64,000 nucleotides of DNA from positions 32,878 through 96,877 of the IMG/VR virus record IMGVR_UViG_3300048110_000147; one strand, given 5' to 3'. The notes below the pieces were generated by a model. The model ran no database searches, was not told the DNA's origin, and worked only from the letters and a program-made list of their open reading frames with translations. This document shows, piece by piece, positions 1 through 64,000 of the stretch (positions are counted from its first letter, which is position 1; each line of letters starts with the position of its first letter). This stretch comes from a virus. Made by a program: the position numbers and the translations under genes.

Positions 1-1
1 G

Positions 2-304
2 TGCAAGAGTCGCGTCCTTACCATTACGACTGTATAGATGGTACTTACCTTTACCATCAATGGTCATATTAATCTTGTCGACATTGTACTTTGCACTACG
101 GGATGTACTCTTTACAGTGAAAACTCGCTTCTGACTAGAACTAATAGAAGAACCGAAATCAATCTCAATTCGCATTCCCTTCTTTAACTTCTCAAAGTCA
201 GACCGTGATACTGTTGCCTCTGTTAGACCAAGCTGTACCGACTCTTCGACAGACTCAAGCGCAGCAGTGACCTTACCTTCTCTTAATTCCTGAAATGTTT
301 TCAC
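2..304 (-). CDS. Partial ORF (runs off the left edge); putative internal head protein with capsid-targeting-like N-terminus
   Basis: Manually translated from GTG at 304: MKTFQELREGKVTAALESVEES..., open to the window edge; N-terminus resembles T4 internal protein CTS (MKTYQEFIAE). Confidence 0.75.
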   Translation of the reverse strand, partial: MKTFQELREGKVTAALESVEESVQLGLTEATVSRSDFEKLKKGMRIEIDFGSSISSSQKRVFTVKSTSRSAKYNVDKINMTIDGKGKYHLYSRNGKDATLA

Positions 305-305
305 T

Positions 306-488
306 TTAACTTCCTCTGGATGCGCCTCGAAATACCTTAGACGGAGCGCGGTTTGTATTATTTAATTTGAGACTGGGGCCTTGCGACCCCGTCATGTTAA
401 ACTTATTATTTTCAGAACTAGTAGACTGCAACCTTTCTCGTTTCTCTTGAGACATCTTTTTGTTGCGAGGTTTCTTAGTCTTACTCAT
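306..488 (-). CDS. Small basic hypothetical protein
   Basis: 60 aa K/R-rich ORF with AAGGA RBS, tightly packed between neighbours. Confidence 0.65.
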   Translation of the reverse strand: MSKTKKPRNKKMSQEKRERLQSTSSENNKFNMTGSQGPSLKLNNTNRAPSKVFRGASRGS

Positions 489-511
489 ATTTATTCCTTA
501 TGATACCTTAG

Positions 512-2482
512 TTAGAATGGATGATCACTGTCTGGTGTAATATTGACTGGTGTTGCCGTAGTTAACGTTTCTTTGTTCAGAGTTAACAGTTCAGTGTCAG
601 CGTCTGATATGAAAGCTGCAGCTGGCGGAGTAAAGTCTGCACTATAACGCGCAGCAGAACTTATACGGAAGTCAAACAACATTCCACCGAAGAATGCACC
701 AATCTTGTGAGTTCCGGTAGTGCCGTAGTTCCTATCGTGTCCGTAACTTCCACCATATCCGCCTTGCTTAACACCATTCAGGTATAAGTCTACGGAAGCT
801 GTTGGGTTTCCATTGACCGTAATCGCTGGAGACTTAACGATAGCCCAGTGGTTCCACCCTGCTTCTTGCCATATTTGTCCGTCCCACGTCATGTTGACGT
901 CTCCACTGCCGCCATCACGGAACATTATTTCAGTTCCGCCATCCCAACCACTTATAGCGATAGTGTGTCCGTTAGAGAATTCTATCAGATTATCGTTGCC
1001 TGGGTTAACACCATCGGTGTTCGCCCAGAATTCAATCGTCCATCCAGCATCACCGTTGCTGTGAGATAGAGAACCACCTTCATAAGTTGCATATGAAGAT
1101 CCATTATCACCGAACTGCCATGCGAAAGATGGAGCTGGTGGAGCTGGCGGTGGTGGGAATGGGAATTGAACCATATGTAATCTAGTGCTGAATTGTTGAA
1201 CGTGTTCTGATCGGTCAACATTAGGTTCGTCAATTCTGTAAGGTGTCGCAGATAGGTCACTTAGGTCATATTTCCATATGTATGATCCTGCAGCATTCCA
1301 TACCTGATAAACAGATCCTGCACCTGCACTTCCTCTATCCGAAACATATAGATAATCTCCATCTGAGACCATCGATGCACCAAATCGATCGGAACCTTGA
1401 TCAGTATTATTAGATAACGGTGCTGTTATTATCTGACTAGGGGAAGACAAGTTTGACTTATCATATACATAAACCCTACCCTGTTGATTGTCACTCCCTA
1501 CTTTTTCAAGCATAGCACTTATGATAAACTTATCATTAGTTTCTACTACTTGAGAGGCAAATGCAGACCAGTCATTATTTGGAGATGGATAGTTTATAGT
1601 AGATACAAGGTTTCCGGTTGTTATATCTCGTATCTGCATCTGACCATAATGATTAGTCGAATTATCAGGATTGTACGACGCATTTACGCCCACATAGATC
1701 TGACTTCCATCATTTGAAATACGTAGACCCATATAATCACAATTTCCTTGAAGATCTTGATCAGTTAGGTGTATTGGTGATGATAGGTCGGATAAATCAT
1801 ATATAGAAACATTTCCATAATTAGAATTAGGACTGGAATTATCATTGTAGGCTTCGTCACCTATAACTAGATGATTGTCATTGGCAGACATATATCTACC
1901 AAAATCGTATTGTGTGTTGACTGTAGGCCTGGTGTCCGTAATAATTGTTGGTGCCGCAGATAAATCACTAACGTCATAAACATAAATTTGACGACGACCT
2001 CTTGCAGAAACAAACAGGTGTGTATCATTGGCCGCTATAGAATTACCAAAATAACCATACTCTTGAGGTGATGGTTCTGTTAATGTTGCGACAGGAGTGG
2101 TTAAGTCGGACTTATCGTAAGCATATACTACACCTTGATTGATAAATCCACCAAGATCCTCATAATCAGCTGAAATAAATAATTGAGTATGGTTGGATGC
2201 TACGACACTCTCCCCGAACCGATCACTATATCCACCCCACGGGTCAGTATCGCTGCCGTTAGGGTTATGGATTATGATAGGGTCCGCATCGATGTCATAT
2301 ACGTCAAACAAGTACAGTCTTTCCAGATATTTGTTAGTACCAGAAGTTCTGTTACCTTCAGCCACTCGTGCCATCAAATAGGTCGGAATTGGTGGTCCTA
2401 CGTATGGTGGGTTGTCTGCGTCTACACCGGCAATTACTTGACCGGCATTAAACACCGCACCCGCTAAAATTTGATTTGCCAT
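512..2482 (-). CDS. Putative virion surface protein: FG-GAP-like beta-propeller plus C-terminal LamG/ConA-like lectin domain
   Basis: Repeats of FG...(V/I)Y(V/A)YDxSDLxxP; Pro hinge PFPPPPAPPAP; C-terminal WTIEFW...WNHWAIV...LYLNG...FRISSAARY typical of LamG-like domains. Confidence 0.65.
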   Translation of the reverse strand: MANQILAGAVFNAGQVIAGVDADNPPYVGPPIPTYLMARVAEGNRTSGTNKYLERLYLFDVYDIDADPIIIHNPNGSDTDPWGGYSDRFGESVVASNHTQLFISADYEDLGGFINQGVVYAYDKSDLTTPVATLTEPSPQEYGYFGNSIAANDTHLFVSARGRRQIYVYDVSDLSAAPTIITDTRPTVNTQYDFGRYMSANDNHLVIGDEAYNDNSSPNSNYGNVSIYDLSDLSSPIHLTDQDLQGNCDYMGLRISNDGSQIYVGVNASYNPDNSTNHYGQMQIRDITTGNLVSTINYPSPNNDWSAFASQVVETNDKFIISAMLEKVGSDNQQGRVYVYDKSNLSSPSQIITAPLSNNTDQGSDRFGASMVSDGDYLYVSDRGSAGAGSVYQVWNAAGSYIWKYDLSDLSATPYRIDEPNVDRSEHVQQFSTRLHMVQFPFPPPPAPPAPSFAWQFGDNGSSYATYEGGSLSHSNGDAGWTIEFWANTDGVNPGNDNLIEFSNGHTIAISGWDGGTEIMFRDGGSGDVNMTWDGQIWQEAGWNHWAIVKSPAITVNGNPTASVDLYLNGVKQGGYGGSYGHDRNYGTTGTHKIGAFFGGMLFDFRISSAARYSADFTPPAAAFISDADTELLTLNKETLTTATPVNITPDSDHPF

Positions 2483-2504
2483 TTGTTCTAAATTCCTTTA
2501 AGTT

Positions 2505-2777
2505 TTATGCTAAGTCTTTGTCATGGTTGAGGCCGCCTTTCTTCTTCTTGACGATGAAAGCGTTAACCCTTGCCATTCCCCATTGTTGTGGTGTGGTGCC
2601 TGGGCGGTGACCCGTTTTCCATGCAGCAACCCCTCTATTATATACTTTACGCAAAGTGTCCGATGATATACCAGACTTCTTTGACTTCGCTGCGATACCA
2701 TCTGGACCTTCATCAAGATCTAGGGTATCATACATTCCATATCTCTTTTCACTGAGATATTGTTTAAATTTTATCAT
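2505..2777 (-). CDS. DUF5824-like protein with capsid-targeting-like N-terminus
   Basis: MIKFKQYLSE start; SGIS..LRKVYNRG.AAW..GHRPG..PQQW..ARVNAF motif recalled from a family shared by T4-like phages and large DNA viruses. Confidence 0.65.
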   Translation of the reverse strand: MIKFKQYLSEKRYGMYDTLDLDEGPDGIAAKSKKSGISSDTLRKVYNRGVAAWKTGHRPGTTPQQWGMARVNAFIVKKKKGGLNHDKDLA

Positions 2778-4474
2778 GCCAAATCTCCGATCATTTGTGC
2801 AAGTGCTTTGCGATCCATATCCAGTCCAAATTTACGAATTGCATTCGCGGCATGGAATTCATGAGACCTTCCGTCACCAGACTTCTTCAATTCTTTTTTG
2901 ATATACTGTGCAACTTTAGTGTATTTATTCTTATTAACAGTCTTGGCTCCGATCTTATGCATTAAATCAGTTACCCAGTTTTCTAGTATATCGTTTTCTT
3001 CTGCAACACAATTAGGGACCATCTTGTTCCCTTTCTTCTTCATACCAACTTCTTTGTACCCATCCCAACAATCTTCATCGTACATGTCTTTAAATGACTT
3101 GGTGTACTTGGATGGTTTAGTCTTAGCGGTCTTATCTCCAGGCGCTGGTTTATATGCAGATGAATCGTCGTCTGCTTTCTTACCATGTTTCTTGAAGTGT
3201 GCATCACGCTTTACCTTAGTAGACTTTTCAAGTCCCTTGTGGTAGCGAGATGGTTGAGTACCCTCACGGTCTTTGATATCTGGATCCTGTGACTCATACC
3301 TGATTATAGGACCATCTGTCCTATAATCTTTTTTACGCATGATACTTTTACCATATACTTGAAACTTACCGTCATCATATTTCACAACAACGGGGATGTT
3401 TATATCAGACTGTATATCTTTCAATACTGGCTGGATATCGGTATCTCCATATTGCTTAATGCCTTTGCCCTTATTCTTTACAATTTTCTTAAGCAGACGT
3501 TGGAGTTCTGTTACCTTGATAGCAGGGTCATTTCTCTTATCGTTCATACGGTCTGCAAAGTGTGGTGTAAATTTAATGTCAATGTTGAACTTCTTCAACA
3601 TACGATCACTGAACTTTTTTAAATCGTTAAGTTGCGCTTGGGACACATTTTCGGAGATCAACTCCACAGCCTCTAGCCACTTGCGCATCTTCTTACCATC
3701 GTTGGTTTCAACGATAACGTAGTTTGCACCTAGGACGGATATAGTAGCAACCTCATCACTTTCTTTGATTACTACCATATCCCCTACCTCGAACAATTCA
3801 CCTTGCACGAACTTCTCTCGTGTTTCGGATACTGTCTCTAGTTCTAGGTGATTACGGAATTCACTGGCTTCCTTTAATCCCATACCTCTACGCACGTCGT
3901 TGAATAGCTTACGTGTGTCTGGATTGGACATGGATTTAGGAACACCCTGTGAGAAAGAAACGAAATCATTATTAGATGCGTTCTCTCTTTGTTTTGAAGC
4001 TGACATACCTTCAATACCAATAGAATCTGGATCTCTCTTACCGGCAGATACTATTCTGATATTCTTGAAATTATAAAAACCATGTCTTGCTTTCTGTCCG
4101 TTGTACTTGTTCAACAGGACTTCGAATTCTGTAATTCTGTCGTCACCGACAACCATAGTTACTGACTTATAACCTTGGTCATACAGTGCGACCATGGCGT
4201 TGATAGCGGTCTTAACAGACTTATCTACCATGATATTCCGTGCATGTTTCGGAAACATCTTACGAGTGTGTTTGATTTTATCGGAGTACGATAGCGGATT
4301 CTTCTTTGCGTCCTGTGATTGTGACGCAAATACTTTATAGTCTGATTTCCCAGACTTCATCGCTAACGCATCCATTACCTTGCCGTGTCCCACCGTAGGT
4401 GGATTCATACGACCAAACGTGAAATATACTTCGCGTTCCTCTTCAACAAGGTATTGACTGAAATTTTTAATCAC
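2774..4474 (-). CDS. Cytidylyltransferase-like (HxGH) nucleotidyltransferase fused to further domains; capsid-targeting-like N-terminus
   Basis: FGRMNPPTVGH, NPL, VVGDDR, SAGKRDPD, MSASK motifs of the T4-like marine phage cytidyltransferase family; MIKNFSQYLVE start; C-terminal FTPHFADRMND and CWDGY..VG.KKKG..MVPNCV modules. Confidence 0.8.
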   Translation of the reverse strand: MIKNFSQYLVEEEREVYFTFGRMNPPTVGHGKVMDALAMKSGKSDYKVFASQSQDAKKNPLSYSDKIKHTRKMFPKHARNIMVDKSVKTAINAMVALYDQGYKSVTMVVGDDRITEFEVLLNKYNGQKARHGFYNFKNIRIVSAGKRDPDSIGIEGMSASKQRENASNNDFVSFSQGVPKSMSNPDTRKLFNDVRRGMGLKEASEFRNHLELETVSETREKFVQGELFEVGDMVVIKESDEVATISVLGANYVIVETNDGKKMRKWLEAVELISENVSQAQLNDLKKFSDRMLKKFNIDIKFTPHFADRMNDKRNDPAIKVTELQRLLKKIVKNKGKGIKQYGDTDIQPVLKDIQSDINIPVVVKYDDGKFQVYGKSIMRKKDYRTDGPIIRYESQDPDIKDREGTQPSRYHKGLEKSTKVKRDAHFKKHGKKADDDSSAYKPAPGDKTAKTKPSKYTKSFKDMYDEDCWDGYKEVGMKKKGNKMVPNCVAEENDILENWVTDLMHKIGAKTVNKNKYTKVAQYIKKELKKSGDGRSHEFHAANAIRKFGLDMDRKALAQMIGDLA

Positions 4475-4845
4475 TTTTTATCGCCTTTGCCTCGGTTGCG
4501 TTTACGTTCCATCTCTTGCTTTCGAACGACTTTTATAAGCTTACGAGCATTACGATCTATTCTTGCTTGTATGGCAGGCTTCTCCATTCTCTTCTCGATA
4601 TCTTTCTTACGAGAGAATGACATCTCACCCTTATCTTGACCTTTAGTAATCTTTGAGACTACTGCCTTACGTGCTTGTTTACGTGCACGTTTCTTCAAGG
4701 TGTCCATAGATGCAGTTTTTCTTTCTGCACGTTTTCGCGCCATGGCGATTCGTGCCTTATTCTTTTTCATTCGCATCGCGAGTTTTCGACGTTGTGCCAT
4801 GTCGAGTACTTCCGATACCATATCTTTAAATGACAACATAGTCAT
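4471..4845 (-). CDS. Highly basic helical protein with capsid-targeting-like N-terminus
   Basis: MLSFKDMVSE followed by very K/R-rich helices, similar in character to T4 prohead core/internal proteins. Confidence 0.7.
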   Translation of the reverse strand: MTMLSFKDMVSEVLDMAQRRKLAMRMKKNKARIAMARKRAERKTASMDTLKKRARKQARKAVVSKITKGQDKGEMSFSRKKDIEKRMEKPAIQARIDRNARKLIKVVRKQEMERKRNRGKGDKK

Positions 4846-4871
4846 CTATTCCTCTATTGGTTTATTCCATA

Positions 4872-6092
4872 TTATCTACGGGCTGAATCCCAACCCTTTA
4901 ATATATCGGATGAAAAGTTGTTGTATGAAAATTCCATACGGTCAACCAATTTCACCGCGTCACCACCAAGCGTATCAATTGCAACGTATCCTTCTTCACC
5001 AGTCACTTTGTAACCATTAGAAGTTTTCACGAAAGTATCAATCGATTTAAGTTTGTCTAAACTATTTATAAGTTTTAATTTGACTAAAACAATTAATTTT
5101 TGCAATTCAAACATCTTAACTAGATTAGCCTTGTTTGTATCGGAGAAAAACTCCATCTCATCCTTCATTTTGGCAATCCAATTGTCCTTACCACGTTGAG
5201 ATTTCTTGCTTGCAATCTCTTTTTTGTAGTAAGCTTGTCTATTACTTATCAATCCCTTAACATGCTTTTTTGAGTCTGGGAGTAAGGACCCTGCACGAAC
5301 GAACGAATTATTGTATGTTTCAATCGCCTGTGCGATATCAGGATTATCTGCGAGGGTCTTAATAGTGGTAGCAGAAGTCTGCTTGAACAAACGACCTATC
5401 TGGGTTAGTAGATCATTGACCGCTTTGGTTTCACGTTCAGACATCGTAGCATTAGTTGCGTCTTTCAACATTGCATCCTGTGACCATACGTTTACAGAAT
5501 TGCGAAATTTCGACACGTCAACCCCATATGTCGCTCGCATCGACTCAAACGTATCGCCAGTGTATGTTGTGTGCCATACGATACCGATCTTAGCAGCACG
5601 TACTTCTTTCGCCTGATCATAGGGAACTGCGTATGCGATTGTGTTCGGGTGGAACACACTATACTTCTGACCATCGATGGTCTTAGTAGTGACATCTCCG
5701 TCACCAAATAAAAAGTCGCCTTGCACAACACCATCGATTCCTAGTGACGGTAAATACTTGAGTGCGTCTTTCAACTTAGAGTTCAGATCACCTGACGTGT
5801 CCGCGTCGATGTCTGCGTCGGTCTTGTAGACCTTTGGGTTCTTGTTGAAGATACCTTTCTTAGCAACGAAGAACTTACCGTCGGATGGATCAATACCACA
5901 GAATACCGCAGGCGCACCGTCCCATTTCACTGACACACGACCACTACCAGATCCAGCTAACAAATCCCGCAAACTACGCAGGGCATTGATCGCCTGACGT
6001 GTGCCGTCAACTCCACCGTAAAGAACTTTGTCCTCAATGTGAGTCATGTGAGTGTTCTTCTGTTCGGTGATAAACTCTGCAAACTTTTCCAT
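4872..6092 (-). CDS. ATP-dependent ligase/capping-superfamily nucleotidyltransferase-like protein (DUF6267-like) with capsid-targeting-like N-terminus
   Basis: Motif I-like VSVKWDGAP, motif III-like VQGDFLF, motif IV-like EEGYVAI, motif V-like VKLVDR; start MEKFAEFITE (ATG at 6092). Confidence 0.7.
   Translation of the reverse strand: MEKFAEFITEQKNTHMTHIEDKVLYGGVDGTRQAINALRSLRDLLAGSGSGRVSVKWDGAPAVFCGIDPSDGKFFVAKKGIFNKNPKVYKTDADIDADTSGDLNSKLKDALKYLPSLGIDGVVQGDFLFGDGDVTTKTIDGQKYSVFHPNTIAYAVPYDQAKEVRAAKIGIVWHTTYTGDTFESMRATYGVDVSKFRNSVNVWSQDAMLKDATNATMSERETKAVNDLLTQIGRLFKQTSATTIKTLADNPDIAQAIETYNNSFVRAGSLLPDSKKHVKGLISNRQAYYKKEIASKKSQRGKDNWIAKMKDEMEFFSDTNKANLVKMFELQKLIVLVKLKLINSLDKLKSIDTFVKTSNGYKVTGEEGYVAIDTLGGDAVKLVDRMEFSYNNFSSDILKGWDSARR
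5063..5070 (-). promoter_or_regulatory. T4-type late promoter (TATAAATA), inside the ligase-like gene
   Basis: Exact TATAAATA on minus strand about 220 bp upstream of the 4845 start. Confidence 0.45.
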
Positions 6093-6571
6093 TACCATGC
6101 GCCTGGCGCTCCTTTCCTCTTAATGTACCAGATAGTACCGGACGAATCGGTGTCGGAATGTACTCTGTACTTGTTACCTACTGCTTTCTTAACAAGACGA
6201 CCATACAGTCTTTCACGACCTTGCAGTCCGGTCTTCTTGACATTCTTGTCCTTGGCAGCGGATAAGTGCATATACTTGGGATTTTCCATTTTAATGAACT
6301 GAGTAATCATTTTCATAACAGTCGCCATGATACGTAATGCATCACCTTCACCCGTCACTTTTTGTTCACCGTTACGTTCGAAACTAATCTCCCAATCTAT
6401 GTAATCATCGTCATCGATATGTTCATCACCTTCGATGTTTATATTTAATTTGCCACCATCATCAAGTTCAACTGTAGAACGATACCCTTGTCTTCCGTCC
6501 TTCTTTAATACAGCCGGATATGGGTTGTTGAGTGTTTCTTGAAGTTCTGTAAATTCTGTAAATTTTTTCAT
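6092..6571 (-). CDS. Hypothetical internal head protein (possibly DUF6934/GNAT-like fold)
   Basis: MKKFTEFTELQE start; G.GDA.RI.ATV...F...K..GR.RLY.RL pattern. Confidence 0.65.
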   Translation of the reverse strand: MKKFTEFTELQETLNNPYPAVLKKDGRQGYRSTVELDDGGKLNINIEGDEHIDDDDYIDWEISFERNGEQKVTGEGDALRIMATVMKMITQFIKMENPKYMHLSAAKDKNVKKTGLQGRERLYGRLVKKAVGNKYRVHSDTDSSGTIWYIKRKGAPGAW

Positions 6572-6579
6572 TATTATTC

Positions 6580-7956
6580 CTAACTATACTTTAAAAAGAC
6601 CGAACTTTTCGGGGTCGAAGATGATGCTATACTTATCACTTGGGACATTACTTCATCCGATTTTCTTTTGGTCAACATAGTGTATATGAATTGCATACCT
6701 AAGAATTTACTGTATAACCACTCATTGCTATAATCCGCTAAGAATAATGCCATGTCTTCTTCAGTCATGTCCACATCACCTAAGTAATTGTACATCTTGG
6801 TGAATTCAGTAATAGTCGTGTTATTAGTAATTCTAGATTTTATCTTAAATTCGCTTTGATTGTGATACTCTCTATCGGCAATACCAGAGAACTGTAATGC
6901 TGTCTGCAAGTTACCACCACCAATCTTACCGCCTGCGGCAGTCGTACCTTTAATCTCTCCCTGCCAACCAGACATTACCGAACTAAATGTTCGAATTTGC
7001 ATATTATACTCTTTACTGCCAAGTTTATAGGTGACATACACGTCCTTACTCGCAGTCCCTGCACGAGGGTATGAAGTCGACCAATCTACGTTCTTACCCA
7101 TACCAGAAATCGCATACTTAACAAACTTGGCTTCTGGTCTTGGAGTACCTCCGTTGAACTCTTCCTCGTAGCACGTCTTCGCATTACTTGCAAGTTTCTT
7201 CAGAGAGACTCCAATTAAATTCTTGTTCTTGTATTCCTGTAACAGTAGTTGGTTAAAATCGTCTAGATTATCTTGATCGGTGTTAAGAGAAAATCCTATT
7301 CTCATTGCCCACATGTCAGACGGGTTCCACTTGTTGACGTTAAGTGTTATACCAGCAGCTCTCTTCAACGTCTTATAGTTATTCTCTATACTAGTGACTA
7401 CTGTACCACCTCGCAAAAACTTATAGTTACCTGTCCCCAACTTACCTGACAATTTATTACTGATAACTACTGCTGAATTCTTCCATGCCTCATCTAATCC
7501 ATCGAGACATTGCTTCAGAGTTCTATCACAATCGGTAAATCTGGATATAGTAGAAGCGTCCAATAAATCGATTGCCTCTAACCAACTGTTTAAACTACTT
7601 CCTTTCTTTTGACGGGCGGCAGATACGTATGCGTGAAAACATTCACCTAGTGCGGTAATCTCATCACCGGCACCTGAACCACCTTGTCCACTGAATGGTG
7701 CCTTATCTATCTTGGTCCAAGAATAACCATTAAATATAGGAAGAAACCTACTACCCATCTTAAAAGCACTATTGACTTTACTGATATCTCTTTTTTTAAC
7801 AGCAGATATCCAAGAAACAACTTCGTCAGTCATGTTAACTACTTGCTTATTGGTTACACCTGCGAACTTGATCTCTTTACCGTTTTCGATCTCGATTGCT
7901 ACCTTCTCTAGGTAACCTTTATCGAATTTAGCATCTGATCCAGTAAAATTTGCCAT
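6580..7956 (-). CDS. Putative PD-(D/E)xK-like nuclease (restriction-endonuclease fold)
   Basis: Helix-borne E (ALGECF), KWNPSDMW and IGVSLKK resemble the D...S-L-K active-site variant; 458 aa. Confidence 0.5.
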   Translation of the reverse strand: MANFTGSDAKFDKGYLEKVAIEIENGKEIKFAGVTNKQVVNMTDEVVSWISAVKKRDISKVNSAFKMGSRFLPIFNGYSWTKIDKAPFSGQGGSGAGDEITALGECFHAYVSAARQKKGSSLNSWLEAIDLLDASTISRFTDCDRTLKQCLDGLDEAWKNSAVVISNKLSGKLGTGNYKFLRGGTVVTSIENNYKTLKRAAGITLNVNKWNPSDMWAMRIGFSLNTDQDNLDDFNQLLLQEYKNKNLIGVSLKKLASNAKTCYEEEFNGGTPRPEAKFVKYAISGMGKNVDWSTSYPRAGTASKDVYVTYKLGSKEYNMQIRTFSSVMSGWQGEIKGTTAAGGKIGGGNLQTALQFSGIADREYHNQSEFKIKSRITNNTTITEFTKMYNYLGDVDMTEEDMALFLADYSNEWLYSKFLGMQFIYTMLTKRKSDEVMSQVISIASSSTPKSSVFLKYS

Positions 7957-7991
7957 CTCTAGAATCCTCTTTACTCTAAGTTAGTCCCTAG

Positions 7992-8019
7992 AGTATAACA
8001 GATACTATTTATATGTCAA
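7992..8019 (-). promoter_or_regulatory. Composite early (TTGACA-N16-TATACT) and late (TATAAATA at 8006-8013) promoter
   Basis: Minus strand reads TTGACA-TATAAATA-gtatctgt-TATACT upstream of the 7956 start. Confidence 0.65.
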
Positions 8020-8728
8020 GAGCATTTGTACTATTTTCTTCGTTATATTGGGCGATAGTATCTCGTAATGGACGCACCCAGTTGTCACGATGTTCGATAA
8101 ACACCTGTGGTTCATGGTTGTCGACAGAGATAATAGTCACAAGTTGGGTGATAGGCATACCCGTGCGTTCTTCCCACATAATAGAATATGCAGACTCTTG
8201 CATGAAGTAGTTCTTGATCCAGTCAAGACGTTTGGGTTTCATGGATGTCTTGTAGTCAATGATGGAAGGTTTGCCATCAAAGATGCCCACACAATCCACA
8301 CGACCAGCGACACCTAGGTGCGTAGAGTAGAGTGGTGCTTCTTGAGCGTAGACTGTACCAAGACGTTCATCAAGGATGGGTTTGAGTTTCAGGAAAGACT
8401 CGATTAAATCGGGAGTACGTTTGGTCAACGTTTGTTCACCAGTGTCGATATTCATCGCCATGTACTTGTCATAGTCGGGGTCGTTGTTTACGTACTGTTC
8501 ACAAATTTCGTGAACCGCAGTACCACGCGTAGATGCGCGATAGGAGATACGGTTTGCTTCTTTCTCACCGACACGAGCACGCCACTTTGCAATGGAGTCA
8601 CGGGACAGTATAGAAAGGACCGTAGTGATAGAAGGTAGTTGAATACCTTCGGGAGTTTTGTATTGACGGCCCATGTCTGTAGTAACAGCAGTCATTTCGG
8701 TCAAAGGGATAGGTTCGTGTGTAAACAT
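8009..8728 (-). CDS. PD-(D/E)xK exonuclease (Cas4/RecB-like phage exonuclease)
   Basis: LPSITTVL, RGTAVH, AGRVD, IIDYKTS, Q..AY motifs. Confidence 0.85.
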   Translation of the reverse strand: MFTHEPIPLTEMTAVTTDMGRQYKTPEGIQLPSITTVLSILSRDSIAKWRARVGEKEANRISYRASTRGTAVHEICEQYVNNDPDYDKYMAMNIDTGEQTLTKRTPDLIESFLKLKPILDERLGTVYAQEAPLYSTHLGVAGRVDCVGIFDGKPSIIDYKTSMKPKRLDWIKNYFMQESAYSIMWEERTGMPITQLVTIISVDNHEPQVFIEHRDNWVRPLRDTIAQYNEENSTNALDI

Positions 8729-8759
8729 AATATAGTCCAGTTCAATTCAATATACCAGT

Positions 8760-8789
8760 ATTATAACATCTTTTAGAAACGTTTGTCAA
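8760..8789 (-). promoter_or_regulatory. Sigma70-type early promoter
   Basis: TTGACA-N18-TATAAT upstream of the exonuclease. Confidence 0.7.
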
Positions 8790-8831
8790 GGGCAAACGGT
8801 GACTATTTTTACGGTATTGGTCAAATAAGAA

Positions 8832-9017
8832 TCCCCACGAATACAGGGGCTCAAGTGAATGGTACTTCATGTGTCGGAGAACCGTAACTTGTGGGATTGA
8901 GGTCTCCCATCTGCTCTGGCATTTTTAACATGCACGTTGTGAGAGATCGCAGTTATCAAGTTAGTGCGCTTGGTGCGCATCGTTCTTCTCTAGTACCGAG
9001 CCCCCGTATTGTGGGGA
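8832..9017 (-). ncRNA. Putative structured ncRNA (186 nt), downstream of tRNA-Ala
   Basis: About 20-bp closing stem (TCCCCACAATACGGGGGCTC / GAGCCCCTGTATTCGTGGGGA), nested helices GGTACT/AGTACC, TAACTTG/CAAGTTA, CTGC/GCAG and three hairpins; no credible ORF. Confidence 0.7.
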
Positions 9018-9030
9018 AATTCGTGAAAAG

Positions 9031-9106
9031 TGGTGGAGCCGATAGGGATCGAACCTACGACCTATTCCGTGCAAGGGAATCGCTCTCCCAACTGAGCTAC
9101 GGCCCC
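9031..9106 (-). tRNA. tRNA-Ala(TGC)
   Basis: Cloverleaf GGGGCCG...CGGCTCCACCA, G3:U70 pair, TTCGATC T-loop, encoded CCA. Confidence 0.97.
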
Positions 9107-9121
9107 ACAATTCTTACTAAA

Positions 9122-9271
9122 CTACTTTTCCTTATTTATACTCTTTTCTTTCTTGACAGATTCCTCTGTCTTTTTGTCTTTACCGAAGATTTTATCCCAG
9201 TTATCTCTACCTTGTTTTGATAACGTCTTAGACTGTATTGCGTCTCCGGTTATGTCGTTTCTACTTACCAT
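9122..9271 (-). CDS. Small hypothetical protein
   Basis: Likely start MVSRNDITGD at 9271; NDITGD...WDKIF pattern typical of small phage proteins. Confidence 0.6.
   Translation of the reverse strand: MVSRNDITGDAIQSKTLSKQGRDNWDKIFGKDKKTEESVKKEKSINKEK
9133..9140 (-). promoter_or_regulatory. Late promoter for tRNA-Ala and the ncRNA
   Basis: TATAAATA 26 nt upstream of the tRNA-Ala 5' end. Confidence 0.65.
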
Positions 9272-9404
9272 CTTCTTTCGCTTTGCTCCACCAATCTTTG
9301 GTAACTTTATCGGTGTACTTGTGTGAGTATATGAGAGTGATGCCACCAAAAACCATCGGACATAACATCACTCCAAGTATTCCTATTAAACCAAAATCAA
9401 ACAT
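9261..9404 (-). CDS. Small membrane protein (47 aa, not in ORF track)
   Basis: MFDFGLIGILGVMLCPMVFGGITLIYSHKYTDKVTKDWWSKAKEDGK; one TM helix; overlaps both neighbours. Confidence 0.6.
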   Translation of the reverse strand: MFDFGLIGILGVMLCPMVFGGITLIYSHKYTDKVTKDWWSKAKEDGK

Positions 9405-9621
9405 TTTCAATCTGGCTCTTTACCCAATCTAGTTCTTGAATGATTCTGTTATACCATGCGACATCAATTTCAGAATTGTTAGGATTGTTTGCTTCCATCC
9501 TAAGTTGTTCCATTCGTATGTCTATGTAGTCACACCTTATAAATTCTTTTTTAGACACTCTATCTAAGAATGCTTTTTTCGCTAAGGTCAAGCATTCTAC
9601 ATTACTATTACTATTACTCAT
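9397..9621 (-). CDS. Hypothetical protein
   Basis: Likely start MSNSNSN overlapping the upstream stop; WYNRIIQELDW motif. Confidence 0.65.
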   Translation of the reverse strand: MSNSNSNVECLTLAKKAFLDRVSKKEFIRCDYIDIRMEQLRMEANNPNNSEIDVAWYNRIIQELDWVKSQIENV

Positions 9622-11036
9622 TGGACACACCCTAATTCTCTGCGCGAATCTTCGTCGTTGTTAGTTACACAGAGACCAGTAGGCAACTCTGTAGGTACAT
9701 ATCTCATCAAGTCTGGGTCATATAAACTATTTTCTAAGAATGATACCAGATTAGATATCTCTTCCTCAGACAGATCTAGGGGAGTGAATCTATAGTCTAT
9801 ATCTATAAGATCTACATCTGGGTGTTGTGGTGTTGCCGCAACTTTGTATCGTACCACTTCTTCAACACTAGTGAATGATGCACCGTGACCGAATACTTCT
9901 GTGTCTGTCAGATTATATAGAGGCGGTACCTTAAATGCATACTTCTCCATATCGTCACCAGTAAAACCAGCGCGGCCTTCTCTAACACCTTCACCGACTT
10001 CACCGATGATATCGTCCCACATGTCTAGATCGTGGAATCCAAGTGTCATAAACACTTCACTTGCAAGAGAACCGACAGGAGATGAAAGAGCGGGACCGTT
10101 GTGACACGAGTGACAGTTACCTTTACCGAAGAACACTTTCGCGCCTTCGACTTCTTCTAAAGTCATCGCGTCTTCGTCACCACGTAAGAAGTCTTGAAAT
10201 GGTGCTTGGTTTGCGAGAATGGTTCTCTCGTATGCGGCAATCGCAAAAGATGCTGCTTCTAACATATCATTAGGTTGTGAGGTACCGTATGCCGCTTCGA
10301 ACATCATCCGATACTTCTCATTAGTAGTGAGCACAGAACCTTCTTCTACATTCATGCGATGTACACCTAGACCAGCAACTGCTTGAGTCTCTAGACCAGC
10401 AAGATTACGTAGGTTAGCCTCTTTAGGAGTGCCTTCAGTGAAGTGCCTTTCAGGGTCAATACCAATGTTAACTATACCTCCGATCACATTGCCGAACTGT
10501 CCGTTCCACAACATGACTTCTTGATATGCAGTATTAAGTACTGTGGGTGATGTCACAGGTTGTACATCAACTGTTGAAGGGTCAACTCCAGCAGCAACTG
10601 TACGATGGTCAAACCCTACACCGCCTTCACCAATACCTTGACGAATACCGGACTTGAAACCATTCTGTCCGTTGTGACATGAAGCACAGGACCACGTGTT
10701 ATCCATATCTGTCTGGTTGGTTTCAGTAGACGTGATTCCCGTCTCGTGATAAATGAACTTACCCAACTCTACTTTTTCAGCAGTAATAGGGTTACTTGGA
10801 TCTTGAGGGATGTTTAGAAAGTCATCACTCTCAGGTAAGATATACCCTTCGTAAGAACCTGTCGGGGATGTAGTACTCATCACAGTTTTTAGTTCTTCAA
10901 CGGCAATCTCAAGTGCTGTTAAGGTAGGTGCTGGGGGTGGTGCGATGGTAACAGGTTCTGGTGCAGATTCTGAACCACCTCCAGAACATGCGCTAAGAAC
11001 AGTAGTACATAATACTACGGATAATAGTTGTTTCAT
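9618..11036 (-). CDS. Di-haem cytochrome c peroxidase / MauG-family lipoprotein
   Basis: Lipobox LSAC; two CxxCH motifs (CASCH, CHSCH); KVELGK, SPTVLN, LWNG, FKVPPLYN, FGHG conserved segments. Confidence 0.88.
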   Translation of the reverse strand: MKQLLSVVLCTTVLSACSGGGSESAPEPVTIAPPPAPTLTALEIAVEELKTVMSTTSPTGSYEGYILPESDDFLNIPQDPSNPITAEKVELGKFIYHETGITSTETNQTDMDNTWSCASCHNGQNGFKSGIRQGIGEGGVGFDHRTVAAGVDPSTVDVQPVTSPTVLNTAYQEVMLWNGQFGNVIGGIVNIGIDPERHFTEGTPKEANLRNLAGLETQAVAGLGVHRMNVEEGSVLTTNEKYRMMFEAAYGTSQPNDMLEAASFAIAAYERTILANQAPFQDFLRGDEDAMTLEEVEGAKVFFGKGNCHSCHNGPALSSPVGSLASEVFMTLGFHDLDMWDDIIGEVGEGVREGRAGFTGDDMEKYAFKVPPLYNLTDTEVFGHGASFTSVEEVVRYKVAATPQHPDVDLIDIDYRFTPLDLSEEEISNLVSFLENSLYDPDLMRYVPTELPTGLCVTNNDEDSRRELGCVQ

Positions 11037-11066
11037 TGTTTCGATCTCTCACTTCTAATAATAAAA

Positions 11067-11157
11067 TGGCCGAGGGATAGGGATTCGAACCCTAGATACG
11101 CTATTAACGTATGCCAGTTTTCAAGACTGGTGCATTCAACCGCTCTGCCATCCCTCG
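11067..11157 (-). tRNA. tRNA-Ser(TGA)
   Basis: Cloverleaf with long variable arm, anticodon loop CTTGAAA, G73, CCA. Confidence 0.95.
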
Positions 11158-11169
11158 ATTTATTTAAAC

Positions 11170-11198
11170 ATGATACACTAATTGACAGGAGTTGTCAA
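11170..11198 (-). promoter_or_regulatory. Sigma70-type promoter for tRNA-Ser and the peroxidase
   Basis: TTGACA-N17-TATCAT. Confidence 0.65.
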
Positions 11199-11216
11199 CC
11201 CCACTTTCATATTTTC

Positions 11217-11293
<77 letters not shown>

Positions 11294-11303
11294 GTAGAAA
11301 AGT

Positions 11304-11378
11304 TGGCTGGGGTGGAAGGATTCGAACCTACGAATGACGGGATCAAAACCCGTTGCCTTACCACTTGGCGACACCCCA
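11304..11378 (-). tRNA. tRNA-Gln(TTG)
   Basis: TGGGGTG...CACCCCAGCCA, loop TTTTGAT. Confidence 0.96.
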
Positions 11379-11437
11379 AACCTGTTTGCTCTACTGGGCA
11401 CCACTGATTCAGTTATTTTAAAAGGGGAATCAGACCC

Positions 11438-11797
11438 TTAGTTTTTTCTCAATCCTTCTTTGCCTTTGTGAAATCTTCCCCAGATACAGTGTGCCACTTC
11501 ATGACCAATAAGTTCCGGTTCGTATTTCCATTCAGGGTCCTTTATGTATATCTTACAAGTTCCCTTAGATTCGTTCCAAAGAGTGAAGGCGCTAATATTG
11601 TTCCACTTAACGCCTAAGTACTGTTTACGTACAGAATCATATTCCATTTGGTTCTTTAGTAAAACAAACTCGACCTTTGGTGTAAGATTTTCTCCTTCCT
11701 TAACAAGGAATTTAAAATTATCTTTAGCATACCTTCCCAGTCTCTGAGCATCTGCTGAAACCGATAAGACTAATAGGAATATTAATAGTTTTCGCAT
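11438..11797 (-). CDS. Secreted small HExxH (zincin-like) protein
   Basis: Signal peptide MRKLLIFLLVLSVSADA; IGHEVAHC motif. Confidence 0.65.
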   Translation of the reverse strand: MRKLLIFLLVLSVSADAQRLGRYAKDNFKFLVKEGENLTPKVEFVLLKNQMEYDSVRKQYLGVKWNNISAFTLWNESKGTCKIYIKDPEWKYEPELIGHEVAHCIWGRFHKGKEGLRKN

Positions 11798-11815
11798 AAT
11801 TGTAAACAGTAAAAA

Positions 11816-11892
11816 TGGTCGGAGATGTAGGATTTGAACCTACGACCCCTGCACCCCAAATGCAGTGCACTACCAGACTGTGCTAATCTCCG
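11816..11892 (-). tRNA. tRNA-Pro(TGG)
   Basis: CGGAGAT...ATCTCCGACCA, loop TTTGGGG. Confidence 0.96.
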
Positions 11893-12105
11893 TTAATTGT
11901 TTGAAACAAATTCGTTGATGACTTTTACCCTTTCCATGATATCTTGCATATTAGGGTATGTCGGAAACTCTGGGATGGTATCAACGCCACCAGTTTCAAT
12001 CAAGACTTCTCGGCGATTTACTTGAGCCCAGTACTCATCTGTTAGGACATTTCTTGCTTCGTTAAAGATTTGGAACCGAAGTTCGTATGGGTTTGGATTA
12101 GACAT
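11893..12105 (-). CDS. Small hypothetical protein (70 aa)
   Basis: Real start MSNPNPYELRF at 12105 with AGGAGA RBS; the ORF-track extension runs through tRNA-Tyr and is spurious. Confidence 0.75.
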   Translation of the reverse strand: MSNPNPYELRFQIFNEARNVLTDEYWAQVNRREVLIETGGVDTIPEFPTYPNMQDIMERVKVINEFVSNN

Positions 12106-12207
12106 AATTGTCTCCTTTTGTGTGTGTTTGTGTGTTGAGCAGTTTTCCACATACTCAGGTGACGGGCGTAACGACCAGTGCAAGTTTAAAGTCATTCCGA
12201 GACTAAT

Positions 12208-12291
12208 TGGTGGGGAGAGGTGGATTCGAACCACCGAAGCTCTCGCGTCAGATTTACAGTCTGATCCCTTTGGCCGCTCGGGAACCTCCCC
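12208..12291 (-). tRNA. tRNA-Tyr(GTA)
   Basis: GGGGAGG...CCTCTCCCCACCA, loop CTGTAAA, long variable arm. Confidence 0.96.
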
Positions 12292-12297
12292 TAGTGG

Positions 12298-12450
12298 TTA
12301 TTTGAGTTGATCTTTTGAACTGGATGAACTATTTGATCCAGTCCCTGTACCACTACTTTTACCGTGACCTAGTCCACGCTTACCTTGTCGGAACCGATTG
12401 ACAAAGTAAATGACCACTGCTACTAGAAAAACTACCGCTAATACTTCCAT
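12298..12450 (-). CDS. Small single-pass membrane protein
   Basis: Start MEVLAVVFLVAVVIYF with AGGAGA RBS; basic, Ser/Gly-rich tail. Confidence 0.65.
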   Translation of the reverse strand: MEVLAVVFLVAVVIYFVNRFRQGKRGLGHGKSSGTGTGSNSSSSSKDQLK

Positions 12451-12460
12451 ATCTTTCTCC

Positions 12461-12673
12461 TTAGTCGAGGATAATTTCCTCGCGCTTCTTCTTAGCAGGT
12501 TGGCGAATTCCAAGGTAAGTTTCGAGAATCTCGATCTCCTTGTCCTTACGCTTCTGCCACTGTTGCTCCGTTCGAGCAACCCCTTTCTTGCTGTTCTTCT
12601 CAAAGAACTTTGACTCTGTGAGTCTCTCTAATGCACCTTCACGGCGACGACGATCTTCTAACTTACCTCTCAT
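12461..12673 (-). CDS. Small basic hypothetical protein
   Basis: Start MRGKLEDRRR with AGGAG RBS. Confidence 0.65.
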   Translation of the reverse strand: MRGKLEDRRRREGALERLTESKFFEKNSKKGVARTEQQWQKRKDKEIEILETYLGIRQPAKKKREEIILD

Positions 12674-13016
12674 AAACGCTCCTAGTTTCTTTATTAAGAT
12701 CAATGGAATCTATATAAACTGACTCGTTGACATAATCGCCTTTGGGTATGGTTCCTTGTTCAAAAGGTTTATCATCATACCTGTTAACCCAAAAACGTAC
12801 GACCTTACCTTTATCATTAAGGGTATACCCACAAAGTTTTTCATTGGGATATGCATAATATGAACCATTAAAATTACCCTCTTTATCAAAGGGATTGCGC
12901 AGTCCATTTGACTCATGTTCCCTAGCAGTAATATAGGGGGATACCGAAATAAATTCTTTCTCTACCATACTTGGTCTAGTAGACACTTTTGATGGCATTC
13001 CAAGTGCATCTCTCAT
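12663..13016 (-). CDS. Hypothetical protein
   Basis: 117 aa ORF, GAGGA RBS. Confidence 0.65.
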   Translation of the reverse strand: MRDALGMPSKVSTRPSMVEKEFISVSPYITAREHESNGLRNPFDKEGNFNGSYYAYPNEKLCGYTLNDKGKVVRFWVNRYDDKPFEQGTIPKGDYVNESVYIDSIDLNKETRSVYER

Positions 13017-13045
13017 AAACTATCCTCATTTCCTCATTATAAAAT

Positions 13046-13122
13046 TGGCGGAGCGGACGGGACTCGAACCCGCGACCCCCGGCGTGACAGGCCGGTATTC
13101 TAACCAACTGAACTACCGCTCC
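13046..13122 (-). tRNA. tRNA-Asp(GTC)
   Basis: GGAGCGG...CCGCTCCGCCA, loop CTGTCAC; very close to gammaproteobacterial tRNA-Asp as I recall it. Confidence 0.98.
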
Positions 13123-13291
13123 AGATTCTTCTTAAATATGTATGCTCGGTATCCGATGACTCCAAAACAAAAATGTCGCCTTCCTTGAATGAGGATATAG
13201 ATAAATCTAATTTCTCCTCATCTTTGTTCAACAACTTGACCCCATTGATGTCTTCTTCGAATTTATAACCTAAGTAAAACATTGAACTCAC
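13100..13291 (-). CDS. Small hypothetical protein (3' end overlaps tRNA-Asp)
   Basis: 63 aa, start overlaps the upstream stop; FKEGDIFVL motif. Confidence 0.55.
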   Translation of the reverse strand: MSSMFYLGYKFEEDINGVKLLNKDEEKLDLSISSFKEGDIFVLESSDTEHTYLRRIWSGSSVG

Positions 13292-13668
13292 GAGTTCTCC
13301 AAATCATGTACATGTAACTGGATCAATGCATAATGGAGAACCTTCATTAGGTCTTTACGAGCATCATCCTCAGTACCTTTCTTACCATACCGTTGTGCAT
13401 ACTTCAACACGTTTCCAATACAAAACCCTGTACCATGACCACCGTCAACAATAAATTCAGTCGCCTGAAACTTGTCTTTGGCATAATGCTGATTGTATGT
13501 CGCATCGATATATTGTTTGAACTCATCAATCAACTTACCTTCACTAAACTTATAGTCCACAGTACTAATATCAGCAGCTTCTCGCATTGTTACACCGTTC
13601 GAGTATCTCTCAAACTCTACCGTCTCATTAGTATAAGGTGGAGTGTGTGCATAAATCGTTTTACTCAT
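13288..13668 (-). CDS. DUF3310-like (SaV-like) phage protein
   Basis: HY...GFCIGNVLKY..RYGKKG...DL.K..HY pattern. Confidence 0.75.
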   Translation of the reverse strand: MSKTIYAHTPPYTNETVEFERYSNGVTMREAADISTVDYKFSEGKLIDEFKQYIDATYNQHYAKDKFQATEFIVDGGHGTGFCIGNVLKYAQRYGKKGTEDDARKDLMKVLHYALIQLHVHDLENS

Positions 13669-13669
13669 A

Positions 13670-13957
13670 TTACCATTCTCTCAATATAGTTGTGCCTAAC
13701 ATAAACAATGAAACCGTGTTCAACATAATCAACGCACGGTCTTTCCATATAACAGATACCCAAGTCCATAGTATAATGCCTGCGAACCCGATTGTCAAGT
13801 CATACATGCGATAGTCTGGTCCGGCAGATCGCATCGCCATTGAAATTAAAATCAAAATAGAAGCGACCCACTTGAGATACCAATCGAAGTCATCGGGGTA
13901 CCACGAACGATCCGGTTTAGTTCGACCATCTGCTCTTACTTGAGGGTCTCCGTTCAC
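13670..13957 (-). CDS. Small multi-pass membrane protein
   Basis: DWYLKWVAS..., three hydrophobic segments, W.DRALI.LN. Confidence 0.7.
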   Translation of the reverse strand: MNGDPQVRADGRTKPDRSWYPDDFDWYLKWVASILILISMAMRSAGPDYRMYDLTIGFAGIILWTWVSVIWKDRALIMLNTVSLFMLGTTILREW

Positions 13958-14307
13958 GATTTACTTCCGATAGTACGACGAACGATATCGTTGTGATTGA
14001 ACTCTGCCCAATACAACTCAAATGCAACTCCGTCTTTGAGACCTTCGAACTGGTGAATCTTTCCTGGCTTGACTTGAGTGAACTCTCCCGCACGTAGAAT
14101 GGTCTCATCGACAAGACCGTCTTGGTCATCTTGCCATACGCGCACGATCATCTCACCAGATTCTACGAAGAACCCGTTCCACTTATATTCATGGAGATGT
14201 TCGGAGCACTTGAAACCTTTCTTGTATTCGATACGATGAAACTCTAGAACGCCATTCGCATGAATGAGTTCTGTCTGTCCCCAAATCTTTCCTGCCTTCA
14301 TAGTCAT
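13954..14307 (-). CDS. Cupin-fold protein (mannose-6-phosphate isomerase C-terminal-like)
   Basis: K.WG, CSEHLH..K.N.F.V.SG, PG..H.F, E cupin motifs. Confidence 0.78.
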   Translation of the reverse strand: MTMKAGKIWGQTELIHANGVLEFHRIEYKKGFKCSEHLHEYKWNGFFVESGEMIVRVWQDDQDGLVDETILRAGEFTQVKPGKIHQFEGLKDGVAFELYWAEFNHNDIVRRTIGSKS

Positions 14308-14332
14308 ACTACTCTCACTGGATCATAATTAT

Positions 14333-14417
14333 TGGTGCGAAAGGAGAGACTCGAACTCTCACGCCGTGAAGCACTGGTACCTAAAACCAGCGTGTCTACC
14401 AATTCCACCACTCTCGC
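14333..14417 (-). tRNA. tRNA-Leu(TAG)
   Basis: GCGAGAG...CTTTCGCACCA, loop TTTAGGT, long variable arm. Confidence 0.96.
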
Positions 14418-14421
14418 ATAT

Positions 14422-14497
14422 TGGCTGGCAAGGCAGGGCTCGAACCTGCGACCAGATGATTAACAGTCATCGGCTCTACCAACTGAGCTACTTGCCA
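14422..14497 (-). tRNA. tRNA-Asn(GTT)
   Basis: TGGCAAG...CTTGCCAGCCA, loop CTGTTAA. Confidence 0.96.
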
Positions 14498-14522
14498 ATA
14501 AAAACTTCACTATTTGATAAAC

Positions 14523-14551
14523 ATTGTATCATAGTAATACCTGTCTGTCAA
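14523..14551 (-). promoter_or_regulatory. Sigma70-type promoter for tRNA-Asn/Leu
   Basis: TTGACA-N17-TACAAT. Confidence 0.65.
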
Positions 14552-14566
14552 TAGCGAATGAAATAT

Positions 14567-14821
14567 TTATTCTCCTACCGCTGCTCTTGCAACTAATTCT
14601 TCTTGTGTCACCTTACGACTCACAAGTTCGTTACGAAACTTTTGCTTCAACTTTGGGGTGCGACACGACAAGAACTCTTTCCACAGATTGTCTGAAGACA
14701 AATTCTTTACGTAGAACCTTTGGGTTGTTGTCTTTCCAGTCATCCGATCTTTGTTGACTGTATCTTCTTTATACTTAATTGGCATTCTTACCTCACATTT
14801 TAAAATAGGGTAACGCAACAT
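14567..14821 (-). CDS. Small basic hypothetical protein
   Basis: ORF track 84 aa; true start probably MPIKYKED after GAGG. Confidence 0.6.
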   Translation of the reverse strand: MLRYPILKCEVRMPIKYKEDTVNKDRMTGKTTTQRFYVKNLSSDNLWKEFLSCRTPKLKQKFRNELVSRKVTQEELVARAAVGE

Positions 14822-15029
14822 TTTCTACGTTAACTTCGCTTTCTTCTTCAGCGCCACACCAAGAACATTCCTGTCCTCTGGCAACGTAGATATGACCATC
14901 GTGCATACAATGATGACTCCACATGACCGTGCGCATGTTCATATAGAAGCATTCGTTGAACACTTCGTCCCACACTTTATTGCCTGTTTTGGAAATAGGT
15001 GACTGTGCAATATCCATTTCTCTCTCCAA
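14793..15029 (-). CDS. Small putative Zn-ribbon protein
   Basis: W.H.C...C.WCG metal-ligand pattern. Confidence 0.6.
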   Translation of the reverse strand: MEREMDIAQSPISKTGNKVWDEVFNECFYMNMRTVMWSHHCMHDGHIYVARGQECSWCGAEEESEVNVENVALPYFKM

Positions 15030-15033
15030 CTAA

Positions 15034-15108
15034 TGGTATCCCGTAGGGGACTCGAACCCCTGTTACCGCCGTGAAAGGGCGGTGTCCTAACCTCTAGACG
15101 AACGGGAC
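15034..15108 (-). tRNA. tRNA-Glu(TTC)
   Basis: GTCCCGT...ACGGGATACCA, loop CTTTCAC. Confidence 0.96.
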
Positions 15109-15113
15109 ACTGT

Positions 15114-15371
15114 TCACTGTATCCTTTCTATTAGAATCGTGACTTCTCCTAGAAGCCCTCTTACTGTAATTACCCAATCAAAGACATCAACGTGTACTGT
15201 ATCATATTGATAGTCTTTAGTCACTTCATCAGCAGCGCGGTCTATTGCTCTTTCTGCGTCACCGTACACACATATAAGTCCACCTGTGTGATCGTACAAT
15301 ATATATGCATTATTTACCTCTACTTCTTCCGGAAACAATCCTGTTGGAAGAGATGCATAATCGATTGACAT
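15114..15371 (-). CDS. Hypothetical protein
   Basis: 85 aa ORF with GAGGG RBS. Confidence 0.65.
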   Translation of the reverse strand: MSIDYASLPTGLFPEEVEVNNAYILYDHTGGLICVYGDAERAIDRAADEVTKDYQYDTVHVDVFDWVITVRGLLGEVTILIERIQ

Positions 15372-15373
15372 TT

Positions 15374-15901
15374 TTATCCCTCTTTGTAGAAAATATGGTC
15401 TCCTATTCTACCTACTAATCGCATCCTTTCATGAGTGCTCCACGAAGGATTTACATAATTGGCATGATAATGAGTAGACCCCTCTGTTATACCATTGTAC
15501 TTACGGAAGAAAATCATATCTCTTGCTACATCTTTTGCACGTAACCACGAGTATGTTTCTAACGGTTCATCTGCAAGACCGTCACAATACCAACTAAACT
15601 GACACATATTGCGCCTTGGTATCTCTAGTCCTCTATCAAGTCCCCATTGACTCAGTACTGCCTGTTTAACTACTCCACAGATAGTCGATGGGTAACGTCG
15701 GTCTTGTACACGGTTTAGAGTAACATCCGCAACTGCGTACTGTCCCGCAACACTTTCACTTCTTGCCTCATGGTATATATTCAAAGCTAAACACTCAACT
15801 TCGTCATTATCTTGCATCCGTGGTGTTTCGGCATGTGCAAGTGTAATATATCCTATAAAACCAAGAATAGATAGTGCTATTGACAAACGTATCATAAACA
15901 T
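15374..15901 (-). CDS. Cell wall hydrolase, SleB/Hydrolase_2 family (lytic transglycosylase)
   Basis: CLALNIYHEARSE...AVADV.LNRV...YP.TIC.VV.Q, CQFSWYCDG, THYHA..V.P.W, IGDHIFY; N-terminal signal/TM. Confidence 0.9.
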   Translation of the reverse strand: MFMIRLSIALSILGFIGYITLAHAETPRMQDNDEVECLALNIYHEARSESVAGQYAVADVTLNRVQDRRYPSTICGVVKQAVLSQWGLDRGLEIPRRNMCQFSWYCDGLADEPLETYSWLRAKDVARDMIFFRKYNGITEGSTHYHANYVNPSWSTHERMRLVGRIGDHIFYKEG

Positions 15902-15923
15902 CTCCAGCTGAATTTATAGAACC

Positions 15924-15952
15924 ATTATACACTTCTTTTGAGAAGATGTCAA
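15924..15952 (-). promoter_or_regulatory. Sigma70-type early promoter
   Basis: TTGACA-N17-TATAAT. Confidence 0.8.
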
Positions 15953-16074
15953 ACAGTTTTCCGTAAAAGTTTTAGATATTTTGCTAACTGCTTCTTCTGT
16001 TTAGGACTAGGGTTATCTCCCGCCTTCGCCAAAAGAACAGCATACTCTCTTGCAATGTTTGATTGATAACTCAA
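15949..16074 (-). CDS. Small basic protein (41 aa, TTG start, not in ORF track)
   Basis: MSYQSNIAREYAVLLAKAGDNPSPKQKKQLAKYLKLLRKTV; start overlaps upstream TGA, GGAAGG upstream. Confidence 0.5.
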   Translation of the reverse strand: MSYQSNIAREYAVLLAKAGDNPSPKQKKQLAKYLKLLRKTV

Positions 16075-16229
16075 GATACACCTTCCACGCTAAAGTAACC
16101 ACATACCGTCTTGATAGCAGATATGATTTCTTCATCTTCTTTGGGGCACAAATGGGGGATTGTATCTGATAAATTTCTGACCATCAATCGATCAAGACTT
16201 TCATCATCAACTTCTAACTGAACTAGCAT
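16071..16229 (-). CDS. Small acidic protein (52 aa, not in ORF track)
   Basis: MLVQLEVDDESLDRLMVRNLSDTIPHLCPKEDEEIISAIKTVCGYFSVEGVS; GAGGTG RBS, just downstream of an early promoter. Confidence 0.7.
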   Translation of the reverse strand: MLVQLEVDDESLDRLMVRNLSDTIPHLCPKEDEEIISAIKTVCGYFSVEGVS

Positions 16230-16263
16230 AAACACCTCAGTGGTTCTTTGTAATGTGAGAGTA

Positions 16264-16292
16264 ATTATACTATATTATGATGGGTGTGTCAA
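16264..16292 (-). promoter_or_regulatory. Sigma70-type early promoter
   Basis: TTGACA-N17-TATAAT. Confidence 0.8.
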
Positions 16293-16966
16293 CTACCTTT
16301 TAGATTTTTTCGTTCTGCTGCTATCCACTTTTCTGCTTTCTTAGAGACAGGTTTGTCAGTGAATTTCTTTGCATCGCGGTATGCAGTCAAAGTTTCTTTC
16401 TCGTAGTTCTTACCTTGAGAGTTATCGACCACCAAGAAGTTAGGTTTACCGAACATGCGCTGGAATTTACCAATGTTACGTTGCACTAACTTCCAATATT
16501 CAGTTACACCCTTCTCTCCTAGAGTACGTGGTCGCATTGCGTCACGAGCGATAGCAGTTTCGAGATCGGTGTTAACGAAAATCATTGCGACATCATAACC
16601 CATCTCTTTTAGTTTCTTTGCTTGAGTTGCGACCTTGTCTGGATCTTTACCAGTACCATCGATCACTAATCCAAGACGACCTTTTAAGTATCTTGCTTCT
16701 TTGGTACCAGTAAGTTTTTTAGCCTTACCACGAACCTCTTGTCCCTTTGGTGAGAAGATGTTGTCTGGAGTCATGTCCATACCAATCTTCTTCATTCCAG
16801 CCTCGAACGCATCGTCGGAGTTTACAACCTTATAACCAAAGGACTGTAATCCAGTTTTACCGACAATGAAAGATTTACCAGAGCCAGGACCACCCGCAAG
16901 GAAGATCGCCTTGAAGATTGCTGGATCATTTACACCTTCGTCGAGAAAGGACTTAAAAGATATCAT
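16289..16966 (-). CDS. P-loop kinase (AAA_33/zeta-toxin/polynucleotide kinase-like) with capsid-targeting-like N-terminus
   Basis: Walker A GGPGSGKS, NSDD, VIDGTG, R..R.R lid; start MISFKSFLDE. Confidence 0.82.
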   Translation of the reverse strand: MISFKSFLDEGVNDPAIFKAIFLAGGPGSGKSFIVGKTGLQSFGYKVVNSDDAFEAGMKKIGMDMTPDNIFSPKGQEVRGKAKKLTGTKEARYLKGRLGLVIDGTGKDPDKVATQAKKLKEMGYDVAMIFVNTDLETAIARDAMRPRTLGEKGVTEYWKLVQRNIGKFQRMFGKPNFLVVDNSQGKNYEKETLTAYRDAKKFTDKPVSKKAEKWIAAERKNLKGS

Positions 16967-16967
16967 C

Positions 16968-17243
16968 TTACTTATTCCAGATTTCCATTGAAGCTTCGAT
17001 TAGGTCAGCCTTTCTTGTAGGGATACGACCTTTCGAATCTTTTAATTTGGTTTTGTTTTCTTTGACATATGTCTTTAGTTTAGGCACTGTCATTCTTGAA
17101 AACTCTTCTCTTTGCTCTTCTACAGTAGGACCGCTTGTATTTTTTACTGGTTTAGAAGGTTCTATATCCTTCTTTCTAGCAACATAAAAAAATGATGCGA
17201 TTACTACTAAAAAAATAATTCCAACTATTGCATTATTATCCAT
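16968..17243 (-). CDS. Membrane-anchored protein with C-terminal SAP/Rho-N-like helix pair
   Basis: N-terminal TM; MTVPKLK.Y.K...RKADLI. Confidence 0.6.
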   Translation of the reverse strand: MDNNAIVGIIFLVVIASFFYVARKKDIEPSKPVKNTSGPTVEEQREEFSRMTVPKLKTYVKENKTKLKDSKGRIPTRKADLIEASMEIWNK

Positions 17244-17279
17244 TTCTTACTCCAAATATTTCAGTTGATTTTACAATGT

Positions 17280-17287
17280 TATTTATA
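17280..17287 (-). promoter_or_regulatory. Late promoter
   Basis: TATAAATA upstream of 17243 and the kinase gene. Confidence 0.7.
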
Positions 17288-17291
17288 TAAT

Positions 17292-18086
17292 TTATTGACT
17301 AGACTTAGCGAAGATTTCGTGTAACTGGTTTGCGAACACTTTTTGTGTTCTTTCGCCTGGATGTCCATGCTCTTTAATATTATTTAAAGAGATACCTATA
17401 CTGTACAGATCCTCACCGTGACCCATACCAATACGACTAGTCTTTTTCAGATTAGTTATAGATTGTGTCAACCACTCTTTGTAGTCTGGAATAGATTCTA
17501 TACGTCTTTCTTTATTTTGTATTTTGCCTGAAGCATCATCTGGACATTTATCTGACAATATAGACATTATGTTAGACCAGTTTCGTTTATGGAAAACTCC
17601 CTGAACTAGAGTTATTCCTTTAGCCTCACATATAACCTCTAGAGCTTTCATTTTGCTGAGAGTATGCATGATGTCGGTCTTAGAGTCATATGCCTCATCA
17701 AACATATATTTGTAAGCACGTCTCCATTCTTTATCATAAATGGTTTCAGTACGAAGCTGTGAAAACTGCGTGACATTATTCTGACGACCAATATCCTTAT
17801 CACGTTCCTTCGGCATATACTCTACAACTTCTTTGCGTTGCCATGCGGACCATATTACAACTACATGAGTGACCTCATCTTTGTAAGGGTGAGAATGCAA
17901 AAAGTCCGTAATTTCACGAAATATTTTATCGTTACATGCACCGCAAAAACCACGGTTAGAATACTCGATACCAAGTTTCTTAGCAAGCAGGTGAGTAAAA
18001 GTATATTCCCAATGGGTAGGTGGAGACTCATCCCAACCTTTAAGTTCGTCTCCCCAGACGAAACTACATCCAGCTGTTACCAACAT
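17292..18086 (-). CDS. SGNH-hydrolase-like protein
   Basis: N-terminal AGCSFVWGDEL, N.G..G..N, W(S)..R, C-terminal GHP. Confidence 0.6.
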   Translation of the reverse strand: MLVTAGCSFVWGDELKGWDESPPTHWEYTFTHLLAKKLGIEYSNRGFCGACNDKIFREITDFLHSHPYKDEVTHVVVIWSAWQRKEVVEYMPKERDKDIGRQNNVTQFSQLRTETIYDKEWRRAYKYMFDEAYDSKTDIMHTLSKMKALEVICEAKGITLVQGVFHKRNWSNIMSILSDKCPDDASGKIQNKERRIESIPDYKEWLTQSITNLKKTSRIGMGHGEDLYSIGISLNNIKEHGHPGERTQKVFANQLHEIFAKSSQ

Positions 18087-18460
18087 TAATTCTTCTCTTT
18101 ATAGTCTTTGATAGCAGCTTTAATCGCATCTTCTGCGAGTACACTGCAATGAATTTTTACGGGCGGAAGTGCGAGTTCTTTGGCGATGTCTGTATTACGG
18201 ATATTCCCGGCGTCTTCAATATCTTTGCCTTTGACCCACTCTGTGAGTAGAGAACTAGAAGCAATAGCACTACCACAACCATAAGTTTTGAATTTAGCAT
18301 CTTGAATAATTCCATCATCACCGACAAGGATCTGGAGTTGCATAACGTCACCACACGCGGGTGCACCGACCATGCCAGTACCGACGTTGTCGTCTTCTTT
18401 ATCCATCTTCCCCACGTTGCGTGGGTTCTCGTAATGGTCTAGAACCTTGTCGGAATACAT
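18086..18460 (-). CDS. iscU: Fe-S cluster assembly scaffold IscU
   Basis: YSDKVLDHYENPRNVG, GAPACGDVM, FKTYGCGSAIASSS, LPPVKIHCS. Confidence 0.96.
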   Translation of the reverse strand: MYSDKVLDHYENPRNVGKMDKEDDNVGTGMVGAPACGDVMQLQILVGDDGIIQDAKFKTYGCGSAIASSSLLTEWVKGKDIEDAGNIRNTDIAKELALPPVKIHCSVLAEDAIKAAIKDYKEKN

Positions 18461-18702
18461 TACTGAAATAGTTCCTCATACAACTCATAAACTTCATTAG
18501 CCTCTGTGCGAGACTCTTCCATGTTTTGTTTATGGTAGATAGTCGCAAGTTTACGGAAGTGCTTCTTATCAACACCGTACTTCTCGTTAGTGACATCTAC
18601 GATATCTTTCATCAATTCTTTCTCAGCATCGATACGCAACATGCTGTCAGACATCTCTCTAATCGCGTCTGCGACTTTCTTTTTATCTTCCGGACCTATC
18701 AT
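18460..18702 (-). CDS. dsbA: T4 DsbA-like dsDNA-binding protein
   Basis: I.E.SD...I.A..E..KDI......G...K.F.KL...YH pattern; start MIGPED after GGAG. Confidence 0.65.
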   Translation of the reverse strand: MIGPEDKKKVADAIREMSDSMLRIDAEKELMKDIVDVTNEKYGVDKKHFRKLATIYHKQNMEESRTEANEVYELYEELFQ

Positions 18703-18983
18703 ATTAATCTTACTCCACTTGTTGCTTCCGTCCATGCGGCGGAAAAATCATCATTAGTTAGTGTGCATAGAACATACTGTTGGAAACAAACCTTCTCAGG
18801 ATTTTCCTTACTTGTCATACACACACCACGTGCAAAACCGATACCTTGATCACCATGAATCAACATACGAGGATCTTTGAGCGTAACTGTACCATCACTA
18901 TTCATGCCGCCCAAATTACTTTCCAAACGACCTACGTATTCTCCACTTACTGTGACAACCGTCACCACATCATTATTCTTCAT
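18699..18983 (-). CDS. Small Sm-like fold hypothetical protein
   Basis: VVTV.TVSGEY.GRL...L.DPR; C-terminal ATSG..L. Confidence 0.6.
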   Translation of the reverse strand: MKNNDVVTVVTVSGEYVGRLESNLGGMNSDGTVTLKDPRMLIHGDQGIGFARGVCMTSKENPEKVCFQQYVLCTLTNDDFSAAWTEATSGVRLI

Positions 18984-19656
18984 TTTCAATCTCTTCAATT
19001 AACATATCACGCATTTGTTGTGCTTTCGCATCTTCGGGATTATCCACACTACCATTATTCACAAATTTATATGCGAGAGTAATGCGCTGACAGCCTGCAT
19101 ACGCAGCGTGCCAACAGTGTAGGTCTTCTTCATGACCCGCACCGAAATAATAGTGACGACACTGCCAGCCAGGTACATCCTGAATCTTTACAATCTCATC
19201 TGTCTTCTTATCGTAGTACTCAAAGAAACCTTCTCCGGTCTCTGACCACGTGAATAAGACTTGGTATGCATTGGCATCATAGTTAGTGTGCCATCCTACA
19301 AAACCGCCTGGCGGGTAATAGGAGAGTAAAGCGGACGTATGCGCACCTAGGTGAGAAGCAAAATCATACTTCACCTTCTGCATAAATCCACCCCACATCT
19401 CCTTGTCTTCACGCACCATTTTGGAGATTGGTTGTGCGAAGTATCTATCGGGCGGGCCAACCAGACCATCACGACCACGAGACAAACAGTCTTCTAGATA
19501 TTCACGAGAAGTGTAATAATCCCCTTTGTGAACATCTTCTGGTTCGTGATAGGTCCAATACTTTTCGTCGTTGTACGACGGTTTAGACAGCATCTCATCT
19601 GAGAAACTGTTTAGAGTCTCTAACAACTCTTTATTACGAATAACTACCTCAGTCAT
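18973..19656 (-). CDS. 2OG-Fe(II) oxygenase-like (DSBH) protein, H-x-N variant
   Basis: YPPGGFVGWHTN, WHAA, RITLAY; paralog of 41509-42153. Confidence 0.65.
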   Translation of the reverse strand: MTEVVIRNKELLETLNSFSDEMLSKPSYNDEKYWTYHEPEDVHKGDYYTSREYLEDCLSRGRDGLVGPPDRYFAQPISKMVREDKEMWGGFMQKVKYDFASHLGAHTSALLSYYPPGGFVGWHTNYDANAYQVLFTWSETGEGFFEYYDKKTDEIVKIQDVPGWQCRHYYFGAGHEEDLHCWHAAYAGCQRITLAYKFVNNGSVDNPEDAKAQQMRDMLIEEIENEE

Positions 19657-19658
19657 TA

Positions 19659-19856
19659 TTAAAAATCATCCTCATCATCAAGTACATTTTTAAATCTTTC
19701 ATTCGCTTTCTTTAAGTCGTTCTCAGTGACAGCTCCCATCTCAAGTAAGTATGAGACTGCGGCATTAATACCCTCTTGTCTGCCAGCTCTCTTGGCGAAC
19801 CAAGTGGCGGCCGCCATAAGCATTATCGTGAAAACGGTTTGCGTAATCGGATCCAT
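19659..19856 (-). CDS. Small membrane protein
   Basis: 65 aa, N-terminal hydrophobic helix. Confidence 0.65.
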   Translation of the reverse strand: MDPITQTVFTIMLMAAATWFAKRAGRQEGINAAVSYLLEMGAVTENDLKKANERFKNVLDDEDDF

Positions 19857-19865
19857 AGTGATTCC

Positions 19866-21260
19866 CTAAAATTTAAAGTTTTCGAATTTCTCTGAGTCAA
19901 TTCTCTGACCAGAGTTTGAGTTATCAAAGGCTGGACCATTATCTACTTCTTTATTTAGGGGCGAATCGTTTTGATCTACATCAAATAAACGCATTTTACT
20001 TCTATCAATACCAACGACAAATCTTTGGTTTACACCTAGGTCGTTGTACCTATTCTTCAATTGTTTAACTAATATTTGACCATTTGCATTCAACTCATCA
20101 TTACTGATCAGAGCAAACATCAAATCTGCTGTGGCAGGGAGACCGAACGATTCAGAGGTGTCCTCAAGACTCACATCATCGTTGCTGTAACCCGAGCGAG
20201 TAGTCTGGGTTGCAGATACTACCGGAACGTCAAACTCAACAGCAAGTCCACGCAGTTCTTCAGCAATGGATTTGATATATGTATAAGAGTTGATAGCACC
20301 ACCCATCGACTTCATTCTAGCAGAAGAACATATGTTAAGATAATCGATGAAGATGATATCGGGTAGGAACTTCTTCTTCAGTTTCAACTCATTAAGAAGT
20401 GCACGGAAGTGATTTGCATGTGCACTGCCAGTCGGGTATTCTTTAATGATCAGTTTACCAGTAGTCTTGTCTGCGACAGTCTTAACACGATTTGTAAACA
20501 TGTCTTTACTAAGATGTTCCAATTGGTCAATAGGCACGTTCAGTAAATTAGCATCGATACGTTCTGCAATACGTTCTTCGGACATCTCCATAGTGACATA
20601 CAAAACGTTCTTGTTCTGACTGAGTGCTGCAGCTGCAGCATGACACATAAACAGAGACTTACCTACACCAGTACCAGCAAGAGCGATATTGAGAGTTTTG
20701 TTAGGTAACCCGCCTTTGGTTATACGGTTGAAGTAGTCTAGATCCCAAGGGAGACGTTCTTCGTCCATATGGTAGAAGTCCCACCGAGCATCGATATTTT
20801 CTAAGTAGTCGTGACCGATGTTAGTGTCAAATGACACAGACAGTGCCTTAGACAATACGTCAGGTATCGCATTCTTAGATAACTCTTGGTGCTTACCATC
20901 AATGATGGAAATAGACTCCATCACTGCATTGAATACTGCACGGTCTTGACACCACTTCTCAGTGCGTTCTACCAACCACGATAAGTCTTCCTCAGCATAC
21001 TTGAAGATGTCTGGAAGGATATCCATAGTGTGACGATAATGTTCGTCAGACATACGGTCCTCAGAATCAATCTCAATCTTGAGTGCTTCCTTAGATGGGA
21101 GATTGTTGTACTTTGCGATGTAGGCAGTGAACTCTTTGAAGACACTTTTATAAGTACCTTCAAAGTATTCGGGAGAGAGGAAGGGGGCGACCTTCCTCAT
21201 GTAGGAATCGTTAGTCAGTAGATTCCGGAGAATCGTCTGCTGTAGATTGATGTCCGTCAT
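19866..21260 (-). CDS. 41: Replicative DNA helicase gp41
   Basis: AGTGVGKS Walker A, TMEMSE, IDYLNI, SATQTTR, ESFGLPATAD, KQLKNRY. Confidence 0.96.
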   Translation of the reverse strand: MTDINLQQTILRNLLTNDSYMRKVAPFLSPEYFEGTYKSVFKEFTAYIAKYNNLPSKEALKIEIDSEDRMSDEHYRHTMDILPDIFKYAEEDLSWLVERTEKWCQDRAVFNAVMESISIIDGKHQELSKNAIPDVLSKALSVSFDTNIGHDYLENIDARWDFYHMDEERLPWDLDYFNRITKGGLPNKTLNIALAGTGVGKSLFMCHAAAAALSQNKNVLYVTMEMSEERIAERIDANLLNVPIDQLEHLSKDMFTNRVKTVADKTTGKLIIKEYPTGSAHANHFRALLNELKLKKKFLPDIIFIDYLNICSSARMKSMGGAINSYTYIKSIAEELRGLAVEFDVPVVSATQTTRSGYSNDDVSLEDTSESFGLPATADLMFALISNDELNANGQILVKQLKNRYNDLGVNQRFVVGIDRSKMRLFDVDQNDSPLNKEVDNGPAFDNSNSGQRIDSEKFENFKF

Positions 21261-21573
21261 TTGAGTCCTTCTTCTGTAGTGAACCAGTTTCGATTGCCGA
21301 TTCTAGAATGTCTCCTAGTACCTCACCGGCAAACCCTTGTAGCTGTGTATTGTCTGTATTATACACGCTTGGGTCTAATGTGTCAACCACGTCGAAGGTA
21401 AAACTAATATTTTGCTCTTCCCCATTAATACGAACGTTATTAAAACGAATTGTAACATCTTCGTACGGTTCTCGTTTGAGATTCACATTCCATGTTTCTG
21501 CACCATCAACTACAGCTGGTTCTAATGTATAGTCGATGTTTTCAGACGGTTTATCTAGATCTAGGTCTTTCAC
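21211..21573 (-). CDS. Acidic protein in the gp40 position (between uvsX and 41)
   Basis: Synteny with T4 uvsX-40-41; sequence similarity not recognisable. Confidence 0.55.
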   Translation of the reverse strand: MKDLDLDKPSENIDYTLEPAVVDGAETWNVNLKREPYEDVTIRFNNVRINGEEQNISFTFDVVDTLDPSVYNTDNTQLQGFAGEVLGDILESAIETGSLQKKDSNDGHQSTADDSPESTD

Positions 21574-22625
21574 ACCAGTTCCTCTTCAATCAATGTTTCA
21601 GGGTTAATCTCGCTCTTGTATCCTATCTGATACGTCTTCTTCAAGAACTCTGCAAAGTCAGTTGACTCAAAAATAGGTTCCCAGAAGTCAGCGGTCATGG
21701 TTTCTTTCAATCGCAATTTAGAACCAAGTACTTCACCTGTAGTCAAGTCAACACGTTGATACCAACCATTGGATGGTTTGTCGACATACCCACCCGCAAG
21801 GGCAACATCAAGAAGACCAGAGTACTTCTGCACCCCACCTTCCCAAGATACGCCAATCGGAATCTTAGATTGTTCTTTCACGAATCGAGACTTCTCGACT
21901 TTAATAACAAAGTCATAACCAACAATTTCAGTACCCTGCTTCTCTTGACGACGACCGATGATCCAGATGTTGTCGGCAGAGTAATAGATACCAGTACCAC
22001 CACTCACGATATCTTTTGGAAACAAACCAATCTCTTTATAAGTGTGATTGATTGCAAGCATCGGAATGTTCTTCATCGCAAGGTATGGTGTTGACATACG
22101 GAACAGACCTTTCAGTGCCTTCGCACGTGACATGTCTGCAACACCCTTTTCAGCCAACGCATCTTCTAGTTCTTTCTTAGACGCAAGGTTACCGATAGAG
22201 TCAATCACGATAATGACATCGTCGTTGCGGTCCAACTCTTCTAGTTGGCTGATCAAGTCAAACTTTAACTCTTCGACGTTTGCAATAGGTGTGTGCAATA
22301 CTCGACTAGTATCAATACCAAATTGTTCAAAGTAAGACTGTGGCGAACCAAACTCTGAGTCATAGAACAACATGACCGCATCTGGTTTCGCGTTAAGGTA
22401 TGCACCTGCCATGAGTAAGGCAAATGATGTCTTAAAGTGTTTCGATGGTCCAGCGAGGACAGTAAGTCCTGGCGAGATACCACCGTCGACTGACCCCGAC
22501 AACGCAACGTTCACCATCGGAACGTCGGTCGGAACCATATCTTTTTCAGTGAAGAACTTACTAGTGGAGAGTGTCGCCGTCTCCTTTATCTTCGAGTTCT
22601 TCTTCAGTTTGTCCATTATCGACAT
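21570..22625 (-). CDS. uvsX: RecA-like recombinase UvsX
   Basis: AGPSKHFKT, YDSEFG, IDSIGNLASKKE, DMSRAK, SGGTG.YYSAD; start MSIMDKL. Confidence 0.97.
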   Translation of the reverse strand: MSIMDKLKKNSKIKETATLSTSKFFTEKDMVPTDVPMVNVALSGSVDGGISPGLTVLAGPSKHFKTSFALLMAGAYLNAKPDAVMLFYDSEFGSPQSYFEQFGIDTSRVLHTPIANVEELKFDLISQLEELDRNDDVIIVIDSIGNLASKKELEDALAEKGVADMSRAKALKGLFRMSTPYLAMKNIPMLAINHTYKEIGLFPKDIVSGGTGIYYSADNIWIIGRRQEKQGTEIVGYDFVIKVEKSRFVKEQSKIPIGVSWEGGVQKYSGLLDVALAGGYVDKPSNGWYQRVDLTTGEVLGSKLRLKETMTADFWEPIFESTDFAEFLKKTYQIGYKSEINPETLIEEELV

Positions 22626-23550
22626 TTTTGCCTCCAAAATCTACAAATGTAATGTTGTTTACTTTTTCACGTTCATCGAGGTCATATTGTACACGATAAG
22701 CACTATTGATGTCAAGTACTTTCTCCAATAAATCGAAACTAGTTCCAGTTCCGTCCTCAAACTCATGTGTAGAGAAATCCAGAAAAGCACGTGTGTCTTT
22801 AGGGAGACATGCACCACCGAATCCACGTTTACCATCGAAGCCAGGAACACGAGTGTGACCTAGTCCTACACGGTCATCTGCACCCACGGCGCGGACGATA
22901 GTGTTGAAGTTACACCCATATAAATTTACTAGATCATACAATTGATTAAAGAATGTAATCTTAGTAGATAAGAATGAGTTGATTGAATACTTGACAAAGG
23001 ATGCCTCGTACGCAGTCATACGATGATAATTGTTAGACTCACATGATCCGAAGATTTCATAAATGTCAATAAGGTCTTGACATGCTTCTGGCATACCACC
23101 CATGACATGAAACTTCGCAGTAACGAAGTCTGCCTTTGCATTCTTCTCTGTGAGAAATTCTGGATTATAACAAAATCGATTCACCTGTTCTCTGTTCATC
23201 GCAGAGTATAGACGGTCGACAGACTCCGGAGTGATGGTCGATTTAACAACTACTAGTGCATCGGTATAAACCAGACAGTTAGCAACTGCCGCTTCAACTA
23301 TAGTAGAGTCAACTGAACCATCGTCATTCGACGGAGTAGGAGCGCACACGAAGAAACACTGTGGATGATTCTCTCGCGGTATGTGTTGTAAATTTTCAAC
23401 AGCAGTATCATACTTTGGATCATAGAAATTAAAGTCTACGAGAGGATGCGTGAATGCATACTCGACCGCTTGACCTACAAACCCATGACCAACAATTCCA
23501 ATTCTGAATCGTGATACTTCACCATCAGGCATTGTTCTATCTTCAGACAT
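22561..23550 (-). CDS. UDP-glucose/GDP-mannose 6-dehydrogenase family protein (short form)
   Basis: GIVGHGFVG, CAPTP, KSTI.P, NPEFL.E, K...N.FL..K..F.N, GFGGACLPKD catalytic Cys. Confidence 0.88.
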   Translation of the reverse strand: MSEDRTMPDGEVSRFRIGIVGHGFVGQAVEYAFTHPLVDFNFYDPKYDTAVENLQHIPRENHPQCFFVCAPTPSNDDGSVDSTIVEAAVANCLVYTDALVVVKSTITPESVDRLYSAMNREQVNRFCYNPEFLTEKNAKADFVTAKFHVMGGMPEACQDLIDIYEIFGSCESNNYHRMTAYEASFVKYSINSFLSTKITFFNQLYDLVNLYGCNFNTIVRAVGADDRVGLGHTRVPGFDGKRGFGGACLPKDTRAFLDFSTHEFEDGTGTSFDLLEKVLDINSAYRVQYDLDEREKVNNITFVDFGGKNVDNGQTEEELEDKGDGDTLH

Positions 23551-24491
23551 TATTCAATCCCATTGTAGTCTTTATACCATTCATAAAACCGTTCAACACC
23601 TTCTGCAATACTTACTTTTGGTTCGTATCCCAGTGCTTCTAACTTGGTGGTATCAGACCAAGTCTCTAGTGTGTCTGCTGGATGTTTTGGAGCAAGATTC
23701 TTGATAGCATCTTTCCCCGTATTCTTTTCAATCTCGCTGATGAAGTCCATCAATGCGACCTGTTCACCACGACCAATGTTAAATATCTCACCTGCCTCGA
23801 TGTCGGTATTACCTAAAACGATTTCAATACCATCTAGGATATCATCCACGTAGGTAAAATCCCGTTTCATATCACCATAATTATACACGGTAATTTCCTT
23901 TTCGTCAAGTATGTTCTTGGTAAAATCAAACAATGCCATGTCTGGTCGTCCCCAAGGACCATATACTGTAAAGAATCGTAGACCGACTGTGTTCAGACTA
24001 GATGACTGCATCTGACATTCGTTGGCCCACTTGGTGTAACCATACGCGTTCAACTGCTTGCCATGTTCTTTACCTTCCACCCACGGTACCGGAGAACCAG
24101 CATAAACGCAAGATGTTGACGCATAGACAATACGAGTGTCTGGAAGATGTGTCTTACACACGTCGATTATGTTCTGAGTTGCGTCGATGTTGTTCTGGTG
24201 ATAACTCTTCTCTTTACCTAGAGAGTCTCGCACACCTGCCATTGCAGCAAGGTGAACGATAGTATCTGGTTGAAAGTCTCGAAGTAGTGCCTCGACCTTT
24301 AATTCGTCGCGAAGGTCACATCCCCAGATATCAATATCGAAATGAACCATTCGGTCTCTTTTCAGTGATGGGGTGTACAGATGATTATTAAAGTTGTCCA
24401 GACCCTTAACCTCTAGACCCTGTCTTTGTAATCTGTCACATAATTGCGAACCGATAAATCCGGCCGCACCTGTTACTAAAACTTTTTTCAT
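23550..24491 (-). CDS. NAD-dependent epimerase, UDP-glucuronate 4-epimerase-like
   Basis: TGAAGFIG, HLAAMAGVR, ASTS.VY, YGYTK, LRFFTVYGPWGRPDMA, RDFTYVDD. Confidence 0.92.
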   Translation of the reverse strand: MKKVLVTGAAGFIGSQLCDRLQRQGLEVKGLDNFNNHLYTPSLKRDRMVHFDIDIWGCDLRDELKVEALLRDFQPDTIVHLAAMAGVRDSLGKEKSYHQNNIDATQNIIDVCKTHLPDTRIVYASTSCVYAGSPVPWVEGKEHGKQLNAYGYTKWANECQMQSSSLNTVGLRFFTVYGPWGRPDMALFDFTKNILDEKEITVYNYGDMKRDFTYVDDILDGIEIVLGNTDIEAGEIFNIGRGEQVALMDFISEIEKNTGKDAIKNLAPKHPADTLETWSDTTKLEALGYEPKVSIAEGVERFYEWYKDYNGIE

Positions 24492-24492
24492 A

Positions 24493-25434
24493 TCAACTAT
24501 TCCTGTAAATAAATTCTAATGCCCTGTCCGCCTCTACGGTCAATGGACGGTTCTCATACCAGTTACCTGTTTCACTATCAAACTCACGACACATGTCTGC
24601 AATCTGGGATGCGGTGATAGGATAACCTTTGGCATATGCATTGCCTGCAATAGAAATCATTATCTTATACATCTTAGAATACCAACCAGTTTCACTAATA
24701 GTTTGATACTCCACCGCCAGACGTTTGGGCCAGAACGGACAGTCGCGGTATGACGACCATCTGTAGTCGGTGTTATTTAGACTATCTTTACGGTGTTGTA
24801 TTATCGCCTGTTGCATCGCTGTAGGTAATCGGTCAAGAAAAGAGTTACCTGTTCTCTCATGGTATGGGTGTCTTGCCATTAACTCAGATGTGTTTAGAGA
24901 GATCCCATCGTTGTGAAAGAAGAAAGATTCTGCATCCGGATATACTGCTGGGACATAATACATGCGAGCAAGGTCTTTGGTCTGAGGGTCACCCATCTCA
25001 CCAAGTTCGGTATTGAGTGCATACCAGAATGACTTGATGCGTTCGTTTTCGATATGTTCATCGAGTTCAAACACGATACGAAACTTGAGGTGGTTCTTAC
25101 GAGAGCTTGCAGTGCTGTAAACGATATAATTATACTGACCGAATCGTTCATATAGGTTTTGTTTTATTTCATCAATTCCCACGCCAACCATAAAATCATC
25201 CACATCGACAGCACACCAACCACCCCAATGTAAAGTAGATTTATTACTGCGTGTACTGCTTTCCTGAAAACAAGCAGGAGTAATAAGAGGAGAACTATTT
25301 CCACCGCCTTTCTGTCCTTTCTGTTTGCTTAGTTGAAATAATAAATCACGAAAAGACTCCCAAGATTGTAATACTACTTTCCTGTGAGTCTTATTATCGA
25401 ACTGATTTTTGAATATAGTAATTTCATAATTCAT
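24493..25434 (-). CDS. Archaeo-eukaryotic primase (AEP/PrimPol)-like protein
   Basis: AVDVDD, YSTASS...KFRIVF, DPQTKD.ARMYYVP; start MNYEITIF at 25434. Confidence 0.72.
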   Translation of the reverse strand: MNYEITIFKNQFDNKTHRKVVLQSWESFRDLLFQLSKQKGQKGGGNSSPLITPACFQESSTRSNKSTLHWGGWCAVDVDDFMVGVGIDEIKQNLYERFGQYNYIVYSTASSRKNHLKFRIVFELDEHIENERIKSFWYALNTELGEMGDPQTKDLARMYYVPAVYPDAESFFFHNDGISLNTSELMARHPYHERTGNSFLDRLPTAMQQAIIQHRKDSLNNTDYRWSSYRDCPFWPKRLAVEYQTISETGWYSKMYKIMISIAGNAYAKGYPITASQIADMCREFDSETGNWYENRPLTVEADRALEFIYRNS

Positions 25435-25440
25435 GCAAGC

Positions 25441-25469
25441 ATTATACCATAATATAGGGGACGTGTCAA
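25441..25469 (-). promoter_or_regulatory. Sigma70-type promoter, probably giving a leaderless mRNA
   Basis: TTGACA-N17-TATAAT-gcttgc-ATG. Confidence 0.8.
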
Positions 25470-27940
25470 CCGAAGAAATCCTCAAGTGATGCCTGTGGTT
25501 CTGCCACCCAACCGACTGCGTCAAGAATTGGTTCCAGTGGGTCTAGGAAAGTCTTCTCAAACATGAGGTCATAATCCACATACTTATGGAGACCCAGTTC
25601 TTCGGGTAAATTAAGTGGATAAGAAACGACATTCTGTCCCAGACGATTAGGCATCTTGAGGTAAATGAACTTTATCTTCTCACCCTGTTTGACAAACTCA
25701 TATCGTCGGGAGATGTCGTTCTCGATAATCGCATTGTTATAACATAGGGCGCCACGCACATGGATGGGAGTTCCCTTCTTGAAGATGGTTTTGCGGTCTT
25801 CCCACTTGGATAGATTAGATATGCCACGGGGAAATGAAACCTCTTCGGGAGGCAGAGACTTGAACAATATCTTGAAGTCACGGATGAAGCCCTGAGTAGT
25901 GTCTTCAGTCCCCTCAATCAGAACACGGAAGATCTCTTTCATCTTGTCACGGACGACCGAAGGAGTCGACGACTTGATTGCCTCGATACCCATCATCTTG
26001 AGTTTAGGTTCTGCGTACTGGACACCCTCGTTGTTGTGCACGTTCAGGATGTATCGTTTCTTCGCCATCCAGATACCACGGTCTGCGATGACCTCACGTC
26101 CCATCTCCATACGGTTTTCGTATGCGCCAGTAACATCTGCCATAATTTTATAAGAGTCAGACAGAACTTTCTCGAAGTGGTCTGCGCAAATCTTATCTAG
26201 GAACTTGACGGGATTGTTTGGCGCAAACTTCTCGACCAGATCACCCATGCGAATATACACGGAGTCAGTATCGATTGCGACGACGTAGTCCTCATCTGTT
26301 TTGAGAACATCTTGCATCGCACTATTGACCGCACGTTCTGCCCACTTGATTGCAAGTTGACCAGCAAGAGTAATAGACTCTGCGACACGTTGGTCAAAGT
26401 AACGAAAGTATCGATTACCCAGCGCACCATAGAGAGAGTTCATAAGAATCTTGATCGCCATCTGTTGGTTATCTAGAGATGATATCCGATAAGCAAGAGA
26501 GTTAGACGGAGTCTTCTGGTATTCTTGCTGGAGTTTAATCATCTCACTCTTTATGATACGCCGTTCGGTATAGTATTGTTTAATCACCGTAGGAATAACA
26601 CCCTCACGATCATGAGAGAATCGAACACCAGTGGGAGCAAGAGAGAATTCAGAATCGTTGATAGTTGTCCCATTCAAGAAACTGTCGACCGAAACATTAG
26701 GAGTAATACCATCAATCACAGTCTCAGGCGACATGTTATATTGAACAATCAAGTTTGGATATAGAGAGTTCAAGTCAAAAGAAGTGACCCAGTCATGCGC
26801 ACCGACCTGTGGGTCTTTCACATAACCGCCTGGGTATGAAGTCTTAGGTTTCTCAGTCTTAGGAGGCACCACGACCTTCATCTTGTTCAACATGCGATAG
26901 ATGATGCTGTCCCAAATATTAGTGGTCCCCAGAGTGTCACCGTAATTCACACCACCACGATACGCCATAGTGAGAACCAAGGTAATGAGGTCTAGTTTCT
27001 CATCGATCTTGTGGACCAACTCCACGTCTTTGATGTTGTAGTCAATAAACTTCTGGAAGTCATTCTCGTACAGAGAGTGAAGATTACCGTGTTCCTCATA
27101 CGAAAGTTTACGTTCTTCTAAGACGACGTGAGCGATATGGTCTAGTCGATAAGATTCTTGTTGACCAAGAGTGTTAAGGGTAAACTTCTTGAAGATTTCA
27201 ATGTAGTCTAAATGTTCAATGCCTTCGATGATGTACTCTTGATTAGAGCGACCTTGAATATTGATATTGCGTTCACGCACAGCACCCCAAGGAGAGAGAC
27301 GTTTTAGTAACGTGTCGTCGCCAAACAGTTTGTGACATCGGTTGACAATATATGGGATATCGAAGAAACGAGTGTTCCACCCAGTGATAATGTCAGGAGA
27401 GTAGTGAGACCAATGTTCGACAAACTTACGGAGAAGATCCATCTCATTGTCGCACTTTATATAGAGCACGTCCTCACGAGTGACTTCATAGTCACCACAA
27501 GACCAGACCCAGTAGTTACCGTCGTTCTTGCGTATTGCAATAGAAGTAACTGGATATGCCGCCTCGCCTGGTTCTGGGAATCCGTCGGCAGAGTAAACCT
27601 CAATATCGATATTCATCACGCGGACTAGGTCGCGGTCAAAGGGTATCTTGTTGGGGAATTCGTCAGCGAGGTACTGTGCAACATAGTTATTGTTACCGTA
27701 CACCTTGAAGTTTGCTACGTCAGAGTATCTCTTGAGGAAGTCTGTCGCATCGGACATAGAATCCAAGACGCACTCAGCCACAGGAAGACCTTCCAGAGTT
27801 TTCCACTCTGACTCGTTTTCACTGGAGACGTATAGTTTAGGTTGATACGGAATACGTTTTTTGACCTGTTGGCCATTTTCGTAACCGCGATAAAGTATGT
27901 GTCTACCCATACGGATAGCAGAAGAGTAAAATTTTGTCAT
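25466..27940 (-). CDS. 43: Family B DNA polymerase gp43
   Basis: Exo DIE, GWN..FFDIPY, YNIKD; pol [28 protein letters not shown]; start MTKFYSS at 27940; no intein or split. Confidence 0.97.
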
Positions 27941-27946
27941 GCAGCC

Positions 27947-27975
27947 ATTATACAAAATTACGAGGGAGTTGTCAA
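27947..27975 (-). promoter_or_regulatory. Sigma70-type promoter, probably giving a leaderless mRNA
   Basis: TTGACA-N17-TATAAT-ggctgc-ATG. Confidence 0.8.
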
Positions 27976-28772
27976 TCAATTACCTTAAAAAATTTGTGTC
28001 GAGTCCACGGTTGTTCTTGCTTCTTATCTGAGTACCCATGATGGTCCTGAGTTACCGCAAGACGTTTTGAAATCACCTGAGTAGTTGGCGTAGGTATCCC
28101 AGTGCGATGTCTATCTCTCTGATTAAAGTATATCCCGATGTCACGACCAACACCTATTGTATCACATTCAGTCCAAGGATGCAAGGCAGTATTGCGAATT
28201 CCGTAATAATTTATATCTGGACGATTTAGGAAGTCCGTCGTGTAAGTTCTGAAAAGACGCTGGAGAACACAGTAAGGTCCACAGTTGATAGGAAATTCAT
28301 TGGTGGTCATCATATGATGCGCCCAGTGTGCGAACCCTCTGTCCATGCAGTACATACCCATGAACAATCCTATATTCGCATAGAGCGTATTATCTGCGTA
28401 CTCAGCAAGTAGTTTGAATGCTTCGTAACGTTCTTCGATCAACCATGTGTCGTGTTCCATAATCCAGAACTTTTCGTCTGACTGTCCTTGCAGACGCATT
28501 AGTTCCCAGTGAGAACACATCCCTGCCTTTTCTGTGGGAGAGTGATCCTCTTTACCGTTACCAGACAATGTGTCTAGAGTCATGAGACTTTTAGACCAGT
28601 TATAACTAGACGCATGTTCTTCAAAGTTTGCAGAGGCCGGGGTAATTGCATCGAAGGTTTCGATAGAATCTATGAAACCCTCGTCGATGGCACGTTGGAA
28701 GGAATAACGGGAGAGCGAAGCATACTCTTCAGACCGTTCATCGCCCTTCATTACAATCTGTATTGCTTTCAT
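27972..28772 (-). CDS. Glycosyltransferase family 25-like protein
   Basis: FDAITP, E.A...SH..L, I.EHD motifs. Confidence 0.7.
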
Positions 28773-29359
28773 CGTGTAAACGGTTCTCTATAAAACCCAT
28801 CTAAACTTATGGGTTTGTCTGCATACACACAAGCGTATAGGCCTCTTGCATGTGGACTTTTGTTTGGGTAACTGCGATGCATAGTGTTTCCGTTAATCAC
28901 TAATACATCACCTCTTTTCAAAACAGGTGTGGACCATTTCCTGTTATCAATATTCTGTACTTCTAATGACCCGTTCGTTGCTGTTATGTCGTCTAGTATC
29001 CATGCAACGTTTATAGTATGAATACCAGAATTTTTATTAGGACCATACTGATTATCATAATGTGCTGGGAACTCTAAACTATCTCTAGGCATTTTCATAA
29101 CCATTTGATCGTTGAACAAGTATACCACATCACCCAGTATCTGTCTAGTCAAATCATACATGACCTCTGAGGTATAAATGTTGAATAGCTCCTCACTGAA
29201 TTTACCAGCACAGGATATACCTTTCCAGTCCGAATACTTAGGATAGTCCTTGCGGAGTTCAATACCGATCTTCTTGACCTTACTTATAATGTCATCATCT
29301 ATCAAAGAAGGTAAATGCATCCACCCCTTTGCCTCGTAATGTTCTATATCGTAGTTCAA
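28769..29359 (-). CDS. PhyH-family 2OG-Fe(II) dioxygenase
   Basis: Y...G, K.P, HYD, W..LDD....NG.L, GD......H.S..N....R. Confidence 0.88.
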   Translation of the reverse strand: MNYDIEHYEAKGWMHLPSLIDDDIISKVKKIGIELRKDYPKYSDWKGISCAGKFSEELFNIYTSEVMYDLTRQILGDVVYLFNDQMVMKMPRDSLEFPAHYDNQYGPNKNSGIHTINVAWILDDITATNGSLEVQNIDNRKWSTPVLKRGDVLVINGNTMHRSYPNKSPHARGLYACVYADKPISLDGFYREPFTR

Positions 29360-29377
29360 TTGATTTCCTTAGGGCAT

Positions 29378-29403
29378 AAAAAAAGGGAGAATTAATCTCC
29401 CTT
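29378..29403 (-). terminator. Rho-independent terminator
   Basis: AAGGGAGA-ttaat-TCTCCCTT followed by T tract on minus strand. Confidence 0.75.
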
Positions 29404-29408
29404 CCATC

Positions 29409-29531
29409 CTACATTATTGATGCTAAACACAGCATCACAGTCCATATACATGCAAGATTAATTCCGATTAGACCTAATACTTCTAGATCTGCGGCATCTC
29501 TCTTAGCCATGTAACGTTTTATCTGTTGCAT
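29409..29531 (-). CDS. Small membrane peptide (40 aa, not in ORF track)
   Basis: MQQIKRYMAKRDAADLEVLGLIGINLACIWTVMLCLASIM with GAGGAG RBS, overlapping hsp20 3' end. Confidence 0.6.
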   Translation of the reverse strand: MQQIKRYMAKRDAADLEVLGLIGINLACIWTVMLCLASIM

Positions 29532-29988
29532 TGATTGTCTCCTCGTTTAGAAGTTGTGGGTCATTGATAGTGTTAGACCCGTTAATTTCTACTTTACGAG
29601 GCCGCTGGTTTTCAGGTATTATGACTTCCAATTTAATGGCAAGTAGTCCTTGTCTGAAATCAGCTCCCATTACTTCAACATACTCCGACAGCCTAAATTG
29701 CCGCTCGAACTTTTTCGTTGAAATACCCTTATGGATATAGTCTCTTCCCGTATCGTTATGCTGCCCTCGAATGGTCAGTGTTCGGTTCTTTACTTCGATT
29801 TCTAATTCAGCCTCGCTGAAACCAGCGGTGGCGAGTTCGATTAGGTATTGATCCTCACCCGTCTTTAATATATTATGCGGAGGGAATGTGTCACCCGAAT
29901 GCCGCGAGATACGGTCTAGTTCGTCGATCATTGTATCAAAACCGACAAACGCTGAGCGTGGAAATAGTTGTTTTGCTGTTAACGTCAT
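29503..29988 (-). CDS. hsp20: Small heat-shock protein (Hsp20/IbpA family)
   Basis: FVGFD, FPPHNI, ELA.AGF, HKGIS...F.RQF.L, GLL.I.L. Confidence 0.95.
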   Translation of the reverse strand: MTLTAKQLFPRSAFVGFDTMIDELDRISRHSGDTFPPHNILKTGEDQYLIELATAGFSEAELEIEVKNRTLTIRGQHNDTGRDYIHKGISTKKFERQFRLSEYVEVMGADFRQGLLAIKLEVIIPENQRPRKVEINGSNTINDPQLLNEETINATDKTLHG

Positions 29989-30092
29989 GTTGTGACTCCT
30001 AAATAATTAGCAAGTTTATTATGGATACCCGACCATTCGGCATATCCGGTACTATATATACAAATTATGAGAATAAAAGTAACGAAATGTTA

Positions 30093-30335
30093 CTATTCTG
30101 GACTATCTTCGTCATCAATATTAATTATAGGCAACGAAGCATCAACCAACACAACCTTCTCATTTTCAATCATGTTGATTATTTCTAACGTAAGATTTAT
30201 GTCCATCTGAATATAGGACATTTTTCTCTCGCACATTTCGAGATGCTTACGATAAAATTCTAATTCTTGTTCTTTTTCTACTTTTCTTGCACTTATGTCG
30301 GCAAGAGAAATTATATTGTTCTTTTTGCCAGACAT
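30093..30335 (-). CDS. Small coiled-coil hypothetical protein
   Basis: 80 aa ORF in line with the operon. Confidence 0.65.
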   Translation of the reverse strand: MSGKKNNIISLADISARKVEKEQELEFYRKHLEMCERKMSYIQMDINLTLEIINMIENEKVVLVDASLPIINIDDEDSPE

Positions 30336-30344
30336 ACTTCGTCC

Positions 30345-30887
30345 TTAATAGTACATTGATGGGTCCGGAATTCCTTCTATTCCAAATGAAAAAGATACAC
30401 GAGATTCTCTAGGGAATACTTGATGATGAGTTTGTCTTGGTAAATAAACATACATACCAGGCTCAAAATCAAATTGCTCTTCGTTATTAATGCCTTCTAC
30501 CTTTAGACCGACAGTACTTATAACCTGAACTAAGAACACGTCCATAGCATCTTTGTGCCAAGGGTATGACCCACTTGCACGACCAAAACCACTAAACGCA
30601 ATGTTAGTGATTTTGTTTTCATGCAGCGTGAACACATCCTGTAGTTCTGTATATATGTTCTTCGCAAACTCTGGTGAACTACCACGAGTATGGAAGTTGT
30701 TCAAACCTATACGCATCTTATCTGAATTTCTGTCGTATAGGTCATTTGGATGCGAGTCCATCATTTGCATGAACTCGTTCCAATTGTAAGTCTCTTTCAT
30801 ATCAAACGGAAGTTTGCCTACGAACGGAGTCTTGGTGCGAATATTCTCTTCGCGATCTTCAAATATATCATAACAAGTATTTGACAT
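30345..30887 (-). CDS. Cupin/JmjC-like 2OG oxygenase
   Basis: WHKD..DVFLVQ...PG...YLPR..HH....R.S.SFG resembles the Cupin_4/JmjC core. Confidence 0.72.
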   Translation of the reverse strand: MSNTCYDIFEDREENIRTKTPFVGKLPFDMKETYNWNEFMQMMDSHPNDLYDRNSDKMRIGLNNFHTRGSSPEFAKNIYTELQDVFTLHENKITNIAFSGFGRASGSYPWHKDAMDVFLVQVISTVGLKVEGINNEEQFDFEPGMYVYLPRQTHHQVFPRESRVSFSFGIEGIPDPSMYY

Positions 30888-31306
30888 CAGCTATTCCCAA
30901 TGTTATATTTTGGTTGCAGTGTCCATTGTGACTTATCCTTGTATGAGATTATTTTAATCTGTCTCATAGGAGCACAGTCTCGTGCAACTTCTTTATTGAC
31001 TATGGCTACTAGACCCCAGTCTGCTAACAATGTAGCTATTGTGTTACGTCTCTCCATATCAGAGATTTCTAGGTTAGACTTTTTTCCGTCTAATAGAAAC
31101 AACTCTTTGAAGTGGACGATGAAGTACCTACCTTGCTTATGCAAGATATGGCATGACTGATATAGCGTATTATCTCTTCTTGAGGCAACACCTATACGCG
31201 TTAAAGTTTCTCTAACTTTAAGAAAGTCGTCTGGTTCTGATAGACTGATTTCCAACATCATATCAGAATTCCATTGAACAAGATTATTCTCTTCCACCTT
31301 TGGCAA
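30887..31306 (-). CDS. regA: Translational repressor RegA
   Basis: DDFLKVRETLTRIG, LYQSCHILHKQGRYFIVHFKE, W.L.PKY.IG. Confidence 0.97.
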   Translation of the reverse strand: MPKVEENNLVQWNSDMMLEISLSEPDDFLKVRETLTRIGVASRRDNTLYQSCHILHKQGRYFIVHFKELFLLDGKKSNLEISDMERRNTIATLLADWGLVAIVNKEVARDCAPMRQIKIISYKDKSQWTLQPKYNIGNS

Positions 31307-31664
31307 CCTTATTTTTAATTGTTTTTATTTGTGATTCCGTCAAGAGCCCTACAACTTGTTTCGCCTTCTGTTCACTGTAACCAAAATACTCTTTGATACA
31401 TTCCATGTCAGCTCTTTGCTCAGGTTTATCCCATTTAGAGAATCGCTTCTTCTTCCTTACAATATTTATAAGAAAGTCGTACTGCATTTTATCATCTAAG
31501 TGATGCAGTCTATTCATTTCGTTAGACAAAAGTATAGTGTCTGGGAAATAAGATAGAGATCTATTCACGACAAATCCATTATAGTACTTGGCATTGTCTG
31601 CATCATTATCTATCAAATTTACTTTAGTGTCATTTATACTTTTCAGAAAGTCAAATGGACTCAT
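31284..31664 (-). CDS. 62: Clamp loader small subunit gp62
   Basis: VNRSLSYFPDT...NEMN, QYDFLIN..RK.KRFSKW, YFGYS..KA. Confidence 0.93.
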   Translation of the reverse strand: MSPFDFLKSINDTKVNLIDNDADNAKYYNGFVVNRSLSYFPDTILLSNEMNRLHHLDDKMQYDFLINIVRKKKRFSKWDKPEQRADMECIKEYFGYSEQKAKQVVGLLTESQIKTIKNKVAKGGRE

Positions 31665-32605
31665 GGTTTAATATCCACGTTCGCCATAACTTCGGTCATA
31701 CATGCGACAAGATTCAGTTCGTGGTCAGCAACAAACGCATTCTTGTATTGGTAATCCGCAAGGATAAGAACCAACTGAGGAATACTGTTTGGTGCGACGT
31801 GGTCATACATTTTATCGTAGACACCACGGAAGATTGACGCCGGTTCAACATCTATATTGTTGACTACCCACGATCTCATCTTCTTAAAGTTCTTCTCACG
31901 GATTGCGCTGAATAACTGTGTATAAGTGTCAGAGATATCCGCACTCACACTATTGGGGACATTGAGAGTACCAGACATAGAGCCTTTCTGACTCTCATTC
32001 AGCACACGTCTCCAATCTGGAGCATGTTTCATGATGACGTTTGCCACCACATTGTTATCGAACTCCACTCCTTCTCCTTGCAAGATTCCTTGGAGTCGCT
32101 GCATGAACCCACCACATAGCGAGGTCATAGTTTTCTTATCGAAATTGAAGGCGTATTTAGAACACCTTGAGTGTAGAGGTTCGATGATGCGATTCTCAAA
32201 ATTACATGTCATAATGAAACGACAGTTATTCGAGAACTCTTCGATGAACCCACGGAGAGCAGGTTGCGTCGATTGGGGATTTAGGTAATCTGCCTCATCT
32301 AGGATGACAACCTTGTAACCACCGGACAAAGACACGGACGATGCGAACTGTTTAATCTTGCCGCGCAAGGTGTCGATGTTACCTTCTTCCGACCCGTTGA
32401 TGACGATATAGTCTAGGTCTAATTCCTCACAGATGGCACGTGCCACCGTGGTCTTACCAGTACCGGCAGTGCCGGTGAACATCATGTTGAGGATTTCACC
32501 ACCATCCACAATGTTCTGAAATGTTTGTTTTAGATCATCCGGAAGGATAGTTTCAGAAACTTTCTTCGGACGGTATTTCTCGACCCACAAAAACTCATTA
32601 CTCAT
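31661..32605 (-). CDS. 44: Clamp loader large subunit gp44
   Basis: WVEKYRP, GTGKTT, DEAD, QPALR, SRC; start MSNEFLW. Confidence 0.96.
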   Translation of the reverse strand: MSNEFLWVEKYRPKKVSETILPDDLKQTFQNIVDGGEILNMMFTGTAGTGKTTVARAICEELDLDYIVINGSEEGNIDTLRGKIKQFASSVSLSGGYKVVILDEADYLNPQSTQPALRGFIEEFSNNCRFIMTCNFENRIIEPLHSRCSKYAFNFDKKTMTSLCGGFMQRLQGILQGEGVEFDNNVVANVIMKHAPDWRRVLNESQKGSMSGTLNVPNSVSADISDTYTQLFSAIREKNFKKMRSWVVNNIDVEPASIFRGVYDKMYDHVAPNSIPQLVLILADYQYKNAFVADHELNLVACMTEVMANVDIKP

Positions 32606-32643
32606 TACAGCTCCATAATATAAATTAACTTTCAATAGGGGAT

Positions 32644-32672
32644 ATTATACTACAAAACCCCCTTCATGTAAA
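32644..32672 (-). promoter_or_regulatory. Sigma70-type promoter for 44-62-regA
   Basis: TTTACA-N17-TATAAT. Confidence 0.7.
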
Positions 32673-32686
32673 CCATCTGTAAACAA

Positions 32687-33301
32687 TTATTTATAATTAT
32701 CTTCAGTTTCATCAGCATAGTTATGGTTAACTTTTGCGTGATGTTGTTCATCTTTTCGCACACATTTTATCATGTCAGACAAGAGTGCATCTTCCGACAT
32801 TGCATAATATTCTATTGCTATCTTAGGGGCCGGGATGTCCTCTATTTCCCCCAATTGAATCAACGCTAAATAATTGGTATAACTACGTACGGCCTCGTCC
32901 TCAAAGTACCCCACCATGCGATGAGCGGTCTTAGGGAATAAGATGTATAACACTAGGTAGTAGTGCCAGAACACGAACTGTGCGATGATGATAATTATAC
33001 GTTCTACCATAGAAGGCTGGACCACTTCCATGAAGAACATTAGGTGTTTTCTTTCGTTCTCTGCTTCAGCGAGTAACTCGTGTATCTTAGTACCGTTACC
33101 AGACTGAAGTCTTCGCAGACTTTTCAGGTGAGTCAACATACCACCCACCATGCCTGGTACCCCTGCTACTGTTTCTAAAACAAGTGCACGATGTCCATAA
33201 CGATTACCAAAAAAGGTATCCGCAAAGAACCTAAAGAATGCAGTCATTGACCGCGCTACAAAATCAGATATTTTTTGGTGTGTCATTCCTAGTTCCAACA
33301 A
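32687..33301 (-). CDS. aox: Alternative oxidase (AOX, ubiquinol oxidase)
   Basis: LETVAGVPGMV, EAENERKH, GYFEDEAVRSY, R.DE.HH..VNH di-iron motifs. Confidence 0.93.
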   Translation of the reverse strand: MLELGMTHQKISDFVARSMTAFFRFFADTFFGNRYGHRALVLETVAGVPGMVGGMLTHLKSLRRLQSGNGTKIHELLAEAENERKHLMFFMEVVQPSMVERIIIIIAQFVFWHYYLVLYILFPKTAHRMVGYFEDEAVRSYTNYLALIQLGEIEDIPAPKIAIEYYAMSEDALLSDMIKCVRKDEQHHAKVNHNYADETEDNYK

Positions 33302-33385
33302 GCTTGGACTTGTATTTATTACTAAAAGAACATAAAACAGTATGACTTTTTTCTATGATAAAGATTATGTGTGTTCATATGTAAG

Positions 33386-33461
33386 TGGAGCTCGGAACAG
33401 GAGTCGAACCTGCGACCTGCTGATTACAAGTCAGCTGCTCTACCAACTGAGCTATCCGAGC
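33386..33461 (-). tRNA. tRNA-Thr(TGT)
   Basis: GCTCGGA...TCCGAGCTCCA, loop CTTGTAA. Confidence 0.96.
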
Positions 33462-33694
33462 GTGTTCTTACGTTTCTTACGCTTTTCTGTAAGGGTACGT
33501 ACTATGTATATGCGTGTGAACGCAATAACTGAAATACCAGCGGTTAAAGTTGTAGATAAAAATACCGGATCAGTATTTTTCCATTGAACAATAACCAACC
33601 AAGTGAAGAATATGTTAAGAGGATAGTTTATAAGAGTGCCCAAAGACACATGTATTAGCGTTTCTCTCGCTATCTCTTTGTCATAATACTTCAT
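33452..33694 (-). CDS. Small two-TM membrane protein
   Basis: E......G..IN......; R.Y.VR; 3' end overlaps tRNA-Thr by 10 nt. Confidence 0.65.
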   Translation of the reverse strand: MKYYDKEIARETLIHVSLGTLINYPLNIFFTWLVIVQWKNTDPVFLSTTLTAGISVIAFTRIYIVRTLTEKRKKRKNTLG

Positions 33695-33703
33695 AATTAA
33701 AGA

Positions 33704-33792
33704 CGGTTCCCTGAGCCAAATAAGTCATAATGTAACTACAGTTTCAATTCGAATCATATCTTAGGGCAAAGACATTATGATTCAGGGAACCG
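33704..33792. other. Intergenic stem-loop element
   Basis: CGGTTCCCTGA / TCAGGGAACCG (11 bp) plus TCATAATGT / ACATTATGA (9 bp) nested inverted repeats. Confidence 0.6.
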
Positions 33793-33799
33793 AAGAGGT

Positions 33800-34039
33800 T
33801 TACTTCTTAGACGCTTTCGACTTAGAAGTTTGTGCTTCCTTTGCGGACTCTTCAGCGAATGCCTTTGCGACATTCTCATATAGAGCAACAACACTGACTG
33901 CTTGGTCACGTAATTGACCGATAGTAGTGAGTTCTTCACCTTTGAACCCGCCACGAGTGACGACGGTATCTACTACCGCAACACATGAACGTGCAACACG
34001 ATTCGCTAGGTCATTTAAATTCTTCTGATCTTCAGTCAT
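33800..34039 (-). CDS. Small hypothetical protein
   Basis: Start MTEDQKNL after GGAG; D....RG.FKG.EL..IG..R motif. Confidence 0.7.
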   Translation of the reverse strand: MTEDQKNLNDLANRVARSCVAVVDTVVTRGGFKGEELTTIGQLRDQAVSVVALYENVAKAFAEESAKEAQTSKSKASKK

Positions 34040-34718
34040 TTTTTGCTCCGTAAGTAGATGACTTTTCAAGTGCAATAAAGTATTGCGTTTCTGAAGTGAT
34101 TGATTTGAAGTGAGAAATAAACTTCGTAGATGCAGATACTTCGTAGTCTTCACCCAACAACTTCATGTTAGATACTCCCATAATAAAGTTAAAGTCAGCA
34201 CCTTCGGGGAAACTGCCCTCAACCAATACAGAGAATGAGTTAGACGTGGAATCGTTTGTGTCGACTACTGTGATTTCAATCGAGTTTCCGTTTGGACGGA
34301 TAGAGATATTATCGTAACCGAGCGCAGATGATGCACGTTTGATCTTACTTAGGGTTTCATTAGTAAGCAAGAATTTGACTTCACACTCAGGCATGACGAT
34401 ATCTTTCTTAGGTGCAGAGAGCATCTCAGGGTCAGAGTAGAAGTATTTCACCGATGATAAACCACTGCCGTCAGATACGGTACAGAAGCTTTCACCGAAA
34501 GTAATTGATGGACGATCCACCAAAGACAACACAGACAAGAACTCAGAGAGATCATAGATGCCGAACGTATTCGGAAAACTCTCATCGATCTCAGCACGAG
34601 AAACGATGTTCTTTGCAATAGACATAGTCTTCAAGACGTTACCGCCATTGACTACGATATTTGGATTGATAGTCGAGAAGTTACGCAGTATCTCGACCGT
34701 GCGACTAGATAGTTCCAT
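34032..34718 (-). CDS. 45: Sliding clamp gp45
   Basis: LS..T..IL.NFS.IN, FGIYDL.EFL..L, YF.SDP, YFIALE. Confidence 0.95.
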   Translation of the reverse strand: MELSSRTVEILRNFSTINPNIVVNGGNVLKTMSIAKNIVSRAEIDESFPNTFGIYDLSEFLSVLSLVDRPSITFGESFCTVSDGSGLSSVKYFYSDPEMLSAPKKDIVMPECEVKFLLTNETLSKIKRASSALGYDNISIRPNGNSIEITVVDTNDSTSNSFSVLVEGSFPEGADFNFIMGVSNMKLLGEDYEVSASTKFISHFKSITSETQYFIALEKSSTYGAKND

Positions 34719-34747
34719 TGTTTCTTTCCTCAGTTAATATGGTGACC

Positions 34748-34776
34748 ATTATATAACATTTGTGACCGTCTGTCAA
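34748..34776 (-). promoter_or_regulatory. Sigma70-type promoter for gp45
   Basis: TTGACA-N17-TATAAT. Confidence 0.8.
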
Positions 34777-36497
34777 GTGCTTTCTCTCATTCGACTAAAG
34801 TTTTTATCTTTGATGAATGTCAACTTGCGTTCGAAGTGAGCATCCTCAAGTTCAGTCTTGTGGGAGATAACAAAGACATTGGTGTCATCTTTCAAAGTAT
34901 CGATAATCTTCATAAGGTTATCAACCCCTTCACCGTCCAACGAAGAGTCGAACGTCTCATCGAGTATCAACAAATTAGTCGATACTGAATTCTTCATCTT
35001 AGCAATCTGTCGCCATGTAAACAGCAGGGACAGATCGATACGTTGTTTCTCACCTTCGGAGAAAGAATCGTACGAGAACGTGTCGCGGTAACGTGACCGG
35101 ATAGTCTCACTAAAACTATCGTCCAACTCAAAGTGGACAAAGAAATCTAGAATCTGCAAGTACTTGTTTGTCAATTCATTGATGACTGGTACATACTGCT
35201 TGATGATCTTGGTCTTGATTCCTGTATCACGAAGTAACTCACTTGCGATTCGATTGTACGCAGCCCTCTCGTTCAAGACAAACTTCTCATCTGTCCTTTC
35301 GTGTAATTCGGAATCTAGCGTCGTTAGATCTGTATTTGCCTGACCCATATCACCATGATTATCTGTCATTTCCTGTAGGTCATGCTGTATCTTACCAATA
35401 GACCGTTGCAAACGACTGATAGTATGATTGTTATTGTTTAGATTATTCTGGTCAGCAAGACAATCTGAGAGTTGATTTTCAAGACTCACAATCTCTTCTT
35501 GATATTTCCCTTGTTGTTCCTCTGCCTTATCCATTGCCTGCTTGAGTTCTTTCGCTTTGAGATGAGCACACTCTTTCTTATCATGTCTCAAATCTTCTGC
35601 GATGTCTTGGTCGCAAGTAGGACAGTGTTCATGGTTATCAAAGAACTTTGCCTCTTTGACTACCGCCTTGACTTGAGTCTTGAACTGAGCATAGTACTGA
35701 TCTAGTTGTTGTTTACTAGAACGTACAATACCAAGACTCTCATTGATAGTAGGCAACAAAGTATTGACAGTCTCAGAGAGAGTCGCATTGACTGTGTTGA
35801 GTTCACTTATCTCTGTCTGTAGTTCTGATATCTCACTCTCTTTATCTTTACGATGCTGAGTGTTGATAGCAGTAAGGTCACGGATATACTTCTTCTGTGA
35901 GTTTATCTTAGTCTTGACTACCTCAATAGAATGAGTGTTGTTCTCGAGCTCGCCTTTGAGGAGAGAGGTCTTTTCCTTGAGTAACATGTTCATCTTGGAG
36001 AAAATGTTGATGTCAAGGAGGTCTTCTATCACGTCACGCCTAGATGTTGAGTTGAGTTGCATGAAGGGAATAAAAGACGACGAGCCGAGAACAACGATCT
36101 GGTGAAAACTCTTGTGAGACATCTGTAAGACGTTCTTCTCAAGAATCTCTTGATATTCACGTGCGTGTGAACTTTGGTTAATCATAGTACCGTCTTTGTA
36201 GATTTCAAACTTAGCAGGTTTGATTCCACGCACTACACGGTATAGTACACCATTTACTGTGAATGTAACTTCGGTGACACAAGCTTTGTTGTTGATAGTG
36301 TTAACCAACTGGTTCTTAGTGATCTTACGATGTGCCTTACCAAACAATGCAAACGATAACGCATCAAGCATAGTAGACTTACCGGCACCGTTCTCACCGA
36401 CAATAAGGTTAGTCGGACTATCGAGAAAATTAATTTCGTTATAATAATCACCCGTCGAAAGAAAGTTCTTCCAACGTAGGGTTTCAAATTTAATCAT
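34773..36497 (-). CDS. 46: Recombination ATPase gp46 (Rad50/SbcC-like)
   Basis: GENGAGKS, CPTC zinc hook, FSEGEK, LDE.FD, ISH. Confidence 0.96.
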   Translation of the reverse strand: MIKFETLRWKNFLSTGDYYNEINFLDSPTNLIVGENGAGKSTMLDALSFALFGKAHRKITKNQLVNTINNKACVTEVTFTVNGVLYRVVRGIKPAKFEIYKDGTMINQSSHAREYQEILEKNVLQMSHKSFHQIVVLGSSSFIPFMQLNSTSRRDVIEDLLDINIFSKMNMLLKEKTSLLKGELENNTHSIEVVKTKINSQKKYIRDLTAINTQHRKDKESEISELQTEISELNTVNATLSETVNTLLPTINESLGIVRSSKQQLDQYYAQFKTQVKAVVKEAKFFDNHEHCPTCDQDIAEDLRHDKKECAHLKAKELKQAMDKAEEQQGKYQEEIVSLENQLSDCLADQNNLNNNNHTISRLQRSIGKIQHDLQEMTDNHGDMGQANTDLTTLDSELHERTDEKFVLNERAAYNRIASELLRDTGIKTKIIKQYVPVINELTNKYLQILDFFVHFELDDSFSETIRSRYRDTFSYDSFSEGEKQRIDLSLLFTWRQIAKMKNSVSTNLLILDETFDSSLDGEGVDNLMKIIDTLKDDTNVFVISHKTELEDAHFERKLTFIKDKNFSRMREST

Positions 36498-37552
36498 GCA
36501 ATCTCTACACTCTGTGCTTCAATCATTAATTCAGATACTACAGATTTGATTCGTTCTTTATCTAGATCTGTTTCGACTTCTTTGATATAATTATACACTA
36601 AAGTTTCGGTGTCGTCAATAGTTATATCAGCATCCGAGACATTTTCTCCACGAAATTCTCTGAAGTCCTCAGCAATCTTTAATTCATGGATTTTCTGTTG
36701 CTGGATTCTTTCAACGTATCGTTCAAACTTTTTGATATCAGAACGGTTGACCACGATCAACTTAACAAACTTGCCGTCTAAATGAGAGAGATCCTCAAAG
36801 TAGTTCACTGTATCTTCATCATAGTGAATCTTATGGAACAGGGCAACGGTATTGCGTACAGGAGTCATCTCGCGAGTATCGGTGTCATAGACGTGAAAGA
36901 ACTTAGGATCGTGGGCATCGTTCCAAAAGAATTCCATCTGCGAACCTAGATAGGTAATATTACCTTTACTGGACTTGGTGTGAAAGTGTCCGGACAACAC
37001 AGTCTCGAAGCGTTCTAGTGGCTTTGGATCCATACCACTGTGACAGACAATACCTTTGTCCATCTCAAACCCTGCAAGTTCGAAGTGACCGCCGATGACA
37101 TCAGCACCACAGTTGTCTAAGAAGGTCAATATTTCTTTCTCATTCTCAGGACATATCCAAGGAACGAGTCCAAACTTGACACCGCCATAATCACGCACGA
37201 TAGGGTCCATAAGGATATCCACTTCGTTAATGTAGTGACCCATCAACTCTTTCAGTGAGTTCAACTCGATAGTATTCTTGAAGTAAACGTCGTGGTTGCC
37301 TGGAATGATATCCATGTGAATATTATACTCACGGAGTTTATCCAAGAAGATTTGGCGGTTATGGTTTAACGCTTTGAGGTTGATAGTCTTACGGTTGTCA
37401 TAGTAGTCACCCAGATGTAGAATCTGAGTAATACCATTTTCACGAAGATACGGAAAGAACACCTCACCATAGAAGCGTTCCTGATAGTCCATAAAGATAT
37501 CCGAAGAATTACGACATCCGCAGTGGGTGTCGTTAAGTATTGCTATTTTCAT
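36494..37552 (-). CDS. 47: Recombination nuclease gp47 (Mre11/SbcD-like)
   Basis: DTH.G, GD..D.R, GNHD, GHFE, SGHFH. Confidence 0.96.
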   Translation of the reverse strand: MKIAILNDTHCGCRNSSDIFMDYQERFYGEVFFPYLRENGITQILHLGDYYDNRKTINLKALNHNRQIFLDKLREYNIHMDIIPGNHDVYFKNTIELNSLKELMGHYINEVDILMDPIVRDYGGVKFGLVPWICPENEKEILTFLDNCGADVIGGHFELAGFEMDKGIVCHSGMDPKPLERFETVLSGHFHTKSSKGNITYLGSQMEFFWNDAHDPKFFHVYDTDTREMTPVRNTVALFHKIHYDEDTVNYFEDLSHLDGKFVKLIVVNRSDIKKFERYVERIQQQKIHELKIAEDFREFRGENVSDADITIDDTETLVYNYIKEVETDLDKERIKSVVSELMIEAQSVEIA

Positions 37553-37582
37553 AAATGACTCAACTCAATTTATATGACGACT

Positions 37583-37611
37583 ATTATACTACAAAATAAG
37601 GTTTCTGTCAA
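37583..37611 (-). promoter_or_regulatory. Sigma70-type promoter for 47-46
   Basis: TTGACA-N17-TATAAT. Confidence 0.8.
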
Positions 37612-37617
37612 GAGCCT

Positions 37618-38205
37618 TTATTCTAGATAGTCGGATAAATCTGAGTCAACATAAACAGCACGTTTCTTTCTCTTCTTCTCTTCTTTTGCGTATTCTTTGA
37701 ATTCTGCATCTGCGCCTTTGACAAGATCGATACGCTGTCTCAAAGTATCAACGAAAGGAGAACTTTGTTGTTGGAAAGAACCACCTTCGTCATCACCCAT
37801 GAAGGAACCTATATCTGCCTCAGCAATATACTTCATCTTGATGTCTTGTTGTTTCTTTTCCTTCTGTATCCTACGCAAGAATGCATACCATGATATCTGT
37901 GTGAAGTATGCGAAGGCGTTAGGTTTACCCGAACGGGTTGCCGCCTCGATATCATAATTCTCTATTGCCTTCAGACAGTTCTCTACCGCATCCATAACCA
38001 TTTCTTCCCGATAGGTATAACGAACGAAGTTTGCTTTATGAGATAGTCCTTCTGCAATCTTTAAAAAACAAGTAGCAATATAATTAGTCACCACAGGATG
38101 TGGACTGCCTTGTTCTTTAGCCTCCATTACAGTTGTACAGTAATCAACAACTGCATTAGAGAAGTCCCGATTATTTACGTAATGTGGTTTTTCTTTTGGT
38201 TTCAT
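37618..38205 (-). CDS. 55: Late-transcription sigma factor gp55
   Basis: HYVNN, IAEGLS...NF..YTYRE.M..D..E, NAFAYFTQI...AFLRRI..EK. Confidence 0.96.
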   Translation of the reverse strand: MKPKEKPHYVNNRDFSNAVVDYCTTVMEAKEQGSPHPVVTNYIATCFLKIAEGLSHKANFVRYTYREEMVMDAVENCLKAIENYDIEAATRSGKPNAFAYFTQISWYAFLRRIQKEKKQQDIKMKYIAEADIGSFMGDDEGGSFQQQSSPFVDTLRQRIDLVKGADAEFKEYAKEEKKRKKRAVYVDSDLSDYLE

Positions 38206-38233
38206 ATTATATTACTCGTTTAATTTAGTAGGT

Positions 38234-38262
38234 ATTATACCAAATAAACACTCGTGTGTCAA
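38234..38262 (-). promoter_or_regulatory. Sigma70-type promoter for gp55
   Basis: TTGACA-N17-TATAAT. Confidence 0.8.
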
Positions 38263-38669
38263 TTAGTTTCTACTACTCTCCGGCGTAAATCGCTAGATGA
38301 AAATCTGTGAGAGCGTTCATTGAAGTATAACTGTATACCTCTTTTCCTACATATGTCCTTTCCAGTAAAGTCTTTGTCCCTGTACTCTTCACCAAGTATT
38401 CGTAGGTCGATCTGATACATGGCCAAGATGTCTTCTAAGTCCTGTTCTGTCACATAGGGAATAATTTCGTCTACGTAACCTACGGCATTAAGTTGTGAGT
38501 ATCTCTCTACAATAGTCTGCACTGGTGCGTTCTTGTAGTCACGATCTAAAGAAGGATTTACCTGTAACCCACATATCAAATAATCACAATGCGCTTTAGC
38601 ATCTCTGAGCATGGCAACATGACCAGAATGAAGTAAGTCAAATGAAGAACAAGTAAACCCAACTACCAT
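38259..38669 (-). CDS. Glycerol-3-phosphate cytidylyltransferase (TagD-like)
   Basis: FDLLHSGH, YVDE, FSSS.LR. Confidence 0.88.
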   Translation of the reverse strand: MVVGFTCSSFDLLHSGHVAMLRDAKAHCDYLICGLQVNPSLDRDYKNAPVQTIVERYSQLNAVGYVDEIIPYVTEQDLEDILAMYQIDLRILGEEYRDKDFTGKDICRKRGIQLYFNERSHRFSSSDLRRRVVETN

Positions 38670-39037
38670 TACAATTTACTTCTTTGTTTGACCAACATGT
38701 CCCTGACTCTTTCATGAGTAACGTTTAACCCATAGAGTGTGCAAATATACGTGGTATATCGGTCGTAGTCCTGAGGCAGACCAAGAAGTTCTCTCTGCTT
38801 AATCTGAGTAGCGTATCCTTCAATTTCTGCCTTGAGACGATACTCATCATTGAACTGATACCAAATAAAGTGTGTACCGAAGGTTCTCCAGAACTGACGT
38901 ACATGTACCTTTTCATGCTCTATCAAAGGAACGTTGTTCCTGTATCCTCGACGAACAAAAATAATGGGACCGAAGACAAATGCGGCAAATCTCTTCGGAA
39001 TAAAGGTACTTATCGTTAAAATTATATAATATTTCAT
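38669..39037 (-). CDS. HExxH metallopeptidase-like protein
   Basis: IEHEKVHVRQ...E.E.Y. Confidence 0.65.
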   Translation of the reverse strand: MKYYIILTISTFIPKRFAAFVFGPIIFVRRGYRNNVPLIEHEKVHVRQFWRTFGTHFIWYQFNDEYRLKAEIEGYATQIKQRELLGLPQDYDRYTTYICTLYGLNVTHERVRDMLVKQRSKL

Positions 39038-39044
39038 TTTGCCC

Positions 39045-39073
39045 TTGACAAAGGTTATTTTATGGTGTATAAT
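39045..39073 (+). promoter_or_regulatory. Perfect sigma70 consensus promoter on the non-coding (plus) strand
   Basis: TTGACA-N17-TATAAT in the intergenic gap; no plus-strand ORF follows. Confidence 0.75.
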
Positions 39074-39104
39074 CTAGCTTGTAGTCCAGAGGGAATATAA
39101 GCAA

Positions 39105-39539
39105 CTAATTCATTAACATCCCATCTACATCTGAGTCGATTTCATCTTCTTTATTCATCTCATCCAACCAATCTTCTAAAGATCTGTCGTCTTCATGGAA
39201 ATCATCTTCAAGTTTAACTTCAGAGTAATTCTCTTCCAAGTACCTCGCCATCTCATCTAAAGCAGTCCTATACTGTTCAACCATTTCCTTAGCGGGAATA
39301 GCAAGAGACATAATCTTGTCAGTAAAAAGTAACATCACATTAATAGGAGTATCTTGATACACCATGTAAGTTTTAAAAGTAAAGAACTTCTCACCATTCT
39401 TCAACGTATTCTGCATCAAGCTCATTGCGTTATTAACAACAATATGCTCTGGGTCCTCATCCAGTACCTCACAGATAACTTCTTCACCCGTGATTAATTT
39501 CAAGTGTCTAACCGAAGAATCCTTCTTCATCATTATCAT
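39105..39539 (-). CDS. Sm-like fold hypothetical protein downstream of uvsW
   Basis: KLITGEEVIC.V motif, acidic tail. Confidence 0.7.
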   Translation of the reverse strand: MIMMKKDSSVRHLKLITGEEVICEVLDEDPEHIVVNNAMSLMQNTLKNGEKFFTFKTYMVYQDTPINVMLLFTDKIMSLAIPAKEMVEQYRTALDEMARYLEENYSEVKLEDDFHEDDRSLEDWLDEMNKEDEIDSDVDGMLMN

Positions 39540-41031
39540 TTACTCTTATAGGTTTTAGGTCAATGGGATAGATTTTATATCTGAACCCTTCTTTAGTATA
39601 TATCTTTATTCTTTCGGCGCTATGTTTCAAAGTAAAATTCTTATGAGATTTGACATGGAGATCGTCAGCGATATCAATAAGCTTAGTAGTCCGACCATCG
39701 TCAGACTGACGCAAGCCCCTGCCAATTGACTGGAGCACCTTAACTTGAGATTTCGACGGAGTCGCAAATACAATATTATGCAAATTGCGGATGTTGATGC
39801 CAGTGCTGAAAGTGCCAAGAGAGGCAACAATAATTGAGTCATTTTCTTTCTCTACAATACCACGTATCTGTTCACGGTCAGTAGCATCAACCTCACCTGA
39901 AACATAGAATACTTTTCTTCCTTCAGGTGCGAGATCTTTAATCATTTCATATAATACTTTACCGTGCTTCTCTACAAACTGAAACATAACCAAGGTATTA
40001 CCTTTTTGATCCAATGCAATCTTACTTATAAACTTATTACGTGGTTCATATGTAACAATATAGTCGAGCTCTTCTTGGTAGGTTTTATCTTTCATCATAT
40101 TACAAATATCATTATGATACCGTAATAACAATATTGAGATATCCAACTCCGCAAGCTGTTTGTTCTTCTGTAACTCCACGGTACGTGTCACCGTAAACGT
40201 CGGTCCAAATAAACCTTCTAGCACCAACTTGTTAGTCTCAGTACCATCCAGTGTCCCTGTGAGACCGAATCTATACTGTGCTTCTGTGCACTTGTCCATC
40301 ATAGTAGACAATGACTTTGCTTTGAAAAGATGTACTTCATCTCCAAAGATAGTATTAAACTGTGAGAACCATTCTGGACCAAACTTGTAGATAGACTGCC
40401 ACGTGGAGATTATGACACGTTTGTCAGTAACCTTTTCTTTACCGGAGTATATCTTATGGCAGAACTCTTCGGTGTCATAACCGTAGTCAGCAAAGTCTTT
40501 GTACATCTGCTCCACCAAAGAGGTAGTTGGGACAATGACCAATATCTTCCCTTCGGTCACCTCATAGCAGTACCTCAATAGATTGTATATGATGAATGAC
40601 TTACCACTACCTGTAGGACTGAGTAACAGACAGCGTCTATTCTCGACCCCGTGTGCGATTGCTTTGTACTGATAGTCTCTAGGTTTGAACGGACTCTCCA
40701 GTAGAGACAAGAAGTCAATCAATGCTGGATGGTCTATGTCCTCTTTGAAAGAGGGTATCCCATAAACTTCATGTTCGAGTATTTCAAGTTGGTAAAAACG
40801 ATCGGCACAAAATCTTCGTAGGTGCTGATACAATCCCACGTTCATTTGTTTTGAAACCATGTTGTACAGTTTCACCTTCCCGTCCCAGTGTCGAGATTTG
40901 AATGCCGGCATGAATTTATAGCCAGGCACGAAAAAAGAGAAGTATTCCCTCAACTCTTGTTCCTGTGCTGGATGAGCCTCTACCATAAAATGGGAGTGGT
41001 CTTTCATCCTGATTCGTATCTTGTTATCCAC
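39508..41031 (-). CDS. uvsW: UvsW RNA-DNA/DNA helicase
   Basis: WDG...L, PTGSGKS, DEVH, GLTGT, QSIGRGLR; probable GTG start at 41031. Confidence 0.95.
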   Translation of the reverse strand: MDNKIRIRMKDHSHFMVEAHPAQEQELREYFSFFVPGYKFMPAFKSRHWDGKVKLYNMVSKQMNVGLYQHLRRFCADRFYQLEILEHEVYGIPSFKEDIDHPALIDFLSLLESPFKPRDYQYKAIAHGVENRRCLLLSPTGSGKSFIIYNLLRYCYEVTEGKILVIVPTTSLVEQMYKDFADYGYDTEEFCHKIYSGKEKVTDKRVIISTWQSIYKFGPEWFSQFNTIFGDEVHLFKAKSLSTMMDKCTEAQYRFGLTGTLDGTETNKLVLEGLFGPTFTVTRTVELQKNKQLAELDISILLLRYHNDICNMMKDKTYQEELDYIVTYEPRNKFISKIALDQKGNTLVMFQFVEKHGKVLYEMIKDLAPEGRKVFYVSGEVDATDREQIRGIVEKENDSIIVASLGTFSTGINIRNLHNIVFATPSKSQVKVLQSIGRGLRQSDDGRTTKLIDIADDLHVKSHKNFTLKHSAERIKIYTKEGFRYKIYPIDLKPIRVNDNDEEGFFG

Positions 41032-41470
41032 CGGCTTCGAACTTTCTCCAATCAATCATATTCTTAACTGTCTGGTGTCGCCACTTCAAAGTATCGACGA
41101 TGTTACTTAGGGTTTCGATAAGTGTCTTATGATAGACGATCTTCTCTTCAGACTTTTGTATCTCAGGGTCTGAATCGTAGTAGTAGTCCATCTCACCCTT
41201 TAGCATACGGAGACCATTGAATGGATCTAAATCCCATCCACTAGCTAACACCTCTTCTTGAGACATCTTTCCGTTGTAGTATAAGAACTTTTGTTTGAGT
41301 AACGTCTTCTGGTTGTTTTCAGAACGTTTGAGTTGTAACTTGGCGAGTGCCAGATACTGTAAGTATTTTGCATGTAGTGAGGGAGTCTGTCGGGAGACTT
41401 CGTCCAATTGGTGCTGTGATATCTCACAGTCTTCACGCCACTCTTTGAGAATGGATTCTAAATCAATCAT
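41024..41470 (-). CDS. uvsY: Recombination mediator UvsY
   Basis: P.LH.KYL, YY.GK, Y.D.D, KN.IDW.KF.AG. Confidence 0.92.
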   Translation of the reverse strand: MIDLESILKEWREDCEISQHQLDEVSRQTPSLHAKYLQYLALAKLQLKRSENNQKTLLKQKFLYYNGKMSQEEVLASGWDLDPFNGLRMLKGEMDYYYDSDPEIQKSEEKIVYHKTLIETLSNIVDTLKWRHQTVKNMIDWRKFEAGG

Positions 41471-41508
41471 ATAATAACCTTATTTCACTGTAACTATATA
41501 GTATAACA

Positions 41509-42153
41509 CTAAGTCGTTATAAAGTCAATACAATCTTTCCAGTAATCTTCATCATGTCCTAGGACATAACTGAGGGTCATTCGATAACAGTCGGTTCTTG
41601 CGGCGTGATAAACCACATCACCAGATCCATATGCGCCAAAGTGTCCAGCCTTGAGATTCCACCCCTGTTCGTCTTGAATAGTAATGACCTCTTGGGTCTT
41701 TGGATCGACATATTTAAACCACCCATCTCCTCTTTCTGACCAAGTAAAGATGAGGTTATATGCGGAGGCGTTTGCATTGTTATGCCAACCGATAAATCCT
41801 TGGGGTGGATATAACGTGGAAAGGGCACTGTGTTGCACTCCCAGTTCTTCGGTCAAAGACGCATTTAAATTATGCCAAGTCTTTGCGTACTCTTCTGGGT
41901 GTGTACCCTTGTAGTGGTCGGGTTTGATAGGATAACATACTGACGTGGAGGCGGCACCATCATGCTTTTCTCCCATGTCAATGACTCTCCACATCTCATC
42001 TTCACCAGTGTAGTGATCTTCTTTACCTTTCATCTCCGGAAACATACAAGTGTTAGTATTCTCCGGTTGATAGAGTTCTCGATAGGTATAGCGGAAGTCT
42101 TCAAGAATGCTTAGTACTTCTGGATTCTTGATTTGAAACTTGGTTAAACTCAT
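41509..42153 (-). CDS. 2OG-Fe(II) oxygenase-like (DSBH) protein, H-x-N variant
   Basis: YPPQGFIGWHNN, YHAA, RMTLSY; paralog of 18973-19656. Confidence 0.65.
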   Translation of the reverse strand: MSLTKFQIKNPEVLSILEDFRYTYRELYQPENTNTCMFPEMKGKEDHYTGEDEMWRVIDMGEKHDGAASTSVCYPIKPDHYKGTHPEEYAKTWHNLNASLTEELGVQHSALSTLYPPQGFIGWHNNANASAYNLIFTWSERGDGWFKYVDPKTQEVITIQDEQGWNLKAGHFGAYGSGDVVYHAARTDCYRMTLSYVLGHDEDYWKDCIDFITT

Positions 42154-42614
42154 GACAGAACAAATTCACTAAATCTGAAAGTAGTATCAAAGTTGATATA
42201 TGTAACATCGCCAGTGGTTGATGTTAATTCGATAGAACCCAACTGTGTCGGTATGCAGTTCTTGTAGAGAATCTGAGCACAGAAGTTGTTATGACTCGTA
42301 AGCACGATGACTCTAATGTCATGATAAGGGTCACCCTCACCGTAGACAGAACCCTCTAACCATTTTTGAACTTCTTTGTATGCAGTCATGTCCTCATCTA
42401 GAATGAGACTTAGATTGAGTTCACCGTAATTAATAGTGTCGCCAGGAACAGGTAGTCCCGTTATTCTAGGCACGGCGACCTCTACCGCAGAAACAGTCGA
42501 GCCTGGGTGTTGTACGGACTGCGCAAAAAATTCTAGGTTACCATAATTCTCGCGTTCGATTATTACACGAAATCCGGTAGGTTGTAAAAAGTTTTTGTTA
42601 TCTGTGAGTGCCAT
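42150..42614 (-). CDS. 3: Tail completion/tube terminator gp3
   Basis: NFLQP.GF, PG....Y..L.....LDE....Y.E...W; position after gp23. Confidence 0.85.
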   Translation of the reverse strand: MALTDNKNFLQPTGFRVIIERENYGNLEFFAQSVQHPGSTVSAVEVAVPRITGLPVPGDTINYGELNLSLILDEDMTAYKEVQKWLEGSVYGEGDPYHDIRVIVLTSHNNFCAQILYKNCIPTQLGSIELTSTTGDVTYINFDTTFRFSEFVLS

Positions 42615-42636
42615 AATGTATCCTCTGTATGCATCT

Positions 42637-42644
42637 TATTTATA
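42637..42644 (-). promoter_or_regulatory. Late promoter for gp3
   Basis: TATAAATA. Confidence 0.8.
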
Positions 42645-42678
42645 CAGGTTAATAAGCGCCTTCCTTGGCGATCTTACT

Positions 42679-42885
42679 CTATTCCTCTTCTGGTGAAGTT
42701 GCATCTGTGCCAGTCTTGTCTGCAACATCTTTAATCAAATTAGATGTTACATCCAACACACCTGCGGTCACACCAAAGACATCGGAACCGACACCTTTAA
42801 TAACACCACCAGTACCGTCAATGGTTGCATCGACAGTTGAGCAAGCAGATAAAACTAATGCGAATGCAATTGCAATAAAACGCAT
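42679..42885 (-). CDS. Small lipoprotein (entericidin-like)
   Basis: Lipobox LSAC then Gly-rich amphipathic helix. Confidence 0.75.
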   Translation of the reverse strand: MRFIAIAFALVLSACSTVDATIDGTGGVIKGVGSDVFGVTAGVLDVTSNLIKDVADKTGTDATSPEEE

Positions 42886-42986
42886 AGTATTTTCCTGTTT
42901 TCTAGATTACTGGATGACCAGATTCCGAAAGCTTACCCATATAGGGCATCCCCCCACTGTTACTTTGTCCAGTTCGTGAACACACT

Positions 42987-42994
42987 TATTTATA
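42987..42994 (-). promoter_or_regulatory. Late promoter
   Basis: TATAAATA just after the gp23 terminator. Confidence 0.75.
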
Positions 42995-42999
42995 CGCAT

Positions 43000-43025
43000 A
43001 AAAAAAGGGAGCCCGAAGACTCCCT
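43000..43025 (-). terminator. Rho-independent terminator after gp23 with C(UUCG)G loop
   Basis: AGGGAGTC-TTCG-GGCTCCCT then T tract. Confidence 0.9.
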
Positions 43026-43071
43026 AAAAACGACTAGTAAACTAGTTCTAATTTTTATATGTTACTTAGAC

Positions 43072-44382
43072 TTACGATGTTACCATCAAGTTGTCTACGC
43101 GCATGATGCGGTAGTACGTGTTGATGCCCGCAGTAGCAGCGATGTTCTGCTCGCCTGCTGGAGATACGAATGGGTTTGCAGCCATTCCGTAACGAGTCTT
43201 GAAACCAATCTTAGGTTGGAAAGTATCTTCTGATACTGCCTTAACCATCTGTAGTGGTACGTATGGGCAATAGAATACACCGGCGTCATAAGCGTTTGCA
43301 CCCTTATATCCGACAGTAATGTAATCGATTGATGCATATGGATCGATGTAAACTTTCATCTTACCGTTTAGAGTACCAGCAAAAGTATTACCAGTATCAT
43401 CTACAGAAAGACCAGCGCCTACTTGATAGTCCAACTGACCAGAAGCAGCAAGTGCAGTAGCAACGTCTGAAGAACAGATTACGATGTTACCCTTACCACG
43501 ACGAGTTGACTTAGCAATCTCGTTCGCTTCACGATCTAATTGAATTACTAGACCTTTGAACTTCTCTGCTGACCAACGACCGTCTGCATCAGCAGTTAGA
43601 TCGAATACGCCTTTAGAAGCGATTGATGCTTGTTGTGCACCTAGAACAGCTTGAGTGTTTACTGTACGAACTACTTCACGGTTGATTTCCGCTAGGATCT
43701 CAGTCGAAAGAATGTTCGCAAGCTCTGTCTCTGCGTCAAGACCGTGGATTGCTTTCAAGTCTTGTGCAAGTTCTAGAGAGTACTCTGCCTTCAATGCGCG
43801 TGACTTAGCAACAACAGATTGCTTCTCGATTGAGAAACCCATCTCTTTGAAAGATCCGTCAACTTCACCTAGAGATTCAGCTGCAGAAGTTTGCATTGGG
43901 CGACCTGCCGCGTCTACAGAACGACCTGAACCGTCTGTAGCATCAAATCCAGACATACCTGATGAATCACCAGATTGTGAGCTTGTTGCTGAGCCAGAGA
44001 ATGCTGAGTTTGGCTCGTCTAGACCTAGTGCTTCTGGTCCATCTTGTGACGTGTAGTGTGACTTCATAGCGAAGATCAGACCAGTTGGTCCTGACATTGG
44101 CTGTACACCACATACATCATATGCCATTAGGTTAGGCATTGCACGACGTACTAGAGAGATTAGAACTGGATCCCAGTTAGAAACTGCTGAGCCAGTTGCG
44201 TTAGTTGGAGCTTCCGCAAGGAAACCCTGAGAAGCTGAACGCTCTTCCATTAGAGCCTTCTCTTGGTTTTCTAGGATAGCAGCAGTAACTGCTTTACGGT
44301 GGTGATCTTGGATCTTGCCAGCTGATTCTTCGTTAAGAACTGGCGCCCACTTTTCGATCAATTGATCGTATGAATTGTTCAT
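43072..44382 (-). CDS. 23: Major capsid protein gp23
   Basis: VRRAMP.L.A.D.CGVQPM.GPTGLIFAM, KSRALKAEYS.ELAQDLKA.HGLDAE, FYCPYVPL, GFKTRYG. Confidence 0.98.
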   Translation of the reverse strand: MNNSYDQLIEKWAPVLNEESAGKIQDHHRKAVTAAILENQEKALMEERSASQGFLAEAPTNATGSAVSNWDPVLISLVRRAMPNLMAYDVCGVQPMSGPTGLIFAMKSHYTSQDGPEALGLDEPNSAFSGSATSSQSGDSSGMSGFDATDGSGRSVDAAGRPMQTSAAESLGEVDGSFKEMGFSIEKQSVVAKSRALKAEYSLELAQDLKAIHGLDAETELANILSTEILAEINREVVRTVNTQAVLGAQQASIASKGVFDLTADADGRWSAEKFKGLVIQLDREANEIAKSTRRGKGNIVICSSDVATALAASGQLDYQVGAGLSVDDTGNTFAGTLNGKMKVYIDPYASIDYITVGYKGANAYDAGVFYCPYVPLQMVKAVSEDTFQPKIGFKTRYGMAANPFVSPAGEQNIAATAGINTYYRIMRVDNLMVTS

Positions 44383-44393
44383 TGTTAGATTCC

Positions 44394-45443
44394 TTATTTC
44401 TTAGAGGTTTTTCTTAGAGCAGTGATGTAACCTTCCATAGATGGAGATACTTCAAATTCTTCTTCAGCGTCATCTGCGACTACTGATTCTTCGATTTGCT
44501 CTGGGATTTCTTTTGAAAAGTATGACTCTTTGACAGTGTTTACTTTTGCAGTGAATGTCTCTTCACTTTCAAAATCAACTGATTCTAATAGTCCTTTTAA
44601 CTTTTCCGCTTGGGTGTCTGCCAGTTCACGAGTTGCTTCAGCGATGATTGACTCACGCTTATAAGTTTCAAGTTCCTCAGCAAGTGAAATTGCATCACCA
44701 GTAGTAGAGTTTAGCTTCTCTTCTAAATCTTCCACTTGGCCTGCAAGTTCGTCAACTAGGTCTACCTTAGACTCTGGTACTTCGATGTAAGACTCTACGA
44801 ATAGGTCCTTCATCTTGTCCATGAACCCTTCAGCAATTTCGGTACGTAGACCGTTTTGAATTGCTAACTTGTTCTCTTCCATCCAAGATTCAACTACATA
44901 GTTAAGGTAAGAATCGACTTTACCGACTAGGTCAGTTTTAATCGTTTCGACTTCTTCAGCAAGTTCTTCAGCATATTGCTCTTCAAGACGTGTAACTTCT
45001 TCGGACAACTTTGTTTTAACAGCTGCTTCAAAAATTACGGATGTCTTTTCCTTGAACTCTTCTGATAGAGTTGCTTCACCGTCAACGATTGCTGCAAGTT
45101 CAGACTGTGTGTCTGTCTCTTCTGCAATAACGTCTTCTAGGTCAGTACCTTCCATCATTTTAGAATAGGCAGCTTGTAGGTCGCCTTTTTTCATTTTATT
45201 TAAGGACTGGTACATCGCATTGATCATACCTGCCTTAGTTTTTGGTAATGAAGCCTTAGAAGTTGCGTTTGCCGCTTTGTCTACAGATGCAATAGACTCT
45301 GGCTCTGATACTGCTTGAGCGTCGGTCTTCACAGCGCTAGCTTTAGGGGCTTGTGCTTCTTCGAGAGTTTCCTCCACGATTTCGTTAGTTTCAACATCTG
45401 TATCGCGGATTTCAACTTCGACTTCTTGATTAAGATCAGTCAT
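44394..45443 (-). CDS. 22: Prohead core scaffold gp22
   Basis: LSEEFKEK...IFEAAV, VDSYL.YVVE.W, acidic coiled coil. Confidence 0.93.
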   Translation of the reverse strand: MTDLNQEVEVEIRDTDVETNEIVEETLEEAQAPKASAVKTDAQAVSEPESIASVDKAANATSKASLPKTKAGMINAMYQSLNKMKKGDLQAAYSKMMEGTDLEDVIAEETDTQSELAAIVDGEATLSEEFKEKTSVIFEAAVKTKLSEEVTRLEEQYAEELAEEVETIKTDLVGKVDSYLNYVVESWMEENKLAIQNGLRTEIAEGFMDKMKDLFVESYIEVPESKVDLVDELAGQVEDLEEKLNSTTGDAISLAEELETYKRESIIAEATRELADTQAEKLKGLLESVDFESEETFTAKVNTVKESYFSKEIPEQIEESVVADDAEEEFEVSPSMEGYITALRKTSKK

Positions 45444-45453
45444 AGATGACTCC

Positions 45454-46113
45454 TTATAGTTTAGATTTGATTAACGAGAGGAAATTCTTGAACTCACGTA
45501 TTTGCACTTCTGGACGATGTGCAATCGGTGCTTGCTTGATTTCAGTCTCTATCTCTTCAATGACTTGAGGTTGCAGAATTCCGTTATTCCATACCCAGTC
45601 GACACCTTCCATAATCCCATTAACGAAAGCTTCAGGCGCACTTGGATCCTGTACAATATCTACAGTATTAAGAATAAAGTCTTCTTTGACGTACATGACG
45701 CCATTTTTGCTCTCAAGACTTCCCATACCACGAGTTGACACGCCTAATTGGACACCACCTTCTAAGAGACCTTTTACGATCTTACCCATAGGAGTGTCTA
45801 ATATTTGTGCCTTTCCGACCACATCCGTACCTTCTAGTTTAAGGTCTGTGATGAGGTGCGAAACCTTGTCCAAGTTAACAGTCGGCCCTTCTGGGTGATT
45901 CAATTCACCTACGGCGCGTTTCTTGCTGACTTGGTCTTCAACGTATTTATTTACCGCATTTTCCATAATGGCCTTTGGGTAAATACGTCCGTTACGATTC
46001 TTTTTGTCTGCTTGCGCAAATACACCTTCAATGACGAAATTTTTCTCACCATTCTCTTTAGCTTCGACGATACACTGAACGTCGTTTTCTACGTATTCGC
46101 TAATAAGTTTCAT
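45454..46113 (-). CDS. 21: Prohead protease gp21
   Basis: NRNGR.Y, GELNHP, GVSTRGMGS, D.V.DPSAP.A. Confidence 0.96.
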   Translation of the reverse strand: MKLISEYVENDVQCIVEAKENGEKNFVIEGVFAQADKKNRNGRIYPKAIMENAVNKYVEDQVSKKRAVGELNHPEGPTVNLDKVSHLITDLKLEGTDVVGKAQILDTPMGKIVKGLLEGGVQLGVSTRGMGSLESKNGVMYVKEDFILNTVDIVQDPSAPEAFVNGIMEGVDWVWNNGILQPQVIEEIETEIKQAPIAHRPEVQIREFKNFLSLIKSKL

Positions 46114-46114
46114 T

Positions 46115-46312
46115 TTACTTACCTAAGTCTTTGAGGACTTGCTTCGCGGTTGATTCCGCTTCTTTCTGCGACTTGAATGTATCAACAGAATCTCCATCTA
46201 TAGAAAGATGAAATCCTTTACTAGTCTTTGTGATAACGACAGGATACTTGGACATCTTTTTATTGAAGACAACCTTGTCTTTAGCTTCCCGTAAATTTTT
46301 AAATGTTTTCAC
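46115..46312 (-). CDS. Prohead core protein in the gp68 position
   Basis: MKTFKNLRE capsid-targeting-like start; between portal and gp21. Confidence 0.7.
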   Translation of the reverse strand: MKTFKNLREAKDKVVFNKKMSKYPVVITKTSKGFHLSIDGDSVDTFKSQKEAESTAKQVLKDLGK

Positions 46313-46332
46313 AATTAGTCCTCGTTTAGGAG

Positions 46333-46356
46333 TATTTATACAAAAAAGTATTTATA
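46333..46356 (-). promoter_or_regulatory. Tandem late promoters
   Basis: TATAAATA at 46333-46340 and 46349-46356. Confidence 0.8.
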
Positions 46357-46364
46357 ACGAAAAG

Positions 46365-46667
46365 TTATTCGCTTTCTTCGCTTTCTGTATAATCCTCTTC
46401 CTGCCCCAACTCCGCTTCTAAGGCGGTATCGAACGCAGCATCGACTTCTTCGTCACTCAATTCTAACTGTTCTGGTTCTATTCCATTGAACATTTGATCG
46501 GCGACAGCGACTTTCTCTGCGTCTAAAGTATCTTGTACTTTTGAAGCTAAAATGTCTTTAAACAAAGTCTCTGCATTATTAAAGTCAGCTACACCCAAAG
46601 CATTAACTAAGTCTAGTGTTGGGTTTGCTTCAACTTCTTGTTCTACTGCTAAATCTAATTCACTCAT
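46365..46667 (-). CDS. Acidic prohead core protein (gp67-like)
   Basis: Very acidic 100 aa after the portal; A...F......K....L...K..VA..MF. Confidence 0.75.
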   Translation of the reverse strand: MSELDLAVEQEVEANPTLDLVNALGVADFNNAETLFKDILASKVQDTLDAEKVAVADQMFNGIEPEQLELSDEEVDAAFDTALEAELGQEEDYTESEESE

Positions 46668-46761
46668 TATCTAATCCTATTTTTTCAAAGTCATCGAAAC
46701 GATCTTCTTGACCATCCCAGTTTAAATCACTATGTTGTGCTACGTACTCTCTGTAACTCAT
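46660..46761 (-). CDS. Tiny ORF (33 aa, not in ORF track)
   Basis: MSYREYVAQHSDLNWDGQEDRFDDFEKIGLDNE; start overlaps portal stop, end overlaps next start. Confidence 0.5.
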   Translation of the reverse strand: MSYREYVAQHSDLNWDGQEDRFDDFEKIGLDNE

Positions 46762-48266
46762 TAGTACTCTTCTTCTGCTTCACCGTCACCTTTTGCGTTC
46801 TCTGATTCAACTTGGTCCGACATATCTTTTATGTCTTCATCGTTGAACAGCATCACGTTCTTCATTACCCACTCACGTGAGAAGTACTCGCCAACATAAC
46901 TAGAGATTTGGTCCATAGTTTGTAGACGCTCGCGTAGAAGTTCAGCGTCCTTCATTTCAGTGAAGTGGTTGTCTCTAGAGAAGTCAACCTGTATCTGACT
47001 CTTCCATGAATCCCAGTCTTGTTCTGTACATATAGCTTTAAGAAGTAGTTGTTTCTTCAGGATACCAATGAACAGGTGGGCAAACTTTTTACGCAGACGG
47101 TCAATGAACTTTTGGAATTTGACTTCGTCACGATTAATTTCTGTAGTACGACCCAAAGAGAACTGCGACTCTTGCTCCAAACGAGACATTGGGACGTTTA
47201 ATGAGCGATATAACTTCTTTTGGAAATAAATGATATCGTCAATTTGTCCTAGGTTTTCTCCGCCCGGCAAGGTACTTATCTCTGTACCACGACCACCTTC
47301 TCGACGTGGTAACCAGAAGTCCTCTAACATAGACATATGTTTGCGGTCATCTTTGATCTCACCGCTGTTTGCGTCATAGACAATCTTATTACGATAGCGA
47401 GACATGATATCTTTCAGGTGTTGTTCTGCTTTACCCTTCGGTAAGTTACCCACGTCAATATAGAAAATACGACGTTCAGGTGCACGTGCCATACGATAGA
47501 TGACAAGAGAGTCTTCCATCATACGTAACTGATTAACTGGTTTCATTGCCTTCTGTAGATAGGACAGTACACGCTTCTTACTGGTATCTAAGAGACCTGA
47601 AGTGACATACGAAACAGAATCCGGAGTCAGTTTAATGCCGTTGTTGGCACCCGCTCTTTCTTGATAGATGTAAAAATCGTTAGTTTTGTCTACGATCTTT
47701 GCGCCTGTCTTCGCATCCTTTTTGTATTGCACCTCTTTAACTTTACGAACCTTGGTAGAATCAATAGGACGACATTCGACAATACCACCTTTTTGATTAG
47801 ATTCGTTGACTACTAGGTGGTGATATATTCTTCCGTCAACATACCATGAACGGAACATATCGTGACCATACTCTTCGAAGTTCAACATGGCAACAACCCC
47901 GTTGAATTCTTCAGTGATGGATTTCTTGATTTTATCCGGAGCCTCAACCTTGTCTAGGTTGATACTAATAGAACTTTCTAGTTCGGACGAAACGATTGCT
48001 TCGTTGATGATGTCTTCGATTGCAGCATCACACTCTGGGTGTTCTGCCATGTTTCGGTATTTCTTGATTAACTCTTGGTTATCTTTTGCGGCAGTACCTT
48101 CCATGTCAACGTATTGACCAAAGTAAGAACCGGATGCAGTAACGTATCCAGCACCATCTTCATCCACTTTAGGAACGATAGACGGAGTCTTATCACCTTC
48201 TATGCTTCTGTCCTGAACTCGTTTAAGTTCGAATCCAAATGCTTTAAATACGTTATTGTCTGCCAT
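46761..48266 (-). CDS. 20: Portal vertex protein gp20
   Basis: WYVDGR, RAPERRIFYIDVGNLPK.KAEQ, EDFWLPRREGGRGTEI.TLPGG; start MADNNVF. Confidence 0.97.
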   Translation of the reverse strand: MADNNVFKAFGFELKRVQDRSIEGDKTPSIVPKVDEDGAGYVTASGSYFGQYVDMEGTAAKDNQELIKKYRNMAEHPECDAAIEDIINEAIVSSELESSISINLDKVEAPDKIKKSITEEFNGVVAMLNFEEYGHDMFRSWYVDGRIYHHLVVNESNQKGGIVECRPIDSTKVRKVKEVQYKKDAKTGAKIVDKTNDFYIYQERAGANNGIKLTPDSVSYVTSGLLDTSKKRVLSYLQKAMKPVNQLRMMEDSLVIYRMARAPERRIFYIDVGNLPKGKAEQHLKDIMSRYRNKIVYDANSGEIKDDRKHMSMLEDFWLPRREGGRGTEISTLPGGENLGQIDDIIYFQKKLYRSLNVPMSRLEQESQFSLGRTTEINRDEVKFQKFIDRLRKKFAHLFIGILKKQLLLKAICTEQDWDSWKSQIQVDFSRDNHFTEMKDAELLRERLQTMDQISSYVGEYFSREWVMKNVMLFNDEDIKDMSDQVESENAKGDGEAEEEY

Positions 48267-48282
48267 ATAAACCTCTGATAAT

Positions 48283-48306
48283 AAAAGGGGGTAGAGAACC
48301 ACCCCC
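48283..48306 (-). terminator. Terminator-like hairpin after gp19
   Basis: GGGGGTGG-TTCT-CTACCCCC followed by TTTT. Confidence 0.65.
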
Positions 48307-48327
48307 ATTCATATACTTATAATACCA

Positions 48328-48852
48328 TTAACTAGTGGTATCTGACTCCCAATATTGAACTTGGAATTCTACTGTAAACTCTTCGATAGCATCGTTAGTG
48401 TCATAACTTACATCGATTGCTGAGACGTTAGTCGGGAAGCAACCACGGAAGTTATAAGTTTTAAGAACCGAACCATCTTTGTCCAACTGCTCGACAAGTA
48501 AGTCTGCTTGGTAAGCGACAGGATTTGTGATACCAGTGTTTGCACTGTGACCATTCATTCCGTTCATCCACTTTTCCATGGCGTTTCGTGTTGTAAAGTC
48601 AGTATCGTTTAATACCGTGATGTTCCACGGTTCAAACGTACGGTCTCCAGCGATTTTTAACTGACGACCACGGAAAGGCACTTCGATTACCGCCATAATA
48701 GATGCTGGTAACTGTGCAGCTTTACACATGAAAGATGTTAGTTCTACATCACCACCGGCATATGCTGGGAAGTTTACGGTTGCACGGAATAAGTTAGGAC
48801 GTGCACCTCCACCTTTTAGTTTTGCTTTGAAATCATCTACTCTTAATGACAT
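48328..48852 (-). CDS. 19: Tail tube protein gp19
   Basis: ARPNLF, PFRGR..K.AGDRTF..W..T..ND, IEEF.V. Confidence 0.96.
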   Translation of the reverse strand: MSLRVDDFKAKLKGGGARPNLFRATVNFPAYAGGDVELTSFMCKAAQLPASIMAVIEVPFRGRQLKIAGDRTFEPWNITVLNDTDFTTRNAMEKWMNGMNGHSANTGITNPVAYQADLLVEQLDKDGSVLKTYNFRGCFPTNVSAIDVSYDTNDAIEEFTVEFQVQYWESDTTS

Positions 48853-48864
48853 GATTATTTCCCC

Positions 48865-50361
48865 TTATATTGCGCCGACTACTTCTTCAAACTCTACACC
48901 AGTTCGAACAGCTACAAAGTTTAAAGTTACGTAGTTGATTGAACGTGCTGGTTTGATGAAGCAAGAAGCGATAAATTCGTTTCGGTCGATGACTTCTGGT
49001 GTATTGTTTGTTTCGTCACAAACAAGACGGAAATCTGTAATACCACGACGACCCTGTATCTCCCGTAGGAAAGGCTCTACAATGTTTACGAATTCTGCGC
49101 GAGTAAACTCATCGTTGAATTCGAACATTACGTTTTGACCTGCTTGAGAGATTGCACGTTCGATTACTAAGAATAGTCGACGAACGTTAATACGGTCAAA
49201 TGCAGATGGACGCGATAGGTGAGTCTTGTCACCGAACAACATAATACCCTGACCTGCTTTGGAGATGATTGGGTTTGCACCACCTTTGTATAAGATATCT
49301 CGTTCGGTCTTGTCTGGGTTTATTAGTAATTCAGTTACTGCGACATACTGTCCTCGACGCGAACCTGCTGGTGAGAACCAAGGTGCAGATACGTTGTCAG
49401 TTGCTGCCATTACACCAGCTGTGGATGATGCGGCAGGAATCCATTCATATTTGTCTTGGTATTTGTCATATACTCTAATTTGGTTAGCGTCTACAACAGC
49501 ATAAGAAGATCGGGTTCGATTTGAGCTATATGCCTGGATGTTTGTTAGGTCGGATCTCTCTAGAGAGCCAACTGCAACACAGTCCTTTCTATCGTTTTGG
49601 GCGATAGCAACTAAGTGATTAAACATGCTATCTGTAGAGTTGCCAGCTGGTGCGATTAAGAAGTCTACTTGAACTTCATCTTTATTTTTAAATAAATCGT
49701 ATCCAGAAGCATAATCAACTGTAGCATCACTTGCATCTTCTCCACCTTCCAGATCGTAATCCGTAGGGGTGACACCCGTGGCGGACGGAGCAACGCTTAC
49801 CCAAGAACTTCTTGAGTTAATTACGTCTATAACGAAGTTATTAGAGCCATCTCTAGCAATGTCTCCAGCTGTTTGACTTAGATAGTCGAATGTTTCTACA
49901 ACTTCTCCGGAAAAAACTACAGCAACGTGAATTTCGCTAGCTTCATCTGGTGCGGAGTCGAAAGAGGCTTTGTGAGGCCAGGATGACCACTCATCGTTAC
50001 TACATACTGATACTGTAATCTCGTTACCTAGTGAGCCTGGGTTATTTGCTGTAAAGAGGTCGCTACTATCTTTGGCGTATGCTTGTCCTGACTTATGTGC
50101 GCGAACAACATAAAGGGATGAGGAATATTTTAGGAAATATGATGCGGACAGAAAATCTGCCGAATTTGCATCTCCTGATGAAGGGTTGCCAAAGACTCGA
50201 GCAAGTTCGGCTTCATTACCGACTAATACTCGCTGTCCAACTGGGCCCCAATTAAAGTCACCTACTAATGCACCAGTTGTAGAAGTGACCGCAGGGACTG
50301 TTCCTGTTAGGTCTATTTCTTTAATCTGTAGTGCTGGTGACTCAGAAAATTTAAGAGTCAT
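48865..50361 (-). CDS. 18: Tail sheath protein gp18 (compact, 498 aa)
   Basis: SP.....EID, F.WGP, WFSPAG..RG, FDRINVRRLF, FEFND..TR, IKPARSINY. Confidence 0.96.
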   Translation of the reverse strand: MTLKFSESPALQIKEIDLTGTVPAVTSTTGALVGDFNWGPVGQRVLVGNEAELARVFGNPSSGDANSADFLSASYFLKYSSSLYVVRAHKSGQAYAKDSSDLFTANNPGSLGNEITVSVCSNDEWSSWPHKASFDSAPDEASEIHVAVVFSGEVVETFDYLSQTAGDIARDGSNNFVIDVINSRSSWVSVAPSATGVTPTDYDLEGGEDASDATVDYASGYDLFKNKDEVQVDFLIAPAGNSTDSMFNHLVAIAQNDRKDCVAVGSLERSDLTNIQAYSSNRTRSSYAVVDANQIRVYDKYQDKYEWIPAASSTAGVMAATDNVSAPWFSPAGSRRGQYVAVTELLINPDKTERDILYKGGANPIISKAGQGIMLFGDKTHLSRPSAFDRINVRRLFLVIERAISQAGQNVMFEFNDEFTRAEFVNIVEPFLREIQGRRGITDFRLVCDETNNTPEVIDRNEFIASCFIKPARSINYVTLNFVAVRTGVEFEEVVGAI

Positions 50362-50428
50362 GATAGTGTCCTTTTTTAGTTAAGGTATAATAAGTTAAGC
50401 ATAATGCGGAAATTTCGTTCAATGTATC

Positions 50429-50436
50429 TATTTATA
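50429..50436 (-). promoter_or_regulatory. Late promoter for gp18
   Basis: TATAAATA. Confidence 0.8.
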
Positions 50437-50448
50437 CATTTAATAAGT

Positions 50449-52059
50449 TTACCAAATATCGCTTGGTTCATAGTCCGTCCAGTCCATGCTGTAAGGATCA
50501 TGTCTCTCTTCAACAGGAACATAGTCGCTGCCATCATCTATGATACCGAATGGCGGTAGGTCATCTTCAATTTCTTTCATTCGCTGGTCAAATAACATCT
50601 GTTTAATATTAACGTCTGTCTCATCAGCGAACGACTGTGTTCCAACAAAGTATCCAAACATTACTAAATTCATCATCAAGTCATCATGATTACCATCACT
50701 GGCTTGATATGAAGTTCCTTTTGACGTGAATGTGGAGATTTCCATAATCGTGTTTTCATCAACGATTTCTATCTTGTTGTTTTCAATGATATCCTTGATG
50801 GAAGAGCATCCCATTCTCTTCACCTTCTTATCCATGCGAATACCAATTGCATTTGCTTTGATGGCAGACTCTAGGTGGACGTTTTCGTACTCAAGGTCTT
50901 GGTACAGTCCTACACATACAACCATGCCTTGGTCGTTATTTTCGATAACAACATATGCTTCGTTATATGCGTTTGCATATTTGTATATTATGTTAGGGTA
51001 TAGTATCGGGGATATCTTGTTGTTACGATACACACATACTTGCTTGAAGGGTTGCACTGAAACATCAATAATATTAAATGTAGAATAATCCTGACCACGC
51101 CCTTGACAAACATCTACGGTCATGATATACTGGTGTTCTTCAATAACATCTTCATAGACTAATAAATCTCCACCTTCTAGTCTACGTTTAGGTTCTCTAG
51201 CACGTAATTCTAGAAGTACTTGACCTTCAATAAGAGTATTACCAGTACCAAAGAAAGTATTACCAAACTCTTGATCAAACTGTAATTGAGATGTGTTAGC
51301 AATTGTTTGTGCTTTCCACTTCTCATCACGACCAGGCACATCCCACCAATCTACACGAAATGGTTGGTACTCATTGACCTTTTGTACTGCACCTTCCCAT
51401 ATCTTTTGATAAGTATTACCGATACCATTCGCAGTGCTTGTTATGATAACCTTTGTATCTTTACCAGATGAGATTACTGGATATGTAGATGTGTAGAACT
51501 CAGCGGCATTCTCTACGAACGCAAACTCATCTAAGAATAGTAGGTTGACGGACATACCACGAATGGATGATCCAGATGTCGCAGACGCAATGATTCTAGA
51601 GTTGTTCGAGAATTCAATGGACCCTTTGTTGAGCGCTTTGCATCCTGGCTGCAAGAAGAATGGTAGGTTCTCTAACATGAGGGTTACACGAGATAACATC
51701 TCACGTGCAGTGGCACCTTTGTTTGCAAGGATTGCGATGGTCTTTTCAGGATGGAATAAGGTATACCATAGAAGGTATCCTACAGAGGATATTGATTTAC
51801 CCGACTGGCGGCACGCCAAGACAATAGAGAATCGATTATCGTTAAAGTGATCAAACATCTTCTCTTGATAATCATATAGTTTAAACGGGACAAGTCCTTT
51901 GTCCAGATGCACGACCTTAACATACTTTTTACAAAAATATGCTGGTTCCCTCATACACTTACGGTATTCGCGGAGTTTCTTTTTGTCCCACTCTTCAGCG
52001 ACACCGTCTCGCTTGACTTGCGGGTTACCTAGATAGGAATTCTTAGTGTAGGAACTCAT
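50449..52059 (-). CDS. 17: Terminase large subunit gp17
   Basis: RQSGKS, LDEFAF, ITST.NG, VDV..G.G.DYS, HDDL.M. Confidence 0.97.
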   Translation of the reverse strand: MSSYTKNSYLGNPQVKRDGVAEEWDKKKLREYRKCMREPAYFCKKYVKVVHLDKGLVPFKLYDYQEKMFDHFNDNRFSIVLACRQSGKSISSVGYLLWYTLFHPEKTIAILANKGATAREMLSRVTLMLENLPFFLQPGCKALNKGSIEFSNNSRIIASATSGSSIRGMSVNLLFLDEFAFVENAAEFYTSTYPVISSGKDTKVIITSTANGIGNTYQKIWEGAVQKVNEYQPFRVDWWDVPGRDEKWKAQTIANTSQLQFDQEFGNTFFGTGNTLIEGQVLLELRAREPKRRLEGGDLLVYEDVIEEHQYIMTVDVCQGRGQDYSTFNIIDVSVQPFKQVCVYRNNKISPILYPNIIYKYANAYNEAYVVIENNDQGMVVCVGLYQDLEYENVHLESAIKANAIGIRMDKKVKRMGCSSIKDIIENNKIEIVDENTIMEISTFTSKGTSYQASDGNHDDLMMNLVMFGYFVGTQSFADETDVNIKQMLFDQRMKEIEDDLPPFGIIDDGSDYVPVEERHDPYSMDWTDYEPSDIW

Positions 52060-52436
52060 TCATCTTCGTCTTGATCAATTACTTTCTCATCTCCCAACAG
52101 CATACGCTGAAGGTCTGTAGTAGAACCGACGAATAGATTATTATTGGTTGTTGACTCGGCGGGCTTGTCTTCTTTGGTAAGTTCTTTCTGCTTCTTATTG
52201 AGGTCCATTAGTTTATCATTAACATCTGCGATGCCTTTGATCATACCAGATAGAACCTCAAAAGCACGAGGGTGTTCACTCTCCCGTGCGACTTCAATCA
52301 TGAGTTCTAGTGATTCACGACCCTTCTCAATTAGATCATAGTAAGTGTCACGAGAATACTCGTAATCTTGTTCATGAACAAAGTTTTTCTTCTGCTCCTC
52401 ATCAAAAAGAGCAGGTGGTTTGCTATCGTCTCTCAT
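52056..52436 (-). CDS. 16: Terminase small subunit gp16
   Basis: DYEY.R, HPRAFEV, NN.FVGST.DL. Confidence 0.93.
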   Translation of the reverse strand: MRDDSKPPALFDEEQKKNFVHEQDYEYSRDTYYDLIEKGRESLELMIEVARESEHPRAFEVLSGMIKGIADVNDKLMDLNKKQKELTKEDKPAESTTNNNLFVGSTTDLQRMLLGDEKVIDQDEDE

Positions 52437-52467
52437 AATGTATATCTATGTCTTAAATAAAGTTGGG

Positions 52468-53247
52468 TTACGATTCAGGTTCAAAAACTGTTATTGTAGT
52501 TTCGAAACCGTAATCATCATCCGGACTCACATCAATAGGGTCTGGGGCTGTAGTTATTAAAGAACCTAATACATCACTGTCATTCTGTATAACATTAATG
52601 TTCGTACTTACTTCCCGAACAATGTTCTGTGTCAACTCCGGACCATAGAAGTTTACCTTCATCTCAAAGTTCAGGGTGTATATAATGGTTCGCCTTTGTT
52701 CTAAGGCACCCTCATAGTCGTCTTGAAAGTCTAGTCCGGAAAGTACAATCGGAACATCTTCTTTGATATTTGGTTGATCAGCAAATGGTTTTACTGTCAA
52801 TGTGTATTGTGGTGCGAAGTATGGGATAATTTGTTCTACCACTTGTAATGCGTCATCTTGAGATTTAGCATAAACTGCTAAAGAAAAGGAAACATTATAT
52901 GGGACACCCACATACATTTTTCGTTGAGAATTATTATCTGAAGATACTATACCGCCAAATCCATTTACCTTGGGAAGTTGTCGGGTAGAGTCATATGCTA
53001 TAGAGGTTATCTCAAACGACATGCGAGGAAGTTTCATCGCAACTCTTCGTTCTGCTTCTTCTCCGTTAGACATCTCTTCTAGGCGTTCGAGAAAAGATCT
53101 CTTTGGCGCATATGATAGTGGTACCTTGACTTGGGACAACACCTTTCCATTAGCATCTGTTCTCAAAACATGTAAGTCATTGAACAGAGAACCAAATACC
53201 GCAACACAAGTACGCACACGCTTATGATAGAAATGACTTCCAATCAT
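52468..53247 (-). CDS. 15: Tail sheath stabiliser gp15
   Basis: FG.LFN, VPL.Y.PK, LPRMSFE, QI.EQI.PYF.P. Confidence 0.93.
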   Translation of the reverse strand: MIGSHFYHKRVRTCVAVFGSLFNDLHVLRTDANGKVLSQVKVPLSYAPKRSFLERLEEMSNGEEAERRVAMKLPRMSFEITSIAYDSTRQLPKVNGFGGIVSSDNNSQRKMYVGVPYNVSFSLAVYAKSQDDALQVVEQIIPYFAPQYTLTVKPFADQPNIKEDVPIVLSGLDFQDDYEGALEQRRTIIYTLNFEMKVNFYGPELTQNIVREVSTNINVIQNDSDVLGSLITTAPDPIDVSPDDDYGFETTITVFEPES

Positions 53248-54131
53248 TGTAATATATCTCCGAATGGATTTGTCTCAGTGAAATCTATGAAGTCATTAGC
53301 GAAATCATCGAATGTTTGATTCTGGGAAAGAGGTTGTATTTCGTTTATGCCGTCAGTAATTGTTATTGGAGTAAGTTCTGCCCAGTCTCCCCTTATAGGC
53401 ATGGTGTCTAACCATACTCGCTCTTCCCCGTCACTAGATCCATTGTGTGCTAGTTTCAACAAGCGGGTCTGACCGTTCCATTCAGTAACCTCTCCTTCCA
53501 TAACATAGTCTGCAAAGGTTTGGGTCACCACTTCTCCAATGGCATAATGCTGTTCTTCATTTTCTTCCGTCTCTGGTTCCATAGTTAATTCGTACTGGAA
53601 TGCAGACTCTTCTTCTACTTGGTCTATCATAGGGATGCCAGTGTCGAAATCTTCGTCTGAGAATTCGAATAACTCGCACTGCATACGGAATTGAGGTAGT
53701 TGTGATAACTGGTAGAAAGGAGTTTCTGTCTCGACTCTCTTTACCTCGAACAAAGACTCTGATAGAGGAAGGAATATTAAGTCACCTTCACGTGGACGGA
53801 ACTCGTACTCAGAGAGGCGGTCTCCAATCAATTCTCTCCATCGTCGACGTGCAATGACAAAGGTTGCTTGGTCTCGCAATTCGATACCAAATTTGGTGAA
53901 CAGATCACCCTCTCCATCAAAAGCATCACCGTTCTCAATGTACACTTCTACTTTATATGCGTCTGAGAACTGAGACTGAATGCTGTCTAGGAATATGTCT
54001 TCTCTTTCGACAACCTCTCTTGGTAGGTAATATACATCCTGACCATAGAACTGGATTGATTCGATTAAAAGATCTTCATAGAGCGATTGTTCTGCTCTAC
54101 TTTTTGTAGTGATATATGGATTGGTGGCCAT
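53244..54131 (-). CDS. 14: Neck protein gp14
   Basis: EQ.LYEDL..ESI..YG.DVYYLPR, KFGIE..D, P.EGDLI, F.E.NPFG. Confidence 0.93.
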   Translation of the reverse strand: MATNPYITTKSRAEQSLYEDLLIESIQFYGQDVYYLPREVVEREDIFLDSIQSQFSDAYKVEVYIENGDAFDGEGDLFTKFGIELRDQATFVIARRRWRELIGDRLSEYEFRPREGDLIFLPLSESLFEVKRVETETPFYQLSQLPQFRMQCELFEFSDEDFDTGIPMIDQVEEESAFQYELTMEPETEENEEQHYAIGEVVTQTFADYVMEGEVTEWNGQTRLLKLAHNGSSDGEERVWLDTMPIRGDWAELTPITITDGINEIQPLSQNQTFDDFANDFIDFTETNPFGDILQ

Positions 54132-54134
54132 GCT

Positions 54135-54905
54135 TTACCCCATAAAGAAGATTGGACCTTCATCTTCCTCGTTACGGAATTTCTCCATGATTTTCTCTAT
54201 CTCTTGTAGAGAGTCTTCATAGATCTGACGAGCGTTGACTGTAATACCGCCAGGCAAAGTCATACCATCAAATTTAGTTAGGTTTGTTCCCCATTGACGT
54301 TTAATCAATGCGGTTGAATATTCTTTGAGGAATCGATGATTCCATAGCGAGTTATATTCGTTTACTGTTTCGTCTGGATTTCTAATACCGTAGACTTCAA
54401 ATATTACATAGTCATCTAGTTTAAGATTCGTTTTAGAAACATGTAAGTTAATTCTATTGTACTGTCGGTCAAAAGTAATTTGTGGATGACCGCCTAGTTT
54501 CATGTCCAATAATGATAGTTGTTGTTGCATCTGCTCGTAGTGTGCTAGATCACCCAATAGACCACCACCATTGGCGAAGTCACTAATGGTATGGGACATG
54601 AACTGCCACGAGTCACTGAACCATCCGTTGTGAGCATTACTAAAACTCATAGGGATCATTCTTACTACTGCACTTAGATCCAGACTGTCGCTTAAATCTA
54701 CTGACTGGTTATCAATATCGGTCTGAGTCAATTGATGTTTTAGGTAATATCTCTTAGAACCGTCCGGATGATTTTCACGAAACCACTGTAATGCTTCGTC
54801 GATACGATCGTCGAGTTGTTCTTCATCGATATTAACTTCGACTACCGGATGCCCTAGAGCACGAAGGCAGTAATCGATTAAATCTTCTCTACTTGTTGAA
54901 TACAT
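54135..54905 (-). CDS. 13: Neck protein gp13
   Basis: YCLR.LG.PV.E.N, ALIKRQWG.NL.KF.G..LPGG. Confidence 0.93.
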   Translation of the reverse strand: MYSTSREDLIDYCLRALGHPVVEVNIDEEQLDDRIDEALQWFRENHPDGSKRYYLKHQLTQTDIDNQSVDLSDSLDLSAVVRMIPMSFSNAHNGWFSDSWQFMSHTISDFANGGGLLGDLAHYEQMQQQLSLLDMKLGGHPQITFDRQYNRINLHVSKTNLKLDDYVIFEVYGIRNPDETVNEYNSLWNHRFLKEYSTALIKRQWGTNLTKFDGMTLPGGITVNARQIYEDSLQEIEKIMEKFRNEEDEGPIFFMG

Positions 54906-54933
54906 GACTATAGTCCAATATTGGTTGCCTTAC

Positions 54934-54953
54934 TATTTATACGTTTATTTATA
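54934..54953 (-). promoter_or_regulatory. Tandem late promoters for gp13
   Basis: TATAAATA at 54934-54941 and 54946-54953. Confidence 0.8.
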
Positions 54954-54967
54954 TCAAAAATAAATAT

Positions 54968-54993
54968 AAAAAAAGGGGACCGAAGTCCCCTTT
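54968..54993 (-). terminator. Rho-independent terminator with C(UUCG)G loop
   Basis: AAAGGGGAC-TTCG-GTCCCCTTT followed by T tract. Confidence 0.9.
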
Positions 54994-55015
54994 CATATCT
55001 TGGTCGAAACCTAGA

Positions 55016-57301
55016 TTAGTTTACAACTGTACCATTCACATCGTATACATCGATACGGTAGTGAGATGGAGCCTGTCCACCTAGTTCGTTTGCATCCGAT
55101 GAAGATGCAACGTGTAGAGATGATGCAGTTTCTGCTTCATCAATCTTAATCTCACCAGTAGTAGAGTTATAAGTGATACATAGACCACCAGATAGAGCTG
55201 TCTTAGTACGCTCTGGAGTCCAGTACTTATTAGTACTTCCTTCTGAGACGTTATCTGTATCCCATGCTAGGATTGCAGATGTAGATGACTCTAGAGAAGT
55301 CAATCGAGTACCGTGTCCAGCAACCGCACCTGTTAGAGTGCTGTCAGCAGATTGGAACTCAGCAACGATTTCTGCAAGAGAGTTTAGTGCAGTTGCGTCT
55401 GTGTTAGACAATACATTAGAAATCTGAGACTGTAGTCCAGCTTCCGCAGATGTCGCACGAGTTTCTTCAGCGTCAATCGAACTCTGTAGTGCGCTATCAG
55501 CAGAACTACGAGTAGATGCTTCTGCATCAATGTTTGCCTGTAGACCACTAACATCACCACCTGTAGAAGATGTCAATGCATCGATGTTAGACTGTAGAGT
55601 AGCCTCAGCACCTTCCGCACGTGACTTCTCAGTCGCAATTTCCGCAGAGTTAGCATTATCACCAGCGGTAATTGCAGCACCGTTGATGTTGATGTAGCCT
55701 AGAAGTTGTGAACCAAGGTTAGATCGAGTTGTTGCTTCTGCATCAATGTTTGCCTGTAGTGCAACATCACCAGCACCACGTGCAGACTCTTCAGCAGTTA
55801 GGTCCGCTTCGAGTGCAGTGATGTTGTTCTCAGCAGTAGTCAATCGACCACCGTTTGCCGTGATAACACCAGATAGGGATGCGTCAGCAGTTTCAAATGC
55901 AGATACAATCTCAACCAATGTGTCTAGAGACGCAGGGGAACCAGAAATAATAGTACTGACCTGATTCTGTAGACCAATGATGTCAGACTCTAAAGCAGCA
56001 TCAGCAGAACTACGTGCAGATGTTTCTGACACGATGTTCGCAGCGTTAACTGCTTCTGCACTTGCCGCACGTCCTGCTTCCGCATTAATCTGTGCTTGTA
56101 GACCAGATACGTCACCGGACTGAAGTACTTCAAGAGCGTCTATCTCTGCTTGTAGAGCTGCGTCAGCAGAACTACGTGTACTTGCTTCCGAACTAACGGC
56201 CGCAATTCGAGCAGCAACTTCTGCGTCATGATCAGTTTGACTTGCTTTGGTTCCAATGGATGTTGCTACTGTCGCAGAGAAGTTCGCGTCGTCACCAAGT
56301 GCCGCAGCTAGTTCGTTCAACGTATCCAATGCCGCAGGGGCAGCGTCTACAGTTGCCGCAACAACACCATCAACATATCCTTTGTTAGCAGCTTGTCCAA
56401 CGTCTGTCGGAGTATCAACTCTAACATCCGAACCACTTAGCATGACAATACCGTCTTGGAAGTCGAATGTTCCGCCAGGACCAGTAGCAGTTATTGAACC
56501 ACCAGATGCAATCTGAAGTTGATCTGTTGCCAAACGGCCACTTACTAGATCGGTCCACTCATAGTCTGTACCAGTCCACTTGACGAATTCGCCAGCATTA
56601 GCAGTAGAAATGTTTAAGTGTTGATCGACCTCTGTCTTAGTGGCATTACCGAAACCACTACCAGTGATTGTTGACGAACCGAAGTTTACTATAGAACCTT
56701 CGAAATCGACAGTTCCCGTTTGAACTTTTAGGTCATCTGCTTCAATGTGATCAATGAATCCACGAGCAGCATAAACATCATTAGCGTTCTTGATGTTGTT
56801 ACTATCCATGTCAAGTTCAGCAGTCATCTGAATATCAGTTGAACCTGAAGATGTGCTGATACCAGAAGTACGTGAGTTTGCAGCAGCAATTGCCGCAGCG
56901 TTTGCTGCTTCAGCTGTAGTAGCACGAGTTTCTTCAGCGGTAACTGACGCAGTTAATGTAGCAATGTCAGTTGGTGTTGCAACGCCGTTTGTTAGAGTAG
57001 TATTGATTGTTGCAATGTCAGATGCGTTCTGAGCAACAGAACCTGTTAGAGTGCTGTCCGCACCTTCGAATGCAGTTACGATTTCTTGCAATGTATCCAG
57101 AGTTTCTGGAGACGTACCTAGAATCGCGGTAACTTGCGACTGTAGGTCCGCGATGTCAGCAGCAGTTAAACTTGCTACCGCATCTTGGATGGCCCCTGCG
57201 ACAACCTTGCCGTCTGCGCCAATAACAGTAACGTCGTTGATTGATAGTTCTCCAACTATGTCAGCTCCGTTCTGAATTCTAAACTTTTTGTTAGTACTCA
57301 T
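55016..57301 (-). CDS. Coiled-coil fibre protein (fibritin/whisker position)
   Basis: Ala-rich heptads, repeated P..LDTL.E...A motifs; lies directly upstream of gp13 like T4 wac. Confidence 0.75.
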   Translation of the reverse strand: MSTNKKFRIQNGADIVGELSINDVTVIGADGKVVAGAIQDAVASLTAADIADLQSQVTAILGTSPETLDTLQEIVTAFEGADSTLTGSVAQNASDIATINTTLTNGVATPTDIATLTASVTAEETRATTAEAANAAAIAAANSRTSGISTSSGSTDIQMTAELDMDSNNIKNANDVYAARGFIDHIEADDLKVQTGTVDFEGSIVNFGSSTITGSGFGNATKTEVDQHLNISTANAGEFVKWTGTDYEWTDLVSGRLATDQLQIASGGSITATGPGGTFDFQDGIVMLSGSDVRVDTPTDVGQAANKGYVDGVVAATVDAAPAALDTLNELAAALGDDANFSATVATSIGTKASQTDHDAEVAARIAAVSSEASTRSSADAALQAEIDALEVLQSGDVSGLQAQINAEAGRAASAEAVNAANIVSETSARSSADAALESDIIGLQNQVSTIISGSPASLDTLVEIVSAFETADASLSGVITANGGRLTTAENNITALEADLTAEESARGAGDVALQANIDAEATTRSNLGSQLLGYININGAAITAGDNANSAEIATEKSRAEGAEATLQSNIDALTSSTGGDVSGLQANIDAEASTRSSADSALQSSIDAEETRATSAEAGLQSQISNVLSNTDATALNSLAEIVAEFQSADSTLTGAVAGHGTRLTSLESSTSAILAWDTDNVSEGSTNKYWTPERTKTALSGGLCITYNSTTGEIKIDEAETASSLHVASSSDANELGGQAPSHYRIDVYDVNGTVVN

Positions 57302-57334
57302 TAGTTTATACCTTTTAGAATATATTAGAGAAGT

Positions 57335-57357
57335 GGGGGTAGACTGATTCTACCCCC
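57335..57357. other. Intergenic hairpin between the fibre genes
   Basis: GGGGGTAGA-ctgat-TCTACCCCC, 9-bp stem, weak T tract. Confidence 0.55.
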
Positions 57358-57364
57358 GACGTTA

Positions 57365-60300
57365 TTATGCGTCGACGTATGTCGCAGATACAGATACTAC
57401 CGCACCAGCGTCTACAGCCGTGTAAGTCAATTCAACACTTGAACCGTTAACCTGTACGTCTGTGTCACCCAATAGTGAGGAACCAGTGTATAGGATACCA
57501 TATTCAGTAATGAACGCGTTTGTGCCGTTGTGTATAACTAGACATTCGCGAGTCTCGAACTCACCGTTCAATTCTGTAGTAACTACGTACTTAGCAGAAC
57601 GATAAGTTGTCTTATTGAATGCAGAAACTACTGTAGCAGAAGTTCCGGCAACAACATCATTACCCTGTTCGAATACCTTGATGTTATCCGCAAGAGTCTC
57701 CAGACCGACAGACTTAGGATCAAGTACACCAACTGAGTTAGTAGACTGAGCGATAACAACCGCTTGTGTACCAACTGGAAGTGCAGCGTTGAACGTGATA
57801 GTCTGGTTAGCAGCATCAATCGAGTAGTGAACCGATGGATCCTGAATAACACCACCAACGAATACGATCGCGTTCTGATCTTGCGTGTAGAAGTTCAGAG
57901 CGAAAGTAGACTGCGCACCGTCACCAGACATAGTCTGACGTTGTGCGTTGTTGAATGCCAACTGAGTTGGATCTTGTAGAGACATTCCGTCTAGAGTGTT
58001 ATTTACACGTAATACGTAACCGTTCTTACCGTCGTATGCTGTATCAGATACGTCTGCTAGTTCCAACATGGTCTTAGCAGTGTCGATTGAGAATACACCA
58101 GTTGATTGGTCGTATGACGCTTTACCAGCACCAGCGACATCTGTTAGAGATACTGAAGCGCGAGCAAGTGCATCGCTGAAGAACTTCTTAGTACCTTCTA
58201 CTAGATCGTCTGTAGAGAACTGTGAGATATGCTGTGCAGCAAGACCCGCATCCATCTGACCTTTGTTCACTGCATCAGCAGCGTCAGTACCAGTTGCAAC
58301 ACCGGAAACTTTGTTTCCACCCATTGCTAGGTCGCCAGTCATTGAATCGCCAGACCTCTGGACACGTCCATCAATCTGAGTTTGTAGTGCGGCATCAGCA
58401 GCAGCGAACTCACCACGGACTGCATTATCACCAGCGACTCGATCAGTAATTTCCTGAGCAAGACCTGAAGCGTTAGTTGCGATATCCGTCTGGTTCTGAG
58501 CAACTAGACCAGCAAGAGAACCGTCTGCGCTTTGGAAAGCGGCAACGATTTCTGTCAATGAATCTAGAGCGGCAGAGTCAGTGTTCGAAGTGATGAAATC
58601 GATTTGAGTCTGTAGTGAACCTTCAACACCTTGCGCACGACTTGCCTCATCTGAGATAGCAGTTGCGTTAGTGGTGATTAGTACACCTAGAGCAGCTTCA
58701 GCGTCCGACGCACGAGTTACTTCACCAGATAGGTTAGTTGTTAAAACACCTTCTGCGGCAGTTGCACGTACGACTTCAGCGTCGATTTGTGATTGTAGGT
58801 TGTTAACTTGTGAGTTACGAGTTGTATCAACCGCTTTGATTGCAGCGTCTAACTTCTTGTCTGCATCTGTTAGAGATGAAGATAGGTCAATGTAGTTAGT
58901 ACCACTTGGAGCAGCGTATGTTCCGTCTGCGTTGACACCAGCGGCAATCTGTGTTGCAGTCATCTCTGTCTCAAGTACAGTAGTACGTGAGTCTAGAGCG
59001 TTATCAGCATTTGCACGAGTAGTTGCTTCAGTAGTGATCTTACCGTCTAGTACGTTATCTGCGTTTTCACGTAGAGTTGCTTCGTTAGCAACGATACCGT
59101 CTGCGTAAAGTTTTGCTGCAGCTTCTGCGTCATCTGCTTCGTTTTCTGCGTAAGTTTGTGCAGATGCAAGAACAACTGCGTCACGTGCGATGTAGTCTGC
59201 TTGATCTGTGTTACGATCAGCAGCTAGATCAATACGGATCTGACTGTCAGCAGCGATGCGGTCAGCAATTTCAGAAACAAGTGCGTCTGAATCTGCATCT
59301 GCACGAGCAACAGCAGCCGCAAGACCAGATGTATTAGTATCTGTCTCACCGTGTACTTCGTTGATTGCACCAACTAGAGTTTGAGCAACTGTGTCTAGAA
59401 CTTCTGAAGAAGAACCGATCTTAGCTTCTAGAGAATCGATGTCTGATTCGTTAACTGTTAGACGACCACCTTGTAGAGCCTGTTCAGTTTCTAGTGCACC
59501 AGCACGAGTTTCTAGAGAAGTCGCACGACCTTCGACAGCGTCCATTTCAACTTCTAGAGTACCAACACGACCTGTGTTAGAATCTGCTTGACCGTGTAAT
59601 TCGTTTACGGCTGCAGTTACGTCTGTAGCAACTGTTAGAAGAGTTGAAGTACCCATCTGAGTCTGTAGTGTATCTACGTGACCTTCTTCTGTAGTCATTC
59701 GTGACTCTAGGGAAGTTGCACGTCCTTCTACTGTATCCATTTCAGATTGTAGAGTATCGACATTGGCTTCTTCTGTAGTAACACGAGCTTCTAGAGAAGT
59801 TAGATCAGCAGCTTCGCCATCGATCTCTGAGTGCAGTTCGTTGATTGCAGCAGAGATGTTAGTAGCGACAGTTGCCAACGTTGCAGAACCTTGCTTGGCT
59901 TGCAGTGCGTCAATTTCACTTTCGTTAACTGTTAGACGACCACCCTGTGCTGTTTGCTCAGTTTCGAGATCAGTAGCACGAGTCTCTAGTGCAGTTGCAC
60001 GTCCTTCTACTGCGTCCATTTCAGACTGTAGAGTATCAACATGTCCTGCTTCGACATCTAGTTCAGAGTGTAGTTCGTTGATTGCAGCAGTAGTAGTTCC
60101 AGCTACAGTTTGTAGAAGTGTAGAACCAACTTTCGCTTCTAGTGAATCAATGTCTGATTCATTTACTGATAGACGACCGTCTTGTTCTACGTCTTTTGCT
60201 TCAGTAGAAGTTGAGCGACTTTCTAGTGCAGTTGCACGAGCTTCAACGTCAGTTGCACGTACTTCTAGTGCATCGATGTCTGTTTCAGCAGTAGTCAATC

Positions 60301-63280
60301 GACCAGAGTTTGAATCAATGATACCCTGAATGTCTGAGTCCGCATCTTCAAACGCAGCTACGATTTCTTGTAGAGTGTCTAGAGTCTGTGGAGATGTACC
60401 GATGATTGCATCGACTCGACCTGTTACGGTGTCAACGTCTGTGCGGATTCCACCTTCAATACCAGTGGCACGAACGATTTCCGCATCCAACTGTGATTGT
60501 AGGTCTGTAACGTCACCAGCTTGTAGGTTTTGTAATGCAAGAATGTCAGAATCGTTTGAAGTGACTTGTGCTTGAACACTATCCACGTCAGTACGTAGAC
60601 CACCTTCAATACCAAGTGCACGGTTGCGTTCTGCAATAATCGCGTTTTCATTTACTAGTTCAGCAGCTGTTGCACGAATAACTTCAGCAGTGATTTGTGC
60701 TTGGTTGTCTGAGTGATCAGCAGCTTGCAATACTTGTAGAGCAAGAATGTCTGAATCATTTGCAGTGATTTGTGATTGGTTAGAATCAACGTCTGTACGT
60801 AGACCAGCTTCGACACCAGTTGCACGTGTAGTTTCTGCTGCAATTGCTGTTGCGTTTACTAGTTCTGCGGCAGTTGCACGTACGACTTCTGCGTCGATTG
60901 CGTCTTGTAGATCGTCAACATCACTACCTACTAGGTTCTGTAGAGCAAGGATGTCTGAGTCGTTACCAGTTACTTGAGTTTGTAGAGAATCTACAGAAGT
61001 CTGTAGACCTGCTTCAACACCACCGGCTCTTGCAGTTTCAGCAAGAATCTGTGCTTGTAGATCGGAATCTACTGCGTTGAAGTCGTCTTCTACTAAGTCC
61101 AAACGAGTGCTTAGAGCACCTTCAGCGGCAAGTGCACGAGTACGTTCTACTACGATGTTACCAGCGTTAGTTGAAACTCCTGAAGTGTTTGTGTTAGTGT
61201 CTGTACGTAGACCAGCTTCTACCGCTTCTGCACGTTGCTTTTCAGTAACGACTGCTGCTGCGTTAGTTGCTTCAACACCAGATGCACGTAGAATTTCTGC
61301 ATCCAATTGGTCTTGTAGGTCATCAACGTCGATTGTAGTGTTTGCATTCAATGCATCGATCTGACCTTGTAGGTTAGTATCGCCTGATGCACGAGCAACT
61401 TCTTCTGCACGTAGATCGGTTTCATTCTGTGAAGAAAGAACCTGAACTGCGTCCATCTCGCCTTCTAGTACAGTAGTACGTAGAGCGACTGCTTCTTCGG
61501 CAGCTTCAGCACGTGCTTTTTCAATTGCAACTTCTGCATCTGTGTAAGCAAATGATTGAGACTTAACAGTTTGGATGCGAGAAGTAACAGTGTTACCTAC
61601 AGTCCCGTCAACCGATGCGTCACCGATTAGAGCAGCGTCTTGCGCGTCAGCATGTGCCTGAGCAGCTGCTTGATGTGAATCTGCCTCTGCGTCTGTGTAT
61701 GCTTTTGCAGCTGCAAGAACGTCGTCTGTATCAACTTGTAGATCAACTACTAACTGATCAATCTGAGACTGTAGACCAGTGTCAGCGGTTGAACGAGTTG
61801 ATGCTTCAGTGTTGATGTTAGTTTGTAGAACACCTTCCGCTGTTTCTGCACGTAACTTCTCAGTTGAGATTGCAGTAGTGTTAGACGATACTAGTGCAGA
61901 GATGTCGCTGTCTGCGTCTTGGAACGCACCAACGATTTCTGTTAGTGAGTCTAGAGCAGCTGGATCAGTGTTGTTTGTGATGAAGTCAACTTGTGATTGT
62001 AGGTTTGCGTCACCAGCAATACGAGCAGCTTCTTCTGTATCGATGTTACCCTGTAGAGTAGTATCACCCGCAGCACGGTCAATAAGTTCTTGATCGATAC
62101 GTGCGTTGATGTCTGAGTCTTCAGCGATTCGTGCAGAGTTTTCGATTGCTACAGAGTTGCTTGCTTCGATGATTGCTTCTGCTTTTGCAGTTGCGATGCG
62201 ATCAGTAACAGTATTACTAGTAGTACCGTCTACAGTTGCATCTCCAACAAGAAGATCATCATGTGCCTTTGCAGATGCTAGAGTAGCAGCGTCACCGGCA
62301 ATAATATCTGCACCTAGATCGGTACGGACTTGTGTGTCAGCAACAGCACGTGCAAGAATTTCATCTGTGATGTTCTGCGCGTTTGCAGCTTCTGCACCAG
62401 TAGCACGAGTAATTTCAGAGTCTAAACGACCTTCGATTCGTACTTCTTCATTAGTTGCACGAGTAACTTCAGCAGTAATCTGATTCTGTAGAGAAGTCGA
62501 TAGACCTTCTTCAGTAGAGATTCGAGCAGCAAGTGCCGATTCTGCTTGTGTTGCACGAGTCGTTTCTTGACCAATCTGTACAGCAAGTGCTGATTCCGCA
62601 GATTGTGCACGTGCAATTTCTACACTTACACGGTCATTGATTTCTGTTTCTTTATTGACTGCGCGAGTTACTTCATTGCTGATTGCTGAAGAGTTTGCAA
62701 TGATTGAAGCGGATAATGCGTCATCAGCATCTTGGAATGCTTCAATGATTTCTGCGAACGAGTCTAATGCAGCTGAATCAGTGTTGTTTAGTAGTAAATC
62801 AATACGACCAGACAATACACTATCAGCAGACTGATAGGCTACTTCGATAGAATCTTCACGTGCCTTTGCACGTACTTCTTCTGCATCAATGTTTGCTTGC
62901 AATGCAACGTCTGCCAAACCACGTGTAGAGGCTTCAGCGTCAATGTTAGATTGTAATAGTGTTTCTGCTACTGTCGCACGATTAGTTTCTACTGCTACCG
63001 CACTTGCGATATCAGCTGCAACAGCAGTCTTAGCTCTTTCAGGTGTGAAATATTGGTTAGCCCCTTCTTGCAAGTCGTCCGTAGAGAACGATGCGAAGAA
63101 CGCGTCTGCACCAATCTTCTTTAATGAGTCTGTACCGACATCATATAGAAGGGTGAAACACGATGATGGATCTACCATACCTGTAAGGGTTGATTGTCCC
63201 TGTACCGCACTTTCGTCAAGCTTGGTATTGATTACCGCCTTGTCCGCTAGAGCAGGGGATTTAATCTGCCTAAATGCCAT
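57365..63280 (-). CDS. Giant segmented coiled-coil fibre/virion protein (1971 aa)
   Basis: E..RA..AE..L heptad repeats, four LDS/T..EI..AF..AD knuckles, four TVA....A(I/V)NE(L/V)H motifs, C-terminal beta domains (YRSAKY...EYG). Confidence 0.8.
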   Translation of the reverse strand: MAFRQIKSPALADKAVINTKLDESAVQGQSTLTGMVDPSSCFTLLYDVGTDSLKKIGADAFFASFSTDDLQEGANQYFTPERAKTAVAADIASAVAVETNRATVAETLLQSNIDAEASTRGLADVALQANIDAEEVRAKAREDSIEVAYQSADSVLSGRIDLLLNNTDSAALDSFAEIIEAFQDADDALSASIIANSSAISNEVTRAVNKETEINDRVSVEIARAQSAESALAVQIGQETTRATQAESALAARISTEEGLSTSLQNQITAEVTRATNEEVRIEGRLDSEITRATGAEAANAQNITDEILARAVADTQVRTDLGADIIAGDAATLASAKAHDDLLVGDATVDGTTSNTVTDRIATAKAEAIIEASNSVAIENSARIAEDSDINARIDQELIDRAAGDTTLQGNIDTEEAARIAGDANLQSQVDFITNNTDPAALDSLTEIVGAFQDADSDISALVSSNTTAISTEKLRAETAEGVLQTNINTEASTRSTADTGLQSQIDQLVVDLQVDTDDVLAAAKAYTDAEADSHQAAAQAHADAQDAALIGDASVDGTVGNTVTSRIQTVKSQSFAYTDAEVAIEKARAEAAEEAVALRTTVLEGEMDAVQVLSSQNETDLRAEEVARASGDTNLQGQIDALNANTTIDVDDLQDQLDAEILRASGVEATNAAAVVTEKQRAEAVEAGLRTDTNTNTSGVSTNAGNIVVERTRALAAEGALSTRLDLVEDDFNAVDSDLQAQILAETARAGGVEAGLQTSVDSLQTQVTGNDSDILALQNLVGSDVDDLQDAIDAEVVRATAAELVNATAIAAETTRATGVEAGLRTDVDSNQSQITANDSDILALQVLQAADHSDNQAQITAEVIRATAAELVNENAIIAERNRALGIEGGLRTDVDSVQAQVTSNDSDILALQNLQAGDVTDLQSQLDAEIVRATGIEGGIRTDVDTVTGRVDAIIGTSPQTLDTLQEIVAAFEDADSDIQGIIDSNSGRLTTAETDIDALEVRATDVEARATALESRSTSTEAKDVEQDGRLSVNESDIDSLEAKVGSTLLQTVAGTTTAAINELHSELDVEAGHVDTLQSEMDAVEGRATALETRATDLETEQTAQGGRLTVNESEIDALQAKQGSATLATVATNISAAINELHSEIDGEAADLTSLEARVTTEEANVDTLQSEMDTVEGRATSLESRMTTEEGHVDTLQTQMGTSTLLTVATDVTAAVNELHGQADSNTGRVGTLEVEMDAVEGRATSLETRAGALETEQALQGGRLTVNESDIDSLEAKIGSSSEVLDTVAQTLVGAINEVHGETDTNTSGLAAAVARADADSDALVSEIADRIAADSQIRIDLAADRNTDQADYIARDAVVLASAQTYAENEADDAEAAAKLYADGIVANEATLRENADNVLDGKITTEATTRANADNALDSRTTVLETEMTATQIAAGVNADGTYAAPSGTNYIDLSSSLTDADKKLDAAIKAVDTTRNSQVNNLQSQIDAEVVRATAAEGVLTTNLSGEVTRASDAEAALGVLITTNATAISDEASRAQGVEGSLQTQIDFITSNTDSAALDSLTEIVAAFQSADGSLAGLVAQNQTDIATNASGLAQEITDRVAGDNAVRGEFAAADAALQTQIDGRVQRSGDSMTGDLAMGGNKVSGVATGTDAADAVNKGQMDAGLAAQHISQFSTDDLVEGTKKFFSDALARASVSLTDVAGAGKASYDQSTGVFSIDTAKTMLELADVSDTAYDGKNGYVLRVNNTLDGMSLQDPTQLAFNNAQRQTMSGDGAQSTFALNFYTQDQNAIVFVGGVIQDPSVHYSIDAANQTITFNAALPVGTQAVVIAQSTNSVGVLDPKSVGLETLADNIKVFEQGNDVVAGTSATVVSAFNKTTYRSAKYVVTTELNGEFETRECLVIHNGTNAFITEYGILYTGSSLLGDTDVQVNGSSVELTYTAVDAGAVVSVSATYVDA

Positions 63281-63352
63281 TAGGTTATCTCCTAGGTTGT
63301 GTTTTATGAGGTTGTTTTAGAATTGTAATATAATTAAACGTTTAATAATATA

Positions 63353-63712
63353 CTAACGAAATTTGATATAGATGTCCGTTCCGGCTGGAGGGATTTCAAA
63401 GAATTGTATAGTATTGCCAATGGTTTCATAAATCTCTTCAGGATGCTGAAGAACATCATTTACCCATACATCAATCAAGTCATCGCGAGTCGGTATACCA
63501 TTTAACTCGAATAGTGCAGTGTCGCCCACAGCAGTGATCGATTGTGCTTCAGGAATCACTGTACGGTCATTGGTTGATGATGAGGTACCTTCAATATAAT
63601 CAAACAAATTTGTCTCTTGTCCAGGCGTGACAGATACTTCATCTTGCTTTTGTTTAGCCAAGTTGAATAAACTTTCTGCGAGAACCCTATTAAAAGATTT
63701 GTTGTTGATCAT
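63353..63712 (-). CDS. Small virion-associated beta-domain protein
   Basis: G....F.L...V.VN.VLQ.P...Y....I.F...P..G domain also seen near the C-terminus of the 1971-aa fibre. Confidence 0.65.
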   Translation of the reverse strand: MINNKSFNRVLAESLFNLAKQKQDEVSVTPGQETNLFDYIEGTSSSTNDRTVIPEAQSITAVGDTALFELNGIPTRDDLIDVWVNDVLQHPEEIYETIGNTIQFFEIPPAGTDIYIKFR

Positions 63713-63748
63713 ATTGATGTAATACTAAGGATGGTTAATATACCCTTT

Positions 63749-63756
63749 TATTTATA
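63749..63756 (-). promoter_or_regulatory. Late promoter
   Basis: TATAAATA upstream of 63712. Confidence 0.75.
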
Positions 63757-63787
63757 CATGAAATGTTCTTTGCTTTGAAGATTTATT

Positions 63788-64000
63788 TTACTGTCTGAAC
63801 TGTAATAACTGTTGCAATAATTCGGTAACATCTTGTAGATCACTGTCTAGAGAATCTAATCTAGAATTCAGTGTATCTATTTCAACTTGAGTAGCAACAT
63901 TACTGCCGTTCAGTGTATAAGGACCGGAGAGTTGAACTCCAGATTGGTCCATAACAAGTATATCATCATTTTGGTGTTGTATTTTAAACTGACTATCATT
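63788..64000 (-). CDS. 3' end of a gene entering from the right edge (coiled-coil C-terminus)
   Basis: Open frame NDSQFKIQHQ...LNSRLDSLDSDLQDVTELLQQLLQFRQ*. Confidence 0.7.
   Translation of the reverse strand, partial: NDSQFKIQHQNDDILVMDQSGVQLSGPYTLNGSNVATQVEIDTLNSRLDSLDSDLQDVTELLQQLLQFRQ

Follow-up and report, generated by a model that had tools for sequence, protein, structure and literature searches.

This locus raises the question of what occupies the 3′ end of the tRNA cluster in an uncultured T4-like phage, between the last tRNA and the exonuclease gene that follows it. In T4 itself the place is taken by two small RNAs, RnaC (species 1, 139 nt) and RnaD (species 2, 119 nt), which were first described decades ago and which lie directly 3′ of the last tRNA, on the tRNA strand, in the order tRNA-Arg, rnaD, rnaC. 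Both are non-coding and accumulate late, and their function is unknown (PMC9697503). The stretch of DNA analysed here, hereafter the window, comprises 64,000 nucleotides of an IMG/VR virus record. An earlier note on it, made from the letters alone, had placed a multi-branched RNA after tRNA-Ala, had compared it with RnaC and RnaD, and had offered a 6S-like decoy or a new motif as its identity. As checks it had proposed a comparison with Rfam (6S, manA, tmRNA) and a collection of homologues with a test for covariation.

The window belongs to a 96.9-kb record with T4-type genes for major head protein, portal and DNA polymerase. Identity of the head protein reaches 73% with its counterpart in the GenBank entry ‘Phage C48C1’ (unclassified Kyanoviridae, Pantevenvirales) and ∼60% with the counterparts in Pelagibacter phage HTVC008M, Methylophilales phage Melnitz and cyanomyoviruses. 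The carriers of the element are one uncultured lineage of aquatic T4-like phages (Pantevenvirales), with C48C1 as the nearest deposited genome; in the records covered here no cultured host is given for any carrier, the C48C1 entry included.

The element itself is a 186-nt structured RNA read from the minus strand, from 9017 to 8832, exactly where and on the strand the earlier note had put it. Its minimum free energy is −69.8 kcal/mol, compared with −45.4 ± 4.0 kcal/mol for 200 dinucleotide shuffles, none of which folds as low (z = −6.16). The G + C content of the window copy is 0.51, within a range of 0.42–0.51 across homologues, and that of the window is 0.39–0.47. The element, its helices and its surroundings are listed in Table 1. 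Taken together, the comparative sequence evidence set out below indicates a previously uncatalogued family of structured, non-coding RNA elements, present in single copy and always the terminal member of a phage tRNA cluster.

Table 1. Coordinates of the RNA element, its helices and its flanking features in the window; the last column gives pairs with compensatory changes per helix in the 41-row alignment.
Feature	Positions	Strand	Details	Compensatory pairs
Late box TATAAATA	9133..9140	−	T4-type late promoter consensus; 26 nt before the tRNA-Ala 5′ end	
tRNA-Ala (anticodon UGC), encoded CCA	9031..9106	−	ARAGORN, 67.3 bits; last tRNA of the cluster	
Spacer between CCA and RNA, 13 nt	9018..9030	−	Ends in UU or similar	
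Structured RNA	8832..9017	−	Fold z = −6.16; covariation; covariance-model matches of 38.7–152 bits (41 aligned hits)	
P1	9017–8998 with 8852–8832	−	∼20 bp; RNA nt 1–20 with 166–186; one bulged C	10/14
P2	8997–8992 with 8866–8861	−	GGUACU/AGUACC	3/5
P3	8986–8982 with 8882–8878	−	Register AGAAC/GUUCU	4/5
P3a hairpin	8965..8979	−	UGCGC-ACCAA-GCGCA; third arm of the three-way junction	2/5
P4	8963–8957 with 8891–8885	−	UAACUUG/CAAGUUA	7/7
P5	8952–8949 with 8914–8911	−	CUGC/GCAG	4/4
Unpaired UCUCUCA	8940..8946	−	Within the 15-nt strand linking P5 to P6; invariant	
P6 hairpin	8919..8933	−	GCAU-loop-AUGC, then CC; stem almost invariant	
Optional expansion hairpin	8892..8909	−	UGGGA-GACCUCAA-UCCCA; between P5 and P4	
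U-rich tract UUCUUAUUUG	8822..8831	−	Directly after the G + C-rich P1 base; probable intrinsic-termination point	
Inverted repeat TGAC..N..GTCA	8800..8823	−	Between U-tract and −35 box; family A only	
Sigma70 promoter	8760..8789	−	TTGACA-N18-TATAAT with TG extension; 12/12 consensus matches	

The element sits in a recurring arrangement of signals. Upstream of the tRNA lies the octamer TATAAATA, which we take, from established knowledge of T4-like phages, to be a T4-type late promoter. It occurs 14 times in the window, always on the minus strand, which is the coding strand, against 2.9 occurrences expected, and none of 100 shuffles reaches 14. The copy at 9133–9140 bears out the late promoter that had been read above tRNA-Ala. 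Across homologous loci the octamer stands upstream of the tRNA in 19 of 23, at 96–127 nt before the start of the element (158 nt in one locus). The 14 minus-strand sites, at 5063, 8006, 9133, 17280, 31463, 32688, 42637, 42987, 46333, 46349, 50429, 54934, 54946 and 63749, form a map of candidate late promoters in the window. Only the site at 9133 adjoins a tRNA; none falls in the main tRNA cluster (11067–15108), and none lies within ∼750 nt upstream of tRNA-Thr (33386–33461).

The ARAGORN call of tRNA-Ala confirms the distance of 13 nt that had been given between its CCA and the element. Where its identity was checked among homologues, the tRNA immediately before the element is Ala, with Asp in one locus (L032). 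The spacer between tRNA and element measures 3–18 nt in every locus inspected and always ends in UU or similar. On the other side of the tRNA, between tRNA-Ser and tRNA-Ala, lies a di-haem cytochrome c peroxidase/MauG-like gene (9618–11036, minus strand; Pfam CCP_MauG, 5e-23), which is present in all four large genomes that carry the element and absent from the two complete relatives discussed below. Another locus (L026:104–307) shows a match below threshold to the proteobacterial sRNA sX4 in Rfam (50.1 bits, gathering score 70), which overlaps the tRNA-Ser region upstream of the peroxidase gene and is probably driven by the tRNA.

Downstream, a T-rich tail follows P1 directly in all 23 loci; in the window the terminator-like site spans 8848..8833 and continues into the tail ATTCTTATTT. 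A G + C-rich stem running into a U-rich tract is a feature of intrinsic terminators. The compact hairpin with a short loop that also belongs to them is not found here, as the stem encloses a conserved structure of ∼145 nt. In 21 of 23 loci the next gene is separated from the element by a sigma70-like promoter, and the one in the window (8789–8760) precedes the gene assigned to it, which encodes a PD-(D/E)XK exonuclease (8009–8728). Family A members, to which we return below, also have an inverted repeat of the form (G)TGACnnn..N10-12..nnnGTCA(C) at this place. Both of its arms change in relatives (GTGACCAA/TTGGTCAC, TGACTA/TAGTCA). The repeat may act as an operator that a DNA-binding protein recognises, or it may form another small hairpin at the RNA level.

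Homologues were found by several routes. BLASTN returned one partial match, in the GenBank phage C48C1 and again directly after tRNA-Ala. A 17-nt core pattern matched 16 IMG/VR contigs, and a covariance model (R1) run over 80 loci, retrieved through the neighbouring exonuclease, gave 38 matches. These include much more divergent forms without the core pattern (family C), which R1 matches at 17–36 bits. A second retrieval of loci added family D, which lacks the hairpin P3a, and a metagenome scan contributed 22 further contigs, one of them a TARA scaffold. In total, 32 distinct homologous sequences of 144–189 nt were assembled from IMG/VR, metagenome contigs and C48C1. The element is single-copy in its own IMG/VR record. 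Beyond this set, a looser family C core pattern matched 55 times in IMG/VR, and only the nine loci already known were real. The family A/B/D core pattern, which does not reach the divergent family C core, matched 77 times in 185,579 prokaryote genomes; all of these matches are chance by a filter with a second model, R2 (best 21 bits, partial), so no host copy with the family A/B/D core is present in those genomes. R2 likewise found no match in Pelagibacter phage HTVC008M, Methylophilales phage Melnitz or Synechococcus phage S-BM3, nor in five related IMG/VR genomes, two of them complete.

One of the homologous loci (L023:1700–2520, on IMG/VR contig 3300025874_000006, which is genome G001) contains a 377-nt tandem duplication with its junction inside the element. 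After the full element (1835–2021) come a spacer hairpin, the promoter, a short insert with a classic terminator at its end (AAACCGCTTTTGGGCGGTTTTTTT) and the second copy. The latter consists of the 3′ part of the element only (from about GTGCATG), closer to the window variant, plus the promoter. Just upstream of the tRNA in the same locus, an ORF (L023:1348–1767) has, from its sequence motifs, the look of an HNH endonuclease.

Comparison of the homologues reveals covariation. In a 41-row alignment (32 distinct rows), standard pairs fill 94.6% of pair cells, as compared with 30–51% when the 3′ partners are slid by 1–3 columns. Both sides change in a compensatory manner in 30 of 44 pairs, a level of covariation not attained in any of 500 shuffles; these pair counts are biased toward the covariance model, to which the large alignments had been fitted. 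A 21-row alignment gives the same picture. MAFFT alignment of 10 sequences followed by RNAalifold recovers P1, P2, P3a, P4 and P6, with 13 compensatory pairs. All homologues come from one clade and the changes fall mainly between the four subfamilies A, B, C and D, so that the number of independent events is modest. P6 is nearly invariant and is the only helix without compensatory changes.

Most of the helices that had been drawn from the single sequence hold up in this comparison. The ∼20-bp terminal stem corresponds to P1 and GGTACT/AGTACC to P2, and the hairpins TGCGC..GCGCA and GCAT..ATGC correspond to P3a and the almost invariant P6; TAACTTG/CAAGTTA (P4) and CTGC/GCAG (P5) vary in a compensatory way at every pair. 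The helix GAGAA/TTCTC was drawn in the wrong register: it is paired in 50.3% of alignment cells and shows zero covariation, as against 90.8% for the shifted register of P3, in which four of five pairs are compensatory. The hairpin TGGGA..TCCCA is real in the window and does not belong to the core, as it is absent from many homologues and replaced elsewhere by unrelated AGAG/CUCU, AAGAC/GUCUA or GUGAC/GUCAC stems. RNAalifold also proposes a local hairpin that excludes P2, pairing columns 21–23 with 34–36 of alignment A5 (window ∼8998–8996 with 8990–8988). This pairing reads CUC/GAG in family A and UCU/AGA in family B, and is lost in families C and D. A pseudoknot between a GAGA at the junction and the UCUCUC of the loop, in which the purine run of that local hairpin would find another partner, was also considered and set aside. 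It is possible in families A and B (3–6 bp) and not kept in C and D, and covariation is silent on it because the loop never varies.

The resulting fold is predicted to be a rod, in which P1 and P2 are followed by an asymmetric internal loop, P3, a three-way junction with P3a and P4, and finally P5. The internal loop between P2 and P3 has 0–9 nt on its 5′ side and in family D is a one-sided 9-nt bulge. At the tip of the predicted rod, a single strand of 13–18 nt with the invariant UCUCUCA adjoins the near-invariant small hairpin P6. UCUCUCA is identical in all 32 distinct sequences, including those of the divergent families C and D, which were recovered without it as a search pattern. The loop of P6 varies freely in sequence and length across the same sequences, and its stem is almost invariant. 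P3a is absent from family D and from two further loci (L036 and L043). Since family D does without P3a and the expansion hairpin is optional, the minimal conserved architecture is the rod P1-P2-P3-P4-P5 tipped by the 13–18-nt strand and P6.

That the element is an RNA read from the tRNA strand is supported by its paired positions. These contain 46 G-U combinations as against 13 A-C, which indicates that the structure is better on the tRNA strand; folding energy does not discriminate, as the minimum free energies of sense and antisense are similar. No reading frame is conserved among the 32 sequences, which have lengths in all three classes modulo 3 and stops in nearly every frame. A small protein gene was rejected because frames are interrupted and lengths differ by other than multiples of three. 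The C48C1 record carries a 31-codon CDS inside the homologous RNA (‘hypothetical protein’ WJE87956.1; L001:3170–3265, OQ984149.1 59600–59695), and since its frame is not conserved in the family, this is most likely a false gene call. A role at the level of DNA, as a cruciform, an origin, or a packaging or recombination site, or else as a small protein gene, is largely refuted and has a negligible share of our belief. In its favour are the antisense folding energies, the annotated CDS of C48C1 and the duplication junction inside the element of L023. Against it stand the strand asymmetry of G-U and A-C, the irregular frames and lengths, an invariant segment that is unpaired, and a place between tRNA and U-tract on the transcribed strand that fits an RNA.

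Comparison with Rfam 15 (4227 models) supports the verdict of a new motif. Its scope covers 6S, manA, wcaG, tmRNA, Y RNA, riboswitches and ribozymes, and only tRNAs pass the gathering score. No family matches the element at gathering score or at E ≤ 10, beyond two chance-level overlaps: the mir-305 model on the opposite strand (18.5 bits, gathering score 66) and the permuted-tmRNA model on the first 21 nt (15.6 bits, gathering score 47). In seven relatives no match overlaps the element at E ≤ 5, and ARAGORN finds no tmRNA in the window. The manA, wcaG and other motifs of marine phages are also structured, some of them near tRNAs (PMC2864571), and none has an Rfam match to the element. A survey of IMG/VR has listed 8,495 numbered structured-RNA candidates of 29–151 nt, with no function assigned (Fremin, Bhatt, Kyrpides 2023, PMC10690425). 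They share with the element both their source and the evidence of covariation in phage intergenic regions, and this set may contain part of the element.

The closest parallel is with the small RNAs of T4. Like RnaC and RnaD, the element lies directly 3′ of the last tRNA and on the same strand. It has no detectable homology with them, as R1 run with filters off scores T4 rnaC and rnaD at 4.9 and 4.3 bits (E ∼2–3), which is noise. RnaC bears a tRNA-like T-arm (CCGGGUUCGAAUCCCGG), which the new RNA lacks, and RnaD has no significant fold (z = −0.8). The new RNA exceeds both in size; its long closing stem is followed by a U-tract, and a late box of its own stands before the tRNA. It is a new RNA family with no Rfam homologue, of a known kind, the small RNAs that end T4-type tRNA clusters, and part of it may already stand among the numbered IMG/VR candidates.

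Its distribution is consistent with this parallel. Four large genomes with the element (G001, G007, G008 and C48C1) contain 7–12 tRNAs, and the element ends the array, whereas two complete relatives without it (G005 and G006) have 1–2 tRNAs. In the genomes compared it occurs only alongside a tRNA cluster, and the RNA thus goes with the tRNA module, like its counterparts in T4. The exonuclease genes of tRNA-rich and tRNA-poor genomes are about equally similar to that of the window.

How might such an element be made and used? In the reading that we prefer, and to which we give a probability of roughly one half, it would be a stable non-coding RNA made late together with the tRNA, in which P1 serves as terminator and as protection of the ends and the invariant loop is the working site. 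The late box, tRNA, element, U-tract and fresh promoter would form a short transcription unit, from which the element would be transcribed together with the preceding tRNA, mainly late in infection. The 3′ end of the tRNA needs maturation by host nucleases, and the same enzymes would cut the element loose on its 5′ side, where P1 begins. Its 3′ end would come from intrinsic termination, once the 3′ strand of P1 has paired at the G + C-rich base of the stem before the U-tract. With flush, fully paired ends locked into a 20-bp helix, the RNA should be long-lived, and the P1 stem would in addition keep late transcripts from running on into the early genes downstream, which sigma70 drives. Against this reading, intrinsic terminators do not usually consist of a helix that closes a 150-nt domain.

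The tip of the rod is the putative working site, at which the invariant strand and P6 would bind a partner in trans. That these stay invariant while the rest of the rod changes freely looks like the mark of a specific binding site. An antisense role was rejected: sites complementary to the loop (TTGAGAGAT, at most one mismatch) number 27 in the window, as against 27.1 expected, and since they are not enriched in the phage we favour a protein partner over an RNA partner. Pairing of CUCUC with GAGAG in the tRNA D-arm amounts to 5 bp, too short for meaning. Neighbouring proteins of the window contain no Ro, RtcB or RNA-binding domains. A co-occurrence screen found 97 ORFs of G001 in all four element-carrying genomes and in neither of the two complete genomes without it. 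Most of these are shadow frames, and about ten were taken as real genes, nine of which gave three Pfam matches (sulfotransferase-like, lysozyme and tail chaperone), besides the MauG-like peroxidase described above. The screen, a comparison confounded by phylogeny, gave no RNA-related match.

The main rival to this stable-RNA reading is a purely cis-acting module, which we hold to be rather unlikely. It would be an elaborate terminator, insulator and processing platform at which tRNA and late transcripts end, with a part in maturing the 3′ end of the tRNA and in protecting the early promoter, and it might double as a PeSL-type recombination cassette. Its conserved core would then be recognised by a processing nuclease or a termination or antitermination factor rather than act in trans. 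PeSL cassettes of T4-like phages likewise combine a terminator-type stem with an early sigma70 promoter at module boundaries (PMC2839356, PMC4122927), and that order recurs here in 21 of 23 loci, where P1 and the U-tract are immediately followed by a sigma70 promoter. The locus also resembles PeSL sites in its traces of recombination, with the tandem duplication whose junction lies in the element and the HNH endonuclease-like ORF upstream. However, the stem-loops of PeSLs are simple and short, A3-4G3-loop-C3T3-4 being an example (PMC4122927), and they are repeated with an early promoter at many boundaries, dispersed over the genome. Here only the combination of stem and promoter is seen, the stem closes a multi-helix domain of 145–190 nt, and there is a single copy per genome. 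Six helices and an invariant 7-nt loop have been kept despite strong divergence, and termination alone needs neither; moreover, complete relatives do without the element, and a cis role leaves its conserved tip unexplained. P1 could instead be a conditional terminator, a riboswitch- or protein-controlled attenuator, in which binding at the core would stabilise P1 and set late read-through into the exonuclease operon. That P1 both closes the conserved domain and serves as terminator stem would suit such a device, as would the P2-excluding pairing, in which families A and B differ at both partners. We nevertheless find it very doubtful, since families C and D have lost that pairing, the element matches no model of a known riboswitch, and a consensus promoter for the downstream gene stands between element and start codon. 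A riboswitch or cis-leader would have no promoter before the gene that it regulates, and in 21 of 23 loci a sigma70-like promoter intervenes.

The 6S-like decoy of the earlier note, which would titrate sigma70 holoenzyme late in infection, did not fare well and is now highly improbable. A length of ∼185 nt, a long closing stem formed from both ends and a late promoter are shared with 6S RNA (RF00013 and relatives). No anti-sigma factor AsiA (PF09010) is found in the whole C48C1 and G001 records by a search that detects T4 AsiA at 2e-43, so that the lineage lacks this T4 protein, which merely leaves room for the idea. On the other side, no 6S model matches the window at E ≤ 10 or the seven relatives at E ≤ 5, and nothing ties the RNA to RNA polymerase. 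The hallmark of 6S RNA, a large two-sided central bubble between long closing and terminal stems, is missing, the P2/P3 loop of family D being one-sided. The element has instead a three-way junction in its distal arm, with its conserved residues in the apical strand rather than in a bubble. A broader proposal, for which we see a slim chance, is that the element is a late-phase decoy or regulator of aquatic T4-like phages with tRNA clusters, abundant, released from the tRNA transcript and sequestering a host factor at its UCUCUCA/P6 tip. The factor could be a tRNA-directed nuclease of host defence, a protein that binds pyrimidines (ribosomal protein S1, for example) or the sigma70 holoenzyme, AsiA being absent from this lineage.

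The gain is tempered by the many unnamed candidate RNAs of a like kind already on record for phages. The element merits proposal as a new Rfam family, and in its light at least one protein annotation in GenBank, in C48C1, can be corrected as probably false. In environmental T4-like phages, the slot of T4 RnaC and RnaD is filled by an unrelated and much better conserved RNA, which suggests a recurring solution, a stable RNA that closes the tRNA cluster, rather than an oddity of T4. The new RNA is also the cleaner experimental object: its fold is clear, its 7-nt loop is invariant, and it belongs to a unit that runs from promoter to terminator, in which loop and P1 can be mutated separately. If the reading as a decoy for a host factor is true, it would give a first handle on the purpose of the RnaC/RnaD class of phage RNAs.
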